Source of the DNA: a bacterium
GTDB lineage: Bacteria; Patescibacteriota; Dojkabacteria; SC72
NCBI GenBank assembly: GCA_022840695.1
Contig: JALHDC010000002.1
Coordinates: 91,374-155,373, forward strand
Length of the DNA: 64,000 bases
Direction of reading: 5' to 3'
Position numbers and translations under genes: made by a program. Positions 1 to 64,000 of the stretch are shown in pieces; position 1 is the first letter of the stretch, and each line of letters opens with the position of its first letter. The notes beneath the pieces were generated by a model. It searched no databases. It was not told where the DNA came from and saw only the letters and a program-made list of their open reading frames with translations.

Positions 1-753
1 CATGAACAAACAGCAGTTGTAGGGTTATCAAACAAAATAGTTGGTAAATTTGCAAAAAAGATATTCATATCATTTCCTTCCTCTGAAAAGTATTTTTCAA
101 AAGACAAAGTTATTCATACTGGAAATCTACTTAGACAGGAAATCTTTAATAAAAGTGGATCTGGTCCAATAGTTGAATCTCTTAAGGAAATGATAGAAAT
201 ACAGGAAGAGTATCCCATTATATATATATCAGGAGGAAGTTTAGGATCTCATTGTATTAACACTACAGTAAAAGATGCACTCCAACCATTACTCCAAGAT
301 TATCAAATAGTCTTACAAACCGGTGATAATAAGACATTCAACGATTATGATTGTCTTAATAAAGAAAAAAGAAAATTAAGAGAAGATTTACAAAAAAGAC
401 TTCTTTTAGTTAAATATGTTCAAAACAACGAAATTGGATACCTATTAAACAATATAGACCTTTTTGTAGGAAGATCTGGTGCTAATACAGTATATGAAAT
501 GGGAATATTAAGAATACCTTCAATATTAATTCCAATACCTTGGGTTACTCATAATGAGCAAACTATGAATGCTCAAATTTTACAAAATGTTGGTTTAGCA
601 GAAATAATGAACGAAGGAGAATTGACTCCGGAACAATTAGTTATAAAGATAGGTAGTTTCTTGAAAAAAGAAAGGAATATAAATGACCAAATGTTAAAAG
701 ATATATTTAAGAAAGATGCTGATAGAAAAATTTTAGAATATTTACAACTTTAA
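1..753 (+). CDS. murG: UDP-N-acetylglucosamine--N-acetylmuramyl-(pentapeptide) pyrophosphoryl-undecaprenol N-acetylglucosamine transferase MurG, 5'-truncated by window edge
   Basis: Frame 1 is open from base 1. Glycosyltransferase C-terminal motifs GGSLGS and VGRSGANTVYE are present. Sits in a mur gene neighbourhood. Confidence 0.75.
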   Translation, partial: HEQTAVVGLSNKIVGKFAKKIFISFPSSEKYFSKDKVIHTGNLLRQEIFNKSGSGPIVESLKEMIEIQEEYPIIYISGGSLGSHCINTTVKDALQPLLQDYQIVLQTGDNKTFNDYDCLNKEKRKLREDLQKRLLLVKYVQNNEIGYLLNNIDLFVGRSGANTVYEMGILRIPSILIPIPWVTHNEQTMNAQILQNVGLAEIMNEGELTPEQLVIKIGSFLKKERNINDQMLKDIFKKDADRKILEYLQL

Positions 754-770
754 TTTATTAAAAACCAATT

Positions 771-2063
771 ATGTCAGACCTATTAGTTAGAGGTGGAAAT
801 CAACTTAGAGGAGAGGTAACACCAGCAGGAAACAAAAATTCAGCTCTTCCAATATTATGTGCAACTCTATTAACAAATGAAACTGTTACAATAAAGAACT
901 TTCCTGATTTAACTGATGTTACAAAATTAATAGAATTAATGATTTCAATGGGTTCAAAAATTAAATGGAACAAAGAGAAGAATATCCTCACTATAAATAA
1001 TTCAGATTTTAAAAATAACTTCGGAGATGAAGGATTTCCTCTAGGGATGAGAGGAGCAATTCTTTTGCTTGGTCCCCTTATTTCTAGAATGAAAAGTATA
1101 GAGGTTAAAGAAGAAATAGGTGGATGTTCTCTTGGAATCAGAGAATTAGATCCACATCTGGAAGTTTTTGAAGCATTAGGAGCCAAGATTAGTAATAATG
1201 GAACATTAAAAATAGATGTAAAAGATAAGTTGAAAGGAGGTTTCCTTTGGCAAGATTATATGAGTGTCACTACTACTGAAAATTTTGTAATGGCTGCAGT
1301 AAAAGCTAATGGTGTTTCAACAATGGTAAATGCTGCTTCTGAACCTCATGTTCAAGATCTATGTAATATTTTAATTTCAATGGGAGCTAAAATAGAGGGG
1401 ATTGGTTCTTCAAAACTAGTTGTGACAGGAGTAGAAGAGTTACACGGGACAGAATTTACAATAACATCTGATCATCATGAAATAACAACCTTGCTTGCAC
1501 TTGCTGCAATGACAAATGGAAATATAAAAGTAAATAATTCAATAAAAGAGCATTTTCCACTGATAAATAAAACTTTTTCAAAGTTTAATGTTAATATTAA
1601 ATATGAAGGAGATACTGCAATAGTAAAAGATGTTGAGAAACTTAAGATAAAAGAACCTTATACAAAAAATCTATTGCAGAAATTAGAGGCAGCACCATGG
1701 CCATATTTTCCAACAGATCTAATGCCCTTAATGATTGCATTGGCTGTCAAATCTGATGGTAGTATGATGTTTTGGAATAAATTATACGAAGGGGGCTTCT
1801 TTTGGATCCCAGAAATGATAAAATTTGGAGCACATATTGTAATGTGCGATCCACACAGAATAATAGTCTTTGGAAATAAACCTCTAAGGGCAGCCTCTGT
1901 AGATGCTCCTAACATTATTAGAGCAACAGTAGCACTACTAATGGTAGCTCTTACAATAGAAGGAGAATCAGTAATTAAGAATGCAGATACTATAAAAAGG
2001 GCACACCCTAATTTTATAGAAAATCTAAATAAGTTGGGTGCAAATTTAAAATGGATAAATTAG
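771..2063 (+). CDS. murA: UDP-N-acetylglucosamine 1-carboxyvinyltransferase MurA
   Basis: 430 aa. N-terminus LVRGGNQLRGEVTPAGNKNSALPILCA and active-site Cys loop GGCSLGIRELDPH match MurA. Confidence 0.9.
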   Translation: MSDLLVRGGNQLRGEVTPAGNKNSALPILCATLLTNETVTIKNFPDLTDVTKLIELMISMGSKIKWNKEKNILTINNSDFKNNFGDEGFPLGMRGAILLLGPLISRMKSIEVKEEIGGCSLGIRELDPHLEVFEALGAKISNNGTLKIDVKDKLKGGFLWQDYMSVTTTENFVMAAVKANGVSTMVNAASEPHVQDLCNILISMGAKIEGIGSSKLVVTGVEELHGTEFTITSDHHEITTLLALAAMTNGNIKVNNSIKEHFPLINKTFSKFNVNIKYEGDTAIVKDVEKLKIKEPYTKNLLQKLEAAPWPYFPTDLMPLMIALAVKSDGSMMFWNKLYEGGFFWIPEMIKFGAHIVMCDPHRIIVFGNKPLRAASVDAPNIIRATVALLMVALTIEGESVIKNADTIKRAHPNFIENLNKLGANLKWIN

Positions 2064-2863
2064 AAAAAGAAATAGAAAATATGAAGAATCCAACAGAAAC
2101 ATTTCAAACCCAATTTGATCCTAGATTACCTACTATGTTAAAAAGGACAACTTGTGGAATTGCTAGCCTATACTCTGGCCTTAAATATCTTGGTCATGAA
2201 GTAGGGGACTTTCCAGATTTCGCAATGAAATACATAGGTTCAAATAAGTTTAATGTACCAACATATACTGCAAATCTTTCTCATAATCAGAAAGATTTCA
2301 AAGTACCCATTCTTTATAATCCTCAAGATACTCCAGAAACTTTAGATTTAGCTTCTAATATAGCAACAAAGTTCAATAATGGTGGAATAACTAAAATAGA
2401 AAGAACACATACACCAGATGAAGAAATGAATTTAGCATTTACTATATCTAATGGTTTTGATCACAGAGGAGTCAATCCATTCTTAAAACAATTGAATTTA
2501 CCTCTAAGTGCGAAATTAGTTGAAACCAATGAATTACCACAAAGCCTTACAGAACAAGATAATTCGGTTATATTAGCATCAGTAGAGCATAAATACTTAG
2601 GATATCCTGCACATGCTCAAATACCAACAGAACATATTACGACTCATATTATTACCATATACAACATTTCTAAAATCGGAAATACCACAGTTGCGACATT
2701 TTCCGATCCAGCATTCCTTGATCCACAAGATGCAATACAGGTAAGATCTGTCGATTTTCTTAAAAATTGCCTAATCAAATCTACAATTATATCAGGCTTA
2801 CCTAACAATTCATCTACAGGCAACCAAGCTTTTTCAGAAAATCAGGAACTTGGTACAATTTAA
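2051..2863 (+). CDS. hypothetical protein, possible C39-like cysteine peptidase domain
   Basis: 270 aa ORF overlapping the murA stop by 13 nt. TTCGIASLYSGLKYLGH resembles the Cys region of Peptidase_C39_2-like domains. Weak. Confidence 0.45.
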   Translation: MDKLEKEIENMKNPTETFQTQFDPRLPTMLKRTTCGIASLYSGLKYLGHEVGDFPDFAMKYIGSNKFNVPTYTANLSHNQKDFKVPILYNPQDTPETLDLASNIATKFNNGGITKIERTHTPDEEMNLAFTISNGFDHRGVNPFLKQLNLPLSAKLVETNELPQSLTEQDNSVILASVEHKYLGYPAHAQIPTEHITTHIITIYNISKIGNTTVATFSDPAFLDPQDAIQVRSVDFLKNCLIKSTIISGLPNNSSTGNQAFSENQELGTI

Positions 2864-4256
2864 TACTGTTACTGGACTTAAGTAATATAGCAACCTTTCT
2901 ATTCTTTAATGTAGGTAGCTTATTATTCAACATTGCCGCTACTTCATCCGCAGATTCTAACTTTTCTCCAACACAAAATGATTCAAACATCTCTCCAACA
3001 TAATATATTTCATCAAAGCTATACTGCTTAACCAATTCTCCAATCTCCCTATGTTTCTGCTCTGATACTGAACCCAATTCTTTCATATCTCCTAAAACAA
3101 CAATTCTATGATACTCAGATGAAGGATATAGCTCATTAAAAGTTTTTAGTGACATCTCCATTGAAGTTGGATTTGCATTATATGCATCATTTACTATGCT
3201 TACATTTTCACCATACTGTAATCTTTCAAATCTTCCATTTACATTTTCAAAAAGTTCAACCATCTTTACACAATTATCCATACTAACTCCAAGAAGATTA
3301 GCAGCTATGATAGCAGCCATAGCATTATATACATATCCTTCTCCATAAACCTTAAGATTTACAGGCACTGTATTATCATAATATTTAAATACAAAGTGAG
3401 TACCAGATAAATCAACTTTAATATCTGATATTTGATAATTTGCATCAGTATGTCTACCAAAGGTAATTAATTGAGAATCTTTATTATACCCATCCTTTAT
3501 TCTTACCAATCTTTCATCATCAATATTTAATATTAATGGCTTTCCAGTTTTTTCCATATAATCAGCTAAATTCTTTTTTTCCTGATATATACTCTCTATA
3601 TCTCCAACTTTTTCAGCATGAACATGCCCAATATTTAACAATATTCCTATATCTGGATCTACAGAATTTACATGCCAAGAAATTTCTCCTTTTCTATCCA
3701 TACCACACTCTAAAACTATCGCATCTTCATCTTCGTACTGACTTAACAAAACAGCATTTCCCCAAACAGTATTTGTCTTTTCAGAATGTAAAACTTTTTT
3801 TTCACTCTTTAAAATATTTATTAACATACCTTTTGTTGTTGTTTTTCCAGTACTACCTGTTATTGCAACAACAGGGGCTGTAATAGGGGATAGGGCATAG
3901 TTTAAAACTTTCTCAAGTCCTTCCTCTATAGAATCAACCAATATTAAAGGTCTATTTAGTTCTCCAAGTTTATTAAATTTAGCATTCTCACAAAATGCCA
4001 TAGCTGCTCCATTTGCAATAGCATCCTCTATGAAATCATGTCCATCAAACTTCTCACCAACAATAGGGATATAAAAGTCTCCCTCCTTAATACTCCTACT
4101 ATCATGACTAAATCCTGTAAAAAAAGCATTTTCATCATAATTTCTAAACTCGAATTCTGGATATCTTTCCTTAATCTCTTTCAAATATATTTTCATCTTT
4201 TCTAGTACTAAATTTATTCCTCTCTCTAATATATTAGTTATTAAATATATTTTCAA
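2814..4256 (-). CDS. murF: Mur ligase, probably UDP-MurNAc-tripeptide--D-Ala-D-Ala ligase MurF (start ambiguous; a second MKIYL start lies 66 nt downstream)
   Basis: P-loop ITGSTGKTTTKGML. N-terminal DSRSIKEGDFYIPIVGEKFDGHDFIEDAIANGAA is MurF-like. MurE not excluded. Confidence 0.7.
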   Translation of the reverse strand: MKIYLITNILERGINLVLEKMKIYLKEIKERYPEFEFRNYDENAFFTGFSHDSRSIKEGDFYIPIVGEKFDGHDFIEDAIANGAAMAFCENAKFNKLGELNRPLILVDSIEEGLEKVLNYALSPITAPVVAITGSTGKTTTKGMLINILKSEKKVLHSEKTNTVWGNAVLLSQYEDEDAIVLECGMDRKGEISWHVNSVDPDIGILLNIGHVHAEKVGDIESIYQEKKNLADYMEKTGKPLILNIDDERLVRIKDGYNKDSQLITFGRHTDANYQISDIKVDLSGTHFVFKYYDNTVPVNLKVYGEGYVYNAMAAIIAANLLGVSMDNCVKMVELFENVNGRFERLQYGENVSIVNDAYNANPTSMEMSLKTFNELYPSSEYHRIVVLGDMKELGSVSEQKHREIGELVKQYSFDEIYYVGEMFESFCVGEKLESADEVAAMLNNKLPTLKNRKVAILLKSSNSIKLYQVPDFLKKLGCL

Positions 4257-4400
4257 TAATAATAGCTATCGGTTCTTGAATCTTTTTTGTACTCAATTTA
4301 GATCATTTCCTATTATTTCAACACAATATTGTATCCTAGAGAATTATATTTGAGCCTGTAGTGATTTTCACTTGACCTAAGTACACAGCAATGTTAAATT

Positions 4401-4435
4401 AGTGGCAAGAAGTGGTAAAAAGTGGTGAAAGGTGA
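4401..4435 (+). promoter_or_regulatory. MraZ-box-like operator: four GTGG/GTGA direct repeats with exact 10-bp phasing, 13 bp upstream of mraZ
   Basis: aGTGGcaaga aGTGGtaaaa aGTGGtgaaa gGTGAtat. Resembles the phased TGGGN repeats bound by MraZ in other bacteria. Confidence 0.5.
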
Positions 4436-4447
4436 TATATTAAAAAC

Positions 4448-4891
4448 ATGCTAATAGGGGAATACAAAAGCAAAATAGGAGAAAAGAAAAGAGTATCACT
4501 TCCAAAGAAATTTAGAGAGGAATTAGGTAATAATCTAATTCTTACAAGAGGATATGAAGATGCATTAATAATAGTAAATGAGAAATTGTGGAAAAAGATA
4601 GCGACAGAGGTGATAAATGGCTCTTTTATAAATAAAGATATCAGAGATACAAGTAGATTCTTAGTAGGAAGTGCAAAAGAAATCTCAACAGATGAACAAG
4701 GTAGATTTGTAATACCTGAGTCTCTTTTTGAACATGCAAATTTAGATAAAGAAATAGTATTTATTGGATTGGTAAATTGGGTAGAAGTTTGGGATAAAGA
4801 GAAATGGAATGAAAGAGTGGAGTATTTAAAGACTCACGGAGAAGAGATTGCACAAGAGATTAGTAAAATGAGTAGGAAAGAGAATGAATAA
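4448..4891 (+). CDS. mraZ: transcriptional regulator MraZ
   Basis: 147 aa. Duplicated SpoVT/AbrB-like halves. First gene of the dcw cluster, upstream of rsmH. Confidence 0.85.
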   Translation: MLIGEYKSKIGEKKRVSLPKKFREELGNNLILTRGYEDALIIVNEKLWKKIATEVINGSFINKDIRDTSRFLVGSAKEISTDEQGRFVIPESLFEHANLDKEIVFIGLVNWVEVWDKEKWNERVEYLKTHGEEIAQEISKMSRKENE

Positions 4892-5771
4892 AATACATAT
4901 TCCAGTATTGCTAAAAGAATCCATTGATTCACTTAATATACAAAAGGATGAATTTTACATTGATTGTACATTAGGAGATGGAGGACATAGTGTAGAAATA
5001 CTAAAAAACCTTTCAAAAGATGGCCTATTACTAAGTCTAGATCATGATCAATATGCAATTGATTTTGCCAAAGAATACTATCCTAAAGAAGTAACTCAGG
5101 GTAATTGGATGATTAAAAAGGCAAATTTTAAAGATATTAAGACTTGTGCAAAAGAGGTTGGAAGAAATCCAAAAGGTATACTCATAGATTTAGGATTGTC
5201 ATCAAGACAGTTAGAGGATTCTCACAACAGAGGATTTAGTTACCAAGAAGCAGACGAACCACTAGATATGAGAATGGATCAAGATTTGGGTGTAAGTGCC
5301 AAGGATTTACTAAATGTATTACCGGAGAAAGAGCTCGGAAACCTATTTCATACCTATGGAGAAGAGAAATATGCTTACAGAATAGCTAAGAATATTAAGA
5401 AAAACATATCTGATATCAATACAGTTGGAGATCTCACACGGCTTATCTACAAAGTAGTGCCGGCTGTTAACTCAAACAAGAACCCTTCTCGCAGGGTCTT
5501 TCAGGCCCTGCGAATCGTGGTAAACGATGAGTTAAACAACCTTTCAAAAGTCTTAGATGAGTCGTTTGAGATCTTACAAAAAGAAGGAAGAATATCAATA
5601 ATATCTTTCCATTCTTTAGAAGATCGAATAGTTAAAAACTATTTCTTTGAAAAACAGGGAAGCGGAGAAGGGGAATTGCTTTTTAAAAGTCATATTGCCC
5701 CAACCGACGACGAAAAAGAGCAGAATCCTAGATCCGCTTCCGCCAAGTTAAGAACATTAATTAAAAAATAG
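4884..5771 (+). CDS. rsmH: 16S rRNA (cytosine1402-N4)-methyltransferase RsmH (MraW)
   Basis: 295 aa with motifs DCTLGDGGHS and FHSLEDRIVK. Position after mraZ. Confidence 0.9.
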   Translation: MNKIHIPVLLKESIDSLNIQKDEFYIDCTLGDGGHSVEILKNLSKDGLLLSLDHDQYAIDFAKEYYPKEVTQGNWMIKKANFKDIKTCAKEVGRNPKGILIDLGLSSRQLEDSHNRGFSYQEADEPLDMRMDQDLGVSAKDLLNVLPEKELGNLFHTYGEEKYAYRIAKNIKKNISDINTVGDLTRLIYKVVPAVNSNKNPSRRVFQALRIVVNDELNNLSKVLDESFEILQKEGRISIISFHSLEDRIVKNYFFEKQGSGEGELLFKSHIAPTDDEKEQNPRSASAKLRTLIKK

Positions 5772-5778
5772 TACTAGA

Positions 5779-6084
5779 ATGACCAGATCAACAAAAAAAC
5801 AAAATACAACATTAACAATATTTCTATTCACATTGTTCATATTTACACTTTCACAGCTTTTCATAAACTCTATACTAAGTCCATTAGGTATAGAATTACA
5901 AAGTTTAAACAGGGAGAAAAACTATCTAGTTGAAGAAAACAGATCAATGGAGGAGCAAATAGCAAAAACTAATTCCATTACTGTCATTAAAAAGCTAGCA
6001 GATAAAGAATTAAATATATCCTCATCTTCTGAGAAAACAATCATTTACATAGAAGACAGAAGTATAATAGCCGAAAGACAGTAA
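5779..6084 (+). CDS. FtsL-like cell division protein (single TM plus coiled coil)
   Basis: 101 aa with one hydrophobic helix. Position between rsmH and ftsI. Stop overlaps the ftsI start (TAATG). Confidence 0.5.
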   Translation: MTRSTKKQNTTLTIFLFTLFIFTLSQLFINSILSPLGIELQSLNREKNYLVEENRSMEEQIAKTNSITVIKKLADKELNISSSSEKTIIYIEDRSIIAERQ

Positions 6085-7916
6085 TGCCTAGTCTTAACCA
6101 TTTCCATTCAAAAAGAAAAGGTTCTAAAGTTTCAAAAAGTAATAAATCTAATTATAACAATATACTACTTGTTGGTTATGGCATTACTTTACTAGCTGCT
6201 ATATTAATATTTCAGATTTTCAGATGGCAAGTTATATTCGCAGAAAAATTCAAGAATATGGCAGAAGGCCAATACAAGACTAGTCAGATTCAAGTTGCAC
6301 CTAGAGGTACTATAACAGCAGCAGATGGAACTGTACTAGCAGTAGATGAGCCGGTATGGAACATCTATGCTACACTTAGTACGAATGAGGAAGAAAGAGA
6401 AAGATTCTTTGAAAATAAAGATAAATTTGTTACAGAGGTAGCTTCAATCTTAAATGTTGAAAGGAGTGAGATAGAATCAAAAATAGATGATGATTTTGTT
6501 TATGCACCCTTAAAAAAGCAGGTGTCCACAGAAAAAAAGAAAGCATTAGAACAAGCAGAAATATTCGGAGAAGGAACAGCAGGATTTGGTCTATATTTTG
6601 AAAATGAAGAGAAAAGAGTATATCCAAATAATACACTGGCATCACATGTACTAGGATTTATTGGAAAAGATGAAAAGGGAGATTTAGTTGGTCAATACGG
6701 TATACAAGGATACTATTATGGAGATATTACTGGAAGAGAAGGATATTCGTATGAGGAAAAAGATTCTTCAGGAAATGTAATATTAACAGCAGAATATGAA
6801 CCAATACTTCCTAGAGAGGGAAAAGATTTCAAGTTAACCATAGTTCCTAATATACAAACAAAAGTAGAGGAAATACTTGAAGAGGGAGTGAAGAATAGTA
6901 GGGCAAAGAGCGGTTCTGCAATCATCATGGATCCCAAAACTGGAGCAATATTGGCAATGGCCAATTATCCAGCATATGATCCCAACGAGTATTGGAGAGC
7001 ATCAGAAGCATGGATTTTGAAAAATCGTGCAGTATCAGATGTATATGAATACGGATCTGTACAGAAACCAATAACCTTAGCTATAGCTCTGGAAAATGGT
7101 GTCATAAACAAAGATTATATTTGTAATGATAGCAAAGGGTATATGGATCTTTTTGAAGCTACTGGATATGCAGACTTAAAAGGGAAAAGAATATATACAT
7201 GGAATAGAAGAGCTGCAGGAATACTGGATATTGCTGGCATATTTAAAGAATCAAACAACCCATGTACTGCAGAAATAGCACTTAAAATGGATTTTAATGA
7301 ATTCTATTCTGCCCTTAAAGAGTTTGGGATAGGAGAGTTCATAGGTATAGGGTTACAGGAGGAGAGTAGTAGCTATATAAAAAGTAAAGAATTATGGACC
7401 AAATTAGACACAATAACTACCTCGTACGGACAGGGTGGTATATCAGCTACATCTTTACAGGTGCTTTCTGCATTAAGTACATTTGCTAATGATGGAGTAC
7501 GAATGAGGCCATACATAATTTCAGAGATTAAGGATGAGAAAGAAACTATAGAAATAAAACCTCAAATACTTTCAACACCTGTTTCTAAAGAAACTTCACA
7601 AATAATAAGAGATGCATTGGTAAAAGCAGTAAAGCATAATTCTTTAAGTGCAAATGCACTACCTTTAATGGAATATGAAATAGCTGCAAAAACAGGTACT
7701 GCTCAAATTTTAATGGAAGAAGTAGGAGGATATAGTGAAAAATTCTCTAACGATACGGTCGTAGGATTTGCTCCTGCTAATAATCCTAAAATGATAATGT
7801 TAGTTAAGCTACAGGAACCAAAGAATGCTGGCTTTGCAACATTGACCACTGTACCAATATGGAGAGATATATTCTTAGCAATAGCAGATGATATGGAAAT
7901 ACAGAAGCAAAATTGA
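6084..7916 (+). CDS. ftsI: penicillin-binding protein 2/FtsI-type transpeptidase
   Basis: 610 aa. N-terminal TM, SxxK (SVQKP) and KTG (KTGTAQ) motifs. dcw position. Confidence 0.85.
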   Translation: MPSLNHFHSKRKGSKVSKSNKSNYNNILLVGYGITLLAAILIFQIFRWQVIFAEKFKNMAEGQYKTSQIQVAPRGTITAADGTVLAVDEPVWNIYATLSTNEEERERFFENKDKFVTEVASILNVERSEIESKIDDDFVYAPLKKQVSTEKKKALEQAEIFGEGTAGFGLYFENEEKRVYPNNTLASHVLGFIGKDEKGDLVGQYGIQGYYYGDITGREGYSYEEKDSSGNVILTAEYEPILPREGKDFKLTIVPNIQTKVEEILEEGVKNSRAKSGSAIIMDPKTGAILAMANYPAYDPNEYWRASEAWILKNRAVSDVYEYGSVQKPITLAIALENGVINKDYICNDSKGYMDLFEATGYADLKGKRIYTWNRRAAGILDIAGIFKESNNPCTAEIALKMDFNEFYSALKEFGIGEFIGIGLQEESSSYIKSKELWTKLDTITTSYGQGGISATSLQVLSALSTFANDGVRMRPYIISEIKDEKETIEIKPQILSTPVSKETSQIIRDALVKAVKHNSLSANALPLMEYEIAAKTGTAQILMEEVGGYSEKFSNDTVVGFAPANNPKMIMLVKLQEPKNAGFATLTTVPIWRDIFLAIADDMEIQKQN

Positions 7917-7957
7917 GATAATGTTTATGTAATATATTAAATTTAGAAATTTAATCA

Positions 7958-8986
7958 ATGTCTGAAATACTGAAACAAAGTCTACAATACCTATTTCTAA
8001 CCATTATTGTTTCTTCTATATTTGCTCCAATAATGATCTCCATTCTTTACAAATTTAATCAAGTAAGTGGAATAAAAAGATCAAAGATAGGAGCAGGAGA
8101 AGGAGATAACACTTTGTTTATGAAGATAATGAAATCAGCAACTACAAATGGAACCCCTAACATGGGAGGAATTTTAATATGGATAGTTGTACCATTAATG
8201 GTATTACTATTAGTTCCATTAACACCAATTATTAAGGTATTTCTTTTTGGCTTTATTCTTTTTGGTTTTTGGGGATTCATAGATGTAGTAGTATTTACAA
8301 ATGGATTTAAACATAATGAAAAAATAAGAGCATTTCAGGAAACATTTGAATGGAGGATGGGGAAGTTAACATTTTCCATACTGTTAAATATTCTCGTTAT
8401 GTATTTCCTCTTTAGGACAAACCTATTCACCTCAATATCTATTCTAGATCTGCTATATATAAATATAACTCCGATACTTTTAATTTTTATGGGAGCTATT
8501 GGTCAATTTGCCATATATGCAGCAGAATTAACAGACGGAGCAGATGGTTTAATGATTGGCATATTTACAATCATTAATTTCGCAATGATTCTTCTTTTGA
8601 CAGTCCAACAACAGTATGAGTTTCTGCCAATACTCTGCATAATTCTAGGAGTACAAATAATAGATCTATACTTCAATATACCACCAGCCAGGTTCTGGAA
8701 TGGAGGTCCAGGAGCTATGCCACTGGGCTATACAATGTTTTTTGTTGCATTGGTAACAGATAATATCCCAGCATATCTTCTAATGTCTTCAATAACATGG
8801 TTAATAATGGCATCGAGTGCAATCCAAATAATAAGTATGAAATTTTTTAATAAAAGAGTCTTTAAAATTGCACCAATACATCACCATTTTCAAGCGAATG
8901 GATGGCCTCAATACAAAGTAACAATGAGATTTTGGCTGTTCACAGTACTTACAAGTATTATAGGAATATATATCGGTCTACTATAA
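7958..8986 (+). CDS. mraY: phospho-N-acetylmuramoyl-pentapeptide-transferase MraY
   Basis: 342 aa polytopic membrane protein with TPNMGG and APIHHHFQANGW motifs. Confidence 0.85.
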   Translation: MSEILKQSLQYLFLTIIVSSIFAPIMISILYKFNQVSGIKRSKIGAGEGDNTLFMKIMKSATTNGTPNMGGILIWIVVPLMVLLLVPLTPIIKVFLFGFILFGFWGFIDVVVFTNGFKHNEKIRAFQETFEWRMGKLTFSILLNILVMYFLFRTNLFTSISILDLLYINITPILLIFMGAIGQFAIYAAELTDGADGLMIGIFTIINFAMILLLTVQQQYEFLPILCIILGVQIIDLYFNIPPARFWNGGPGAMPLGYTMFFVALVTDNIPAYLLMSSITWLIMASSAIQIISMKFFNKRVFKIAPIHHHFQANGWPQYKVTMRFWLFTVLTSIIGIYIGLL

Positions 8987-9691
8987 CTCTTCACAAGAGA
9001 TATCAGGACCTTCGCATGTACAAAGTTCTTGCTTCTCAGAGTTTTTAAATACCTCTCCCTGAGCATACAATTTACCCTTAACAAAGCATGTATTTAAATC
9101 ATATATTTGACCACTCTCACCTTGATAAAGAACAATAAACTCTTCTACATCTCCAATATTAAAATTTGATATCTGAAAATCATTGCTTATTACACAAACC
9201 CTACTATACAAACTCTCATCTCTATTTGTAATTGTAGTAAATATCAAGCTGTCATCTTTCCTCTCATACATACCAACCTGTGCAGGTGCTAATCCATCTT
9301 CCCCACACAAAGCCTCTCTATGTAGAGTAAATTTTATACTGCTATCCCTTTGATCGATATCTTCCAATGATATCTTATTCAGATCAGGATCGTTCTTTTC
9401 TAGAAAATTAATAAATGAATATGAAAAAGATAGAGCAGATGATGAAAAAGATTCATATGTCATACCAGCCTGCTCACTCTCACACAATATTTCCCCACTT
9501 TTAGAACAGTAACAGTCATTCCTCCCTTGATAATTCACTATCTGTTCACCTTCCAAATATTCAATTCCATCATAATTGCACTCTCCTAAACCTAAACTCT
9601 TTCTGTTATTAACAAAAAACAGAACCACTGAGGCTATTAATAGACAGAATGTAATTAACAATAACCAATTCTTTTGTTTTACCTTACCCAT
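8981..9691 (-). CDS. hypothetical secreted/membrane-anchored Cys-rich protein
   Basis: 236 aa. N-terminal hydrophobic anchor and many Cys residues. No recognised domain. Confidence 0.5.
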   Translation of the reverse strand: MGKVKQKNWLLLITFCLLIASVVLFFVNNRKSLGLGECNYDGIEYLEGEQIVNYQGRNDCYCSKSGEILCESEQAGMTYESFSSSALSFSYSFINFLEKNDPDLNKISLEDIDQRDSSIKFTLHREALCGEDGLAPAQVGMYERKDDSLIFTTITNRDESLYSRVCVISNDFQISNFNIGDVEEFIVLYQGESGQIYDLNTCFVKGKLYAQGEVFKNSEKQELCTCEGPDISCEEL

Positions 9692-9731
9692 GACGACATA
9701 TATTTTACCACATTTATGCTAGAATCAATCT

Positions 9732-10613
9732 ATGCACGATTCACACATACATTTGGCACTTGAACCATTGAAATCAAATGTGGATACAATCATCGAAGAA
9801 TTTCTAAATTCAGGGGGGAAATATATATTATCCCAAGGTACAGATATCAAAGATTTTGAAGATACTTTAAAGATATCTGAGAAATATCCTAATATTGTAC
9901 ATGTAGCATTAGGACTTCATCCTACATTTTTTGAAGAGGAGAGTATTTGTAAAGGTGAATACAAAGATATAACAAGAAGGTCTTTAAAATATATAGAAGA
10001 ATTTGAAGATATTTTCAAAAAGAATATTTCTAAAATAACATCAGTAGGGGAAACAGGATTAGATTACTACCAACTATCATTAGAAAAAAATATACCTGAA
10101 GATGTAGTAGAGGAGATTATAGATATTCAAAAGAGATCATTCATACAACACTTAGAAATTGCTAAGAAAAATAATCTCCCCTTAAGTATACATGCAAGAG
10201 ATCAAAGAGATAAAAACAGTTGTGTCCTTGATACTATTCAATTGATAGCACAACAAGGCAAAGGACTTCTAAGAGGATCATTTCATAGTTATACAGGAGA
10301 TATTAAATTTGTTAATGATATTCTTGATTTAGGATTCCATATTGGCTTTAATGCAATAATCACATATAACAGTGGAGAGGATGTAAGAGAAATTTTAAAG
10401 GTAACACCATTGGAAAGAATACTTTTTGAAACGGATGGTCCTTTTCTTCCTCCACAATCAATACGAAAAAACAAAAAGATAAAGGAAAAATTTGCAAAAC
10501 CATCCCATGTAAGAGAAATTATGCAGGTAGCAGCCGAAGTAAAAGGAGTATCAATAGAAGATATGGAAAAGATATCAGATCAAAACTATCAGGATCTTTT
10601 TCTTAATTCTTAA
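9732..10613 (+). CDS. tatD: TatD-family metal-dependent hydrolase
   Basis: 293 aa. N-terminal HxH (DSHIHLA) and TIM-barrel TatD motifs. Confidence 0.8.
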   Translation: MHDSHIHLALEPLKSNVDTIIEEFLNSGGKYILSQGTDIKDFEDTLKISEKYPNIVHVALGLHPTFFEEESICKGEYKDITRRSLKYIEEFEDIFKKNISKITSVGETGLDYYQLSLEKNIPEDVVEEIIDIQKRSFIQHLEIAKKNNLPLSIHARDQRDKNSCVLDTIQLIAQQGKGLLRGSFHSYTGDIKFVNDILDLGFHIGFNAIITYNSGEDVREILKVTPLERILFETDGPFLPPQSIRKNKKIKEKFAKPSHVREIMQVAAEVKGVSIEDMEKISDQNYQDLFLNS

Positions 10614-11295
10614 CCGGATTAATTAAACAAACAAATTCTCCATGTGGACTTTCAGAAAATTTCTCATCATGCAGAATATTTAAGACCTCATTAACCTCCC
10701 CATGGATATTTCTTTCCCTAGATTTCGATATATCCTTAGCAAGAAATATATCTACATTCCCAAAGATCTTTAATATTAATTCTAATAATCTAAGTAATCT
10801 TTTAGGGGATTCATACATAACTAGAGTATTATGTAAATTCATATACTCTTTAAATATCTTTTCTCTTCTAGTATCACTCTTAGGAAGAAATCCAAGAAAA
10901 ACAAACCTATCTGTAGGCAACCCACTAATACTTATTGCAGAAGTTAATGCAGATGCTCCAGGAATAGCCAAAACTTCATGCATGTTTTCCCTCAAATATT
11001 TTACTAACTTAAATCCAGGATCAGATATCAATGGCGTACCTGAATCTGAGATTAAAGCTAGATCTAAACCCATATCTAATTTCTCTACAACCTTCTGAAG
11101 AATTTTTTCATGATTTTGATCACGATAGGATATTAATTGAGTAGAGATGTCATATCTATCTAACAATTTTTTACTCTCCCTCGTATCCTCAGCTAATATA
11201 AAGGCAACTTTTTTTAGTGTATCAACAGCTCTAAATGTAATATCTTCCAAATTACCGATAGGAGTAGCAACAATAAATAATGTTCCTTTTTTCAT
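10603..11295 (-). CDS. rsmI: 16S rRNA (cytidine1402-2'-O)-methyltransferase RsmI
   Basis: 230 aa tetrapyrrole-methylase fold. FIVATPIGNLEDIT is RsmI-like. Confidence 0.8.
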   Translation of the reverse strand: MKKGTLFIVATPIGNLEDITFRAVDTLKKVAFILAEDTRESKKLLDRYDISTQLISYRDQNHEKILQKVVEKLDMGLDLALISDSGTPLISDPGFKLVKYLRENMHEVLAIPGASALTSAISISGLPTDRFVFLGFLPKSDTRREKIFKEYMNLHNTLVMYESPKRLLRLLELILKIFGNVDIFLAKDISKSRERNIHGEVNEVLNILHDEKFSESPHGEFVCLINPVKN

Positions 11296-11297
11296 CT

Positions 11298-11975
11298 CTA
11301 TATATTTATTAAATTTAATTCTACTCCCTCAGCTAAATCTTCAGATTGAATAGCATCATCAAGAGTAAACTTCCCAATTCTGATTCTTTTTAATTCTACT
11401 GCTGTAGCTAAGTATTTACTTTCATTACCTAAATCATTAATCAAAGTCCTAATATATGTACCACTAGAGCATACTATTCTAAATGTAACATGTGGCCAAG
11501 CATACTCTTCTATGTTAAAAGATTTTACAAATATCTCTTTTGGAGCAAGATTTACCTTCTCGTTTTTTCTTGCATATTCATATGCCTTTTTACCATTTAT
11601 TTTCTTTGCTGAAAATTGTGGTGGAGTTTGGGATATCTTACCAACTAAATTCTCTCCAATTATTTTCTCAATTAATTCTTTTTCTAAAGGATTTTCCAAG
11701 TCTCCTTTTTCTATTATTTCTCCAGTTATATCTTGTGTATCTGTAGAATATCCGAATTCTGCTTTCACTAAATACTCTTTTTCCATTTGTAAAATATCAT
11801 TCATTCTTTTTGTGCATTTTCCAAGTAGCAGTATTAATAATCCACTTGCAAAAGGATCTAATGTTCCAGCATGACCAATCTTTTGTCCTTTTGGAAGTAT
11901 CTTTTTTAATCTTCTAATAACATCATATGATGTTATACCTACCTCCTTGTTAATTAATAAAATTCCATCTATCAT
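11298..11975 (-). CDS. truB: tRNA pseudouridine(55) synthase TruB
   Basis: 225 aa with catalytic motif GHAGTLDPFASGLL. Confidence 0.85.
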   Translation of the reverse strand: MIDGILLINKEVGITSYDVIRRLKKILPKGQKIGHAGTLDPFASGLLILLLGKCTKRMNDILQMEKEYLVKAEFGYSTDTQDITGEIIEKGDLENPLEKELIEKIIGENLVGKISQTPPQFSAKKINGKKAYEYARKNEKVNLAPKEIFVKSFNIEEYAWPHVTFRIVCSSGTYIRTLINDLGNESKYLATAVELKRIRIGKFTLDDAIQSEDLAEGVELNLINI

Positions 11976-12014
11976 CTAATAAATATCTAATATATTTGAC
12001 CCAATTATATCACT

Positions 12015-12548
12015 ATGTTAAATGGAATAACCTTAGGAATAGTTATGATATTTATACTTCTTCTAGGAGGATTTCTCTTAACACTATTAATCAATGCTTT
12101 TTTAATTCCGCTTTTCAGAACTCCAAAAGAGGTCCTTGATGAGATTATAGACATGATGGAACTGAGCAAGAAAGATCATTTGGTTGATTTAGGTAGTGGA
12201 GATGGAAGATTGCTTTTGAAAGTATATAGAAATAGTATGTGTAAATGTACAGGGTATGATATTTCACCAATTATGTTGATAATTGCACAAACAAAAATGT
12301 ATTTACAATTTCCTTTTAATAAAGATATTTTATTTAAACCAGAAGATATTTATAGTGTAGATCTTAAGGAGTTTACAAAGATATACTGCTATTTGGATCA
12401 AGGAAGTATGAGAATACTAAAAGATAAATTTGAGGAATTTGTGAAGAGAGGAGGACAGATATATTCATATAGATATAACATAGAGAATATGCCAAAGGAG
12501 GAAAAGGTTATACTTAAAAATGAGGTACCACTATATATTTATAAATAG
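12015..12548 (+). CDS. membrane-anchored class I SAM-dependent methyltransferase-like protein
   Basis: 177 aa. N-terminal TM then motif I VDLGSGDGRLL. Confidence 0.45.
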   Translation: MLNGITLGIVMIFILLLGGFLLTLLINAFLIPLFRTPKEVLDEIIDMMELSKKDHLVDLGSGDGRLLLKVYRNSMCKCTGYDISPIMLIIAQTKMYLQFPFNKDILFKPEDIYSVDLKEFTKIYCYLDQGSMRILKDKFEEFVKRGGQIYSYRYNIENMPKEEKVILKNEVPLYIYK

Positions 12549-12556
12549 AACAATTT

Positions 12557-12994
12557 CTACTGTTTTATTTTAGAAAATTCTTGAAATATAGATAATATTC
12601 TCAAAGAATTGGAAAAAACTATTTCCGAATTTTTTGTATAAGAAAAGATAACTCTTTGCGAATCATTTGTTATACATTCGTGAGTATAATTAATGTCCTT
12701 GGGGATTTTGGAACAAGATATATACTCTCTATACTCCCCTGCTTCCACACTTAAGAAAAAATGATTCTTAGATTTGTAACTTTTTAATTCAAGTCCTACC
12801 TCTCCACAATCTTCAGTTAGGAGACGATTCCCACATTGATTTTTTGTGCATGCTAAATCTACCCTGGAGATTAATGATTTTTGGATATCATCTATACATT
12901 GTTCTTTTAATAATCCCATCATAACTTCACAGCTGTCATATCCTGGAACAGGAATTTGAGGATTTAATTGTTCTTGATTTATCTCTAGGCCCAT
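12557..12994 (-). CDS. hypothetical Cys-rich protein
   Basis: 145 aa ORF, no recognised motif. Confidence 0.4.
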   Translation of the reverse strand: MGLEINQEQLNPQIPVPGYDSCEVMMGLLKEQCIDDIQKSLISRVDLACTKNQCGNRLLTEDCGEVGLELKSYKSKNHFFLSVEAGEYREYISCSKIPKDINYTHECITNDSQRVIFSYTKNSEIVFSNSLRILSIFQEFSKIKQ

Positions 12995-13011
12995 AATATT
13001 TATTGGGAGGA

Positions 13012-13431
13012 TTATATCACGATACTAATATCATCATCTAGATAGCCATTAACATCGTTTAAGATCCTATTAAAATTCTCAGCCACAATACCTGGATGTT
13101 CTCTAAAATTGTATTCCATTGCTTTAATACTTCCATCCGTTTTGCCAATGGTATAACCAATGAATTTCGCATTCCTGCTACTAAATATTTCTTCCTTTCT
13201 GTTTTCATTAGCATTAGTGATACAAATAGAACAGAAACTTGGAGAAATATCAGGAAGATACATATTTCCACCTAATGTATAAAGTATTTCCAATTCACTA
13301 TCCGATTTTTTCAAATACTTTTGAAGCTTTGAAGTGCTTTCTCTTAATGTAGAATCTAGCTTCCTTGCCTCTGTATTCTTTTCGTTACTCTTGTTTTTAA
13401 ACAATTCCATAAAATTCCTATCCATACACAT
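13012..13431 (-). CDS. hypothetical protein
   Basis: 139 aa ORF, no recognised motif. Confidence 0.4.
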   Translation of the reverse strand: MCMDRNFMELFKNKSNEKNTEARKLDSTLRESTSKLQKYLKKSDSELEILYTLGGNMYLPDISPSFCSICITNANENRKEEIFSSRNAKFIGYTIGKTDGSIKAMEYNFREHPGIVAENFNRILNDVNGYLDDDISIVI

Positions 13432-13470
13432 AATTATACCAACCGCATGGAAATAGCGATATAATAATAC

Positions 13471-14685
13471 ATGCCAATCTATGAACCATTAGCATCAAAA
13501 TATAGACCTAAAACATTAGAAGAATTTGTTGGACAAAAACACTTAGTAGGGGAGAATGGTCCAATTAGAAAATTTCTAGATAGTGGAAATATCCCATCTA
13601 TGATTTTCTGGGGACCTCCTGGAACTGGTAAAACAACTCTAGCATATATTATTTCTTTAAACCTGTATTACGATTTTCATAAGCTCCAAGCAGTAAACTC
13701 TGGAAAAGATCATCTTAGGAAAATCATAAAGATTGCCATATCGAATCAACAATATGGGAAAAAAACAATTCTCTTTTTAGATGAGATACACAGATGGAAT
13801 AAAGCACAACAGGATGCGCTTCTACCATATGTTGAAAAAGGTGTGATAATACTTATTGGTGCAACAACTGAGAATCCTTCATTTACTGTTAATACACCAT
13901 TGCTTTCAAGAGCAAAGGTCTTTGTATTTAAACAACAAACGGAAGAAGATATATATGATCTTCTAAAGAAAATTAGTAAAAAAGAGTTTCCAGATGTAGA
14001 AATCAAAAAGAAGGAACTTGAGACAATGGCCAACCTATCTAATGGAGATATCCGATCTGGATTAAACATATTAGAGATGGCAACAACACTTGCAACTGCT
14101 CAACAGAAGGGGAGAGAAAAAGCTAGGGTTACAGAAGAAATATTACAAAATACAATACAAAAGCCAATATATTATGACAAGAATGGAGAGGAACATTACA
14201 ACATAATATCTGCAATTCATAAATCAATGAGATCATCTAACCCGGATGCAGCTGCATATTGGGTAGGGCGAATGCTACAAGCAGGAGAAGATCCTTTGTA
14301 TGTAGCTAGAAGATTGCTTAGATTTGCTAGTGAAGATGTGGGGAATTCGAATCCAAATGCTTTAATACTAGCAAACAATGTATATGAAGCATGCCAAAAA
14401 ATTGGTATGCCAGAGTGTGAAGTTTTCCTAATTCAATTAGCAATATATCTTTCAAAAGCACCTAAGAACAACAGTGCATATATGGTTGAGAATATGGTGA
14501 AGGAAGATATTGAAAAGTATGGAAATCTGCCTGTCCCTATGAATATACGAAATGCAGAAACCAAGCTCATGAAAAATCTTGGATATGGAAAAGGTTATGA
14601 ATATGATCACGATCTACCAAATAAGAAATCAGATCAACAGTGTATGCCAGACAAACTAAAAAACAGAAAATATCTCAAAGAGTAA
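13471..14685 (+). CDS. rarA: replication-associated recombination protein A (RarA/MgsA AAA+ ATPase)
   Basis: 404 aa. Walker A FWGPPGTGKTTLA, Walker B LFLDEIHRWN, MgsA C-terminal region. Confidence 0.85.
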   Translation: MPIYEPLASKYRPKTLEEFVGQKHLVGENGPIRKFLDSGNIPSMIFWGPPGTGKTTLAYIISLNLYYDFHKLQAVNSGKDHLRKIIKIAISNQQYGKKTILFLDEIHRWNKAQQDALLPYVEKGVIILIGATTENPSFTVNTPLLSRAKVFVFKQQTEEDIYDLLKKISKKEFPDVEIKKKELETMANLSNGDIRSGLNILEMATTLATAQQKGREKARVTEEILQNTIQKPIYYDKNGEEHYNIISAIHKSMRSSNPDAAAYWVGRMLQAGEDPLYVARRLLRFASEDVGNSNPNALILANNVYEACQKIGMPECEVFLIQLAIYLSKAPKNNSAYMVENMVKEDIEKYGNLPVPMNIRNAETKLMKNLGYGKGYEYDHDLPNKKSDQQCMPDKLKNRKYLKE

Positions 14686-14740
14686 TCATATATAGAGTTC
14701 TAAGTGGAAAAATTAAAATAATATATATATAATAACGGAC

Positions 14741-15961
14741 ATGGAAATCAGAAAAGATCCAGAAATTATTGAAAGAATATTAGAGAAAGGAGTAGAGCAG
14801 GTACTTCCTTCGAAAGAAGCACTTAAAAGTCTCTTAGAATCTGGGAAAAGAATAAAGATATACCAAGGTTTTGATCCAACAGCAGATACATTACATATTG
14901 GACATACTGTTGGAATGAGAAAATTAGAAGACTTTAGAAAATTAGGTCATCATGTCATATTTCTTGTTGGAGATTTCACAGCTAGGATAGGTGATCCTTC
15001 TGACAAAACTTCTGCTAGACAGATGTTAACAAAAGAACAAGTTGAAGAAAACATGAAGCTGTACAAAGAGCAAGCTTCCAGAATAATAGATATTGATAAT
15101 AAAGAAAATCCTGTTGAAGTCCTCTACAATAGTGAATGGTTAGAAAAATTGAACTTTGGTGACATTATACAATTAGCATCAAAATTCACTGTTCAACAGA
15201 TGATTAAAAGAGATATGTTTAGGAAAAGATTAGAAATAAATAAACCAATATACATTAGTGAATTTATGTATCCAATTATGCAGGGATATGATTGTGTAAT
15301 GATGAATGTAGATGTAGAAGTAGGTGGAAATGATCAGCTTTTCAATATGTTAGCGGGAAGAGATTTAATTATGTCAGAACTTAATAAAGAAAAAATCGTG
15401 TTAGCAGGAAAACTTTTAGCAACCTCTGATGGTACAAAGATGGGGAAAAGTGAAGGCAATATGATTAAAATGAATGATACTCCCGAAGAAATTTTTGGGA
15501 AAGTAATGGCATTTACAGATTCAATGATAATTAGTGGATTTGAGATACTCACGAATTCAACAATGCAAGAAGTCGCTAATTACAAACAAAGACTAGAATC
15601 TGGAGAAAACCCCATGGCTTTGAAAAAAGAACTAGCTCACATGATTACTTCAGAAATTACAAGTGAAGAGGAGGCAGACAAAGCACAAGAGTACTTTGAA
15701 TCTGTATTCCAAAACAAAGAGCAAAATGTGGAAATACCAGAAAAGAGTATAGATAAAGAAGAAATACCTCTAAATGAACTACTCGTAAATATAGAGTTTG
15801 CTAGCAGTAAATCAGAGGCAAAAAGATTAGTAGATCAGGGAGCCGTAAAAATAAATGATCAAAAGGCTACCCAATTTAATCAAATTCTCAATATAAAAAA
15901 CTCTCAACCTCTAATGATTAGAGCAGGGAGAAAGTTATGCACTGTAACATATAGGTCATAA
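14741..15961 (+). CDS. tyrS: tyrosine--tRNA ligase
   Basis: 406 aa class I aaRS. HIGH (TLHIGHTVG) and KMSKS-like (KMGKSEGN) motifs, C-terminal S4-like domain. Confidence 0.85.
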   Translation: MEIRKDPEIIERILEKGVEQVLPSKEALKSLLESGKRIKIYQGFDPTADTLHIGHTVGMRKLEDFRKLGHHVIFLVGDFTARIGDPSDKTSARQMLTKEQVEENMKLYKEQASRIIDIDNKENPVEVLYNSEWLEKLNFGDIIQLASKFTVQQMIKRDMFRKRLEINKPIYISEFMYPIMQGYDCVMMNVDVEVGGNDQLFNMLAGRDLIMSELNKEKIVLAGKLLATSDGTKMGKSEGNMIKMNDTPEEIFGKVMAFTDSMIISGFEILTNSTMQEVANYKQRLESGENPMALKKELAHMITSEITSEEEADKAQEYFESVFQNKEQNVEIPEKSIDKEEIPLNELLVNIEFASSKSEAKRLVDQGAVKINDQKATQFNQILNIKNSQPLMIRAGRKLCTVTYRS

Positions 15962-15988
15962 CAGGGGGAAGGAAATAAAATATTTTAA

Positions 15989-16014
15989 CCCCCTGATATA
16001 TAAGGGGGATTTTT
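15989..16014 (+). terminator. intrinsic terminator after tyrS (CCCCC-10 nt loop-GGGGG then ATTTTT); an upstream GGGGG (15964-15968) could form an alternative pairing
   Basis: Hairpin and T-run seen directly. Confidence 0.5.
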
Positions 16015-16018
16015 AATT

Positions 16019-17473
16019 ATGGAAGAAACAAAAAAAATAAAACAAGACATATTAGAAAAAGTATCATCCATATTTAAGGATGATGTAAGTGCAGCTATAA
16101 AATATGCAGACAAAATACATTCTAATCAAAAAAGATATGATGGAGAACCACTAATAACTCATATACTAAGAACTGCGAGACTTGCAATAGAAAACAATTT
16201 TGATACAAATACAATAATTTCTGCAATACTCCATCAAGTTCCATTAAATACAGAGAATAAAAAATATATTACGAAAAACTTTGGCACAGAGGTAATACAA
16301 ATACTAGAAAAAATCGAAGATATTAGAAAGTGTACAGAAACAACAGAAACACCAGATGAAATAATTATTAAATATATATTAAGTAGTTCAAAGGATTTAA
16401 GACCCGTTATCATAAAAATATTAGATACTTTAGATGATATTAAAACAATAGAAAGTGTTCCTGAATGTGAGAAAAAAATATCATTACATAAAGCATTAAG
16501 TATATATTCTGTACTAGCTGAATATCTGAATTTAGACCATTTAAAAAAGGAAATCGAGGAAAATGCCTTTAGAGAATATCTACCAACAGAGTATGAAAGC
16601 ATTAGTAGAAAAATGGAAGAAGCAAATATAAATAAAGATTTGTTAAACAGATACAAAGATAAACTTGAGAATATTGTAAAACCTTTACATTTTAAAAAGA
16701 GAGTAGAAGGAAGAGTAAAAGGAAAATACAGTATATACAACAAATTAAAAAAATATGAAAAAGAATGGATAGATCCCAGAATCGATAGGGTTGATGACTT
16801 AATTGCTTTTAGAATAATAACCGATACCGAAGATTCATGCTTCTTGATCTTAGAAAAACTCATGGATAATGGGGAACCTGATTACGATCTTTTTGATGAC
16901 TATATTTCCAACCCAAAACCGAATGGATATCAGGCAATTCAGTTTCCAATTAAATTTACAGACATATCAAATTTAGAAATAGAGGTACAGATAATGACTG
17001 AAGATATGTACTACTACAATACATACGGTCCAGCTTCCCACATTGCATATAAAGCATCTAAATCTAGATATGCAAAGCCATCAAATGAATATGATTGGGT
17101 AGAGGAGATACATAAGCAAATGCAACAGAATAGAAAAGAAATACACAATAAAAAAGACTTACCAATTAAATGCAATATATTTGAAGATGAGGTATTCATA
17201 TTCACTCCAAAAGGTAAAATACTGGATCTAAACAAAGGAGATACTGTATTAGATTTTGCATTTAAATTACATACACAGATTGGAAACAGTGCAGTATCGG
17301 CAGAAGTAAATGGAAAGGCGGCGAAACTTTCATCTGTATTAGCGACAGGAGATGTTGTTGAGATTAAGACAGATAAAAGTAAAAAATATCAAAAGACAGA
17401 AGCATTAAGATATGTAAATTCTCTTACCTCCAAATTTAAAATAAGAAAGAATCTCTCAAAAAATGTTCCATAG
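16019..17473 (+). CDS. divergent RelA/SpoT homolog (HD-like, synthetase and TGS domains); HD dyad degenerate (LHQV)
   Basis: 484 aa. Synthetase motifs RVKGKYSIYNKL and DDLIAFRIITD. C-terminal TGS-like segment. Confidence 0.7.
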   Translation: MEETKKIKQDILEKVSSIFKDDVSAAIKYADKIHSNQKRYDGEPLITHILRTARLAIENNFDTNTIISAILHQVPLNTENKKYITKNFGTEVIQILEKIEDIRKCTETTETPDEIIIKYILSSSKDLRPVIIKILDTLDDIKTIESVPECEKKISLHKALSIYSVLAEYLNLDHLKKEIEENAFREYLPTEYESISRKMEEANINKDLLNRYKDKLENIVKPLHFKKRVEGRVKGKYSIYNKLKKYEKEWIDPRIDRVDDLIAFRIITDTEDSCFLILEKLMDNGEPDYDLFDDYISNPKPNGYQAIQFPIKFTDISNLEIEVQIMTEDMYYYNTYGPASHIAYKASKSRYAKPSNEYDWVEEIHKQMQQNRKEIHNKKDLPIKCNIFEDEVFIFTPKGKILDLNKGDTVLDFAFKLHTQIGNSAVSAEVNGKAAKLSSVLATGDVVEIKTDKSKKYQKTEALRYVNSLTSKFKIRKNLSKNVP

Positions 17474-17632
17474 GGTCTGACACTGGACTGTCCCTCTAAT
17501 ACCTTTACCTTGTACAATCTTTTTGCAAAAAAGAATGTTCTTTAGGATGTTGCAATAACAAAAATATGTACAAAAAGAGAACGATTTCCTCTTGTACAGA
17601 GGTTTTTACGGGGACAGAGGAGGGTCTGACCC
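17473..17632 (+). repeat. GC-rich inverted-repeat element, copy 1 (arms GGGTCTGAC-N6-CTGTCCC and GGGGACAGAGGAGGGTCTGACCC)
   Basis: Arms are complementary over CTGTCCC/GGGACAG and GGGTCTGAC/GTCTGACCC. A near-identical 22-mer recurs at 57526-57547. Confidence 0.6.
17588..17608 (+). terminator. hairpin CCTCT-TGTAC-AGAGG plus TTTTT, inside the GC-rich element downstream of rel
   Basis: Seen directly. Confidence 0.35.
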
Positions 17633-17666
17633 TTTCCAACTTAAGTAGAAAATAATAGAATAGTGT

Positions 17667-17777
17667 ATGAAGAAAAGTACAAAGAAAAAATTGAGTAATA
17701 TTATAAATATCGGGATAGCCCTTATACTACTTGGAAGTATAGTCATTCCAATAATACTAAGTCTCATTTCAATATAA
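17667..17777 (+). CDS. possible small hydrophobic peptide (36 aa, MKKSTKKKLSNIINIGIALILLGSIVIPIILSLISI)
   Basis: Unannotated sORF ending 3 nt before recG. Lys-rich N-terminus then one TM helix. Speculative. Confidence 0.25.
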   Translation: MKKSTKKKLSNIINIGIALILLGSIVIPIILSLISI

Positions 17778-17780
17778 TCT

Positions 17781-19781
17781 ATGATTCTTCACAAAGATTC
17801 AGAGATAACAGAAATAAAAGGAATAGGTATCAAGCAAGCTCAGAACTTCTACAAACTAAACATATTTACCGTAAAGGACCTTCTATTCCATATTCCATTT
17901 AGATATCAAGACACTTCTTCAGTATTCTCCATAGCAGAGGTAAAAGAGAAAGGAGAAGGGACAATTCTAGCAGAAATAGAGGATGTACAAATCACATACT
18001 TTAAGAAAAAGATCGTTACTGTAAAAGTAAAAGATGATACAGGAACTCTTAGACTTACATATTTCAATCAACCATATTTAAAAAAATCATTAGAAAAGGG
18101 ATCTATATATCTTTTTGATATAAAAATAACGAATAAAAGTGGAAGAAAGAATATATATAATTCTAAATTTGAAAAATTTAAGTACAATCCTGAAAATCAA
18201 ATTCATTTAGGAAAATGGATTGGAATATACCCGGAAAGCAGGGGCTTAACATCGAGAATGATTAGAGGAAAGATAAAATCTTTAGAGAAGGATATATCTA
18301 AAATAATAACTGAACCTTTAGGGGAATACTTAAAGAATACTGATCTCGAAACATTACCAAGCAGTATAGAAAAAATACATTTTCCAGAAAATCAAAAAGA
18401 TATAGATATTGCAAGAAAAAGACTCTCTTTTGATGAGATGTTAAAAATTGCTTTCCGAATAGAAAAAGCAGATATTAAAAGAAAATCGGAAAAAAGCAAA
18501 CCCATGAAGATAGAAAGCAATTATCTAAATAATTTCATAAAATCGCTTCCATACAAATTAACTAATGATCAAAACAAAGCAATCGAAGAGATATTAGAAG
18601 ATACTACAAAGAAAATTCCAATGAACAGACTATTAAATGGGGATGTGGGAAGTGGTAAAACAGTTGTATCAGCAATAGCCATATTGAACACAATAAAGAA
18701 TGGATATTCAAGTATATTAATAGCCCCTACCACAGTATTGGCTCAACAACACTACGATACATTTAAAGAAATCTTCAAGGATTTCAATATAGACATAGAG
18801 ATATGTATTTCGAATAAAAAAACAATTAAAAAAGCGGACAATAAATTAATAATAGGAACTCATGCCATATTGTATGAGAAAGAATTACCTAAAGATCTTA
18901 ATTTAGTAATAATAGATGAACAACATAGATTTGGTGTAGAGCAAAGAGAGTATTTCAAGAAGAAAAATAAGCTTACACCTCACTATCTAACCATGACTGC
19001 AACACCTATCCCAAGAAGTTTAACAGAGATATTCTTTGGGGGATTAGATGTATCGGAAATAAGAGAGAAACCTAAAAACAGGAAAGAGATAAAAACATTC
19101 TTTACACCTTTTAAGAAAAGGAATGATTGTTTTGATTGGATAAAAAAGAATATAAAGGAAAGTAATTTAGGGAATCAAGCATTTATAATCTATCCGTTGA
19201 TAGAGGAGTCTGAGAAGTTAAGTGCAAAGGCAGTAGTAACAGAATTTAGGTATTTAAAGGAAATATTTAAAGGATTAAGTGTTGAATTTTTACACGGGAG
19301 ATTAAAAGCAAGAGAGAAAGAAAAGCTTTTGGAAGATTTTAGAAATAAAAAAATCAACATCTTAATTTCCACTACAGTTATAGAAGTAGGGATAGATATT
19401 CCGGATGCAACCATTATGGTAATAGAAGATGCTGAGAGGTTTGGTCTTGCACAACTTCATCAGTTAAGAGGAAGAGTAGGAAGAAGTGATAAGGAATCAT
19501 TCTGTTTTGTGATACCTAGTTCTAATGTAGAAAGAAATTCTCCTGCAGAGCAAAGGTTAAGATATTTTGCTAATCATTCTTCAGGATTTGAGGTTGCAGA
19601 GTATGATCTTCAAAACAGGGGACCAGGTGAAGTATACGGTTTGAAACAATCAGGTGTTCCCCAATTTAAAGTAGCCTCAATACATGATCTTAAGCTATTA
19701 AAGAAAGCAAGAATTCTTGCAAAAAGAATCCTTAAAGAAGATAATAATCCTGAATATATTTTAGAAAATCTTTTTGAATGA
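17781..19781 (+). CDS. recG: ATP-dependent DNA helicase RecG
   Basis: 666 aa. Wedge domain then SF2 motifs DVGSGKTVV, DEQHRFG and QLRGRVGR. Confidence 0.9.
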   Translation: MILHKDSEITEIKGIGIKQAQNFYKLNIFTVKDLLFHIPFRYQDTSSVFSIAEVKEKGEGTILAEIEDVQITYFKKKIVTVKVKDDTGTLRLTYFNQPYLKKSLEKGSIYLFDIKITNKSGRKNIYNSKFEKFKYNPENQIHLGKWIGIYPESRGLTSRMIRGKIKSLEKDISKIITEPLGEYLKNTDLETLPSSIEKIHFPENQKDIDIARKRLSFDEMLKIAFRIEKADIKRKSEKSKPMKIESNYLNNFIKSLPYKLTNDQNKAIEEILEDTTKKIPMNRLLNGDVGSGKTVVSAIAILNTIKNGYSSILIAPTTVLAQQHYDTFKEIFKDFNIDIEICISNKKTIKKADNKLIIGTHAILYEKELPKDLNLVIIDEQHRFGVEQREYFKKKNKLTPHYLTMTATPIPRSLTEIFFGGLDVSEIREKPKNRKEIKTFFTPFKKRNDCFDWIKKNIKESNLGNQAFIIYPLIEESEKLSAKAVVTEFRYLKEIFKGLSVEFLHGRLKAREKEKLLEDFRNKKINILISTTVIEVGIDIPDATIMVIEDAERFGLAQLHQLRGRVGRSDKESFCFVIPSSNVERNSPAEQRLRYFANHSSGFEVAEYDLQNRGPGEVYGLKQSGVPQFKVASIHDLKLLKKARILAKRILKEDNNPEYILENLFE

Positions 19782-20236
19782 AAATACATGTAGTTCTAGA
19801 CAATATTAGATCTGTTTTCAATGTAGGCAGTATATTTAGATCTGCAGATGGAGCGGGGAGTGTAGAGAAGATATATCTTTGTGGAATAACAAGTGATATA
19901 GATAATCCTAAGTTAGAGAAAACTGCTCTTGGAGCAATAGATATGGTTAAATCGGAACATTATGATACAACTTTAGAGGCTTTAGATGAGTTGAAAGAGA
20001 GGAATATTCCAATATATTCTGTTGAGTTAACAGATGATGCTGAGAACTTTCAATCTATAGAGTATCCCAATGAATTGGCTTTAGTTTTTGGACATGAAAA
20101 GAATGGTATATCAGAGGATATTCTTAAATACACAGATAAAAGAATTATGATGCCAATGAGAGGATTAAAAGAATCTCTTAATGTAGCAAATTGTGCAACA
20201 GCCATACTGTATGAGATTACAAGAGAAAAGAGATAG
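19778..20236 (+). CDS. trmL: SpoU/TrmH-family tRNA (cytidine/uridine-2'-O)-methyltransferase, TrmL-like
   Basis: 152 aa SPOUT fold. Translationally coupled to recG. Confidence 0.7.
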   Translation: MKIHVVLDNIRSVFNVGSIFRSADGAGSVEKIYLCGITSDIDNPKLEKTALGAIDMVKSEHYDTTLEALDELKERNIPIYSVELTDDAENFQSIEYPNELALVFGHEKNGISEDILKYTDKRIMMPMRGLKESLNVANCATAILYEITREKR

Positions 20237-20258
20237 ATTTTGATACAATGTATTAGTT

Positions 20259-22745
20259 ATGAAAATTACTTCAAAGACGATAGCAATAATATCTTCCATA
20301 GTAGTGGCAGGAAGTGCTGGAGGAATGTACTACTTATCCAATCAAGATGAGCCCGAAGTATTAGCGTGGGTAGATACTAGCTGGACTTTTAGAAGATCCG
20401 TTGATGTTGCAAATAGCAGTGGAGATACATTAACAAATGAGGATGTATTAATAACTCTTGATACAGCGAGTCTGGTATCTGCTAACAAACTACAATCAGA
20501 TTGTGACGATCTAAGGCTTGTAGACACAGATGATGCTACATATCTATCATTTTGGTTAGAAAATGAATGCAATGTTTCAGAGACTAGAATATGGGTACAA
20601 GTTCCGAGCTTACCTGATGGTGGTAAAAGTATATATGTTTATTACGGTAATGATAGTGCAGTAAATACTGAAGAGAGTTGGAGTGGCAATTTTATTTCAT
20701 TAAATGATGATACCTGTCCAACCGGATGGAGCTATTACTCTACTTTAGATCAGAAATTTCCATTAATCTCTGCAACAGCAGGAACAACAGGAGGGGCAGA
20801 TTCACATACTCACGGGAATTATTCTAGAACTACTGGAGGAAGTGGAGGAAGTGGCATATATTGGAGGTCAGGAACAACTGCATACCTCTCTTCTACGCAT
20901 GCACATTCATACACTATAGTAACTAATAGCTCATCTGTTTTGCCCCCATATCTTGATATACCATTTTGTGCAAGCGAAAATTTTAATCCTAACACGGGAA
21001 TGATTACACTGTTTCTTAATACTGTTCCCACAGGATGGACAAGATTTTCTGCGCTTGATTCGAAATTTCCAAGATCAAATGAGACATATGGAGGAACTGG
21101 TGGAGCATCCACACACAAGCACACATTTAATTCAGGAACTACTGGATCTGCTGGACCTAGTCCGAAAGGAAGCGGAAGCTACTATCAAGCAGGAAAGAGT
21201 ACACATACGCACACATGGAGTGGAGGGGACCTTTCCACAAACAACAATATTCCACCATATAAAGCAGTCGTCTGGGGAGAATCCAATGATGCAACTCTTC
21301 TCGATGGTATCCTAATGCTTGCAACAGCTGTTCCACCACTCGGTTGGACGCAAAACAACTCTGTTGATGAATATTTCCCATATGGTTCTGCCTCCTACGG
21401 TACTACAGGTGGTGCATCCACACATACACATACAGTACCAAGCGGATCTACTAACACTGTTGGAGGGTCCGGATCAGTAGGTTCAGGAACCGGCTTGCTT
21501 TGTGGACCTTCACATTCTCATAACTTAGGAAGCTTCACTACTAACTCACAAAGTAACTACCCACCATACATTTCATTTAATTTAGTTGAAAGAAAAACTT
21601 CCGTCGCTATAACAGTACAAACAGAGGAAACAAGTAATACTACAACGAATCCTCCTTCCTCTTTGCTCACAGAAGGAGAAACTAACCCTACACTGGTTGT
21701 AGATACAACTCCTGAATTTTCTGCCGTTTTCAGTGACCCAGACGCCGAAGATACTGGCAACTTCTACAGAATACAGGTAAATACAAACCAAAGCTTCAAT
21801 GGAACTGAAATGTGGGATTCAACAAAAACCGCACTTGACCCTGTATTAACAAATGGAGCTAGATCTCCAGATATTTCATATGCAGGTACAACACTAGCAT
21901 GGGGCACAACATACTACTGGAGAATGAAGTTTTGGGACAACAATGAATTTGCATCAGAAAGTCCTTGGTCAGCTACTGCAAATTTTACGATGAATCATCA
22001 AGCAAATGCTCCTACATCTCTTCTTACAGAAGGATCTACAAATCCTTTAAAAACATCTCTAACTCCGTATTTCTCGGCAATCTTCGAAGATGGTGATGCA
22101 ACAGATACTGGAACTCACTACCAAATTTTAGTAAATACTGCATATGATTTTACAGGAACAACTATGTGGGATAGTACAAAAACTCAATTTGGATCACCCA
22201 TAACAAATGGATCAAGATCTTCAAATATTACATATGCAGGAACAACTTTAGAAGAAGGTACGGCATATTATTGGAAGATAAGATTCTGGGACGAGAATGA
22301 TTTAGAAAGTGTATATTCAGGAGTGGCAAATTTTTTGACTGAATCTGGCCCATCTGCACCATCCGGATTACTTTTTGATGGCAGACCAAACCCAACATAT
22401 CTGCTCTCTACAACTCCACCATTTTCAGCGATATATTCTGATATTAATGGAGATAGTGCATCTGCATACCAAATTAATGTAAACAGTAACAATCTATTTA
22501 CAGGAACAGTAATATGGGATTCAGGAAAGCAGTCTATAACTGTTGCAAATGGAGCAAGGTCATCAGATATAACATATGATGGAACAGAATTAATAAACAG
22601 TAAGAATATATATTACTGGAGAATTAGATTCTGGGACAGCGACGATATGGTCGGGGAATGGTCCTCTACATCATACTTCACAGATTCCACAGTACCTCAA
22701 TTTATAATGGAAGGACTCTCTCTTCAAGGAATAAAGATAGATTAG
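20259..22745 (+). CDS. large secreted/membrane-anchored repeat protein: DUF2341-like N-domain, 3 phage-tail-collar (MdpB)-like repeats, 3 FN3-like repeats
   Basis: 828 aa. N-terminal anchor. WVQVP...IYVYYGN is DUF2341-like. Three repeats carry PTGW...TGGASTHTHT...N.PPY. Three ~115-aa repeats carry WDS.K and YYW[RK][IM][RK]FWD. Confidence 0.75.
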   Translation: MKITSKTIAIISSIVVAGSAGGMYYLSNQDEPEVLAWVDTSWTFRRSVDVANSSGDTLTNEDVLITLDTASLVSANKLQSDCDDLRLVDTDDATYLSFWLENECNVSETRIWVQVPSLPDGGKSIYVYYGNDSAVNTEESWSGNFISLNDDTCPTGWSYYSTLDQKFPLISATAGTTGGADSHTHGNYSRTTGGSGGSGIYWRSGTTAYLSSTHAHSYTIVTNSSSVLPPYLDIPFCASENFNPNTGMITLFLNTVPTGWTRFSALDSKFPRSNETYGGTGGASTHKHTFNSGTTGSAGPSPKGSGSYYQAGKSTHTHTWSGGDLSTNNNIPPYKAVVWGESNDATLLDGILMLATAVPPLGWTQNNSVDEYFPYGSASYGTTGGASTHTHTVPSGSTNTVGGSGSVGSGTGLLCGPSHSHNLGSFTTNSQSNYPPYISFNLVERKTSVAITVQTEETSNTTTNPPSSLLTEGETNPTLVVDTTPEFSAVFSDPDAEDTGNFYRIQVNTNQSFNGTEMWDSTKTALDPVLTNGARSPDISYAGTTLAWGTTYYWRMKFWDNNEFASESPWSATANFTMNHQANAPTSLLTEGSTNPLKTSLTPYFSAIFEDGDATDTGTHYQILVNTAYDFTGTTMWDSTKTQFGSPITNGSRSSNITYAGTTLEEGTAYYWKIRFWDENDLESVYSGVANFLTESGPSAPSGLLFDGRPNPTYLLSTTPPFSAIYSDINGDSASAYQINVNSNNLFTGTVIWDSGKQSITVANGARSSDITYDGTELINSKNIYYWRIRFWDSDDMVGEWSSTSYFTDSTVPQFIMEGLSLQGIKID

Positions 22746-22761
22746 TGTATAATACATACCT

Positions 22762-23499
22762 ATGAGTTTAAAATTCGATTCATTTAAAAAATTAAGAAAA
22801 GAGAAAAAGAAGTGGAAAGTAGAGACTCCAGAGGAATTTGAGAAGATGGAGGACACTCTTTTGAAGGAGCGATTACTACACAAAGATCCAACTATAACTA
22901 CATTTGTTAGAATAACTGCCGGAAAAGCAAAAAACTTCAAACTTGAAATACCTAAAACTACTAGACCTCTAACAGATAGAATGAAAGTAAAAGTATTCGA
23001 TATCTTAAGAGAAGATATAGTAAAGAAAGATATCCTAGATCTATATGCTGGAGCTGGATCTTTCGGATTAGAAGCACTCTCTAGAGGTGCAAGACATGCT
23101 ACATTTGTTGAAGCATCTAAACATGCAGATTTAATCATAAAAAGAAATGTCTCTAAAACAGGGTTTCTTCTTGAATCTGAAGTGATCAGATCAAAGGTAG
23201 AAGATTATCTATACAAACAAATAAATAGTGAGGAAAAACCCGTTTTTGACATTATATTTCTAGATCCTCCATACAAACTTTTTAATACAAAGAAAACTTT
23301 TAAAATGGAATCTGTTATAAATATGGCTTCCCAACTACTTCCTGGTGTTCAAAATCCAAATGGAAAAAGATTCAAGGGAGCATTGATACTTAAGCATCCC
23401 AAGAGATATCCATTAGAAAACATTACATTAGACAACATTAAGTTACTTGATTCTGTAAGTTTTGGTATTAATACAATATCATTCTTCATTGCAAAATAA
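22762..23499 (+). CDS. rsmD: 16S rRNA (guanine966-N2)-methyltransferase RsmD-like (true start may lie at an internal Met, giving a Lys-rich N-extension)
   Basis: Motifs DLYAGAGSFGLEALSRGA and FLDPPY. Confidence 0.7.
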   Translation: MSLKFDSFKKLRKEKKKWKVETPEEFEKMEDTLLKERLLHKDPTITTFVRITAGKAKNFKLEIPKTTRPLTDRMKVKVFDILREDIVKKDILDLYAGAGSFGLEALSRGARHATFVEASKHADLIIKRNVSKTGFLLESEVIRSKVEDYLYKQINSEEKPVFDIIFLDPPYKLFNTKKTFKMESVINMASQLLPGVQNPNGKRFKGALILKHPKRYPLENITLDNIKLLDSVSFGINTISFFIAK

Positions 23500-23641
23500 G
23501 GAAAGAAAATATAAAATAGGAAAGATGTATAAACAATACGGTATAAACAAGATAAAAATCAGTAAAATTGTTTTCACAACACACACATTTTAATGATGTT
23601 GTTTTTTCTTTCACCAAAATAACTTTTTAAATTGATATATT

Positions 23642-25417
23642 ATGGATTCTGAAAAACTATTAAAACTTGAAGCTATGAGACACTCAGCTTCACATATTCT
23701 TGCCCAAGCTATTCTTAAGCTATACCCAGATACTAAATTAGGCATAGGACCAGCAATAGAGAATGGTTTCTACTATGATTTTGATTTTGCTGAACCTATA
23801 GAGGAAGAAGATCTCCCTGCTATCGAAAAAGAAATGAAGAAGATAATAAACCAGGAATTGGACTTCAATCAAATTATGATGACAAAAGAGGAAGCAGTTG
23901 AATATTTAAAGAAAACAGATCAGGTATATAAACTAGAGCTATTAGACGAATTAGAAGGTGATACTTTTAGTTTCTATGTAACAGGAGATAATGAATTTGC
24001 AGATCTTTGTAGAGGGCCTCATGTAGAAAATACTAAAGATATAGGAGCTATAAAATTAACGAAAACAGCAGGAGCATACTGGAGAGGAGATGAAACTAAA
24101 AAAATGCTTACAAGAATATATGGAACATCATTTGAAACAAAAGAGGAGTTAAATAAATATTTAAATGATCAGAAAGAATTAGAAAATAGAAATCATCGTA
24201 AATTAGGAAAGCAGTTAGATCTATTTGCAATAATACCAGAAATTGGACAGGGATTACCTGTATGGCTTCCAAGAGGATATACAATTAGAAGAATACTTGA
24301 GGAGTATATGTTAGATTTAGAAAGAAGCTATGGATATCAGCATATTTTGACTCCACATATTAATAAAGAAATACTATTCCAAACTTCAGGACATTTAGGA
24401 TTCTACAAAGAATCTATGTATGCACCAATACAGATAGAGGATGAGACATACTATCTTAAACCTATGAATTGTCCAGCTGGCTTTATGGTTTACAAATTAT
24501 CACCAAAGAGCTACAGAGACCTACCATACAAATTAGGAGAGTTTGGTACTGTATATAGATATGAGAAATCTGGAGAGTTACACGGACTACAAAGAGTACG
24601 AGGATTTACACAAAATGATGCCCATCTCTTCTGTACTGAGGAACAATTAAAAGGAATCATTAACGAAACATTAGACCTTCTCTTAATATTCTACAAAGAT
24701 GTAGGATTTGATAATTATAAATTTAGACTCTCAACATCAGATAGAGGGAAAAATCCTGAGAAGTATTCTGGAGACCCTGAAAAGTGGGGTATTGCAGAAA
24801 ACACCTTAAAGGAAGTTTTAGTAGAGAGAGGTTTAGAGTTTGAAGAGATGCCTGGAGATGCTGCATTCTACGGTCCTAAGATAGATGTACAGGCTGTTAA
24901 TGTATTTGGTAAGGAAGATTCCATCTCTACAATTCAATTAGATTTTAACATGCCAAAGAGATTTGAAATTAAATATATAGATGCTGATGGAAGTGAAAAA
25001 CAACCATTTGTAATACATAGGGCATTAATAGGATCATTTGAGAGATTTTTCTCTTTCCTCATAGAACACCATGGTGGAGATTTCCCATTATGGTTTACAC
25101 CTGAACAGGTTTACATAATTCCAATATCAGAGAAGCATAAGGAGTATGCGAAGAGTGTATTCGAGGAGCTAAAAGAAGCAAAAATCAGAGTACATTTGGA
25201 TGATAGGGATAAGAGCATGCAGTCAAGAATAAGAGATGCAGAAAAGATGAAGATTCCATATGTAGTTGTCGTAGGAGATAAAGAAATTGAGACAGAGACT
25301 ATATCTGTCAGAGCAAGGAGAAACAAAGAAGAAGGTCTTATGAAAATTCAGGAATTCATAGACAATCTAAAAGAAGAAATAAGAAATAAAGAATCTTTCA
25401 GGGATTCAAGTAAATAA
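23642..25417 (+). CDS. thrS: threonine--tRNA ligase (lacks N-terminal TGS domain)
   Basis: 591 aa class II aaRS. Editing-like and catalytic domains, C-terminal anticodon-binding domain. Confidence 0.85.
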   Translation: MDSEKLLKLEAMRHSASHILAQAILKLYPDTKLGIGPAIENGFYYDFDFAEPIEEEDLPAIEKEMKKIINQELDFNQIMMTKEEAVEYLKKTDQVYKLELLDELEGDTFSFYVTGDNEFADLCRGPHVENTKDIGAIKLTKTAGAYWRGDETKKMLTRIYGTSFETKEELNKYLNDQKELENRNHRKLGKQLDLFAIIPEIGQGLPVWLPRGYTIRRILEEYMLDLERSYGYQHILTPHINKEILFQTSGHLGFYKESMYAPIQIEDETYYLKPMNCPAGFMVYKLSPKSYRDLPYKLGEFGTVYRYEKSGELHGLQRVRGFTQNDAHLFCTEEQLKGIINETLDLLLIFYKDVGFDNYKFRLSTSDRGKNPEKYSGDPEKWGIAENTLKEVLVERGLEFEEMPGDAAFYGPKIDVQAVNVFGKEDSISTIQLDFNMPKRFEIKYIDADGSEKQPFVIHRALIGSFERFFSFLIEHHGGDFPLWFTPEQVYIIPISEKHKEYAKSVFEELKEAKIRVHLDDRDKSMQSRIRDAEKMKIPYVVVVGDKEIETETISVRARRNKEEGLMKIQEFIDNLKEEIRNKESFRDSSK

Positions 25418-25440
25418 ATTTAATACAAATTAAATAATAA

Positions 25441-25965
25441 ATGAGTTCTAATAATAAAGGTCCGCGAACTAATGAATATATTAGAGCACAAGAGGTTCAG
25501 TTGATTGATCATAAGGGAGAGAATTTGGGAATAGTTGATACAAATAAAGCCCTGCTATTGGCAAAAGAGGCAGAATTAGACTTAGTAGAGGTAGGACCTA
25601 ATGTCACTCCTCCAGTTTGCAAAATAATGGACTTTTCTAAATATCTATACATGTTAAATAAAAAAAGTAGAATAAATAAGAAAGGAAAAGCGAAGGAAAT
25701 AAAAGAGTTTCGGTTTTCCCCTGTGATAGAGCAGGGAGATATAGATCATAGAGTAAAAAGATCTAAAGAATATTTAGATAAAGGTCATCCTGTAAGAATA
25801 GTTATGCAGAAAAGAGGAAGGCAATCTATGGATCAAGCTAAAGCCGTTTTTGCTGAAATATTGACTAATTTTACCGATTATAGTAGTATCGAAGCCGAAC
25901 CTAAATATGAAGGTAATAGAATTTCAATAACCTTTAAATCAGATGGCAAGACAGAAGACAAATAA
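25441..25965 (+). CDS. infC: translation initiation factor IF-3
   Basis: 174 aa. NEYIRAQEVQLID N-terminus. thrS-infC-rpmI-rplT synteny. Confidence 0.85.
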   Translation: MSSNNKGPRTNEYIRAQEVQLIDHKGENLGIVDTNKALLLAKEAELDLVEVGPNVTPPVCKIMDFSKYLYMLNKKSRINKKGKAKEIKEFRFSPVIEQGDIDHRVKRSKEYLDKGHPVRIVMQKRGRQSMDQAKAVFAEILTNFTDYSSIEAEPKYEGNRISITFKSDGKTEDK

Positions 25966-26155
25966 AACTGCAAAGAAAAGAATACATGTATCTAATCCTA
26001 AGGGAAATAGGACCCCTAAACTTAGATATAAACAGAGTCACCAAGGTCATCTTAGAACTAATAAATCAAATAGATCCAAGAGAAGACAGAAAGATAATGC
26101 ATTACTAGATAAAAGTAATAAAAAACCATTAGTTAGAAAAGTAGTTAACCTGTAA
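25943..26155 (+). CDS. rpmI: 50S ribosomal protein L35
   Basis: 70 aa, highly basic. Synteny between infC and rplT. Confidence 0.75.
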   Translation: MARQKTNKTAKKRIHVSNPKGNRTPKLRYKQSHQGHLRTNKSNRSKRRQKDNALLDKSNKKPLVRKVVNL

Positions 26156-26167
26156 TAAGAATTCGAA

Positions 26168-26506
26168 ATGAGAGTAAAAGGTGGAACAGTAAGAAGAAGA
26201 AAACATAATAAGATACTTAAGAGTACCAAAGGTTATAGATTAACCAAGAGTAAGCTTTATAAAGTAGCACATGAGGCATATCTTCATGCAGGTCAATATT
26301 CTTACAATCACAGACAGAGAAGGGGTAGTGAAATTAGAAGAGTTTGGATAACTAAGATAAATGCTGCATGCAAGCAGAATAATACCCAGTACAAAGATTT
26401 AATAAACAAGTTAAAAACAAATAATATAGAGTTAAATAGAATGGTGTTGGCTGATTTAGCAGTAAATAATCCTGAAGTTTTCACCTTTATAGTAAAATCT
26501 CTTTAG
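26168..26506 (+). CDS. rplT: 50S ribosomal protein L20
   Basis: 112 aa. N-terminus MRVKGGTVRRRKHNKILK. Confidence 0.9.
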   Translation: MRVKGGTVRRRKHNKILKSTKGYRLTKSKLYKVAHEAYLHAGQYSYNHRQRRGSEIRRVWITKINAACKQNNTQYKDLINKLKTNNIELNRMVLADLAVNNPEVFTFIVKSL

Positions 26507-26530
26507 AGTCCTAATAAAGATATTTTTGAA

Positions 26531-26553
26531 AGGACTCATTGAGTCCTTTTTTG
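26531..26553 (+). terminator. intrinsic terminator after rplT (AGGACTC-ATT-GAGTCCT then TTTTTT)
   Basis: Perfect 7-bp stem plus T-run seen directly. Confidence 0.7.
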
Positions 26554-26601
26554 TTTAACTATTTATGTAGTATACTAGAAGAGTAATTAAAACAAGATAT
26601 T

Positions 26602-27639
26602 ATGGAATACAGTATTAAAGAAATAGAAGAGTTAGTTAAGACAATAGAAGAAGATAAAAAAGAACTGGATTATGAATCCTTTAGAAAAAAACATACTGGA
26701 AATAATGGAATCCTTACACAATACCTAAAAAAAATAATAGATATTCCAAATGATCAGAAGGCAGTATATGGTAAAGAAATAAATAGTGTTAAAGAGGATG
26801 TATTAAATATATTAGAAGAGAAAAAGAAATTAGAAAATACATACTATTCAAGTAAAAAGATTGATCCTACAGCTCCATTTGATATTAATTCAAACAAAGA
26901 TGAGCTTCAAAAATTTTTCACACTTGAAGGTAGTAAGCATCCTTTAACTAAGGAGGTTGAAATACTAGTAGATATATTCAGTAGCATGGGTTTTGATGTA
27001 TTAGAAAGTAGACAAATAGATGATGACTATCATATGTTCCAATCTTTGAACTTTCCAAAAGGACATCCTGCAAGAGATATGTATGACACATTTTGGACAG
27101 AGGATGGTTTAATACTACCTGCTCATACCTCAACTATGCAAAATAGGGCTTTGAAGAGCTTTGGACCTCCTCCAATAGCCGTTGTATTACCTGGAAGATG
27201 TTTTAGGAATGAAGCTACAGATGCAGGCCATGAACATACATTTCATCAAATAGAGGGAGTATATGTAGATAAAAATATTTCTTTAGGAAATATGATAGCT
27301 ACAATTAAAACATATCTAGAGAAATATCTTAATGCAGAATTAGAAGTTAGGATTCAACCGGCATATTTCCCATTTACCGAACCGGATTGTGAATTCGTCA
27401 TAAGTTGTCCTTTCTGCAATAAAGCTGGTTGCTCAACATGCGGTCATTCTGGATGGATAGAAATTATGGGTTGTGGAATGATACATCCTAATGTCCTGAA
27501 AGAAGCTGATATTGATCCTGATATATATACAGGTTTTGCTTGGGGATTTGGTGTAGATAGATTAACAATGATTAAATTAGGTATTAACGACATACGATAT
27601 CTAAGGAGCGGAAATCTTAATTTCTTAAGACAATTTTAA
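26602..27639 (+). CDS. pheS: phenylalanine--tRNA ligase alpha subunit
   Basis: 345 aa class II catalytic core. Confidence 0.9.
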   Translation: MEYSIKEIEELVKTIEEDKKELDYESFRKKHTGNNGILTQYLKKIIDIPNDQKAVYGKEINSVKEDVLNILEEKKKLENTYYSSKKIDPTAPFDINSNKDELQKFFTLEGSKHPLTKEVEILVDIFSSMGFDVLESRQIDDDYHMFQSLNFPKGHPARDMYDTFWTEDGLILPAHTSTMQNRALKSFGPPPIAVVLPGRCFRNEATDAGHEHTFHQIEGVYVDKNISLGNMIATIKTYLEKYLNAELEVRIQPAYFPFTEPDCEFVISCPFCNKAGCSTCGHSGWIEIMGCGMIHPNVLKEADIDPDIYTGFAWGFGVDRLTMIKLGINDIRYLRSGNLNFLRQF

Positions 27640-27640
27640 A

Positions 27641-30127
27641 ATGAGAGTATCAGTCAACCTGCTAAAACAATTTCTAGATATAGAGACGAATGAAAATGAG
27701 ATAGTTCAATTAATTAAGGAACATATAGGAGAGGTAGAGTATCATCATAATTTAGAAGATGATTACAAAGATATAGTAATAGCTGAAATTAAACAGAAAG
27801 AGGATCATCCTGATTCAGACAAATTAGGGATATATCAAATAGATTATGGAACGGGTGAAAATATTCAGGTAGTTGCAGGAGATAGGGCATTAGAAGTGGG
27901 TGATAAGGTAGCATATATAAAGGTAGGTGCTGTAGTACCATATTCCATATACTCTGAGCCTGAACCATTTGTAATAAAAAGCATAAAACTCAGAGGAGTT
28001 GAATCAAATGGAATGTTAGGATCTGCAAAAGAATTAAACATTGGGAATGATCATGAAAGAGTAATGGTATTACCTAATGATGCACCAGTAGGGACAGAGT
28101 TTGCCCAATATTATGAGCTTAATGATACTGTAATAGAGATAGAGAATAAGGCTTTAACAAATAGAGGAGATCTCTTTGGAGTTTTAGGTGTAGCAAGAGA
28201 ACTGAGTGCAATAATGGGAAAAGCTTTCATTACTCCAAATTGGTACACATCTCCATCGGTAGAAATAGGGCAAGAGGATAATTGTCTTAAGATAAAGATT
28301 GAAAACGATGCAGAATCTCTCTGTCCTAGATATACCGCCATAGCTTTAGACAATATTGAAATAAAAGAATCTCCTGTTTGGTTAAAATCTTCATTAATTA
28401 AATGTGGTATAAAACCAATAAATAATATTGTAGATATTACAAATTACATATCAATACTGATAGGGCAACCTTTACATGCATTTGATTATGACAAATTAGT
28501 ATCAAACGATCCAAACTACACTGATACTGCATATATAAATATTAGAATGGCTAAATATGGAGAAAAGATATTAGGGTTAGATGAGAAGATATATGAATTA
28601 AATGAAAATATCATGGTGATTGCAGATAGCAATCATCCAATAGCAATTGCAGGTATTATAGGGGGACATGATACGGAGGTAGATGATAGTACAAAGAGAA
28701 TAATTTTGGAATCGGCTAATTTTGACAAATCAAGTATAAGAAGAACAAGCATGCAACTTGGGATATTTACAGATGCAGCTACTCATTTTAAACATGCACT
28801 TGATACTCAACAGTGTATTCCAGCACTACTCAAAGCAGTTGAGTTGATCCAAAAGATATCAGATTCAAAGGTAGCATCAAACATTGTAGATATACAATAC
28901 CTAGAATATAAAGAGAAGGGGATTCAAATGTCGATTAATAATATGAATACCGTTTTAGGTACAAACATTTCCAAAGAAGAGGTTACAAATATTTTAAAAA
29001 ATTTGGAATATACTGTCACAGAACAAGAAGATTTACTAAATATCACGGTTCCAAGTTGGAGAAGAGATATAGATATCAAAGAGGATTTATACGAAGATAT
29101 AGGAAGGATATATGGTTTTCATAATGTAGATATTAAACTTCCACAGAAAGAAATTAAGCCTCCTAGAGAGAATAAACTTTTTTCAACCAAGAAAATTGTT
29201 AGAGAGGTCTTGAGTAATCATGGCGCAAATGAGATATTAACTTACAGCTTTACTGACCCTGAGTTGTTCAACATTAGTAATTTAGATGCAAATCTAGCAT
29301 ATAGATTAAAGAATCCACTTTCAAAAGAATTATCCACTATGAGAACATCTTTGCTTCTTTCTATACTTCCAAAGGTAAAAGAGAATCTAGAAAGGGGTAT
29401 AGATAAGTTTGCACTTTTCGAGATGAATATTGCACATATTAACAAATATGTCACAGAGGATAATCTTCCTGTTGAGAATTGGTATCTTTCATTACTACTT
29501 ACAGATAGAAAGAGTGATGGTAAAGGCTCCCCTTATTATGCTACAAAGATATACCTTGAAGAACTATTTAGAAAGCTTAATATATTAAATATTGAATACT
29601 CTTTAATAGCAGACCATCAAGAACAGGGTCTTCCAGAATATATCAGTAATGTTTTACCTATGTTTGATCCTAATACATCAGCCATTATTTCTGTTCAAGG
29701 AGAGATTCTTGGTGTAGTAGGAGAATTGAGATATGAAGTTAGAAATAATTTTAAATTGCCTGAATATACATCAGCTTTCGAATTAAATATTAACAAATTA
29801 ATAGAAATCCCAAGTAACTATAAGAAATATAGGGAACAACCAATATATCCTACATTTACTCAAGATCTATGTTTCGAAATGGATGATAATGTAAATTATG
29901 GTGACATAGAGAGTGTGATTTCTACAATAATCAATAAAGATGATTTATGGGGGAAGGTTGAATGTCTTGATATTTATAAATCTGATGATGAATTAGATAA
30001 GAAAAGAATTACTTATAGAATAGTTGTTAGTAACTATAAAAAAACATTAGCAGATAAGGATATAAAGGAGATAGTTTCTAAGATAGAAAAAAAGATAAAA
30101 GTCTCTTACTCTGCAGATATTATTTAA
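27641..30127 (+). CDS. pheT: phenylalanine--tRNA ligase beta subunit
   Basis: 828 aa. tRNA-binding, B3/B4, B5 and FDX-ACB-like regions. Immediately after pheS. Confidence 0.9.
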   Translation: MRVSVNLLKQFLDIETNENEIVQLIKEHIGEVEYHHNLEDDYKDIVIAEIKQKEDHPDSDKLGIYQIDYGTGENIQVVAGDRALEVGDKVAYIKVGAVVPYSIYSEPEPFVIKSIKLRGVESNGMLGSAKELNIGNDHERVMVLPNDAPVGTEFAQYYELNDTVIEIENKALTNRGDLFGVLGVARELSAIMGKAFITPNWYTSPSVEIGQEDNCLKIKIENDAESLCPRYTAIALDNIEIKESPVWLKSSLIKCGIKPINNIVDITNYISILIGQPLHAFDYDKLVSNDPNYTDTAYINIRMAKYGEKILGLDEKIYELNENIMVIADSNHPIAIAGIIGGHDTEVDDSTKRIILESANFDKSSIRRTSMQLGIFTDAATHFKHALDTQQCIPALLKAVELIQKISDSKVASNIVDIQYLEYKEKGIQMSINNMNTVLGTNISKEEVTNILKNLEYTVTEQEDLLNITVPSWRRDIDIKEDLYEDIGRIYGFHNVDIKLPQKEIKPPRENKLFSTKKIVREVLSNHGANEILTYSFTDPELFNISNLDANLAYRLKNPLSKELSTMRTSLLLSILPKVKENLERGIDKFALFEMNIAHINKYVTEDNLPVENWYLSLLLTDRKSDGKGSPYYATKIYLEELFRKLNILNIEYSLIADHQEQGLPEYISNVLPMFDPNTSAIISVQGEILGVVGELRYEVRNNFKLPEYTSAFELNINKLIEIPSNYKKYREQPIYPTFTQDLCFEMDDNVNYGDIESVISTIINKDDLWGKVECLDIYKSDDELDKKRITYRIVVSNYKKTLADKDIKEIVSKIEKKIKVSYSADII

Positions 30128-33100
30128 TAATTAACAGTTACACTGTTACCTGTTATAGTATTTCCTCCTGATATAGCTGAAACAGATATTTCATACTGTC
30201 CACTAGTTACTCCATCACTTGTCCAAGATTGACTCCAACCATTGGAACCGTTGTTATCCGTTAAAGTTTTTGTGTATGCTCCTCCAGTTTTTTGAGTTAT
30301 TGTAAATGTAACCTGTTCGACACTTCCTCCTGAAACACTTGCTAATAATGTTACTGTGGGAGAGAAGGATATGGTCACTCCATTCGCAGGAGCTGCTATA
30401 GATAGACTAATAGAAGATACAGGATCTACTACTTTAACAGTTACACTTTTACTATCAACCTTGCCATAGTTATCCTTTGCAGAAACAATTATTGTATGAT
30501 TACCAATACTTGTTCCAGCAGGAACAAAGTAATTTACTACAAACTTTCCATCGGCCTTCAGAGAAGCTCCTGAGATATCAGATCCATCAAATTTAACCTT
30601 AAATTCTGTAATACTTTCTAAATATCTAACTTCCCCAGATATTTCTAGATTCTTTCCTCTTGTTACAGTGGCACCAGAAGATGGAGATGTTAATTCAACT
30701 ATTGGTGCATTATCTGGTCCTAAAGGAAGAGGACAAGCACCAGATGCCGGTTCAGCAAAAAGATATCTTGAACCCTCTCCAGAAAGTAGGTATGTTTCGT
30801 AGGCAACTCTTTGTAATTCATTTTCTAATTTAGTTGTCATTAACAATTTGCTCTGTACTAAACTATATTTAGCTGCGGCATCAAGATTGGTTGGAACTAA
30901 ACCATTTGCAGTACAAACTTGAATACTCTTTCTTTCATCACTCTGAGGAGGTCTTCCAGAAATATACAAAGATGCTTCTTTGGCACACTCTGTTGTTTCT
31001 GAAGCAGAACCACCTGAATCTGTACAAACAGAAGTTGTCATAATACCTGCAGGTCTATTGTATGTACCTGATGGATAGTTCTCAATCACCCTTCTGAAGA
31101 ATGAATTAGCTAATGGTAGCGGTACTGTGGATGACCATCCTCCAGGCATATCTTCATTGTTATTATTCCCAGTCCATACACCAACTGCTAGATTTTCATT
31201 GTAAAGAAATGCCAATAAGTCTCTAGGGCCATCTGTCGTTCCTGTTTTGCCACATAATTTAGATTTGCCAATATAGTAATATTGATTACCATATCTATCA
31301 TTAAATCCTGCCAAATCACATATCATCCAGTTTATCAAATACATTTCCTTCTCATCAAAAACTCTCTTCCCAGTGTTCTCCTCTGCTTCAAAAAGAACTT
31401 CCCCTTTAGAATCTTCTACCTTAAGTATTGCAACTATATCATTTCTAACACCGCTATTAGCTAATGTAGCATATGCATTGGTGAACTCTACCAATTTCAT
31501 CTCTCCAGAACCAAGTCCTAAACTTAGTCCATAGCTTGCCTTATTGGTCATTCCAGTCACACCAGTTTTCTCTATAACTTGAAGGAAATTATCTATACCA
31601 GCAAGTTGTAAAGTATAAACAGAAGGAACATTTCTAGACAATACTAAAGCTTTTCTAGCAGTCATAAGACCTTGATACTGCTTATCCCAGTTAGTTGGTT
31701 TATAGTTTCCAAATTGTATTTGTGGAATATCTGGTGTCAGAAGCCATGGACCATATCCTTGACCTATTGCAGTTAAATATACAAAAGGCTTAATTGACGA
31801 ACCCATCTGTCTTTCACTTACTGCGATATTTACATTACCATCGACTCTAGGATCCTCTACATTAAAATAATCAACAGAACCGACCATTGCTAACACCTGT
31901 CCATTCTTTGGATTTATTACAACCATTGCACCATTATTCACATTATATCTTCTTGCTGCTTCAACTCCTTTAACTATCTCCTCCTCAGCAATCTGCTGTA
32001 ATGACATGTCCAAAGTGGTAGTAACCTTTAGTCCACCTCTCTCAACACGATCTATTCCAAATTCTTCTTCTAACAACTGCTTTACATAGAAAACAAAATG
32101 AGGAGCATCAATATCTATCTCTTTGGTAGCATAGACCAATTCCTCTTCCCTTGCTTGTTCAATCTCTTCCTCTGTAATCCCAGTTAGTTTCTTGTTTTTA
32201 AGCATTTGATCAAGAACATACTCCTTTCTAACCTCAGCTAAGTCTGGATTTGTTCCATATAAAGGAGAATATACTCCTGGACTTTGTATTAAGCCTGCGA
32301 TTAATGCACTTTCCGCAAGTGTCAAATCATGAATATCTTTAGCAAAGTATGCATTCGCTGCTGCTTGGAAACCATAATTTACACCTCCTAGAGGAACCTC
32401 ATTCATATACATCTGTAAAATCTCATCCTTTGTAAAAGTTTGCTCTACCTGCATAGTAATTAAGATTTCCTTGATCTTTCTAGCATAGGTCTGAGCATAT
32501 GCTTCTTCTCCCAAGACATCATATAAAATAGTTGTCTTAACCAATTGCTGAGTAATGGTACTTGCACCTCTAACAATACCTCCTGCTGTTAAATTCTGAG
32601 TAAAAGCTTTAGCTATACCTAAATAATCAATACCCTTGTGTTGATAGAATTCAATATCCTCTGCTGCTAAAACTGACCATTTAATATATTCAGGAATATC
32701 TTCTATTGATACAAATTTTCTATTCTTATCACCATATACTGTATACAGCAATTCTCCCTCTCTATCCAAAATCTGAGTACTTTGCTCAGAACTTCTCTCA
32801 ACTAATTGGTCAGGGGAAGGTAGCGAATTCTGAAGATTTTTTAAATATATACCCAAGCCTATTAGTAGAATACAACCAAAGAAAAATCCAATACCTACTA
32901 CAACATACAGTATTTTCTTTGTCTTAAGCTTTATCTCTTTTTTATCTTTTTTCTTTGATTTCCCCTTACCTAATACAGGATTCTTTTTAACATTTCTAGA
33001 ATTATATTTCTTGAAATTCTTATACTTTGCCAAATTCATAGGAGAAAAAGCTTTTGAAAAAGGACCTTTTTTAAAAACACTTTTTGAGGATTTCCCCCTT

Positions 33101-33132
33101 CTGGAATCGGTTAAACCTACACTATATTTCAT
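30124..33132 (-). CDS. class A penicillin-binding protein (glycosyltransferase + transpeptidase) with Lys-rich cytoplasmic tail and C-terminal Ig-like domains
   Basis: 1002 aa. Motifs EDIEFYQHKGID (GT51), SxxK and KTGT. C-terminal beta-rich repeats. Confidence 0.85.
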   Translation of the reverse strand: MKYSVGLTDSRRGKSSKSVFKKGPFSKAFSPMNLAKYKNFKKYNSRNVKKNPVLGKGKSKKKDKKEIKLKTKKILYVVVGIGFFFGCILLIGLGIYLKNLQNSLPSPDQLVERSSEQSTQILDREGELLYTVYGDKNRKFVSIEDIPEYIKWSVLAAEDIEFYQHKGIDYLGIAKAFTQNLTAGGIVRGASTITQQLVKTTILYDVLGEEAYAQTYARKIKEILITMQVEQTFTKDEILQMYMNEVPLGGVNYGFQAAANAYFAKDIHDLTLAESALIAGLIQSPGVYSPLYGTNPDLAEVRKEYVLDQMLKNKKLTGITEEEIEQAREEELVYATKEIDIDAPHFVFYVKQLLEEEFGIDRVERGGLKVTTTLDMSLQQIAEEEIVKGVEAARRYNVNNGAMVVINPKNGQVLAMVGSVDYFNVEDPRVDGNVNIAVSERQMGSSIKPFVYLTAIGQGYGPWLLTPDIPQIQFGNYKPTNWDKQYQGLMTARKALVLSRNVPSVYTLQLAGIDNFLQVIEKTGVTGMTNKASYGLSLGLGSGEMKLVEFTNAYATLANSGVRNDIVAILKVEDSKGEVLFEAEENTGKRVFDEKEMYLINWMICDLAGFNDRYGNQYYYIGKSKLCGKTGTTDGPRDLLAFLYNENLAVGVWTGNNNNEDMPGGWSSTVPLPLANSFFRRVIENYPSGTYNRPAGIMTTSVCTDSGGSASETTECAKEASLYISGRPPQSDERKSIQVCTANGLVPTNLDAAAKYSLVQSKLLMTTKLENELQRVAYETYLLSGEGSRYLFAEPASGACPLPLGPDNAPIVELTSPSSGATVTRGKNLEISGEVRYLESITEFKVKFDGSDISGASLKADGKFVVNYFVPAGTSIGNHTIIVSAKDNYGKVDSKSVTVKVVDPVSSISLSIAAPANGVTISFSPTVTLLASVSGGSVEQVTFTITQKTGGAYTKTLTDNNGSNGWSQSWTSDGVTSGQYEISVSAISGGNTITGNSVTVNY

Positions 33133-33166
33133 AACTTAAAATATATATTATTTGACTCTTTTATTC

Positions 33167-33193
33167 AACCTTTGAATACATACTCAAAGGTTA
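33167..33193 (+). promoter_or_regulatory. perfect 9-bp inverted repeat AACCTTTGA-N9-TCAAAGGTT between divergent PBP and regulator gene starts
   Basis: Seen directly. Sits between two divergent starts, so a terminator is unlikely. Confidence 0.4.
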
Positions 33194-33241
33194 AAAGATC
33201 TGTCAAGATTTTGTAAGAGAAATTCATTACGATATCAATAT

Positions 33242-33925
33242 ATGCAAAATTTAGGAAACAGAAATGTAGTATTGTTATCAAAAAATATTGATGTAAGAGA
33301 GAAGATTAGATTGATTATGAGAAAATTCCCAGAGTTTAATCTTCAAATTCTTAAATCAAAGGAATGTTTACTATCCATAATAGATCCGAAGTTAATAATA
33401 ATAGATTTGGAAAACCTTAAGGATCTGCCAGAGATCTTAGAAACACTCAAAATATTAAGAAAAAGTTATTCCTTTTATTCTTTATTTTTAGTATATGACA
33501 TAGAAAAGATTGATATACTAGAAATATTTAAATATGGGATAGATGATATTATTGAGAATCCTATAAAGATATCTTTAATAGATGCACTTTTTCACAGATA
33601 TTTTAGAAATTTTAAAGATACTGTTGATACAGTATTACATTATAGAGGTATAGATCTGTATTTAGAAGATTCCTATGCTATTTTCAGAGAGTGTAAAATA
33701 CCATTGAATAGGGTAGAGGGCAGGATTCTTTCAATATTAATGGAATCACACAAACCAATTTCCATTGATGGTATAAGATCAAAAGTAAGTTATAGTTTAA
33801 ACAAAGAGATATCCAATCAAAATATACGAATAAATATATACAGGATTAGACAGAAATTTATTAAATGCACAGGACTTAATATCATAGGGAATGAATACGA
33901 AAGGGGATATTATATATCCGTATAG
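33242..33925 (+). CDS. OmpR/PhoB-type winged-helix DNA-binding protein with degenerate (pseudo-)receiver domain
   Basis: 227 aa. C-terminus RILSILMESHKPISIDGI...IYRIRQKF...GYYI matches the trans_reg_C pattern. N-terminus lacks the acidic pocket of receivers. Confidence 0.55.
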   Translation: MQNLGNRNVVLLSKNIDVREKIRLIMRKFPEFNLQILKSKECLLSIIDPKLIIIDLENLKDLPEILETLKILRKSYSFYSLFLVYDIEKIDILEIFKYGIDDIIENPIKISLIDALFHRYFRNFKDTVDTVLHYRGIDLYLEDSYAIFRECKIPLNRVEGRILSILMESHKPISIDGIRSKVSYSLNKEISNQNIRINIYRIRQKFIKCTGLNIIGNEYERGYYISV

Positions 33926-33926
33926 A

Positions 33927-36557
33927 CTATATCTTTTTCTTCCATTCCATTATCTTATTTAATGCCTCAATAGGGGTTATATTATCTATATCCATCTTTT
34001 GAATCTCTCTTTCTATCTCTGATTCTTTAGCGGAAAATAGCGGATATTGATATCCATTCAAGCCATTCTTTGAGATATCCTTTTTAGGAGATACTATATC
34101 TGCATCTCTAAGACTATTTTTTCCAGAGAACATATTTTTTTGTTCAAAACTTTCTAATATCTCATTGGCTCTTTTTATAATTTTCTCTGGTAATCCTGCC
34201 ATCTTTGCAACATATATACCGTAACTTCTATCTGTTCCTCCTTCAACGATTTTTCTTAAAAATATCACAGTACCTTCTTCCAGATCTTCTTCTACCAATA
34301 CATTGTAATTCTTTACTTTCTCTGGATATTTCTCAGAAAGTTTTAATAACTCATGATAGTGGGTAGCGAAGAGTGTTCTAGCTTTTGTATCTTTAATTAA
34401 ATGCTCAGAAAGGGCCCATGCGATACTTACTCCATCATATGTACTTGTACCTCTTCCTACCTCATCTAAAACTATTAAGCTGTATTTTGTAGCATTATTT
34501 ATAATATTTGCAGCTTCATCCATTTCAACCATAAAGGTACTTCTTCCTCTGCTAAGATCATCAGAGGCACCAACTCTTGTAAATATTCTATCTACTAGTG
34601 ATATTTCTGCACTTTTAGCAGGAACAAAACAGCCTATCTGTGCCATTAACACTATAGTCGCTACCTGTCTAATGTATGTAGATTTTCCTGACATATTTGG
34701 TCCTGTTAAAATAGCCATACTGGAATCAGTTAGATTTAGCAATGTATCATTTGATATGAACTCCTCCTCTGAAACTTGTTCTACAATAGGGTGTCTACCA
34801 CTTTCTATATTAATAATTCCATCCTTCTCTCCCATTTCATATATAGTTGGTTTTGTATAGTTAGAATGACCTGCAAGAAATGCAAATCCACTTAATACAT
34901 CTATGTTGGCTATTGTAAAAGATACTTTCTGCAACATCTCTAAATGAGGAAAAAAAGAATCTCTAAAATCAGAAAACAGGTTATATTCAATCAAACAAAC
35001 CTTATCTTGAGCATTTAGTATAATATTTTCTCTCTCCTTTAATTCCTCTGTTATATACCTTTCTGAATTAACCAATGTTTGTTTTCTTATGTATCTTTCT
35101 GGAACTTTTTCCTGATGAGTTTTTGTTACTTCGATATAGTAGCCAAAGACTCTATTAAAACTTACTTTTAGGGAGGATATTCCTGTTTCCTCTCTCTCTT
35201 TAGATTGAAATTCTCTTATCCAAGATTTACTATCACCTGAAAGAGATCTTAATTCATCAACTTCTTTGTTAAATCCTTCCTTTATTATTGTACCTTCTGT
35301 TATGGATAGGGGTGGATCTTCTACCAGTGTAGTATCTATTTTTTCTATCAAATTTTTTATTAATTTAGTATCAACATCAGTATATTTTATATTCAATTCC
35401 TTTTTGATTATTTCTGATATTTCAAGAAATCCTTCCAAAGATCTTTGTAATGCTTTCATATCCCTAGCATTAACTCTACCCAAACCTATCTTCCCAACTA
35501 TTCTTTCAATATCATCAATGTCCTCCAAAATGCTTCTTACCTGTTCCAATGTATTGGAATTTTTTGTGAATTTATCAACCATTTGTAATCTCTCTTCTAT
35601 TTCCTTTACTTCAATTAAAGGATTGAGCAACCAGGAGTAGAGAAGTCTTTTTCCCATTCTTGTATTACTTTTGTCTAAGACAGAGAGTAGGGAATTCGAG
35701 ATGTCTGAGGTATATGCATTTGTAATTAATTCTAGATTTCTAATAGTCGAGCTGTCTAACACCATCCTTTTATTCATCTTTACTCTGTGTGGTTTGAGTA
35801 TATGCACTGGATCCATTAACTGAGTATCCTCTATATACTTAATTATCATTGCTACAGAAATTAGATCTATAGATTCTTTTTCAATATCAAGGGAATTTGT
35901 ACTTTTTATTTTGTAGAACTTTTTAATGATTTCCTCAGAATACTGCCTATTCTTTAAACCCTTTTCTACAAATTGAACAGGTATTTTACCGATATTTAAA
36001 TTTTCCTCACCTTCTATTAGCAATATTTCAACAGGATCGTAGGAAGATAGAATATAGGGAATTGAATTCTTGTTTAATTGTTCATTAAGAAGCAAAAACT
36101 TACCTGTAGATACATCACATAGAGAGGCGGTTATTTCTTTTTTTTCAATGTATATTGCACAAAGATATGAATCTTTCAATATACTAGCTTGATCTCCATC
36201 TAAAGTTCCAGGTGTTACAACTCTAGTCACACCTCTTTTCACTATACCTTTAGATACTTTAGGATCTTCTAACTGATCAACAACCACTACACACTGTCCT
36301 GCTTGTACTAATTTGGGCAAATATTGATCTATTGCCTTGTGTGGAAATCCTGCTAATGGTACTCCATTTTTTTTCTTATCTCTTTTTGTAAGGGTAATGT
36401 TTAATATTTTGGAAGTGATCTTTGCATCTTCTCCAAAAGTTTCAAAAAAATCTCCCATTCTAAAGAGAACTATTTTATCTGGATACTGCTTCTTAAAACC
36501 CAGATACTGTTTCATCATAGGTGTATCATTCATTGGGAAAAGTATATCACGAATCAA
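33927..36557 (-). CDS. mutS: DNA mismatch repair protein MutS
   Basis: 876 aa. Walker A GPNMSGKST. MutS domains I-V. Confidence 0.9.
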   Translation of the reverse strand: MIRDILFPMNDTPMMKQYLGFKKQYPDKIVLFRMGDFFETFGEDAKITSKILNITLTKRDKKKNGVPLAGFPHKAIDQYLPKLVQAGQCVVVVDQLEDPKVSKGIVKRGVTRVVTPGTLDGDQASILKDSYLCAIYIEKKEITASLCDVSTGKFLLLNEQLNKNSIPYILSSYDPVEILLIEGEENLNIGKIPVQFVEKGLKNRQYSEEIIKKFYKIKSTNSLDIEKESIDLISVAMIIKYIEDTQLMDPVHILKPHRVKMNKRMVLDSSTIRNLELITNAYTSDISNSLLSVLDKSNTRMGKRLLYSWLLNPLIEVKEIEERLQMVDKFTKNSNTLEQVRSILEDIDDIERIVGKIGLGRVNARDMKALQRSLEGFLEISEIIKKELNIKYTDVDTKLIKNLIEKIDTTLVEDPPLSITEGTIIKEGFNKEVDELRSLSGDSKSWIREFQSKEREETGISSLKVSFNRVFGYYIEVTKTHQEKVPERYIRKQTLVNSERYITEELKERENIILNAQDKVCLIEYNLFSDFRDSFFPHLEMLQKVSFTIANIDVLSGFAFLAGHSNYTKPTIYEMGEKDGIINIESGRHPIVEQVSEEEFISNDTLLNLTDSSMAILTGPNMSGKSTYIRQVATIVLMAQIGCFVPAKSAEISLVDRIFTRVGASDDLSRGRSTFMVEMDEAANIINNATKYSLIVLDEVGRGTSTYDGVSIAWALSEHLIKDTKARTLFATHYHELLKLSEKYPEKVKNYNVLVEEDLEEGTVIFLRKIVEGGTDRSYGIYVAKMAGLPEKIIKRANEILESFEQKNMFSGKNSLRDADIVSPKKDISKNGLNGYQYPLFSAKESEIEREIQKMDIDNITPIEALNKIMEWKKKI

Positions 36558-36574
36558 TATTGTGATACTACAGG

Positions 36575-39154
36575 TTACTTGCTAAGAATTATCTTACTTT
36601 CTTCCTCAGCTACAACCTTTCTTGCTTCTGCAATATCTTCAGAAAGCACAGAGATACCATACACACCAACCTGTACACAGTATCTTATTAATGGCTTACT
36701 ATTCTCAGCAACTACAATTACACTATCTGTTTTTCCTTTAACTACATCTAATACATTATCCAAAACTTTGAATACACTGTTTCGAGCTAAATCATATTTA
36801 ACATCAGTATCATCAACTTTAAATCCTTGCATCTGTTTTGCAATTCTTGGCATATTTAAAATTAATCCATCTATTTTTGTTTCTGCTATTTCATCAGCCA
36901 ATATTATCTCTGCAGGATTATCAAGTATTGCATATATTTTAAAGGTGGAAGTTCTTCTCAATTTTTCTCCCATTAACTGTTTCTTAAATTCTTTCATGAC
37001 TTCTCCACTCATCGGAGAGTGTAGAGCAACTGAAACATTTCTTTTTTTATAAATATTCCTTACCCTCTTAATTATTTTAATAATTCTTTTTAGCATTTCT
37101 AGATTATTTACATAGTGTGTACCACCATATACTTCATCAGAAAGATCTGAAGATTCATATGTTTTACCTTTTGTGAGAGATCTAAAATCTTTTACTTTCC
37201 CTGACCCTATTGAGAGTATTACTTCATCACCATGTACCAAATCAACATATTCTAAAATCTTCTCAGATATTTTCTTTGAGAAATCAACAAACTCCTTTTC
37301 TTCAACATATGCCATGAGATGCTTCCCATCCTCTAAAAGAATTTTATCCAAATCTAAATACACTAAACCATTGGAATTACCAATATATTCAAAAAGATCT
37401 TTTGGCTTTTTATCCATCATACTAAACACTCTTGTAGCACAAGGGGGTAGGGTGGAATCTTTAGGAGGAAGTACCTTTTCCTCTTCCTTGCTATCTGACT
37501 TTTGAATTTCTTCTTCTTGAAGAAGATCAACTCCAACAACATCACCTTTGCTATATGCATCCACAACAGGATGAACTTCAGGAGCAGAGTCAATTTTTTC
37601 TGCAAAATATACTGTACCTGAATTACCATCTAATTTTATCCAATCCCCAGATTTTAAAACCTCAGAAGCTGTATTAGTACCAACAACAGCAGGAATACCT
37701 AATTCTCTACTAAGTATTGCTGTATCACTCGTTATTCCCCCTGTATCCATAATTACACCCCCACAAGAGATTATCATGGATTCCATTTCTGAGGAGTATT
37801 TCTTAATCAAAAGAATATCCTGTTTTGTAAACTTGGTATCTACCGGAGAATCAACAACTGTAATTTTACCTGTTACAACTCCAAAACTAGCACCTATACC
37901 GGAAACAACAAAATCATCCTGTTTTACATCTTTCTGCTCATTTTCTGATTCTTTCTTTGCAGAAAGAATTAATTTTTCTAAATTCACATTTTTCTGATTA
38001 CTATTCTTTTGCATTAATCTTTGAGCATCTGAGACAGCCTGTGTAACTATCATGCTCTCACCTTTATACTTTTCTACGAAAGCAATAACTAATTCTCGAA
38101 TACTTCTTCTTGTAATATCATTAACATCTACAATAACTCTTTCTTGAACCATTGGCTCATACAAAGATTTGTTTTGGAGTATCCAAAATCGTCCACCAGA
38201 AAGAACCCATTCCAGATTCTGTATCTGTCTAGATTTATTCTCTACAATCAAAGCAATTTTTGATATCTCTTCCATATCCTTATCCGAAAGCTTCTGTCTA
38301 TGACTCCAATTTGCAGATATCTTTATTTTTTCAACATTGCTCTTACCTCTAGGTGAAGATTTCAATGTACGAACCTTCATCCATTCTTGAGGTGCAATAT
38401 GCTTCTCTACTACAGTTAAATCTTTTTTGTTAAGAAGGTATGAGTCAGGTGTAATCTCTCCAAGAGAAATTACATCTCCCAATCCAAAAACTGCTTCAAT
38501 ACTCAATTTACTACTATCCTGTGTTATTGGATCTGTGGTAAATACAACTCCCGATACTTCTGATTGAACCATTTTCTGTACAACAACAGCCAACTTTACA
38601 TCAGACAAATCTATGCCCATTTTGGAAGAGTATGCGACCACATCATCGGAAAACATTGATGCATATACTCTCTTTATTGCATTTTTCAAATCCTCATACT
38701 TTCTTACATTAAGCTCTGTAGAAAATATCCCACTGAAAGAAACCTGTTCATTTTCTGGAAATACAACAGATGATCTCACAGATACCCATGCATCTGTAAA
38801 GCCTGAGAGTCTAGTATAGGCACTTAAGATTTCTTCTTGTACCTCTTTACTAAATTCGCTTTTTAACAATACATTTTCAATCTCTTCTTTTTCTGGATTT
38901 CTACCTTTAGAAAGAAGTTTCTTTTGAGCTGATTCTAGAGAGGTATAGCATAGATCCACAAAGACATTACTTGATATAACAAAGAATTCAGGAACAGGTA
39001 CATCCATGTCTTTTAATTGAAAAAGACTTAATCCCTTCCTTCCAATTCTACTTTCATTTAAATCTTTTGCTGAATAGTCTTCAAAAAAGAAAACATTACT
39101 CTTTTTTGTAGGCATATTTTCCATCTTTAACTGGGCAGTAAAAATTAAGATCAA
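36575..39154 (-). CDS. PEP synthase / pyruvate-phosphate-dikinase-like protein (PPDK_N ATP-grasp + PEP-utilizers swivel domain with His replaced by Asp + divergent C-terminal domain)
   Basis: 859 aa. N-terminal GRKGLSLFQL. Swivel motif GIGASFGVVTGKITVV...GGITSDTAILSRELGIPAVVG. Canonical enzymes have TSHAAI at this site. Confidence 0.7.
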   Translation of the reverse strand: MILIFTAQLKMENMPTKKSNVFFFEDYSAKDLNESRIGRKGLSLFQLKDMDVPVPEFFVISSNVFVDLCYTSLESAQKKLLSKGRNPEKEEIENVLLKSEFSKEVQEEILSAYTRLSGFTDAWVSVRSSVVFPENEQVSFSGIFSTELNVRKYEDLKNAIKRVYASMFSDDVVAYSSKMGIDLSDVKLAVVVQKMVQSEVSGVVFTTDPITQDSSKLSIEAVFGLGDVISLGEITPDSYLLNKKDLTVVEKHIAPQEWMKVRTLKSSPRGKSNVEKIKISANWSHRQKLSDKDMEEISKIALIVENKSRQIQNLEWVLSGGRFWILQNKSLYEPMVQERVIVDVNDITRRSIRELVIAFVEKYKGESMIVTQAVSDAQRLMQKNSNQKNVNLEKLILSAKKESENEQKDVKQDDFVVSGIGASFGVVTGKITVVDSPVDTKFTKQDILLIKKYSSEMESMIISCGGVIMDTGGITSDTAILSRELGIPAVVGTNTASEVLKSGDWIKLDGNSGTVYFAEKIDSAPEVHPVVDAYSKGDVVGVDLLQEEEIQKSDSKEEEKVLPPKDSTLPPCATRVFSMMDKKPKDLFEYIGNSNGLVYLDLDKILLEDGKHLMAYVEEKEFVDFSKKISEKILEYVDLVHGDEVILSIGSGKVKDFRSLTKGKTYESSDLSDEVYGGTHYVNNLEMLKRIIKIIKRVRNIYKKRNVSVALHSPMSGEVMKEFKKQLMGEKLRRTSTFKIYAILDNPAEIILADEIAETKIDGLILNMPRIAKQMQGFKVDDTDVKYDLARNSVFKVLDNVLDVVKGKTDSVIVVAENSKPLIRYCVQVGVYGISVLSEDIAEARKVVAEEESKIILSK

Positions 39155-39160
39155 TATATA

Positions 39161-40339
39161 TTAAACAATACCTTTCGCCTCTAATTTTTGCAAGTCAATA
39201 TAGAATTCGTAGAGAATCTGGATAATAACCATGACAGGAACTGCTATAAATCCTCCAACAACTCCAAATAGTGTCAAAAATATTATTACTCCTAGCATTA
39301 CCATTATTGGTTTTAATCCAACAGCATTTCCCATAACCTTAGGTATTATGATGCTATTTTCAATCATTTGGTAAATCACAAATGATCCTAGTAAAATTAC
39401 TGCCTTTATTGGGCCAACTGTAATTAATGCTACTAAAGACATCAAAACACCTGCTAAAGAGGAACCCAAGTTTGGAATTATCCCTAAGAATGCTGTAAAC
39501 ATCGATAAAGGTAATGCAAATGGAACACCTAGAATAGTGAGTAGGATAGCAGAAAATACTGCTACTAAGGAACTCACCAAAGCCTGTCCCAAAACCCATC
39601 CTCCCAACTTTCTTTCTACATCCATAACTAATCTCCTAACTCTTTCCCTCTTCTCGTCGGATACAATTCTAATCAATAATATATCGAAGAATGAATCATG
39701 TTCTGAAACAAGATATATTGAAAAAACAATAGAAGTAACTAGAAATGCACCAGTACTAAAGAATCCAGAAAGGAATCCAGCAACATTCTTTACATTACTC
39801 ACAGTTGGAAAAGACTTAATGATATCAGTAGCATACTGATTGATCATATCTGTTTCTAAAGAGTATCCTGCGATAGAGATACTTTCTATAAATTTCAAAC
39901 CATCATCTATCCAATTAGGAACCTCTTTTACCAAACTGGTTAATTGGTTAAAGAAAGGAACCAGTATTAATACAAACACTACTTGAATGAGAATGAAAAG
40001 GATTACATAGGAGATTGCAATAGACCAACCCTTAGAAATACCACGACCCATTAACCATGCAACAACAGGTCGGATAGATGACATAACTGCAAATCCAAAG
40101 AAAAGGAAAAGTGATATTGCAAATAACTGATTAGCATAGAATACGAAAGAAAGTACAAGAAGAAGAAAAGCAATTAATCTAGGAGAAAAATCAATCATTA
40201 CAGTATCACCTCTTACAAAATCCTTTGATCTCATATAACTACCGTGTGTATCAGAAGATGTATTTGATCTTCTTGCAGTATAACTATCTTCTATTCTTGA
40301 ATTATTATCACTTACAGAAAAACTTTTTGCCATAATCAA
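39161..40339 (-). CDS. AI-2E family transporter (PerM/YhhT-like)
   Basis: 392 aa polytopic membrane protein with the conserved AI-2E C-terminal region. Confidence 0.7.
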   Translation of the reverse strand: MIMAKSFSVSDNNSRIEDSYTARRSNTSSDTHGSYMRSKDFVRGDTVMIDFSPRLIAFLLLVLSFVFYANQLFAISLFLFFGFAVMSSIRPVVAWLMGRGISKGWSIAISYVILFILIQVVFVLILVPFFNQLTSLVKEVPNWIDDGLKFIESISIAGYSLETDMINQYATDIIKSFPTVSNVKNVAGFLSGFFSTGAFLVTSIVFSIYLVSEHDSFFDILLIRIVSDEKRERVRRLVMDVERKLGGWVLGQALVSSLVAVFSAILLTILGVPFALPLSMFTAFLGIIPNLGSSLAGVLMSLVALITVGPIKAVILLGSFVIYQMIENSIIIPKVMGNAVGLKPIMVMLGVIIFLTLFGVVGGFIAVPVMVIIQILYEFYIDLQKLEAKGIV

Positions 40340-40398
40340 ATCTGTATAAAATTATGTCTAATTATATCAATTTCGAAATTACTTTAATATACATATTA

Positions 40399-40428
40399 AC
40401 AAAAAAGGGAGAGTTAATTAACTCTCCC
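40399..40428 (-). terminator. intrinsic terminator on the minus strand after gene 40472-41353 (GGGAGAGTTAATTAACTCTCCC plus T-run)
   Basis: 8-bp GC-rich stem followed by a T-run on the minus strand, seen directly. Confidence 0.65.
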
Positions 40429-40471
40429 TTCCATTACCTTTAGACAAACTATCTCTTTCCTTTGTACTTTA

Positions 40472-41353
40472 CTAGTACAAATCCAGAAATCCAAACACTG
40501 CCATAAGGTTATTCTCTCTAATCACCTTCATTGCAGCTTCTAATTCTCCTGCAGCAACAGGTAAAGATTCATCTGTAACAGCATTACCATTAACATCACT
40601 ATCTACAGAATATGTAATCTTGACCTTCTCCTCAACCTCAACAGAATTTCCAGCCTTATCTATAACCTCCATCTCAAATACATTTGGTCCTTCATCCAAA
40701 AGAATACCTGTGATTAAGAATTTACCCTCCTCATCACAAACTGCACTATACTTATCTACACCCCTCCTCACTACAACCTCAGCTTCTGGTTCAACATTAC
40801 CCGTCAATGTAAATGTCTCAGTTCCCACCTCTTCTGGATATTTAACCTCACCCAACACAGGATCCGTCCTATCAACCTCAACTATCCTCATATCAGATTG
40901 AGCAGATACATATCTCTTTGGGAAACCCTTAACTCCAGCCACAGACACAGCATATTTACCTTCTAACTCTGCTCTGTATGAATATTCAAAAGTTGTATCT
41001 TTCTCAACCTTCACTCTTGCAACCTCCTCATTATCTACAAATACAAAAACCTGATCATATCCATCAGCCAATCCTCTAACTAATATATTCTCTTCATTTG
41101 TTAAAACCTCAGTACCTGAAAGAGATGGGGATTCTAATGTATCATCCAACTCCGGATTCCTACTAAACTTAACAAATGAATATATTCCGTAAGAAATCAA
41201 AAGAATACCAAGAAATATAAATATACTTCCAACAATCCTAGAAACCCTTTCCTGATCCTCAGGACTCTTAATTTCAACCTTAGAAACCATACTCTCTTCT
41301 CTTCTTAATTCCTTACTAACTTTTTGGGTAGATTTAGATTTTTTCTTTGCCAC
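40472..41353 (-). CDS. membrane-anchored surface protein with Ig-like beta domains
   Basis: 293 aa. Lys-rich N-terminus, one TM, beta-rich acidic ectodomain. Confidence 0.5.
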   Translation of the reverse strand: MAKKKSKSTQKVSKELRREESMVSKVEIKSPEDQERVSRIVGSIFIFLGILLISYGIYSFVKFSRNPELDDTLESPSLSGTEVLTNEENILVRGLADGYDQVFVFVDNEEVARVKVEKDTTFEYSYRAELEGKYAVSVAGVKGFPKRYVSAQSDMRIVEVDRTDPVLGEVKYPEEVGTETFTLTGNVEPEAEVVVRRGVDKYSAVCDEEGKFLITGILLDEGPNVFEMEVIDKAGNSVEVEEKVKITYSVDSDVNGNAVTDESLPVAAGELEAAMKVIRENNLMAVFGFLDLY

Positions 41354-41453
41354 GCTAAACCTATATTAAAATTTATATACCTCTACTTTTAGAATAATAT
41401 AATTATTTAAATAATGCAACAGTATCAGAAAAATAGTAGAATAGAGAGAAGAT

Positions 41454-42140
41454 ATGAACAAAGCAAAAAAGATTACATTGACATTCTTAGTAATACTATT
41501 AATAGTATCCCCCATACTCTTTCTTTTAATATATCCCAACTATAACAACATCAACCTCATTCTAAAATCCTTTGATTTCTACACTCTTTCTAAAGAAACT
41601 TCCATATCAACATTAACCACACTCTCTCCACTAAGAGAAAAATTTGAAGAAAAAGTATTAGGATATACATCCATAGAAGAATCACTTCAGAATACGGAGA
41701 TAGTATTAGACAGAAAGATCTTGGAAGAACTTAACACCACCATACACATAGAGAATATAAATGTAGAAGGAAAAATATATCAGGGGATCTCCTCGCTAAC
41801 AATGGATACCGGATTCTGGCACTTTCCAATTTCAAAATTCCCAGGAGAAAAAGGCAATACTGTAATCATCGGTCACAGATTTATGAACCTCCCACCCTCA
41901 AAAGACACATTTTTTAACCTAGATAAGATAAGTATAGGAGAAAAGATAGAGATAAAACATCACGAAGGAACCTTTACATACATAGTTGTAGAAAAGAAAG
42001 AAGTTGAACCAAACGATGTTTCTGTAATCCAAGATACTGAAGACTACAGAGTAACATTGATAACTTGCACACCACTATGGACATCCGAAAAACGCTTAGT
42101 AGTAATTGCTAAACTAGACAAACTATACAAAAAAGTGTAG
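41454..42140 (+). CDS. sortase family transpeptidase
   Basis: 228 aa. N-terminal TM, His motif IIGHR, active-site TLITCTP. Confidence 0.75.
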   Translation: MNKAKKITLTFLVILLIVSPILFLLIYPNYNNINLILKSFDFYTLSKETSISTLTTLSPLREKFEEKVLGYTSIEESLQNTEIVLDRKILEELNTTIHIENINVEGKIYQGISSLTMDTGFWHFPISKFPGEKGNTVIIGHRFMNLPPSKDTFFNLDKISIGEKIEIKHHEGTFTYIVVEKKEVEPNDVSVIQDTEDYRVTLITCTPLWTSEKRLVVIAKLDKLYKKV

Positions 42141-42177
42141 ACTTTGACCGCTATTTAAATATTTAAAAACATTTTCC

Positions 42178-43206
42178 ATGACAGATTTCTACACAAGAAA
42201 AGATATAAGCAAAGATACTGTTCAATTTACAGTAACGGTTCCAAAAGAGGAATTCCAAAAGGAATATACAGCACTATTAAAAAAAGAGCTGGAAAATACA
42301 GACATAAAAGGATTTAGAAAAGGTAAAGTTCCTTCTGATTTTGTCGAACCACACATAGGAAATACATTAAAAATACAGGCATTTGAAAAACTAGTCCCTA
42401 TGTTAATTACCACAGCACTACAAAAAGAGAACCTAGAACCAATTGCACCACCTGAATATAAAGAATTTCCAGATTTCAAAAAAGAGAAAGATCTAACATT
42501 CAGTATGGATATAACCATCATGCCTGAATTTAAACTTGGAAACTTGAAAAAAATTAAAATTGAGAAAGAAGATGCAAAGGTAGAGAAAAAAGAAATAGAT
42601 GAAGCACTAGAAAACCTTAAAGAGAATCAGGAAACAAAAGAAAAGGAGATAAATGAGAAGTGGGCAAAGGAGATAATTAAACTTCTTAAATTAGAAAAAG
42701 AAGTAAAAGATCTTAAAGAACTTAGGAAATACATAGAAGATGCTATGCAGAAACAGAAAGAACATATGATCAAACACCAAAATGAAGACAAAGCCATACT
42801 TGAAGGAATAAAAATATCGAAGATTGAAATACCACAACCAGCTATCAAGTTTGAAGCAGAGGAAAGAGAAAGAGCTTTTGTAAACGATATGCAACAGAAA
42901 GGAATAAATATAGATGATTTTCTTAAAGCAAATAATATTACACTAGAAAAAATGAGAGAGCTCTGGTTAAAAGATGCAGAGCAGGCACTTCAAACAGATG
43001 TATTTCTAAAAATGTATATCAAAGATAAAGATATAAAGGTAACAGACGAAGATCTAAAAGAGAAAATAAATAACATAAGGAATGGAGCTCCAAAAGATAC
43101 AGATAAAGCTATATTTGAGAATGAACAATGGAAAGAGTATATAAGAAGAATCGAAGAAAAAGAGAAAGCTTTCCAATCATTTATAAAGGAAGTATTAGGT
43201 GAATAA
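42178..43206 (+). CDS. tig: trigger factor lacking the central FKBP PPIase domain
   Basis: 342 aa. Ribosome-binding signature GFRKGKVP, then C-terminal helical arm. No FKBP segment. Confidence 0.75.
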   Translation: MTDFYTRKDISKDTVQFTVTVPKEEFQKEYTALLKKELENTDIKGFRKGKVPSDFVEPHIGNTLKIQAFEKLVPMLITTALQKENLEPIAPPEYKEFPDFKKEKDLTFSMDITIMPEFKLGNLKKIKIEKEDAKVEKKEIDEALENLKENQETKEKEINEKWAKEIIKLLKLEKEVKDLKELRKYIEDAMQKQKEHMIKHQNEDKAILEGIKISKIEIPQPAIKFEAEERERAFVNDMQQKGINIDDFLKANNITLEKMRELWLKDAEQALQTDVFLKMYIKDKDIKVTDEDLKEKINNIRNGAPKDTDKAIFENEQWKEYIRRIEEKEKAFQSFIKEVLGE

Positions 43207-43225
43207 ATTGTAATATATAAATATT

Positions 43226-43807
43226 ATGAATTTAATACCAACAGTAATAGAAAAGGAAAGGGGAGGGGAGAGAGCATACGATATATACTCAAGACTACTC
43301 AAGGATAGGATCATATTTGTAAGTGGTACCATAGAAACAAATATGGCAAATACAATAATCGCCCAATTACTATTCCTCGAGAAAGAGAATCCTGATGAAG
43401 ATATTCAGATGTTCATAAATTCATACGGTGGACAAGTTACAGCAGGAATGGCGATACTAGATACAATGAATTACATCAAATGTGATATATCTACAACAGC
43501 AATAGGTATAGCAGCATCTATGGGTACAGTACTCTTAACAAATGGAACAAAAGGAAAGAGATTTGCACTACCAAATAGCAAAATACATATACATCAACCA
43601 CTAGGTGGAGTAGAGGGACAAGCAAGTGATATAGCTATAGAAGCAAAAGAGATTATTAAAACAAGAGAGGTACTTTACAAAATACTTTCAGAAAAAACGG
43701 GAAGAAGTATTAAACAGATAGAAAAGGATGCCGATAGGGATAAATATTTTACAGCTAAGGAAGCTAAGGAGTATGGGTTAATAGATAGAGTCATTAGGAA
43801 GAGATAA
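43226..43807 (+). CDS. clpP: ATP-dependent Clp protease proteolytic subunit ClpP
   Basis: 193 aa. Ser motif [10 protein letters not shown] and His motif HIHQPLGG. Confidence 0.9.
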
Positions 43808-43921
43808 ACCAATACGTTTGGATTGTACAAAAACTAGTAGTACGAAAATAACTATATAGAAAATATTAACGAAATTTAATATACTATAAACACTACCCCA
43901 ATAATTTAATACCTTTTAAAA

Positions 43922-44428
43922 ATGACAAAAAGATTTCTTGATGATCCTACAGGTATAGAAGATAACTCAAAACAGGAAGCATTAGATAAAATACGATTTA
44001 ATATAGAAAATATGCTAACGGGAGGAGATCAATTCACGGTCGTAGATGAGATTGTATACAACATAAACTTAAAAGATATAAATGAGTATATAAAATTTTT
44101 GAAAGCAGATAAGACCCTACCTACAAAGCTAACAAGAATTAGATCATATGATGTAGATAATCTAGATCTTTTTGAGCAATTATGTGACTATACATCTGTA
44201 AACAATTCTGAAACTCCAAGAATATGGAATCAAAAAGTATATTTCATTGAATCAGGGGATTTTGCATTAACATTCATACCGATAGCTTTGGAAGACAAAA
44301 AGAGTGTAAACATATATATGGAACCTCTAGAAGAATCACCTGATTTCATTACAGAACTTTGGGCAAAGCTTAACGAAGAGAAAAAATTAGAGGATATTGA
44401 TTTTGTAGATTACAAAGATTTACTATAA
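43922..44428 (+). CDS. hypothetical protein
   Basis: 168 aa acidic ORF, no recognised motif. Confidence 0.4.
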   Translation: MTKRFLDDPTGIEDNSKQEALDKIRFNIENMLTGGDQFTVVDEIVYNINLKDINEYIKFLKADKTLPTKLTRIRSYDVDNLDLFEQLCDYTSVNNSETPRIWNQKVYFIESGDFALTFIPIALEDKKSVNIYMEPLEESPDFITELWAKLNEEKKLEDIDFVDYKDLL

Positions 44429-44854
44429 GAAATTCACGAGATTGTTCTTAACAAAATCTTCTATCTTCCCCCTTACTTCTTCCATATCCTTAACATTACT
44501 TCCTGCTGTATATACAGTGATATCAAATAACTCTTCCTCATTACAATCTAACCAATACCCATTCTTAGCTAAATATATTAATAATGCAAATATACCCATT
44601 CTTTTATTGCCATCCTCAAATGGATGATTCTTTATACATAGGTAATATAACATTGAAGCCTTAGACACAAGAGTAGGGTATAGATCATTACCTGATATTT
44701 GTTGAAATGGTTGTGTTATTGAACTATCTAACTTACCACTATTCCTAACCTCATACTCAGAACTACTACCATCATTCTCTCTCATATACTCAGTAAATAA
44801 CTGAGCAATATATTCTAATTCTTCCTTACTTACTCTCTTATCCATACTATGCAT
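44423..44854 (-). CDS. doc: Doc (death-on-curing) Fic-family toxin
   Basis: 143 aa with Doc-type Fic motif HPFEDGNKRMG. Confidence 0.8.
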   Translation of the reverse strand: MHSMDKRVSKEELEYIAQLFTEYMRENDGSSSEYEVRNSGKLDSSITQPFQQISGNDLYPTLVSKASMLYYLCIKNHPFEDGNKRMGIFALLIYLAKNGYWLDCNEEELFDITVYTAGSNVKDMEEVRGKIEDFVKNNLVNFL

Positions 44855-44972
44855 TTTGTAATTTAATTATTGTTTTACTATATTTATCCATGGTTCTATT
44901 AAATACCTTTTTTAGGAATTCTTTTTGTTCATTTGTAAGTTGTTTGTTTTCCATATATCTATGATTATACAT
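44847..44972 (-). CDS. unannotated 41-aa ORF overlapping the doc start (ATGCATAG), candidate Phd-like antitoxin
   Basis: Hand translation gives MYNHRYMENKQLTNEQKEFLKKVFNRTMDKYSKTIIKLQNA. Upstream of and overlapping doc, as in phd-doc modules. Confidence 0.4.
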   Translation of the reverse strand: MYNHRYMENKQLTNEQKEFLKKVFNRTMDKYSKTIIKLQNA

Positions 44973-44975
44973 ATG

Positions 44976-45004
44976 TTGAAAAAGAATGTTAAAGAAAATA
45001 TAAT
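44976..45004 (+). promoter_or_regulatory. sigma70-like promoter for tRNA-Val (TTGAAA-17 bp-TATAAT)
   Basis: Near-consensus hexamers with 17-bp spacer, about 15 bp upstream of tRNA 5' end. Confidence 0.55.
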
Positions 45005-45018
45005 CCATAGTATGTAAT

Positions 45019-45092
45019 GGGCGATTAGCTCAGCTGGTTAGAGCGTCACATTGACATTGTGAAGGTCACAGGTTCGAGTCCCGTATCGCCCA
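45019..45092 (+). tRNA. tRNA-Val (anticodon GAC), CCA not encoded
   Basis: Cloverleaf folded by hand: acceptor GGGCGAT/ATCGCCC, D-arm GCTC/GAGC, anticodon stem TCACA/TGTGA with loop TTGACAT, T-loop TTCGAGT. One A:C mismatch in the T-stem. Confidence 0.8.
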
Positions 45093-45136
45093 TTTTTGTT
45101 TTTCATGATTATAGGCAGAGAAAGAGATATAGGTTG

Positions 45137-45174
45137 TTTAGTTTTTAAGTTCGAGTCCTTCAGGGCCCACCATT
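45137..45174 (+). repeat. tRNA-3'-end-like repeat copy 1 (TTTAGTTTTTAAGTTCGAGTCCTTCAGGGCCCACCATT): T-loop + acceptor 3' strand + CCA, no 5' half
   Basis: Shares GTTCGAGTCC with tRNA-Val T-arm. Ends in GCCCACCA. Homologous to copy at 45734-45774. Confidence 0.6.
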
Positions 45175-45208
45175 CCCATAAAGCATACAGATAAAGTATA
45201 ATTATCTT

Positions 45209-45727
45209 ATGGATAAATATTATCTAGGCAACTTACAAGAGCTAGAAGAATTCTGTAATTTATACTTCCCTCTCATAACTAATTATTCAAGGTCTATATT
45301 GGGAGTAGATTTATCAAATAATACTTTTGAAGGTGATCACTTAGGCATTCAGACATCATCTCATGAAGAGTATACCCATTACTACAATCTCCTATCTTCA
45401 TACATGTCACACAACTTTACAAACGATTTACATGGTAGAAAAGTGTCAATATTTTCCTTTAGAGATGAATTTGTTTCCAATGATATTTCTTTAAAAGGTG
45501 TAGAGATATTTGAGCCTAAACCTAATGTAGATAATGGGAAAATTAAACTAGGTATAGAGCACATATCAATAATAGCCAAAGAGTATGATAAAACTTTTGA
45601 GAATATCTCAAGGGCATTTATTAATAAATCTGCTGAGTATCCTGAGGGTAGATTTTTTAAAACAAAGTTTACAAATCTCGTTGAAATAGAATTTAGAGAT
45701 AGAAGTTTAATTAAGAAAGATACTTAG
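45209..45727 (+). CDS. hypothetical protein (possibly VOC/glyoxalase-like fold)
   Basis: 172 aa, flanked on both sides by the 45-bp repeat. Fold assignment weak. Confidence 0.45.
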   Translation: MDKYYLGNLQELEEFCNLYFPLITNYSRSILGVDLSNNTFEGDHLGIQTSSHEEYTHYYNLLSSYMSHNFTNDLHGRKVSIFSFRDEFVSNDISLKGVEIFEPKPNVDNGKIKLGIEHISIIAKEYDKTFENISRAFINKSAEYPEGRFFKTKFTNLVEIEFRDRSLIKKDT

Positions 45728-45733
45728 AGAAGC

Positions 45734-45774
45734 TTTAGTTTTAAGTTCAAAGCCATCCAACACCTCCCACCATT
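45734..45774 (+). repeat. repeat copy 2 (TTTAGTTTTAAGTTCAAAGCCATCCAACACCTCCCACCATT), degenerate homolog of 45137-45174
   Basis: Aligns with copy 1 over TTTAGTTTT(T)AAGTTC and CCCACCATT. Confidence 0.55.
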
Positions 45775-46222
45775 AGAAAACTTTTTCCATCTCTATGTGT
45801 AGAACTATACCATCCTCATTAGGTATTTCTTTTAGATCCTTATAACCTAAGTGTTTGTAAAAACCATGTGCTACTAAACTAGACCACAACCAAATTCTTT
45901 TATAACCATTATCTTTAATACATTTCTCAGCTACTTCTGCTAATTCCCTACCTAAGCCTTTGCCCATTTGTGAAGGTAGTACATAAAGAGATCTCATCTT
46001 GTCCTCCTTTGCTAATACACAACCCACTATCTCTCCATCGTCTTCTACTACAAAATAATCGTCATTTGTAATATATTTGGTGAGTTTCTCATTGGTATAG
46101 TTATTAAAGGTCTCTTGTATATCATCTTCAGGGTATAAATCTTTATGTGTAGCTAGAATAGATTCTCTTATAACCTTCTGGATTGAGTCTATGTCATCTA
46201 TTCTTGCCTTTCTGATAATCAT
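45773..46222 (-). CDS. GNAT family N-acetyltransferase
   Basis: 149 aa with acetyl-CoA motif A region QMGKGLGRELAE. Confidence 0.75.
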   Translation of the reverse strand: MIIRKARIDDIDSIQKVIRESILATHKDLYPEDDIQETFNNYTNEKLTKYITNDDYFVVEDDGEIVGCVLAKEDKMRSLYVLPSQMGKGLGRELAEVAEKCIKDNGYKRIWLWSSLVAHGFYKHLGYKDLKEIPNEDGIVLHIEMEKVF

Positions 46223-46257
46223 AATATTAACATTTTATTTTAATATAGGAATTATAT

Positions 46258-46268
46258 CACCCACCATT
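46258..46268 (+). repeat. CCCACCATT motif copy 3 (ATCACCCACCATTAC), 23 nt upstream of the ORF at 46292
   Basis: Same 9-mer as copies 1, 2 and 4. Preceded by GAATTATATCAC, the extended -10 TGATATAAT for the divergent GNAT gene. Confidence 0.5.
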
Positions 46269-46291
46269 ACTATTTCCTGATATACTTAACC

Positions 46292-46876
46292 ATGAACTAT
46301 ACATTAGTAGTTATCCCAACTGAAAGAGATTTAAAATTTCTTAACAATCTAAGAAATTATATATACCAAAATGACTTTAGATTTAAAAACAAACCACTAG
46401 ATTCAGACACTCACATAACCATTGCGAACATCGAAATGGATGAAGACAAGATAGCCGAATTAAAGGAAACCCTACAAGCCAATATACACAAATTAAAACC
46501 ATTCACAATCAAGAAAGAAGAATATATATTAACAAAAGAAGACAAGGAACCTAATTACAAATTCGATAATCCATATACTTGGATAGCATTAAAATTTCCA
46601 CAAAGAAAAGATATATACCAAGAGTTAGACAGAATAACTAAGGAACTAGGAATTAATAATAATGAAGAATATATTAATAATGTAAGAAGGATAGAAAGGG
46701 ATATAGAAGAAAAAGATTATATTGCAAATCATATTAATTTAAGTAATTACACTAGAAGAGATAGAGCAAATGATTGTTGGAATTATTTTAATGATAATTT
46801 ACCTAAAGAAATATTATTTAATAAGATTGGATTAAGAGATGAGAAGGGGAAGATTATTTTCATAATAAAAATATAG
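46292..46876 (+). CDS. hypothetical protein with a single 2H-phosphoesterase-like H-x-T-x motif
   Basis: 194 aa. DSDTHITIANIE present; second HxT/S motif not found. Confidence 0.4.
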   Translation: MNYTLVVIPTERDLKFLNNLRNYIYQNDFRFKNKPLDSDTHITIANIEMDEDKIAELKETLQANIHKLKPFTIKKEEYILTKEDKEPNYKFDNPYTWIALKFPQRKDIYQELDRITKELGINNNEEYINNVRRIERDIEEKDYIANHINLSNYTRRDRANDCWNYFNDNLPKEILFNKIGLRDEKGKIIFIIKI

Positions 46877-46924
46877 GAAGACTGTAATTCTATAAAAAAG
46901 TTCATGCACTTACTATCCCCATCC

Positions 46925-47767
46925 CTACACCCTAGTCCTATTTACCTTCTCCCTCCCTTTATGTTGTTCTATATGCTTAATATAATATCCCTCAACTCTC
47001 TTTCTATAATCCACACCATTACTCTTAAAATATTGGAATATATCTAAATAATACCCAGAAGGAATATCAGAGGGTACACAATAACCATTCCTTTTCAACT
47101 GATCCCTTATGTATCTCAATTGATTAAATGTAAAAAGCTTTTTAAATGTATCTAACACATTCCCATTCATCTGATTAAAAATATATGTAATAAAATCCCT
47201 ATATAATTTAAATTCTTCCTCAGCATTATTCTTCTTCATAATCCTAAGTAAAACAATATCTACATTGGGTACAGGATTAAAATCCTCCCTATTAAAACTT
47301 TCAACCATACTAAGATTATATACAGAGGAAACTATTGCACCTATTTGAGTATTCTTTGGTATACCCATATATCTTTCAGCAGATTCTTTTTGAACAAATA
47401 TATATGCTTCAATTAGTTTTGATTCTATATCTGTAATTTTGTTAATAATATCTGAAGTTAAGGAAAATGGTATATTTGCAAACACTTTGTATCCATTATT
47501 GGGTAAGTCAGAGGTAAGGAAGTCTTCATTTTTTAAAACAACGTTAGGATTATCTTTAAAAAGTTCTTCCAATATACCAAAATATCTTGAATCTAATTCG
47601 TATGCTATTACGTTATTACAATGTTTTACTAATTCTTTTGTTATTGCTCCTGTACCAGCCCCTATATCAATTACAGTATCGTTATTAGAGATATTAATAG
47701 AAGTTATTATTCTTTCTAAATTTTTTTTATTTTTATATAAGTTTTGGGAATATTTAATATCTACCAT
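46925..47767 (-). CDS. Erm/KsgA-family rRNA adenine N6-methyltransferase (Erm-like)
   Basis: 280 aa. SAM motif IDIGAGTGAITKEL and YKVFANIPFSLTSDIINKI, close to the Erm YKIFGNIPYNISTDII pattern. Confidence 0.7.
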   Translation of the reverse strand: MVDIKYSQNLYKNKKNLERIITSINISNNDTVIDIGAGTGAITKELVKHCNNVIAYELDSRYFGILEELFKDNPNVVLKNEDFLTSDLPNNGYKVFANIPFSLTSDIINKITDIESKLIEAYIFVQKESAERYMGIPKNTQIGAIVSSVYNLSMVESFNREDFNPVPNVDIVLLRIMKKNNAEEEFKLYRDFITYIFNQMNGNVLDTFKKLFTFNQLRYIRDQLKRNGYCVPSDIPSGYYLDIFQYFKSNGVDYRKRVEGYYIKHIEQHKGREKVNRTRV

Positions 47768-47825
47768 ATGAGAATTATATCACTAGAATTAATTAGACAG
47801 GACTCTTAGGTTCTATACTTTTTAA

Positions 47826-47839
47826 TATCGCCCACCATT
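47826..47839 (+). repeat. CCCACCATT motif copy 4 (ATATCGCCCACCATTT): matches tRNA-Val acceptor 3' end TATCGCCCA plus CCA
   Basis: 9/9 identity to the tRNA-Val 3' end at 45084-45092, followed by CCA. Sits 26 nt upstream of GNAT gene 47866. Confidence 0.55.
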
Positions 47840-47865
47840 TATATTCTCTGCTATAATAATACCCT

Positions 47866-48330
47866 ATGATCCCCAACCTTACCTACAAACTAAATGATAT
47901 CTCAAACATAGATAACCCTCTAATACTCTCTATTAAAATATTCAATCCCTCTAAAGAAAAAACTTTAAAATACCATAACAAAGAAGATTGGTTAAACAAG
48001 ATTAAAGATAAAGGGATATTAATATCAGTATATGATGATGATAAGTGTATAGCCTTTGCAATCTGTTACAAAACTAATAGTGATACATTACATATATGGA
48101 ATGTAGGTGTTCTAGATGAATATAGAGGACTAGGTATATGGAGAGAAACATATAACAGAATAATTGATTATGCTATTAAACAAGGTTTTAAGAAAATAAC
48201 ATTAAATACATATAAGGATAAATTCCCTAATATGTATGCATTTGTAAAGAAAGAAAGTTTTGATTTAATAAAAGAAGAATTTAACAAAGATGGGGAAATG
48301 AAGTCTTGTTTTGTTAAAAGGGTTAGATAG
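47866..48330 (+). CDS. GNAT family N-acetyltransferase
   Basis: 154 aa with motif VLDEYRGLGIWRE. Confidence 0.7.
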   Translation: MIPNLTYKLNDISNIDNPLILSIKIFNPSKEKTLKYHNKEDWLNKIKDKGILISVYDDDKCIAFAICYKTNSDTLHIWNVGVLDEYRGLGIWRETYNRIIDYAIKQGFKKITLNTYKDKFPNMYAFVKKESFDLIKEEFNKDGEMKSCFVKRVR

Positions 48331-48557
48331 GATACTCTGATATACCTAAATGATGATAAAAATATCACTCAGGATAATTGGTATCCAGTATAGGGATAAA
48401 AGAGATAAGGTTCTGGAAGAACTAAAGAAGATAGGGGAGTATTATTTAAAGAGGAATTTGAGTTTGTAATATTTAATATCTCTAGCCATTTTCTCAAAAA
48501 CATATAACTTCGAATTTTTTAAATTCCTTCCTCTCAAAACACCTGGGAAAAGTCTCT

Positions 48558-49097
48558 CTATTTATTAAAATATTTACTTAATATAAATTTCTTTCTCCAT
48601 TCTCTAGTAGGAATAGGATATGCCCCTAATTTATCTTCAGAAAGCTTATCATAAAAATCATTCCAAAAATTACAAGTTGGATATGCACATCCTTTTCCTG
48701 ACCTATTCCTTATTACACTATCCTGAGGTTTACCATTGTATGTATAGTTAATCATGTTTTTAGGATCCCTAGAAAAGGAATTTAAAGATGTAGTCACTGC
48801 CTTAAAAATACATTCATTACCATTCTCATCCTCAAAAGAATGGATTATAAATAAATTATCCTTCTTAGGATTGTATGTATTCTGTACTTCGGGAATAATG
48901 AAATTCTTCTTGTTAAGAACCTGTTCCCATAATCGAACATGTTCCGAATCACATGTAATAGAATTAATGTAACACTCTTTAGAGGCAGAGGATATAACAG
49001 GCCATCCAGCCTCTTCCCAATCAGATTCCGTAAGAGATTGAAGTAATGGTTCTATTTCAACAACTTCATTTTCTCTCACAGTATCCTGAAATTCCAT
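48558..49097 (-). CDS. hypothetical protein
   Basis: 179 aa, Cys- and Trp-containing, no recognised motif. Confidence 0.4.
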   Translation of the reverse strand: MEFQDTVRENEVVEIEPLLQSLTESDWEEAGWPVISSASKECYINSITCDSEHVRLWEQVLNKKNFIIPEVQNTYNPKKDNLFIIHSFEDENGNECIFKAVTTSLNSFSRDPKNMINYTYNGKPQDSVIRNRSGKGCAYPTCNFWNDFYDKLSEDKLGAYPIPTREWRKKFILSKYFNK

Positions 49098-49202
49098 AGA
49101 AAATTATACCATTAAATATATATATTTTAGTTAAATCTATTTCACTAGTATGTATTACAAACACCTGCTATATTCAGTTAATAATATATTAAATATATAC
49201 AT

Positions 49203-49898
49203 ATGACTGATCTACACAATATCCAAATGTTAATACTTAGAGAACTCCTCTTCACACCAAACTCCAGATTCTCTGATTTAAATATACAAGGATTAAGTAG
49301 TGATCATTTTTCATACCATATTAAAACATTAATAGAACAGGAATATGTACAAAAGGATAGTTCTAGATACTCATTAACTGTAAAGGGAAAGGAATTTGCA
49401 AACCGTATGGATACTGATGAAGCAAGTATTGAGAAGCAACCTAAAGTAGCAGTAATGATTGTAGCTACTAAGACAGAAGGAAAAAAGAAATATCTATTAA
49501 TACAAGAAAGAACTAAAGAACCATATTTTGGATATAGTGGATTTATAACAGGAAAGATTAGATATGGAGAGAAGGTTATAGAGACTGCAAAAAGAGAACT
49601 TAAAGAAGAGAGTGGGTTAGAGTGTGAGAATATACATATTAAAAGGTTAGTACATGATCATGTTGTATTAAAAGATACAGGAGAGTTAGTAGAGGATAAG
49701 ATGTTCTACATTGTACATATGATTAATCCAACAGGAGAGTTAATAAATACTCCAAATGGAAAGAATATATGGATAACGGAGAGTCAGTTTAAGAAACTTA
49801 AAAAGAAATATTACAATGAAGAAAATATGTATGAGATATCACAGATGAAAGGGGATATGGATCTAGTAGAGAGTACATATATTATTGAGGAGTTTTAG
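49203..49898 (+). CDS. winged-helix (HTH) - Nudix hydrolase fusion protein
   Basis: 231 aa. N-terminal wHTH-like segment. Nudix box GKIRYGEKVIETAKRELKEESGLE. Confidence 0.7.
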   Translation: MTDLHNIQMLILRELLFTPNSRFSDLNIQGLSSDHFSYHIKTLIEQEYVQKDSSRYSLTVKGKEFANRMDTDEASIEKQPKVAVMIVATKTEGKKKYLLIQERTKEPYFGYSGFITGKIRYGEKVIETAKRELKEESGLECENIHIKRLVHDHVVLKDTGELVEDKMFYIVHMINPTGELINTPNGKNIWITESQFKKLKKKYYNEENMYEISQMKGDMDLVESTYIIEEF

Positions 49899-50891
49899 TT
49901 AGTGAATTAATTTCTCAACTAACCCTTCTAAACCTTTTGAATAAAAATCTAACATACTTATCTCATTATCTAAAAAGCAATCAACCCTTGTACTATTGTT
50001 TACATAATGTTCTGTCGCTATCCATAAGGAATGAACTTTCTTTAAAAAGTAAACCTTGAAACCGTCCATTAATTCCTCCTTAGAAATATCATATACATTT
50101 CTATACGAATCTAGAAATACCTTAGCATTAGATCTGCACTCATCATCATATCCCAAATTTAAACATGTTAGATCCAAAGCCCTAACTAACTCATATGATC
50201 TAGGAGCTATAGTTGTATTATCCAAATCAAAAACATATTTGATTTCATCTACATCATTATCAAAGAAAACATTCTTCTCATGATAATCTCCATGTATTAG
50301 ATGATCATTCTTTATATTAAAGTCTTCAAATCTTAAATCATTTTCCTTAGCCATATTAATCTTCTTTTCTAGGTATATTGCAAATTTCATATCTATATCA
50401 CTCTTCTCCTTCATATTTTGAATCTGAAGCAATATCCTTTCTGCTTCCTTTACAAACTCCTCCATATCCCAGTATTTTTTACTTCTAAAAACAGTAGAGG
50501 GATAACCATCCTTACTCACTAGATGTATTCTTCCTAAGATATTTCCTAAAGAAGATATAGCTTGATTAGAAAGATTCTCTCTTCTTAACATACGACCATA
50601 TACAAAAGGATATAGAGTGTAGTATTTTTCTTTAAATGTAAATACCTTACTCCCATCTTTACACTCATATGGCATAACTATTGGAATATCTTTCTTAAAG
50701 AATATATCCTCAACCTTATGTATATTATCAATCCTTTCTATATCATCAAACCCATACTGCTTAAGAAAGTATTTCTTTCCATCATCTATTAATATACTAT
50801 TAACACTAATATATCCCTCTTTTACATCTTCCAACAATCTTAATTCACCCTTTAAATCATATATCTTCTTTAATTGTTGTATAACTTCCAT
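49899..50891 (-). CDS. APH/ChoK-family phosphotransferase (aminoglycoside/macrolide phosphotransferase-like kinase)
   Basis: 330 aa. Catalytic loop HGDYHEKNVFFD, Mg-binding VFDLDNT, beta3 Lys region YFLKQY. Confidence 0.7.
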   Translation of the reverse strand: MEVIQQLKKIYDLKGELRLLEDVKEGYISVNSILIDDGKKYFLKQYGFDDIERIDNIHKVEDIFFKKDIPIVMPYECKDGSKVFTFKEKYYTLYPFVYGRMLRRENLSNQAISSLGNILGRIHLVSKDGYPSTVFRSKKYWDMEEFVKEAERILLQIQNMKEKSDIDMKFAIYLEKKINMAKENDLRFEDFNIKNDHLIHGDYHEKNVFFDNDVDEIKYVFDLDNTTIAPRSYELVRALDLTCLNLGYDDECRSNAKVFLDSYRNVYDISKEELMDGFKVYFLKKVHSLWIATEHYVNNSTRVDCFLDNEISMLDFYSKGLEGLVEKLIH

Positions 50892-50913
50892 ATTTAGAAA
50901 TACTGTATTAAAT

Positions 50914-51195
50914 ATGTTATTCTATACAAATATTAAGATTAAGACCAGAGAACAGGGTATGCCTAGACCACAAAAATTCAAACCAGGAGTATATAAACAT
51001 TTTAAGGGTGAACTATTCCTTGCACTATTCTTAGCAAAACATAGTGAGACAGAAGAAGATATGGTTATATATGTAGGACTATATGACAAAACAAAAGGAC
51101 AGATATGGGCTAGACCTGTAGATATGTTTATGGGCTACAAAGAGTTTGAAGACGGTACTAAGGTAAAGAGATTTGAATTTATTAGGGAGAGATAA
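50914..51195 (+). CDS. DUF1653-like protein
   Basis: 93 aa. YKHFKGELF...VIYVGLYD...WARPVDMF pattern. Confidence 0.5.
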   Translation: MLFYTNIKIKTREQGMPRPQKFKPGVYKHFKGELFLALFLAKHSETEEDMVIYVGLYDKTKGQIWARPVDMFMGYKEFEDGTKVKRFEFIRER

Positions 51196-51461
51196 TGACA
51201 ACGAAGGAAAAATACAAAGCACTAAAGAACGGAAAATGGCAAAACAAATATTTCTGTAAATTAGCATTACTAGATCATTTAAGAGAATGCCTGGAAAAAG
51301 ATAATTATCTTAAAGCTACAGACACACCTAAAAGTGATTTGGGATATGAAAACTTGGAAAAAGAGCTCATGGATTTAAAAATCATTCTTGATTTGTATTT
51401 CAATGATTCGACTTTGCACGAAAAAAGATTAGACAAATTCATAGAAAATTTGGAAAAATAA
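51195..51461 (+). CDS. hypothetical protein
   Basis: 88 aa ORF whose start overlaps the preceding stop. Confidence 0.4.
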   Translation: MTTKEKYKALKNGKWQNKYFCKLALLDHLRECLEKDNYLKATDTPKSDLGYENLEKELMDLKIILDLYFNDSTLHEKRLDKFIENLEK

Positions 51462-51494
51462 AATCTCTCCGAACCTTCTTTTTACCCCCTTTTT

Positions 51495-53411
51495 GTGCTA
51501 AAATTACACCCTCTTATGCCAAATTCCCATATTGAGAAACAAAACTTAAGAAATCTTGCTATTATCGCGCATGTAGACCATGGCAAAACTACCCTTGTAG
51601 ATGCATTCATGAAGCAAACTCATATGTTTAGAGAAAATGAAGAAGAAATGAATCAAACTAGAATACTGGATGTAGGGGAATTAGAAAAGGAGAAAGGTAT
51701 AACCATAAATGCAAAGAACATATCCATTAAGTATAAGGATGTAAAAATAAATATCATAGATACACCAGGACATGCAGACTTTGGAGGAGAAGTAGAAAGA
51801 ACATTAAATATGGCAGATAGCTGTCTTCTTTTGGTGGATGCAAAAGAAGGTACAATGCCACAAACTAAATTTGTACTTAAAAAAGCATTAGAATTAGGAT
51901 TAAAACCAGTAGTACTGGTAAATAAGGTGGACAAGAAACTAGCTAATGTACAAAAAACAATATCTAAAATACAAGACCTCTTTCTTAATTTAGCAACTAA
52001 TGAAGAGCAATTAGATTTTAAAATATTCTACGGTATAGCTAGAGAAGGAAAAATATGGGAAACATTACCCCAAGGAGATTTAACCATACCAAATAGTACA
52101 ACAGGAGATCTCACACCAATACTAGATGAAATTGTAAACAATCTACCTAGTCCAAAAGGAGATGAGAACAAACCATTCCAAATGCAAATTACATCTGTTG
52201 AGTACAATGAGCACTTAGGAAGATATTTAATTGGAAAAATATCAAACGGGAAAATATCCGTAAATGATCCTGTAATACTTGTTTCAAATAAAGAAGATTT
52301 TGAAAAGAAACAGGGTAGAGTTAGAGAGATATTTGTGAAAGAGGGTATGAGTTGGGAAAAGGTTGAAAGTGCATCTACTGGTGAAATAATTGCATTAACA
52401 GGAATTGATTCTACAGATATTGGTGCGACACTTTGTAGCTTAGATAATCCTCAACCATTACCAGAAATTAAAATGACTCCACCATCTGTGAGAGTTAAAT
52501 TTTCTGCTAATACATCTCCTTTTGTAGGAAAAGAGGGGAAATTTGTAACTGCAAAACAGCTAGGACAAAGGTTAGAACAGGAGAAGAATTTAAATATTAG
52601 TTTGAATATAACTAATGTAGGAAGTAACAGCTATTTTGTAGCTGGTAGGGGAGAATTGCAATTGGCAATATTAGTAGAACAGCTAAGAAGAGAAGGGTAT
52701 GAATTTGAATTGAGTAAACCAGAGGTAATACTACAAGAGATAGATGGGGTAAAGTGTGAACCTATGGAAGAATTAAGTATTAATGCTCCAGAAATGTACT
52801 TTAGTACAATAACCCAAGAAGTTAATGAAAGGGGAGGAAAATTAATAGATATTGAGAATAATGAAGGAGAAAACACATATACATTTAATATACTAACTAG
52901 AAATCTAATAGGATTACATAGAGTATTAATGACAGCTACCAAAGGTACTGCCGTTATTAATAGCTATATTGTTGACTATGTACCACATCAAGAAGGTAAT
53001 GAGTTATTTAGAAAAGGAGCTATTATATCCACTGAGACAGGAACAGCATTAGCATATGCATTGATGACAGTACAAGAGAGAGGGAAATTATTCATAGAGG
53101 GTTCTACAGAGGTATATGAAGGAATGATTATTGGTATAAATAATCATGAGAATGATCTTGAGGTTAATCCATGTAAGGCAAGACATAAGACAAATGTAAG
53201 AATGTCTCATGCAGAAGTAACAGAGATAGCACTTAAAGCACCTATACAATTAACCATAGAGTATGCTCTTTCTTTTATAAATAATGATGAATTAATAGAG
53301 GTCACACCTAAGAACATAAGGTTAAGAAAGAAACTTTTAACTGATACACAGAGAACTTGGGCAAAAAGAAAGAACTTAACTGCATATGCAAAAGAGCATT
53401 TGGAAGGATAA
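51495..53411 (+). CDS. typA: translational GTPase TypA/BipA
   Basis: 638 aa. G1 AIIAHVDHGKTTLVD and EF-G-like domains. Confidence 0.9.
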   Translation: MLKLHPLMPNSHIEKQNLRNLAIIAHVDHGKTTLVDAFMKQTHMFRENEEEMNQTRILDVGELEKEKGITINAKNISIKYKDVKINIIDTPGHADFGGEVERTLNMADSCLLLVDAKEGTMPQTKFVLKKALELGLKPVVLVNKVDKKLANVQKTISKIQDLFLNLATNEEQLDFKIFYGIAREGKIWETLPQGDLTIPNSTTGDLTPILDEIVNNLPSPKGDENKPFQMQITSVEYNEHLGRYLIGKISNGKISVNDPVILVSNKEDFEKKQGRVREIFVKEGMSWEKVESASTGEIIALTGIDSTDIGATLCSLDNPQPLPEIKMTPPSVRVKFSANTSPFVGKEGKFVTAKQLGQRLEQEKNLNISLNITNVGSNSYFVAGRGELQLAILVEQLRREGYEFELSKPEVILQEIDGVKCEPMEELSINAPEMYFSTITQEVNERGGKLIDIENNEGENTYTFNILTRNLIGLHRVLMTATKGTAVINSYIVDYVPHQEGNELFRKGAIISTETGTALAYALMTVQERGKLFIEGSTEVYEGMIIGINNHENDLEVNPCKARHKTNVRMSHAEVTEIALKAPIQLTIEYALSFINNDELIEVTPKNIRLRKKLLTDTQRTWAKRKNLTAYAKEHLEG

Positions 53412-53413
53412 TA

Positions 53414-53710
53414 TTACTTCTTCCTTTTTACAAACCTTATTTCAAGATCTCTATCTAAAGCATTAGCTATTTGGACTAATTTAGAAATAGACACATTTCT
53501 ATTCCCTGTTTCAATCTTACTAATCGTGCTACGTGGTATACCTGATTTAATAGACAAAGTATCTTGAGAATATCCATACTTCTCTCTAAGCTCTTTCATT
53601 TCCCTTAGGGCTATTCTTTGATTTGCTACTCTTTCTATTTCCTTAACATCTTCAGATGTAAAGTTCTTTTTTATATATTCTTCTATTGTTATTAAATTTT
53701 TCTTTTTCAT
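53414..53710 (-). CDS. higA: HTH XRE-family antitoxin (HigA-like)
   Basis: 98 aa Cro/C1-type HTH. Immediately downstream of the HigB-like toxin. Confidence 0.75.
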   Translation of the reverse strand: MKKKNLITIEEYIKKNFTSEDVKEIERVANQRIALREMKELREKYGYSQDTLSIKSGIPRSTISKIETGNRNVSISKLVQIANALDRDLEIRFVKRKK

Positions 53711-53716
53711 ATTTTT

Positions 53717-54040
53717 CTATATTAATCTATTTTTTCTCTTTAATGCCTTTTCTATCTCTCTCAAAGGTGTTTTCTGTGTCTTCTTTCTAAATGCAGTAAG
53801 AATAACGATGTCTTGCCCTAAGTAAGAATACATACATCTATATATCCCGTCATCCTTTACCCTCATCTCGTATAAATCGTAGCCCACAATCTTTCTTCCT
53901 TCTGGATATTTCAACGTTCCATATTTTCTCAACTCTAGGATCAAAGATACAAATTCCTTTCTAACACTCTTCTCAAAAAGAGCTAGCTCTTTTTCTGCAC
54001 TGGATTCTATATATACTTCTTTTCTAAATAATTGTGTCAT
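53717..54040 (-). CDS. higB: RelE/ParE-superfamily toxin, Gp49/HigB-like
   Basis: 107 aa. C-terminus FRKKTQKTPLREIEKALKR matches the Gp49-like toxin signature. Confidence 0.75.
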   Translation of the reverse strand: MTQLFRKEVYIESSAEKELALFEKSVRKEFVSLILELRKYGTLKYPEGRKIVGYDLYEMRVKDDGIYRCMYSYLGQDIVILTAFRKKTQKTPLREIEKALKRKNRLI

Positions 54041-54128
54041 ATATGGAACCTTGTGTCAATTTATTTTCATATATTTTAGTAATAAGTTATTAAATCTAGA
54101 TTAAATTAATATCTGATATACTATTTAT

Positions 54129-54662
54129 ATGGAATATATATTCCTTCCTGGGAATAGTGCAAAAAACAGAGTGTGGATTGACTCATTAGCAAATCAATTT
54201 AACAAAGATTCAAAAGAAATTATTCATTATTCACATTGGGAAAGTGGAGAAGAGGATATAAACTTTGAGTTGGAGTTAAATAAACTAAGAGAGCTAAATA
54301 TCAAAGATTATTGTATAGCAGTATGTAAAAGTGCTGGATCCTATCTTTCATACATAGCTAATAAAGAAAATGTTTTAAATATCAGAAAATACATATTTAT
54401 TGGATTTCCATATAGTTGGCTTAAAATGAGAAGTATTGATCCAGTTGAAATGTTAAAGGAAATTGATCAAGAAATATTAATAATTCAAAAAAGGGAAGAT
54501 CCAGCAATAACTTTTGAGAAGTTGAAAATTATTATGGAGAAAAATGGTATTAATGCAAAAATGATTGAATATACAAGAGAAGGAGAACCTCTAAATAATC
54601 ATAGTTATGAAGATATAGAATATCTTAAGGAAATAATATATTCATTTGTTAGTATTTCCTAA
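54129..54662 (+). CDS. small alpha/beta-hydrolase-fold protein (RBBP9/YdeN-like serine hydrolase)
   Basis: 177 aa. Candidate nucleophile elbow CKSAGS. Size and layout fit the YdeN family. Confidence 0.45.
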   Translation: MEYIFLPGNSAKNRVWIDSLANQFNKDSKEIIHYSHWESGEEDINFELELNKLRELNIKDYCIAVCKSAGSYLSYIANKENVLNIRKYIFIGFPYSWLKMRSIDPVEMLKEIDQEILIIQKREDPAITFEKLKIIMEKNGINAKMIEYTREGEPLNNHSYEDIEYLKEIIYSFVSIS

Positions 54663-56455
54663 CCAACCTGTTTATTATACATCTGGGCATATAAACCATT
54701 CTGCTTAAGCAGAGTCGTGTGATCTCCATCCTCCGCTATCCTTCCATCATCAATTACTAATATCCTTCCAGCCTTCCTTACAGTTGCAAACCTATGAGAG
54801 ACAATTACTGTTGTTCTGTTTTGAGCATTCTTTCTAATATTTTCAAAAATCTTCTCTTCTGAAATACTATCAACTCCACTAGTAGGCTCATCTAATATCA
54901 ATAACTTAGCATTTCTAAAAAATGCTCTCGCTATTGCTAACTTCTGCCACTGACCACCAGAGAGCTGTATGCCATCCTTTACTTCCCGACTCAAAAAAGT
55001 ACTATACTTTTCAGGAAGCTCCATTATAGTATCATGAATATCCGCTTTTTTAGCAGCCTCTTTAATCTCACCATCCATATTTTTTGATACATCACCGATG
55101 TATATATTATCCTGTACAGTTATACTTAATTGATTAAATGACTGCGAAAGAATCCCTATCAATTTATAGTACGAATCAATATCTAGTTCCTTAATATTAG
55201 TTCCATCTACAAAAATATCTCCCTTTTGAGGGTCATATATACGAAGAAGAAGCTTAATCATAGTACTCTTTCCTGCTCCGTTCTTCCCAACTATTGCAAT
55301 ATCTTCATCCTTATCAACTTTAAAACTTACATCCTTTAATATCCATTTCTTAGTCTTTGGATACCTAAACCAAACATTTTTGAATTCAATGGATAATCCT
55401 GTTTTTATATTGTCTAACTTCTTTTCTCCACTCACTATACTGTTTTCCCAATTTAATACATTGTAAAAAGTTACGAAAAACTTCTTATTTCCCAGCACAG
55501 AAGATATCTTATACAAAATTTCTGACACATCCCCATTAAACCTTTGGTATGCAGCAATAATAAAAGTAAGCATACCAATAGTCATATTACCTTCAAAAAC
55601 CATCTGAATTGAAAATATTAAGACAAAGATATTCACAATATTGGATACGAAATTCGCAACAGTAGACCAAGAATATCGACTAATATAGTTCTTCCTAAAT
55701 TTTTCTATGAATCTTTCATTAATTTTTTTAGCCATATCTAGTAGGTATTTACCATACTTAAAAACATAAACCTCTTGTAATTTTTCAAAATTACTTTCCC
55801 AAAGGGTACTTCTATAACTTGAGTATTTTATTTTTTCCTCTCCTCTATCACTCCAAATTCCCCAAACTTTTCTACCAAATTTGGCAATTATTATTGCACT
55901 CGGGATCGTTGCTATTACAGCAAGCAAGGAGAGTAGGGGCATTTGAGCATAAATCGCAAGAAAAGATATTACAACAACAGGAAAGGTAGAAACTACTTCT
56001 AATGATTGAAAAAAGTTATTAATAACTGTATGTGAATTCCAATTTAAAATACCTTTTTCATTAACAAAATCTGGATCTTCATAAGCCTTTGGTTCGACTT
56101 GTATATATTTTTTTAGATATACATCATCATCTAAGTATGAGATCCATAAATCTATCATTGAATCTACATATTGGAATACATTATTAACTAAGGTCCAAAC
56201 CAGAGCTACCATCCCAAAGATTATAATTAAAGGAATCACATCTCTAAACTCTCCGTTATTATTTATGGAATATATACTACTATCTATGACTCTTCCCAGA
56301 AGATAACTTATTAACAACGGATAGAGTTTACTAATAGCTTGCAACACTAAATACCATCTAATTTGCCAAACAAACTTAGTATTCTTGTAATACTTCTCGT
56401 AGACGAAAAACAGCAATTTAATTATCCCTTCCTCTTTTAGTTTCTTCATAACCAC
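54659..56455 (-). CDS. ABC exporter, fused permease and ATP-binding domains
   Basis: 598 aa. Six TM helices, Walker A GKNGAGKST, signature LSGGQWQKLAIAR, Walker B LILDEPTSG. Confidence 0.85.
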   Translation of the reverse strand: MVMKKLKEEGIIKLLFFVYEKYYKNTKFVWQIRWYLVLQAISKLYPLLISYLLGRVIDSSIYSINNNGEFRDVIPLIIIFGMVALVWTLVNNVFQYVDSMIDLWISYLDDDVYLKKYIQVEPKAYEDPDFVNEKGILNWNSHTVINNFFQSLEVVSTFPVVVISFLAIYAQMPLLSLLAVIATIPSAIIIAKFGRKVWGIWSDRGEEKIKYSSYRSTLWESNFEKLQEVYVFKYGKYLLDMAKKINERFIEKFRKNYISRYSWSTVANFVSNIVNIFVLIFSIQMVFEGNMTIGMLTFIIAAYQRFNGDVSEILYKISSVLGNKKFFVTFYNVLNWENSIVSGEKKLDNIKTGLSIEFKNVWFRYPKTKKWILKDVSFKVDKDEDIAIVGKNGAGKSTMIKLLLRIYDPQKGDIFVDGTNIKELDIDSYYKLIGILSQSFNQLSITVQDNIYIGDVSKNMDGEIKEAAKKADIHDTIMELPEKYSTFLSREVKDGIQLSGGQWQKLAIARAFFRNAKLLILDEPTSGVDSISEEKIFENIRKNAQNRTTVIVSHRFATVRKAGRILVIDDGRIAEDGDHTTLLKQNGLYAQMYNKQVG

Positions 56456-56483
56456 CCATTATATATTCACATTGACAACTTTG

Positions 56484-57428
56484 CTACAACATTATTACTT
56501 TTTGTATCTCCTCAAAACTATCACATTTCATTAACTCTTTTCTCAATTCATTAGCACCATCAAAATTACATATATATGCTTTAATATATTTTTTTTGACT
56601 ATTAAATGGTTTTTTCCCTCTCCATACTTTTTCAAATATTTCAAAATGCTTAATCAATATATCTATTCTTTCTTCTTTCGATATCTCCTCCCTTCCACTA
56701 AACAACCAAGGATTATTCAAAATACCTCTGCCTACCATAAAACCATCCACTCCATATTTTTTTACATACTCTTTTCCTTGTTCCAAATTTTTTACATCAC
56801 CATTACCAATAATTAAAGTATCTGGAGATATCTCGTCCCTTAATGTCGCACACTCTGCAATCTTTTCCCAATTTGATGGAGTAGAGTAGCCATCTTTAGA
56901 AATTCTCCCATGAATTGTAATTAGGTCTAACTTTAGTTCAAGTAAGAACCTAATCCAACCATTTATATCAATATCATCATAACCCAACCTTGTTTTAACA
57001 CTCACAGGTATCCTTCCAGCTTCACCTCGGACAGTATCTAAAATCCTTTTAACCAATTCTCTATCTTTTATTAATGCGGAACCTCGGCCACCAGACAACA
57101 CATCTCTAACAGAACATCCAATATTTATATCAATACCTGCTGGTCTAAGTTTCTTTACATACCTGACTGTCTCTGCATAATATTCAGGAATATTCCCCCA
57201 AAGTTGGACGATAACTGGTCTCTCCTTCTTTGAAAGATGTAACCTATGTGAGACCTGCTCTCTACCTTTTGAACAAAACCCTTCTACACTTAAGAACTCT
57301 GTGAAAAATATATCCGGTCTACCTATATTACACAGAACCTGCCTAAAACTAGAATCCGTAATACCTTCCATTGGTGCTAAAGCAGTAATATATCCTTTTT
57401 TCTTTTTTAATCTTTTATAAGAATTCAT
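56484..57428 (-). CDS. dus: tRNA-dihydrouridine synthase
   Basis: 314 aa TIM barrel. LAPMEGITD, INIGCS and VKTRLGYDD motifs. Confidence 0.85.
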   Translation of the reverse strand: MNSYKRLKKKKGYITALAPMEGITDSSFRQVLCNIGRPDIFFTEFLSVEGFCSKGREQVSHRLHLSKKERPVIVQLWGNIPEYYAETVRYVKKLRPAGIDINIGCSVRDVLSGGRGSALIKDRELVKRILDTVRGEAGRIPVSVKTRLGYDDIDINGWIRFLLELKLDLITIHGRISKDGYSTPSNWEKIAECATLRDEISPDTLIIGNGDVKNLEQGKEYVKKYGVDGFMVGRGILNNPWLFSGREEISKEERIDILIKHFEIFEKVWRGKKPFNSQKKYIKAYICNFDGANELRKELMKCDSFEEIQKVIML

Positions 57429-57459
57429 GCCTAGATTCTACCATTTTCTCACCACTTCA

Positions 57460-57547
57460 GGGGTCAGGCTAGGGTCAGACCCCAAACCTTCCACTGGATT
57501 ATGGTACCAAAGTTTTGCAGAAAGAGGGACAGAGGAGGGTCAGACCC
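57460..57547 (+). repeat. GC-rich inverted-repeat element, copy 2 (GGGGTCAGGCT, GGGTCAGACCCC ... GGGACAGAGGAGGGTCAGACCC)
   Basis: 22-mer at 57526-57547 is 21/22 identical to 17611-17632. The near-palindrome GGGTCnGACCC occurs twice. Confidence 0.6.
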
Positions 57548-57600
57548 TTGCAGATATCTTCGTTTTGAAATAAACTTAAGTAACAATTTAACTGCCCAAA

Positions 57601-57999
57601 ATGAAAACAAAAAATACGCTCGTAGATAGTTCGGGCCAACAATTATTAAACCAAATCAAAATTGATTCATATCCTGCTATAGCCATATATACTTTTCAGG
57701 ATTTTTTGAGATGGTGGTATATAAAAATGCCGGTATGGCATCTTAGAAGGTTTGCTAGGCTAAGTGTTGTACTCGATGACCAATTCTCGATTTCATTATT
57801 GTTGAAAAACTTTTTCTTGCCTTGGCACAGAGATTTTTCAGTAATAGGTATTTTCTTTGGAATACTTATGAAATTACTCTATCTTCCAATAGGGATATCT
57901 ATCTATCTCCTTTGCATTATGTTTTACCTCTTTCTTTTCATTAGCTGGTTAATACTTCCGATTGGTTCATTAGTATTTGTTTTAATATCTTTAATTTGA
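57601..57999 (+). CDS. small polytopic membrane protein, translationally coupled to the downstream Clp-type ATPase
   Basis: 132 aa with 3 predicted TM helices. 4-nt overlap with the next gene. Confidence 0.5.
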   Translation: MKTKNTLVDSSGQQLLNQIKIDSYPAIAIYTFQDFLRWWYIKMPVWHLRRFARLSVVLDDQFSISLLLKNFFLPWHRDFSVIGIFFGILMKLLYLPIGISIYLLCIMFYLFLFISWLILPIGSLVFVLISLI

Positions 58000-60719
58000 T
58001 CATGGCAATAACTTTTAAGGGAACAAACAAAACATTAGTAGGATACCATAACAGAGATAATGGGAAATTTGGCATGGTCGAAAACAAATATCCGATATTT
58101 GAAAATGAAAATGAATCTATATTTACCTTAACAAGAGATCACTTTTTTAGCATAACTACACCTCAAATTGAAGCACTTTTAAGTAATTTTCTTAGGTATA
58201 AGAAGTTTAATGATACAAAAAGAATAGTTGCAAATATCCTCGTTATACCGGGTTTGGTCATTGCATTTGGATTTATGCTTAAATACTCAACATTGTTAGA
58301 TTCGTTTCCTGTAATAGTAGATCTACTTGGTTCTAAATTTATTAATTTTCTCTTTGGAATATCAATTCTGAGTGTAATAGCTCTCTGGCATGATTTCTAT
58401 GAAGAAAAAAGTCATCCAATTCAACTTCCCGAGATTAAAGCTATTCCTCAAAAAGATATAGATGAAATAAAAGGGAGTGGATTTAAATTTGGTAGATATG
58501 CTCATCTTGAAACAATTAATTTCCTTAATGATGAGACTTTAGAATTGCTTTGTACATTTAATCAAAACAATACATTTAAAACTTCTTGGCTTTTAAGAGA
58601 TCTTGTAGAATCAAATTTTGAAGTACAGCAGATTATAAGGAGAACAGGGGTGGATATCACAGTAGAACTACTTGATCAGGAGGAGATAAATGAGAGTAGT
58701 ATTCCAGAATTCCCTGTAACAGGATTACGAAGCTTCCTAACATACACATTAGAGGAGGCATTGCTAACAAATAGCAAAGAGATTCAACCTCAGCACCTGT
58801 TTTTAGCAATAACAAAAATATTTCCGAAGTTTGAGAAGTTTTTGTTAAAGAACGGATTAAATATTGATATCCTCAGAGAGATTTGTTCGTATAACAACGA
58901 AATGACATATAGAAGAAATCGAACTAAATATTTAGATCCAAACATATCGTACTATAGAAAAGGAGGAGTAGCTGGACAATGGATATATGGCTATACATTC
59001 ATCCTAAGTCATTTTAGTAAAGATTTGAACAAGGTGGTTTCTGAATCGAAGGATATCTTTGGTATTGGACATGATGATGAGATAGAGGCTTTAGCATCAA
59101 CTTTAGGTAAACTTAGTAATAAAAATGCATTACTTATAGGAGAACCTGGAGTAGGGAAATCCAGCCTAATCTTAGGACTTGCACAGAGAATCAATTCAGG
59201 AGATGTACCAGTACAACTTAAAGAAAAGAGGATTATACAGCTAGATCTTAATGGTTTAATAGCAGTATCAAAGAAGGAAAGAAATATTGAAGAACTCATC
59301 ATAAAAGCGATGAAAGAATTGGAGAATGCTGGTAATACAATACTATACATAGATGAGATGCAAGAGTTAATACCTAGAAAAGCAGAGGAATCTAATCACT
59401 CTGTAGCAGGTATGCTTTTGCCATATATATTAAATAGTAAATTTCCAATAGTTGGCACAACCAATTATTCCGATTATAAAAGATATTTCTATAGTAGTGA
59501 GTCATTAAGACAAAGCTTTACAAATATTGAAGTTAAGGAGGTTTCAGCGAAAGATACCCTTACTATACTTGAGAGTAAGATTCCTTCTTTGGAGAGAAAT
59601 TTTGAATGCTTTTTAACATTTCCTGCACTATTTGCATCTGTAGAAATGGCACAAAGATATATCAAAGAGAGGAAGTTACCGAGTAGTGCTGTAGAAACAT
59701 TAGAAGCTACATGTGCATGGGCTCAATCTAACAGTATACAGAAAATAACAACTGAACATGTTTCTAAATCCATATCTATACAAAAGAATATTAATGTAAC
59801 AGCTATAGATCAAGAGGAGAGTAATAGGTTGATTAAGTTGGAAGAGAATATTAAAGCTAGGGTGATAGGTCAGGAAGAAGCCATAGTTGCAGTTACAGAG
59901 GCTCTAAGAAGAGCCAGAACTGATATAAGGAATCCTGAGAAGCCAATTGGTGTATTCCTCTTTGTAGGGCCTACAGGAGTTGGTAAAACCCATTTGGCAA
60001 AGGTAGTAGGGGAGGAATTTTTTGGTATTGAAGAGAACATTGTGAGGATTGATATGTCAGAATATCAAGAGATTGAGAGTATACAGAAGTTTCTTGGCTC
60101 ATCAACTTCTAAAGATTTTGGTCAAACATCCATTACTTTGTTAGATAAAGTAAAGAGTAATCCTCATACTGTGGTTCTTTTTGATGAAATAGAGAAGGCA
60201 CATGCAAATATTTTAGACCTCTTCCTACAGCTATTTGATGAAGGAAGATTGACTAGTACATACGGAGAAACTATCGATTTTACAAATACAATAATAATAT
60301 GCACAAGTAATATTGGAAGTGCAATGTTGTTAGAATCATTAGGGAAGGATCATTCTTTGTGGGATGAAGCTAAGAACAGAGTTCTTCTTGAGGTTCGACA
60401 ATCTTTAAGACCAGAATTAATTAACAGGTTTGACCAAATAATTGTGTTTAACCCTCATGATCTAAAGAACTTAGCAAGTATAGCAACACTTCTCTTAGAA
60501 GATCTCGCTAAAAGGCTTAGTAGCAAGGATATTTTAATTAAATGGTCTGATCAGATACCCATGTTAATCGCAAACAAAGCTAATGAACCTGGATTAGGTG
60601 CTAGACCTTTAAGAAGATATATACAAGACAGAATAGAGGGACAATTGGCAAAAGGAATTATTGAACAAAGTATAAGTGCGGGAGAGGAAATAGAGATAAA
60701 AGAAAGTTGGATAGTATAA
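57996..60719 (+). CDS. membrane-anchored ClpA/ClpC-type AAA+ ATPase (two TM helices + Clp_N-like region + two AAA modules)
   Basis: 907 aa. TM segments IVANILVIPGLVIAFGFML and FINFLFGISILSVIALW. D1 Walker A GEPGVGKSS and Walker B ILYIDEMQ. D2 Walker A GPTGVGKTHLAK and Walker B VVLFDEIEKAH. Confidence 0.75.
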   Translation: MIMAITFKGTNKTLVGYHNRDNGKFGMVENKYPIFENENESIFTLTRDHFFSITTPQIEALLSNFLRYKKFNDTKRIVANILVIPGLVIAFGFMLKYSTLLDSFPVIVDLLGSKFINFLFGISILSVIALWHDFYEEKSHPIQLPEIKAIPQKDIDEIKGSGFKFGRYAHLETINFLNDETLELLCTFNQNNTFKTSWLLRDLVESNFEVQQIIRRTGVDITVELLDQEEINESSIPEFPVTGLRSFLTYTLEEALLTNSKEIQPQHLFLAITKIFPKFEKFLLKNGLNIDILREICSYNNEMTYRRNRTKYLDPNISYYRKGGVAGQWIYGYTFILSHFSKDLNKVVSESKDIFGIGHDDEIEALASTLGKLSNKNALLIGEPGVGKSSLILGLAQRINSGDVPVQLKEKRIIQLDLNGLIAVSKKERNIEELIIKAMKELENAGNTILYIDEMQELIPRKAEESNHSVAGMLLPYILNSKFPIVGTTNYSDYKRYFYSSESLRQSFTNIEVKEVSAKDTLTILESKIPSLERNFECFLTFPALFASVEMAQRYIKERKLPSSAVETLEATCAWAQSNSIQKITTEHVSKSISIQKNINVTAIDQEESNRLIKLEENIKARVIGQEEAIVAVTEALRRARTDIRNPEKPIGVFLFVGPTGVGKTHLAKVVGEEFFGIEENIVRIDMSEYQEIESIQKFLGSSTSKDFGQTSITLLDKVKSNPHTVVLFDEIEKAHANILDLFLQLFDEGRLTSTYGETIDFTNTIIICTSNIGSAMLLESLGKDHSLWDEAKNRVLLEVRQSLRPELINRFDQIIVFNPHDLKNLASIATLLLEDLAKRLSSKDILIKWSDQIPMLIANKANEPGLGARPLRRYIQDRIEGQLAKGIIEQSISAGEEIEIKESWIV

Positions 60720-60783
60720 TGATATTGAAATATCTGTATATATTACATATAATCACAGAGCTATAATATATAAATAACAAATC

Positions 60784-60948
60784 ATGGGAGCACTACCAAA
60801 AAGAAGAATATCAAAGGGAAGAAAGAACAGAAGAAGAGCACACAATGCCTTAGAGGTTAAGTCTGTATCTAAATGTCCAAAGTGTGGTAATGTAAAAAGA
60901 AGCCACTTTGAATGCGAATATTGTGGTAACTATAAAAAAAGTAAGTAA
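60784..60948 (+). CDS. rpmF: 50S ribosomal protein L32
   Basis: 54-aa ORF below the track cutoff. MGALPKRRISKGRKNRRRAH N-terminus and CxxC...CxxC zinc ribbon. Confidence 0.8.
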   Translation: MGALPKRRISKGRKNRRRAHNALEVKSVSKCPKCGNVKRSHFECEYCGNYKKSK

Positions 60949-60954
60949 AAGATT

Positions 60955-61398
60955 ATGAAAAGGTCTACAGACCCAAGACATCAAGCTAGGATACTTGCAT
61001 TACAAGAGCTATTTTCGAAATATTTCAATATTAAAAATATTCCTGTAGAGGAGATTTCTGTTAAAGAATTAGTAGAGATTAATGAGATGGGGGAGTACAA
61101 TGAAGATCTCTATGAGAAAATATTAACTGGAGTTACAGAGAATACAGAAGAAATAGACAAAGTGATATCACAGTATGCTCCTCAGTGGCCAATTACTCAA
61201 ATTAAATCTGTTGATCTACAAATATTAAGAATAGCTATTTTTGAAGGATTCATAGGGAAGATAACCCCACCAAAGGTAGCAATTGATGAAGCAATTGAGG
61301 TCGCAAAGGATTTTGGAGGAGAAATAAGTAGCAAATTTGTAAATGGTGTACTTGGAGCAATATATGAACAAACTAAAAAGGAGGAAGGAAATGAATAA
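60955..61398 (+). CDS. nusB: transcription antitermination factor NusB
   Basis: 147 aa. RHQARILALQELF N-terminus. Confidence 0.85.
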   Translation: MKRSTDPRHQARILALQELFSKYFNIKNIPVEEISVKELVEINEMGEYNEDLYEKILTGVTENTEEIDKVISQYAPQWPITQIKSVDLQILRIAIFEGFIGKITPPKVAIDEAIEVAKDFGGEISSKFVNGVLGAIYEQTKKEEGNE

Positions 61399-62080
61399 TG
61401 AAGAGTTAGAGAAAAAACTAGGAATATCTTTTTCAGATAAATCTTTGATTATAAAAGCCTTAACACACAGGTCATATCTTAATGAAAATAGGGATAAGGA
61501 TTTACAAAATAATGAAAGATTAGAATTTTTAGGTGATGCTGTATTGGAGTTAATAATTTCCTTTAAACTATTTGAGAAATACCCAGATAAACCGGAGGGG
61601 GAATTAACAGGTATTAGATCCGCATTGGTAAGGACAGAAAGCTTAGCCCAACAGTCACGAGATTTAGAAGTTGGCAAGCATCTTTTAATGTCCAGAGGAG
61701 AGGAAGATTCAGGAGGTAGAGATAAAGATTATCTTCTTGCAAATACATACGAAGCAATTTTAGGTGCAATATATTTAGATAGTGGATATGAATCATGTAG
61801 AACTTTTGTAGAGAATACTTTGCTTAAAAAAGTTGATGAGATTGTTGATAACGAGCTATTCATTGATCCTAAAACTAAGGTTCAGGAGTTAATTCAAGCA
61901 AAATATAAAGTGACTCCAACATATCAAATAGTAAAAGAGGAAGGACCAGATCATGAAAAATACTTTACTGTAGTATTAAAGGTAAATAAAAAGAAATTAA
62001 GTGAAGGATATGGTGCAAGCAAGCAAAAAGCAGAAGAGGATGCTGCACAAAAAGCTGTTAAATTATTAGAAGAGTCATAA
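61391..62080 (+). CDS. rnc: ribonuclease III (start placed at the ATG with upstream AAGGAGGAAGG; track ORF begins at 61343)
   Basis: Signature ERLEFLGDAVLEL, catalytic region, C-terminal dsRBD. Overlaps nusB stop. Confidence 0.85.
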   Translation: MNNEELEKKLGISFSDKSLIIKALTHRSYLNENRDKDLQNNERLEFLGDAVLELIISFKLFEKYPDKPEGELTGIRSALVRTESLAQQSRDLEVGKHLLMSRGEEDSGGRDKDYLLANTYEAILGAIYLDSGYESCRTFVENTLLKKVDEIVDNELFIDPKTKVQELIQAKYKVTPTYQIVKEEGPDHEKYFTVVLKVNKKKLSEGYGASKQKAEEDAAQKAVKLLEES

Positions 62081-62121
62081 AATCCTTGAATTAAGGTATT
62101 TGATTTGATAGAATTCAATCC

Positions 62122-62424
62122 ATGTTAAAAATAAGATTAAAAAGAACAGGAAGAAGAGGACAGCCACATTACAGAATTGTGGTTATGGAATCTAGCAAAC
62201 CTAGAGATGGGAGAACTATCGAAGAGTTAGGTTACTACAATCCTAGGAATAATCCTACAACATTTGATTTTGATAAAGAGAGAGTAGAGTATTGGTTGGC
62301 CAGTGGAGCTCAACCTTCAGATACTGTAGCTCAATATTTTGTTAAAGCAGGAATTCTAAAGAGTTTAAAAAGAGGTTCTACCAAGCCAAACACAGAGAAG
62401 AAGACAAAAGATAAGAAAGAGTAG
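62122..62424 (+). CDS. rpsP: 30S ribosomal protein S16
   Basis: 100 aa. MLKIRLKRTGRRGQPHYRIVV N-terminus. Confidence 0.9.
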   Translation: MLKIRLKRTGRRGQPHYRIVVMESSKPRDGRTIEELGYYNPRNNPTTFDFDKERVEYWLASGAQPSDTVAQYFVKAGILKSLKRGSTKPNTEKKTKDKKE

Positions 62425-62459
62425 TATAATATTTTTAATAAAATATATTTTAGGTAGAA

Positions 62460-62780
62460 ATGAAAGAGCTATTAGAACACATTGTTAAGTCAATTGTTAA
62501 TAATCCCGATGAAGTCACGATAGAGGAGAGGGAAAGTATAGATTTTCCTGGTCTTACTATATTGACTATTGATGTCGCAGAATCAGATAAGGGAGTCGTC
62601 ATAGGAAGAAAAGGAAGAACCATCAACTCAATAAGAGATTTAGTAACAATAAATGCTATTAGGAACGAGAGAAGAGTGAAGGTTTTGTTGAAAGATGATA
62701 ACTCACATAGAACAGAAGATGTTCCTTCTGAGAATGTCGAAGAGAATAATGAAAATATGTTAATAGACGAGGATCTTTAA
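62460..62780 (+). CDS. KH-domain RNA-binding protein (YlqC-like)
   Basis: 106 aa with GxxG motif IGRKGRTI. Conserved position after rpsP. Confidence 0.75.
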   Translation: MKELLEHIVKSIVNNPDEVTIEERESIDFPGLTILTIDVAESDKGVVIGRKGRTINSIRDLVTINAIRNERRVKVLLKDDNSHRTEDVPSENVEENNENMLIDEDL

Positions 62781-62782
62781 TC

Positions 62783-63511
62783 TCATCTTAATTTTTCTGC
62801 TTTCTGTCCAAATATATCCACTATGTCTTGGTATCTTGTGTAGTTTGTAAATGGAGCATATAAATCAGCTGTTATTGTACCTTCTGGGACATAATAACCT
62901 GTTACATTTAAGGTAACTCTCCATTCTTCTCCTGATTGTCTAAGAGAAACATTCTCAGAGGAGATAATGTAAGGGGAGGCAGAATAGAGGCTATCAAGAA
63001 AATCTAATATGTTTTCCAAAGTTCCATTGTATGCTAATGGTCCGCTCACACCTAAGTATGATTTTTTCTCCTTCTCATCTTCAACGGTTTTACTTACAGT
63101 AACTTGAATATCACCAGCAGATAGTGAACGAGATGTTAATCTTTTTTCATTAGCTAAGGTATCTATATAATACATAAAGCTAGATACTCTCAATGTCTTA
63201 GGAATAACTTCTTTGGCATTTAATAAATCTATTTGGAAAGTTCCTTCATCGATACTTTTTAATTGAGCTTCTAAATTTGTTAAAGCTTCTTCTTTCTCTT
63301 TAATTTCACGATATTCACCTCTAAAATTTATAGCTGATTTAACCATTGGAACAAATACAAATAGGGCTAACATTATCAATATTATTCCTGATGCCAAAGG
63401 TATAATAATATCGTTTATTCCCAGCCTAGAAGCCTTAATTTTTTCACTTATTGCTTCTATTTCTTTCTTTGTTCTGGTTTGTCCAGAATTTTTATCAATT
63501 ATATCTGCCAT
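62783..63511 (-). CDS. bitopic membrane protein, PilO-like (type IV pilus assembly) candidate
   Basis: 242 aa. Cytoplasmic N-terminus, one TM, coiled coil, C-terminal domain. Follows the PilN-like gene. Confidence 0.35.
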   Translation of the reverse strand: MADIIDKNSGQTRTKKEIEAISEKIKASRLGINDIIIPLASGIILIMLALFVFVPMVKSAINFRGEYREIKEKEEALTNLEAQLKSIDEGTFQIDLLNAKEVIPKTLRVSSFMYYIDTLANEKRLTSRSLSAGDIQVTVSKTVEDEKEKKSYLGVSGPLAYNGTLENILDFLDSLYSASPYIISSENVSLRQSGEEWRVTLNVTGYYVPEGTITADLYAPFTNYTRYQDIVDIFGQKAEKLR

Positions 63512-63990
63512 TAATTTGTAAACTGATCTAATTTCAATTCACCTACAAAAGAGTATCGTACACCATCTTCTCCTTTAGAGATAGATTTGAGATTAATATT
63601 TCCTATTTTAGAATCATTTGTCAAAAGATACCAAAGTTTTGCGACATCTTCTAAATCTGTAGATTCTCCACTGAAAGCAAATGCATTACTTCCAGAGAAA
63701 GAAAATTCACTTAATTTACTGCTACCACTTTTTACAGCAATACTTTGAACATAGTCTATAACTGATTTGGTAGAGAATTTTCCTTCTTCTATATCCTTAT
63801 ACAGCATAACCCTTTCTAATATCTCAGTATTATCTACTACAAGTTGACTATATGCAGATACTCTTTTTTCATGCTCATTTAATCTTTCTCTTTCTGCATT
63901 TAATTGAATTTTTGAAAGAATATTAAAACCAACAACTATGATAGAGACAGAGAAGAGAATGGACAAGCTTACCAATGCACTTTTGTTCAT
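63511..63990 (-). CDS. bitopic membrane protein, PilN-like candidate
   Basis: 159 aa. N-terminal TM, coiled coil, small C-terminal domain. Overlapping stop/start with the next gene. Confidence 0.35.
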   Translation of the reverse strand: MNKSALVSLSILFSVSIIVVGFNILSKIQLNAERERLNEHEKRVSAYSQLVVDNTEILERVMLYKDIEEGKFSTKSVIDYVQSIAVKSGSSKLSEFSFSGSNAFAFSGESTDLEDVAKLWYLLTNDSKIGNINLKSISKGEDGVRYSFVGELKLDQFTN

Positions 63991-64000
63991 TTTCTTCTTT

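Follow-up and report, generated by a model that had tools for sequence, protein, structure and literature searches.

The window, a 64-kb stretch of DNA from a Candidatus Dojkabacteria (CPR) genome, carries a tRNA-Val(GAC) gene on the plus strand (45018 to 45093; ARAGORN, with an Rfam score of 68 bits). The gene ends in ...TATCGCCCA followed by TTTTT, without an encoded CCA. Within 2.7 kb 3' of it lie four exact copies of the motif CCCACCATT, all on the plus strand, at positions 45166, 45766, 46260, and 47831. An earlier note on this DNA had reported these four copies and none elsewhere outside coding DNA, and our search bore this out: the window contains no further exact copy on either strand, coding or noncoding. 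Dinucleotide-preserving shuffles of the window yielded a mean of 0.31 copies, and four copies were reached in 0 of 100. Copies with one mismatch were at chance level (12 versus 8.2 expected).

The motif reads as acceptor CCC, discriminator A, CCA, and TT. Synteny (tig-clpP-...-tRNA-Val) is kept in 60 of 80 relatives, most of which encode CCA and then T or TT at tRNA-Val, with the gene ending in ...TATCGCCCACCA followed by TT; the motif therefore represents the ancestral tRNA 3' end. Copy 4 equals TATCGCCCA plus CCA at 12 of 12 positions, in accord with the earlier observation that it repeats the last 9 nt of tRNA-Val followed by CCA, and copy 3 does so at 11 of 12. Because CCA is encoded by relatives, copy 4 represents that ancestral end, displaced by 2.7 kb.

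The motif is the core of a 45-nt unit made up of TTTTTAAGTTCCATGC, a variable stretch of 5 to 6 nt (N6 in the consensus), and RTATCGCCCACCATT. In the window, the array comprises at least five cassettes (YecM-like, GNAT, LigT-like, Erm-like, and GNAT). Directly after the tRNA gene is a gene-less plus-strand stub of 81 nt (45094 to 45174), which by local alignment closes with unit copy 1 (about 45133 to 45174; GTTGTTTAGTTTTTAAGTTCGAGTCCTTCAGGGCCCACCATT). This copy is atypical. Its left flank is unit-like, whereas its spacing and T-loop (GTTCGAGTCC) are tRNA-like, and it is 4 nt shorter than the family consensus. By local alignment score it ranks third in the window, with a gap of 4 nt. Its tRNA-like spacing is not predicted by recombination through a large serine recombinase. 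Copy 1 is homologous to positions 13286 to 13325 of relative L026, which precede the same YecM-like cassette. Cassette 1 (45175 to 45775, plus strand) contains TATAAT (45197 to 45202) and a YecM-like ORF (45209 to 45727; Pfam YecM), is 78.5% identical over its whole length to the second cassette of L026, and closes with unit copy 2 (45724 to 45775, core at 45766 to 45774, plus strand; nhmmer E = 6.9e-9). Copies 2 and 4 are canonical family members, which overturns the earlier view of copy 2 as a degenerate homolog of copy 1. The YecM-like ORF is flanked by direct repeats, as had been proposed, but these are two different unit subtypes rather than a parent and its degenerate derivative.

Cassette 2 (45773 to 46268) holds a GNAT acetyltransferase gene on the minus strand (45773 to 46222; Pfam), with an extended −10 element, TGATATAAT, found by promoter scan at 46259 to 46251. 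The copies had been described as intergenic, which does not hold for copy 2: it runs into the stop codon of this gene (45773 to 45775) and faces the gene's 3' end. Core copy 3 (ATATCACCCACCATT; 46254 to 46268, plus strand) closes cassette 2. Only 15 nt of the unit match here (the core and 6 further nt); there is no P arm, and the left flank is occupied by the divergent GNAT gene's promoter. Cassette 3 (46269 to 46925, plus strand) has an extended −10, TGATATACT (46278 to 46286; promoter scan), and a LigT-like (2H phosphoesterase) ORF (46292 to 46876; weak match to Pfam LigT_PEase), and it closes with a decayed plus-strand unit (ATTCTATAAAAAAGTTCATGCACTTACTATCCCCATCC; about 46886 to 46925). By sequence alone this decayed unit is not significant, with a score of 27 inside the window background. 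Homology to the Erm-like cassette begins at 46920 to 46932 in eight genomes, and in four the tRNA end or an intact core precedes it, so the boundary between the LigT-like and Erm-like genes is supported by position. The proposed partitioning of genes into cassettes thus stands, except that 46269 to 47839 comprises two of them.

Cassette 4 (46926 to 47839) carries an Erm-like rRNA adenine dimethylase gene on the minus strand (46925 to 47767; Pfam RrnaAD, 1.4e-43), with an extended −10 at 47782 to 47774. It closes with the canonical unit copy 4 (47789 to 47839, plus strand, core at 47831 to 47839, TATCGCCCACCA at 47826 to 47837; nhmmer E = 3.2e-8). Cassette 5 (47840 to 48555, plus strand) has an extended −10, TGCTATAAT (47849 to 47857; promoter scan), and a GNAT ORF (47866 to 48330; Pfam), followed by two stretches (48469 to 48491 and 48515 to 48552) that are tentatively decayed units, with background-level scores. 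The distances from the motif to the next plus-strand ATG are 34 nt for copy 1, 23 nt for copy 3, and 26 nt for copy 4, matching the range given earlier.

The following segment (48558 to 51461), without recognizable units, is probably an older part of the island. It includes a 179-aa ORF (minus strand), a wHTH-Nudix gene (49203 to 49898, plus), an APH gene (49899 to 50891, minus), a DUF1653 gene (50914 to 51195, plus; all three by Pfam), and an 88-aa ORF (plus), and it ends at typA (51495). Homologs of the Nudix and DUF1653 genes occur 80 to 7,059 nt 3' of tRNA-Val in L086, L087, L046, L079, L020, L045, L071, and L026, and typA lies within 8 to 10 kb of tRNA-Val in no relative. As the earlier note had stated, the window contains no recombinase (tblastn with a large serine recombinase; Pfam on 20 candidate-size ORFs; gene calls plus Pfam over 35 to 56 kb), and by Pfam and gene calls there is no integrase gene inside the island.

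The 45-nt unit in related genomes

In 17 related genomes, tRNA-Val is followed on its 3' side by one to six plus-strand copies of the unit. An alignment of 24 units is ungapped; the left arm and core are conserved, and the right arm is not. Across these relatives and the window, nhmmer returned 43 matches at E < 1e-3, all on the plus strand and all downstream of tRNA-Val, and it found none in the relatives' 651 kb upstream of tRNA-Val. This one-sided distribution supports serial insertion at the tRNA-Val 3' end, leaving att-type remnants as earlier suggested. Genome comparison showed the region just downstream of tRNA-Val to behave as a variable island across Dojkabacteria, divided by the 45-nt unit.

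The cassettes have a median length of 744 nt (n = 45), usually between 350 and 2,000 bp, and mostly contain one gene each in either orientation (38 plus and 16 minus among 54 cassette ORFs). Their cargo is a mix of GNAT, glyoxalase, Erm-like, and toxin-like genes, with no recombinase among the top families of the 54 ORFs from 17 arrays. In plus-strand cassette genes the unit starts ~10 nt 3' of the stop codon and ends in ACCA; at the left edge of one-gene cassettes, the core is followed 24 to 40 nt later by ATG. Of 78 junctions, 21 have an extended −10 at the fixed offset of +12 to +15 relative to CCA and an ATG 5 to 8 nt beyond it, compared with 1.35% of random windows. Expression may start at the cassettes' own right-arm promoters and yield leaderless mRNAs.

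Breakpoints between genomes coincided with the repeats, as the insertion hypothesis had anticipated. L057 and L063 are 84% identical up to the exact tRNA end, where L057 has a 3,146-nt insertion of three units; homology resumes, at 91 to 93%, at a tRNA-3'-like core. The edges of this 3.1-kb difference are exactly the tRNA end and a unit. In relatives, the YecM-like and Erm-like cassettes of the window occupy other array positions, with core-bounded homology and different neighbors. The Erm-like cassette recurs in L027 and L076 (directly after the tRNA), and in L047, L068, L026, L070, L021, and L066, with a cassette-specific unit variant (TTCTATAC) and with neighbors that differ on both sides among genomes. 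These alignments showed that differences in gene content break at cores and that the Erm-like cassette travels with its own unit. Part of this mobility could be vertical inheritance plus deletions between repeats.

Large serine recombinases at the tRNA-Val site

The earlier note had looked to a tyrosine recombinase. What relatives carry at the tRNA-Val site is a large serine recombinase (LSR) of ~600 aa with Resolvase, Recombinase, and Zn_ribbon domains. It abuts tRNA-Val in L012/L017, L078, L064, L067, L072, and L101 and is also beside it in L104 to L111, the 3' end of the LSR gene overlapping the tRNA end. In several relatives, the elements span 8 to 12 kb between tRNA-Val and a 45-nt unit; islands closed by a unit measure 12.4 kb (L101), 11.2 kb (L104), 10.9 kb (L106), and 8.1 kb (L064). 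The order in L106 is tRNA-Val(TAC), LSR element, unit, 650-nt cassette, unit, and Erm-like cassette. The distal unit of L064 lacks the CACCATT core. Since tRNA-Val and an identical unit bracket the LSR element, the unit corresponds to the P arm plus core (attR) of this element family. The P' arm is supplied by the 3' coding end of the LSR gene.

We rebuilt the attP site of L101. It is an imperfect inverted repeat of ~56 bp, in which TAAGTT and AACTTA are symmetric at ±23 to 28. Its top center of inverted symmetry, a measure of sequence only, is CCCA|CCA (13 of 26 positions), where the LSR would be predicted to cut. An outer motif spans −27 to −20 in the unit (AAGTTCCA) and at −23 to −16 in the tRNA (AGGTTCGA), a shift of 4 bp. 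The tRNA-Val gene would provide the B arm and core, and attB would be shorter than attP because the outer motif is nearer the center in attB (the tRNA T-arm). The unit would then resemble a tRNA 3' half because the attP and attB half-sites share this motif, 4 bp nearer the center in attB. The right arms, which would be the B' half-sites, are low in information content and too variable to score. Serine integrase attP sites are imperfect inverted repeats of ~50 bp about a central crossover dinucleotide, and the rebuilt site resembles the architecture described by Rutherford et al. (2013, PMC3783163) in its symmetry around a central dinucleotide position. In published LSR attB sites, the ZD motif is 5 bp inward relative to attP, with motifs at 16 to 24, whereas the Dojkabacteria sites have a 4-bp shift and motifs at 20 to 27 (PMC3783163). 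At 9 to 14 bp the common core exceeds the usual length, which probably reflects the need to restore the 3' end of the tRNA.

In our view, CCCACCATT probably serves as the crossover core for site-specific recombination at the tRNA-Val 3' end, in sites that divide a variable island into cassettes. More tentatively, we propose that tRNA-Val is a Dojkabacteria-wide platform, an integron analogue serviced by serine recombinases, at which itinerant LSR elements exchange cassettes of P half-site plus core between species via alternative attR sites. Every cassette junction would be an attR-type site with a P arm, a core, and a variable right arm, and LSR elements could remodel the array in trans. An element excising via a more distal attR would take cassettes along, integrate in another tRNA-Val, and later excise at its own attR, so that the cassettes stay behind. 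Because the window has no recombinase, any mobilization of its array would occur in trans. Known serine integrases recombine attP with attB, and attL with attR only with a directionality factor; none was identified here, which counts against the model.

Alternative explanations

It is possible, though unlikely, that the cassettes never move and that each unit is a fossil scar, the attR of a full-size LSR or other element that decayed by internal deletion. Differences between genomes would then reflect accretion beside the tRNA and RecA-mediated deletions between 40-nt repeats. In favor of this, many cassette units are identical to the one that closes full-size LSR elements, decay is apparent in units distant from the tRNA, the right arms are unconserved, and IMG/VR yielded no excised attP junction. 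Such a history also agrees with the accretion model for Prochlorococcus islands (10.1101/2020.12.28.424599). However, random deletions should not repeatedly yield one-gene units in which the core, as left edge, is followed by ATG 24 to 40 nt later. Nor do they account for the Erm-like cassette, whose own unit variant goes with varied neighbors and an identity discordant with that of core genes, or for the cassette common to L057 and L063, which is more similar (91 to 93%) than their core DNA (84%).

We regard as improbable an integron-like system run by a tyrosine recombinase encoded elsewhere (e.g., Xer-type), with LSR elements merely sharing the tRNA target. The single-gene cassettes, the cassette-linked 3' site, and the GNAT, glyoxalase, Erm-like, and toxin-like cargo are integron- or pdif-like, and the array recalls the pdif modules of Acinetobacter. 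The window lacks an LSR, and tRNA 3' ends are classic targets of tyrosine integrases (PMC4383910). Yet Pfam identified no tyrosine recombinase among the ORFs scanned in the window or the top families of the array ORFs, and the units do not fold (z scores of 0.1 to 1.2). Moreover, four independent LSR elements have the unit exactly at their distal end, and together with the LSR-side arm the unit forms an inverted repeat centered on the core.

That CCCACCATT is a transcription-factor or sigma-factor site coregulating neighboring plus-strand genes, the alternative raised in the earlier note, is very improbable, and we reject it. Three copies do precede start codons, copies 3 and 4 are alike at 25 of 31 nt, including the extended −10, and promoters sit at a fixed offset in the junctions counted above. 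But copy 2 lies against the 3' end of a gene on the minus strand, and the motif is missing from other extended −10 promoters of the window. The 8-mer CCACCATT is rare in the relatives' 651 kb upstream of tRNA-Val (12 matches, both strands) and confined to the plus strand after it. The motif also changes with the resident tRNA acceptor (GTCCACCA in L015), and the conserved part of the unit is upstream of the core and mimics tRNA. The units are att-type junctions, not an operator. Equally improbable is a tRNA-like RNA element that processes or stabilizes cassette mRNA 3' ends, as plant mitochondrial t-elements do: the unit's place just after plus-strand stop codons and its ACCA end would suit this, but 16 of the 54 cassette ORFs run in the opposite direction, the unit has no 5' acceptor strand, stable fold, or Rfam match, and it sits at LSR element boundaries.

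Comparison with known islands and cassette arrays

Sedentary chromosomal integrons are one-site platforms of mostly single-ORF cassettes with a recombination site at one cassette end. The Dojkabacteria locus is likewise a single-ORF cassette array at one site, with up to six units and variable between genomes. It shares the accessory cargo (GNATs, glyoxalase/VOC-like proteins, methyltransferases, and toxin-like proteins) and the occurrence of one cassette at different array positions. Absent from it are the IntI tyrosine recombinase, attI, foldable attC, and Pc dependence. Neither intI nor another recombinase family was found by Pfam in the gene calls for 35 to 56 kb of the window, in 20 further window ORFs, or among the top families of the 54 cassette ORFs. 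The units are sequence-conserved and ungapped, with the core CCCACCATT versus GTTRRRY, and six of them folded as single-stranded DNA gave z scores of −0.5 to +1.2 against shuffles. Own extended −10 elements and opposite-strand ORFs set the cassettes apart from Pc-driven arrays. Of the integron-like array first suggested, the single-gene organization therefore survives and attC-like hairpins do not.

Large serine recombinases of the Ccr type integrate SCC at a gene 3' end, and recombinase-less pseudo-SCC elements are thought to be mobilized in trans. SCC composite islands at rlmH (bioRxiv 10.1101/336396) are similarly tandem elements with short direct repeats at the 3' end of a conserved gene. 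The Dojkabacteria tandem arrays also include recombinase-less members (L106 and the window array), their LSR being defined by Pfam domain architecture. SCC elements are 5 to 60 kb, multigene, and directed at a protein-coding target, in contrast to single genes with leaderless promoters at tRNA-Val.

The locus also has features of tRNA-anchored islands. It abuts an intact tRNA-Val, copy 4 is a distal direct repeat at 2.7 kb, and presence/absence polymorphism breaks at the repeats (L057/L063; the Erm-like cassette at cores). In the tycheposon islands of Prochlorococcus (10.1101/2020.12.28.424599), partial tRNA copies stand between successive elements, degenerate remnants without an integrase build up, heterogeneity peaks beside the tRNA, and the host genome is streamlined and poor in mobile elements of other kinds, all as here. 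Tycheposons differ in being multigene, with mostly tyrosine recombinases plus replication modules and scattered partial tRNAs (10.1101/2020.12.28.424599). The Dojkabacteria array is dense, with one gene per unit and a large serine recombinase, and its repeat, rather than simply copying the tRNA, is a conserved P-arm unit that exceeds the tRNA 3' half by 4 nt. We conclude that the locus is a variant of tRNA-anchored islands and SCC-like composite islands.

CPR bacteria (Patescibacteria) have tiny genomes in which few mobile elements have been recognized, and the routes by which they acquire accessory genes are poorly understood. The tRNA-Val site is a conserved hotspot used throughout a class-level lineage, the Dojkabacteria. 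Its cargo is resistance-like or repair-like (Erm-like methyltransferase, GNATs, APH, Nudix, UDG, and glyoxalase), one gene per cassette behind a 45-nt site. With the attP, attB, and LSR sequences defined here, the proposal is directly testable. If true, the arrays would offer a natural set of tRNA-targeting LSR att sites in many sequence variants. If a serine integrase services the junctions, they would represent a second, mechanistically independent solution to the problem that integrons solve with their cassette arrays.

Core motif and repeat unit downstream of tRNA-Val

The core motif CCCACCATT occurs four times in the window (copies 1 to 4, at 45166, 45766, 46260, and 47831). Each lies on the plus strand, at most 2.7 kb after tRNA-Val(GAC) (45018-45093), the sole tRNA gene of the window; an Rfam scan of the window returned no match besides this tRNA. 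Shuffled sequences had an expected 0.31 copies and none of 100 shuffles reached four, while one-mismatch variants in the window were at chance level. The four copies that an earlier note had described beside tRNA-Val are thus confirmed and are not chance repeats. That note had also called them intergenic, which does not strictly hold for copy 2, since it overlaps the stop codon of the minus-strand GNAT gene. Copy 4 (TATCGCCCACCA) does reproduce the final nine bases of the tRNA followed by CCA, as had been claimed, and copy 3 matches the tRNA 3' end plus CCA at 11 of 12 positions.

For comparison, we used 80 Dojkabacteria loci anchored on tig (L numbers denote loci from related genomes). In 60 of the 80, tRNA-Val(GAC) was in the same syntenic position. 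The gene ends in ...GTATCGCCCACCA followed by T or TT in most loci, and without CCA (...GCCCA|TTT) in a minority that includes the window. Because the tRNA-Val end of most relatives carries CCA and T or TT, CCCACCATT is the ancestral tRNA-Val 3' end plus TT. The core consists of CCC, the discriminator A, CCA, and TT, and copy 4 is this ancestral end, now 2.7 kb away from the gene. By comparison of the window (45084-45098) with the 60 loci, encoded CCA is polymorphic across Dojkabacteria (...GCCCACCA|TT versus ...GCCCA|TT), which amounts to a 3-nt CCA indel within tandem CCACCA. Either slippage or recombination in a shifted register at the attachment (att) core could have produced the indel. 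Without an encoded CCA, the window tRNA-Val would then rely on a CCA-adding enzyme.

Further core copies were found downstream of tRNA-Val in many relatives, on the plus strand only. The repeats were aligned by anchoring on the core and adding the relatives; a MAFFT alignment of the four copies and the tRNA end fell out of register. Twenty-four of the relatives' copies align without any gap, and 41 units, conserved repeats of about 45 nt that end in the core, gave the consensus TTTTTAAGTTCCATGC, then 5-6 variable bases, then A.TAT.GCCCACCATT, with a left arm and core of high information content and little information to the right. A hidden Markov model of the unit had 43 matches at E<1e-3 in 17 relatives and the window, all on the plus strand and downstream of tRNA-Val, so that the sites are confined to the 3' side of this gene. 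Arrays contained as many as six units (L070), with four each in L026, L057, L068, and L081. When IMG/VR was scanned with the unit pattern, seven of eight matches were attributed to chance, being in unrelated GC-richer contigs; the only real one was L101.

Full units are present in the window at copies 2 (E=7e-9) and 4 (E=3e-8). At copy 3 only 15 nt are left, since the extended -10 element of the divergent GNAT gene takes up its left flank. Copy 1 is a weak point, being anomalous within an att-site scheme: it fits the unit only with a 4-nt gap and carries the tRNA's own GTTCGAGTCC, and its acceptor-like GAGTCCTTCAGGGCCCA was absent as a real tRNA end from all fetched loci. Decayed unit-like stretches at 46886, 48469, and 48515 are within background by local alignment and are tentatively regarded as position-supported features.

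Cassette content and breakpoints

The trigger factor encoded in the window (31% GC) has homologs whose source names belong to Candidatus Dojkabacteria (WS6, CPR). In the window, tRNA-Val is preceded by sortase, tig, clpP, a 168-aa ORF, and a minus-strand Fic/Doc-family gene. The latter (44423-45008), directly upstream of the tRNA, is accompanied by a small upstream ORF (53 aa), likely as a toxin-antitoxin pair; in 15 relatives Fic/Doc also lies there, at about -650 relative to the tRNA end, on the non-variable side of the hotspot. The tRNA-proximal island encodes YecM-like (+), GNAT (-), LigT-like (+), Erm-like rRNA adenine dimethylase (-), and GNAT (+) proteins, and its distal part a 179-aa ORF (-), wHTH-Nudix (+), APH (-), DUF1653 (+), and an 88-aa ORF, followed by typA. 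Gene calls for typA vary by source (600, 631, and 638 aa), and the NCBI assembly copy L002 is without about 30 nt that the window has near the gene's 5' end (51573-51602; alignment split at 51572/51603). Just downstream of typA is a probable toxin-antitoxin module of Gp49 (HigB-like) and HTH_3 genes (53414-54040, minus strand).

Cassettes, the segments from one core to the next, measure 744 nt at the median (n=45), and most contain a single ORF. Among 54 cassette ORFs, 38 are on the plus strand and 16 on the minus strand. Their Pfam families are accessory enzymes, most commonly YecM (5), rRNA adenine dimethylase (4), UDG (3), and peptidase S41 (3), with ArsP, histidine phosphatase, LD-carboxypeptidase, Mrr, M23 peptidase, amidohydrolase, DsbD, thioredoxin, Ham1, GNAT, and glyoxalase as singletons; no recombinase is among the families listed. 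One cassette of L101 (about 160-345, minus-strand reading), between an intact and a decayed unit, has no ORF. It comprises a TTGATATAAT promoter and a GC-richer segment of about 150 nt closed by the inverted repeat GTAGGTCG...CGACCTAC, and resembles a structured small RNA borne as cassette cargo; Rfam gave no match to it at E<=1.

Loci L057 and L063 are 84% identical up to the exact last base of tRNA-Val, where L057 has 3146 extra nt with three units. Homology restarts at a unit core that corresponds to the tRNA end of L063, and identity in the shared cassette beyond it is 91-93%. The window's YecM-like cassette (45140-45753) has its counterpart in the second cassette of L026, with 78.5% identity. 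The Erm-like cassette (46920-47839) was found again in eight genomes; it immediately follows the tRNA in L027 and L076 and a unit in L047 and L026, and is deeper in the array in L068 and L070. Its neighbors always differ, and its terminal unit always shares the cassette-specific variant TTCTATAC. Identity to the window (68-81%) does not track that of core genes, and the most similar copies are in the more distant L068, L047, and L070. The start of Erm homology at 46920-46932 requires that a boundary separate the LigT-like gene from the Erm-like one, and a decayed unit-like stretch is present there (46886-46925) that by sequence alone is within background. In both the L057/L063 and the Erm-like comparison, breakpoints coincide with cores: gene-content differences are bounded by cores, and units are linked to cassettes.

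We rejected typA as a conserved distal flank, since in relatives it is never within 8-10 kb of tRNA-Val. Homologs of Nudix and DUF1653 are at variable distances after tRNA-Val in other genomes, and therefore the island probably reaches 51.46 kb, its older sites having eroded. Many independent assemblies break inside or at tRNA-Val. They start inside it (L003/L004 at window position 45046, L007/L008 at 45067-45068), end at it (L023, L041, L049, L059, and L074), or end within it (L016 and L069); L005 and L006 stop near the decayed units, at 48417-48502. Such breaks fit strain-level variation at cassette boundaries in the populations sampled.

Serine recombinase elements at the same site

The earlier note's statement that the window has no recombinase was borne out: tblastn with the large serine recombinases (LSRs) of relatives was empty, and Pfam searches of 20 further window ORFs of suitable size returned only housekeeping families. 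In the closest sequenced relative (tig 80% identical), an identical tRNA-Val is followed by a 597-aa LSR gene instead of the window cassettes. This LSR has Resolvase, Recombinase, and Zn_ribbon domains, and the 3' end of its gene overlaps the tRNA end. Homologs (73-99% identity) are in the same place in L078, L064, L067, and L072. Four LSR elements could be traced to their far end: L101 (12.4 kb, with LSR, FtsK/SpoIIIE, a TerS-like gene, and an MmeI-type restriction-modification gene), L104 (11.2 kb), L106 (10.9 kb, integrated at tRNA-Val(TAC)), and L064 (8.1 kb, the core of its terminal unit altered). All four have the unit TTTAAGTTCCATGCCTGAAAGTGTAGCCCACCA as their distal boundary, and in L106 two more cassettes, an Erm-like one included, follow the element. 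LSRs of L105, L106, and L111, 91-93% identical to that of L012, are integrated at tRNA-Val(TAC) beside tRNA-Leu(GAG), and therefore the element family uses at least two tRNA-Val genes; the 3' half of tRNA-Val(TAC), GGTTCGAATCCTGTGYCGYCCACCA, is similar to its tRNA-Val(GAC) counterpart. In three elements (L012 14710-14727, L064 14484-14497, and L078 13997-14014, all minus strand), the motif TAATATTTAAGTTCCATG, identical to the unit's outer part, also occurs inverted a short way before the LSR start codon; it may be a chance match or an LSR autoregulatory binding site.

We rebuilt an attP site from the unit, taken as the P arm, and the LSR-side arm, taken as P'; together they give the 56-bp sequence TAAGTTCCATGCCTGAAAGTGTAGCCCACCATCCATCTTTTTCTGCCTGTAACTTA. 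Its top inverted-symmetry center is CCCA|CCA, with TAAGTT and AACTTA symmetric at +/-23-28. The outer motif is at -27 to -20 in the unit (AAGTTCCA) and at -23 to -16 in the tRNA (AGGTTCGA), and this placement 4 bp further out accounts for the unit's likeness to a tRNA 3' half that has gained bases. In attB sites of serine integrases, the outer (ZD) motif is 5 bp nearer the center than in attP (PMC3783163), a rule that the 4-bp shift between unit and tRNA resembles. The excised attP junction GTRTAGCCCACCATCCATCT had no match in IMG/VR.

Serial site-specific insertion at the tRNA 3' end leaving att-type remnants, as proposed in the earlier note, is supported by the relatives' tRNA ends, the units, and the breakpoints. 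We infer that the LSR would cut at CCCA|CCA and that cassette junctions would be attR-type sites. Cassettes could then be remodeled in trans: an LSR element would excise via an alternative, more distal attR, take cassettes along, and later leave them behind. Weak points of this mechanism are the variable right arms, the missing excised junction, a putative directionality factor for which there is no candidate, and a window without an LSR. Its main rival takes the units to be fossil attR scars left by decayed elements, with rearrangement by homologous deletion. Such scars fit the erosion of units with distance from the tRNA, but they fit poorly with the regular one-gene geometry, with neighbors that change on both sides, and with the discordant similarities.

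Junction promoters and relation to known islands

An extended -10 element (TGnTAYWMT) lies to the right of the core at 21 of 78 junctions anchored by nhmmer, versus 1.35% of random windows. It starts +12 to +15 after CCA in 15 of the 21, and in 17 an ATG follows the hexamer by 5-8 nt, implying leaderless mRNAs. The window has two such junction promoters (46278-46286 and 47849-47857). Promoters of this style are also present at window sites lacking CCCACCATT; therefore, the likeness between copies 3 and 4 after the core reflects an adjacent promoter, not an operator. The shared operator that had been offered as an alternative, or a general promoter element, is also rejected by the 8-mer CCACCATT, which is rare in 651 kb upstream of the relatives' tRNA (8 plus-strand and 4 minus-strand copies) and more frequent downstream (28 plus-strand and 15 minus-strand copies in 290 kb). 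Six of these 15 minus-strand matches (L058 13201-15019) are inside a plus-strand ORF for a Gly-rich repeat protein and are unrelated to att units. At unrelated window genes, TGnTATAAT promoters were seen at 20241 and 54114 (plus strand) and at 49111, 47782, 40369, and 13441 (minus strand), with ATG 1-9 nt downstream at five of the six sites and 27 nt downstream at 40369. This suggests that leaderless mRNAs are common in the organism.

The limited literature searched contained no papers linking Dojkabacteria or Patescibacteria with such arrays. Of the integron-like cassette array suggested in the earlier note, the one-gene cassettes stand, but IntI, attC structure, and Pc dependence are all missing. 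As single strands the units do not fold, and an attC-like hairpin was rejected. The locus works like a tRNA-anchored additive island of the tycheposon model, although tycheposons have a tyrosine recombinase that it lacks, and like the composite SCC island, recombinase-less members included. The tRNA-Val cassette array is therefore a variation on already known island types and not an integron.
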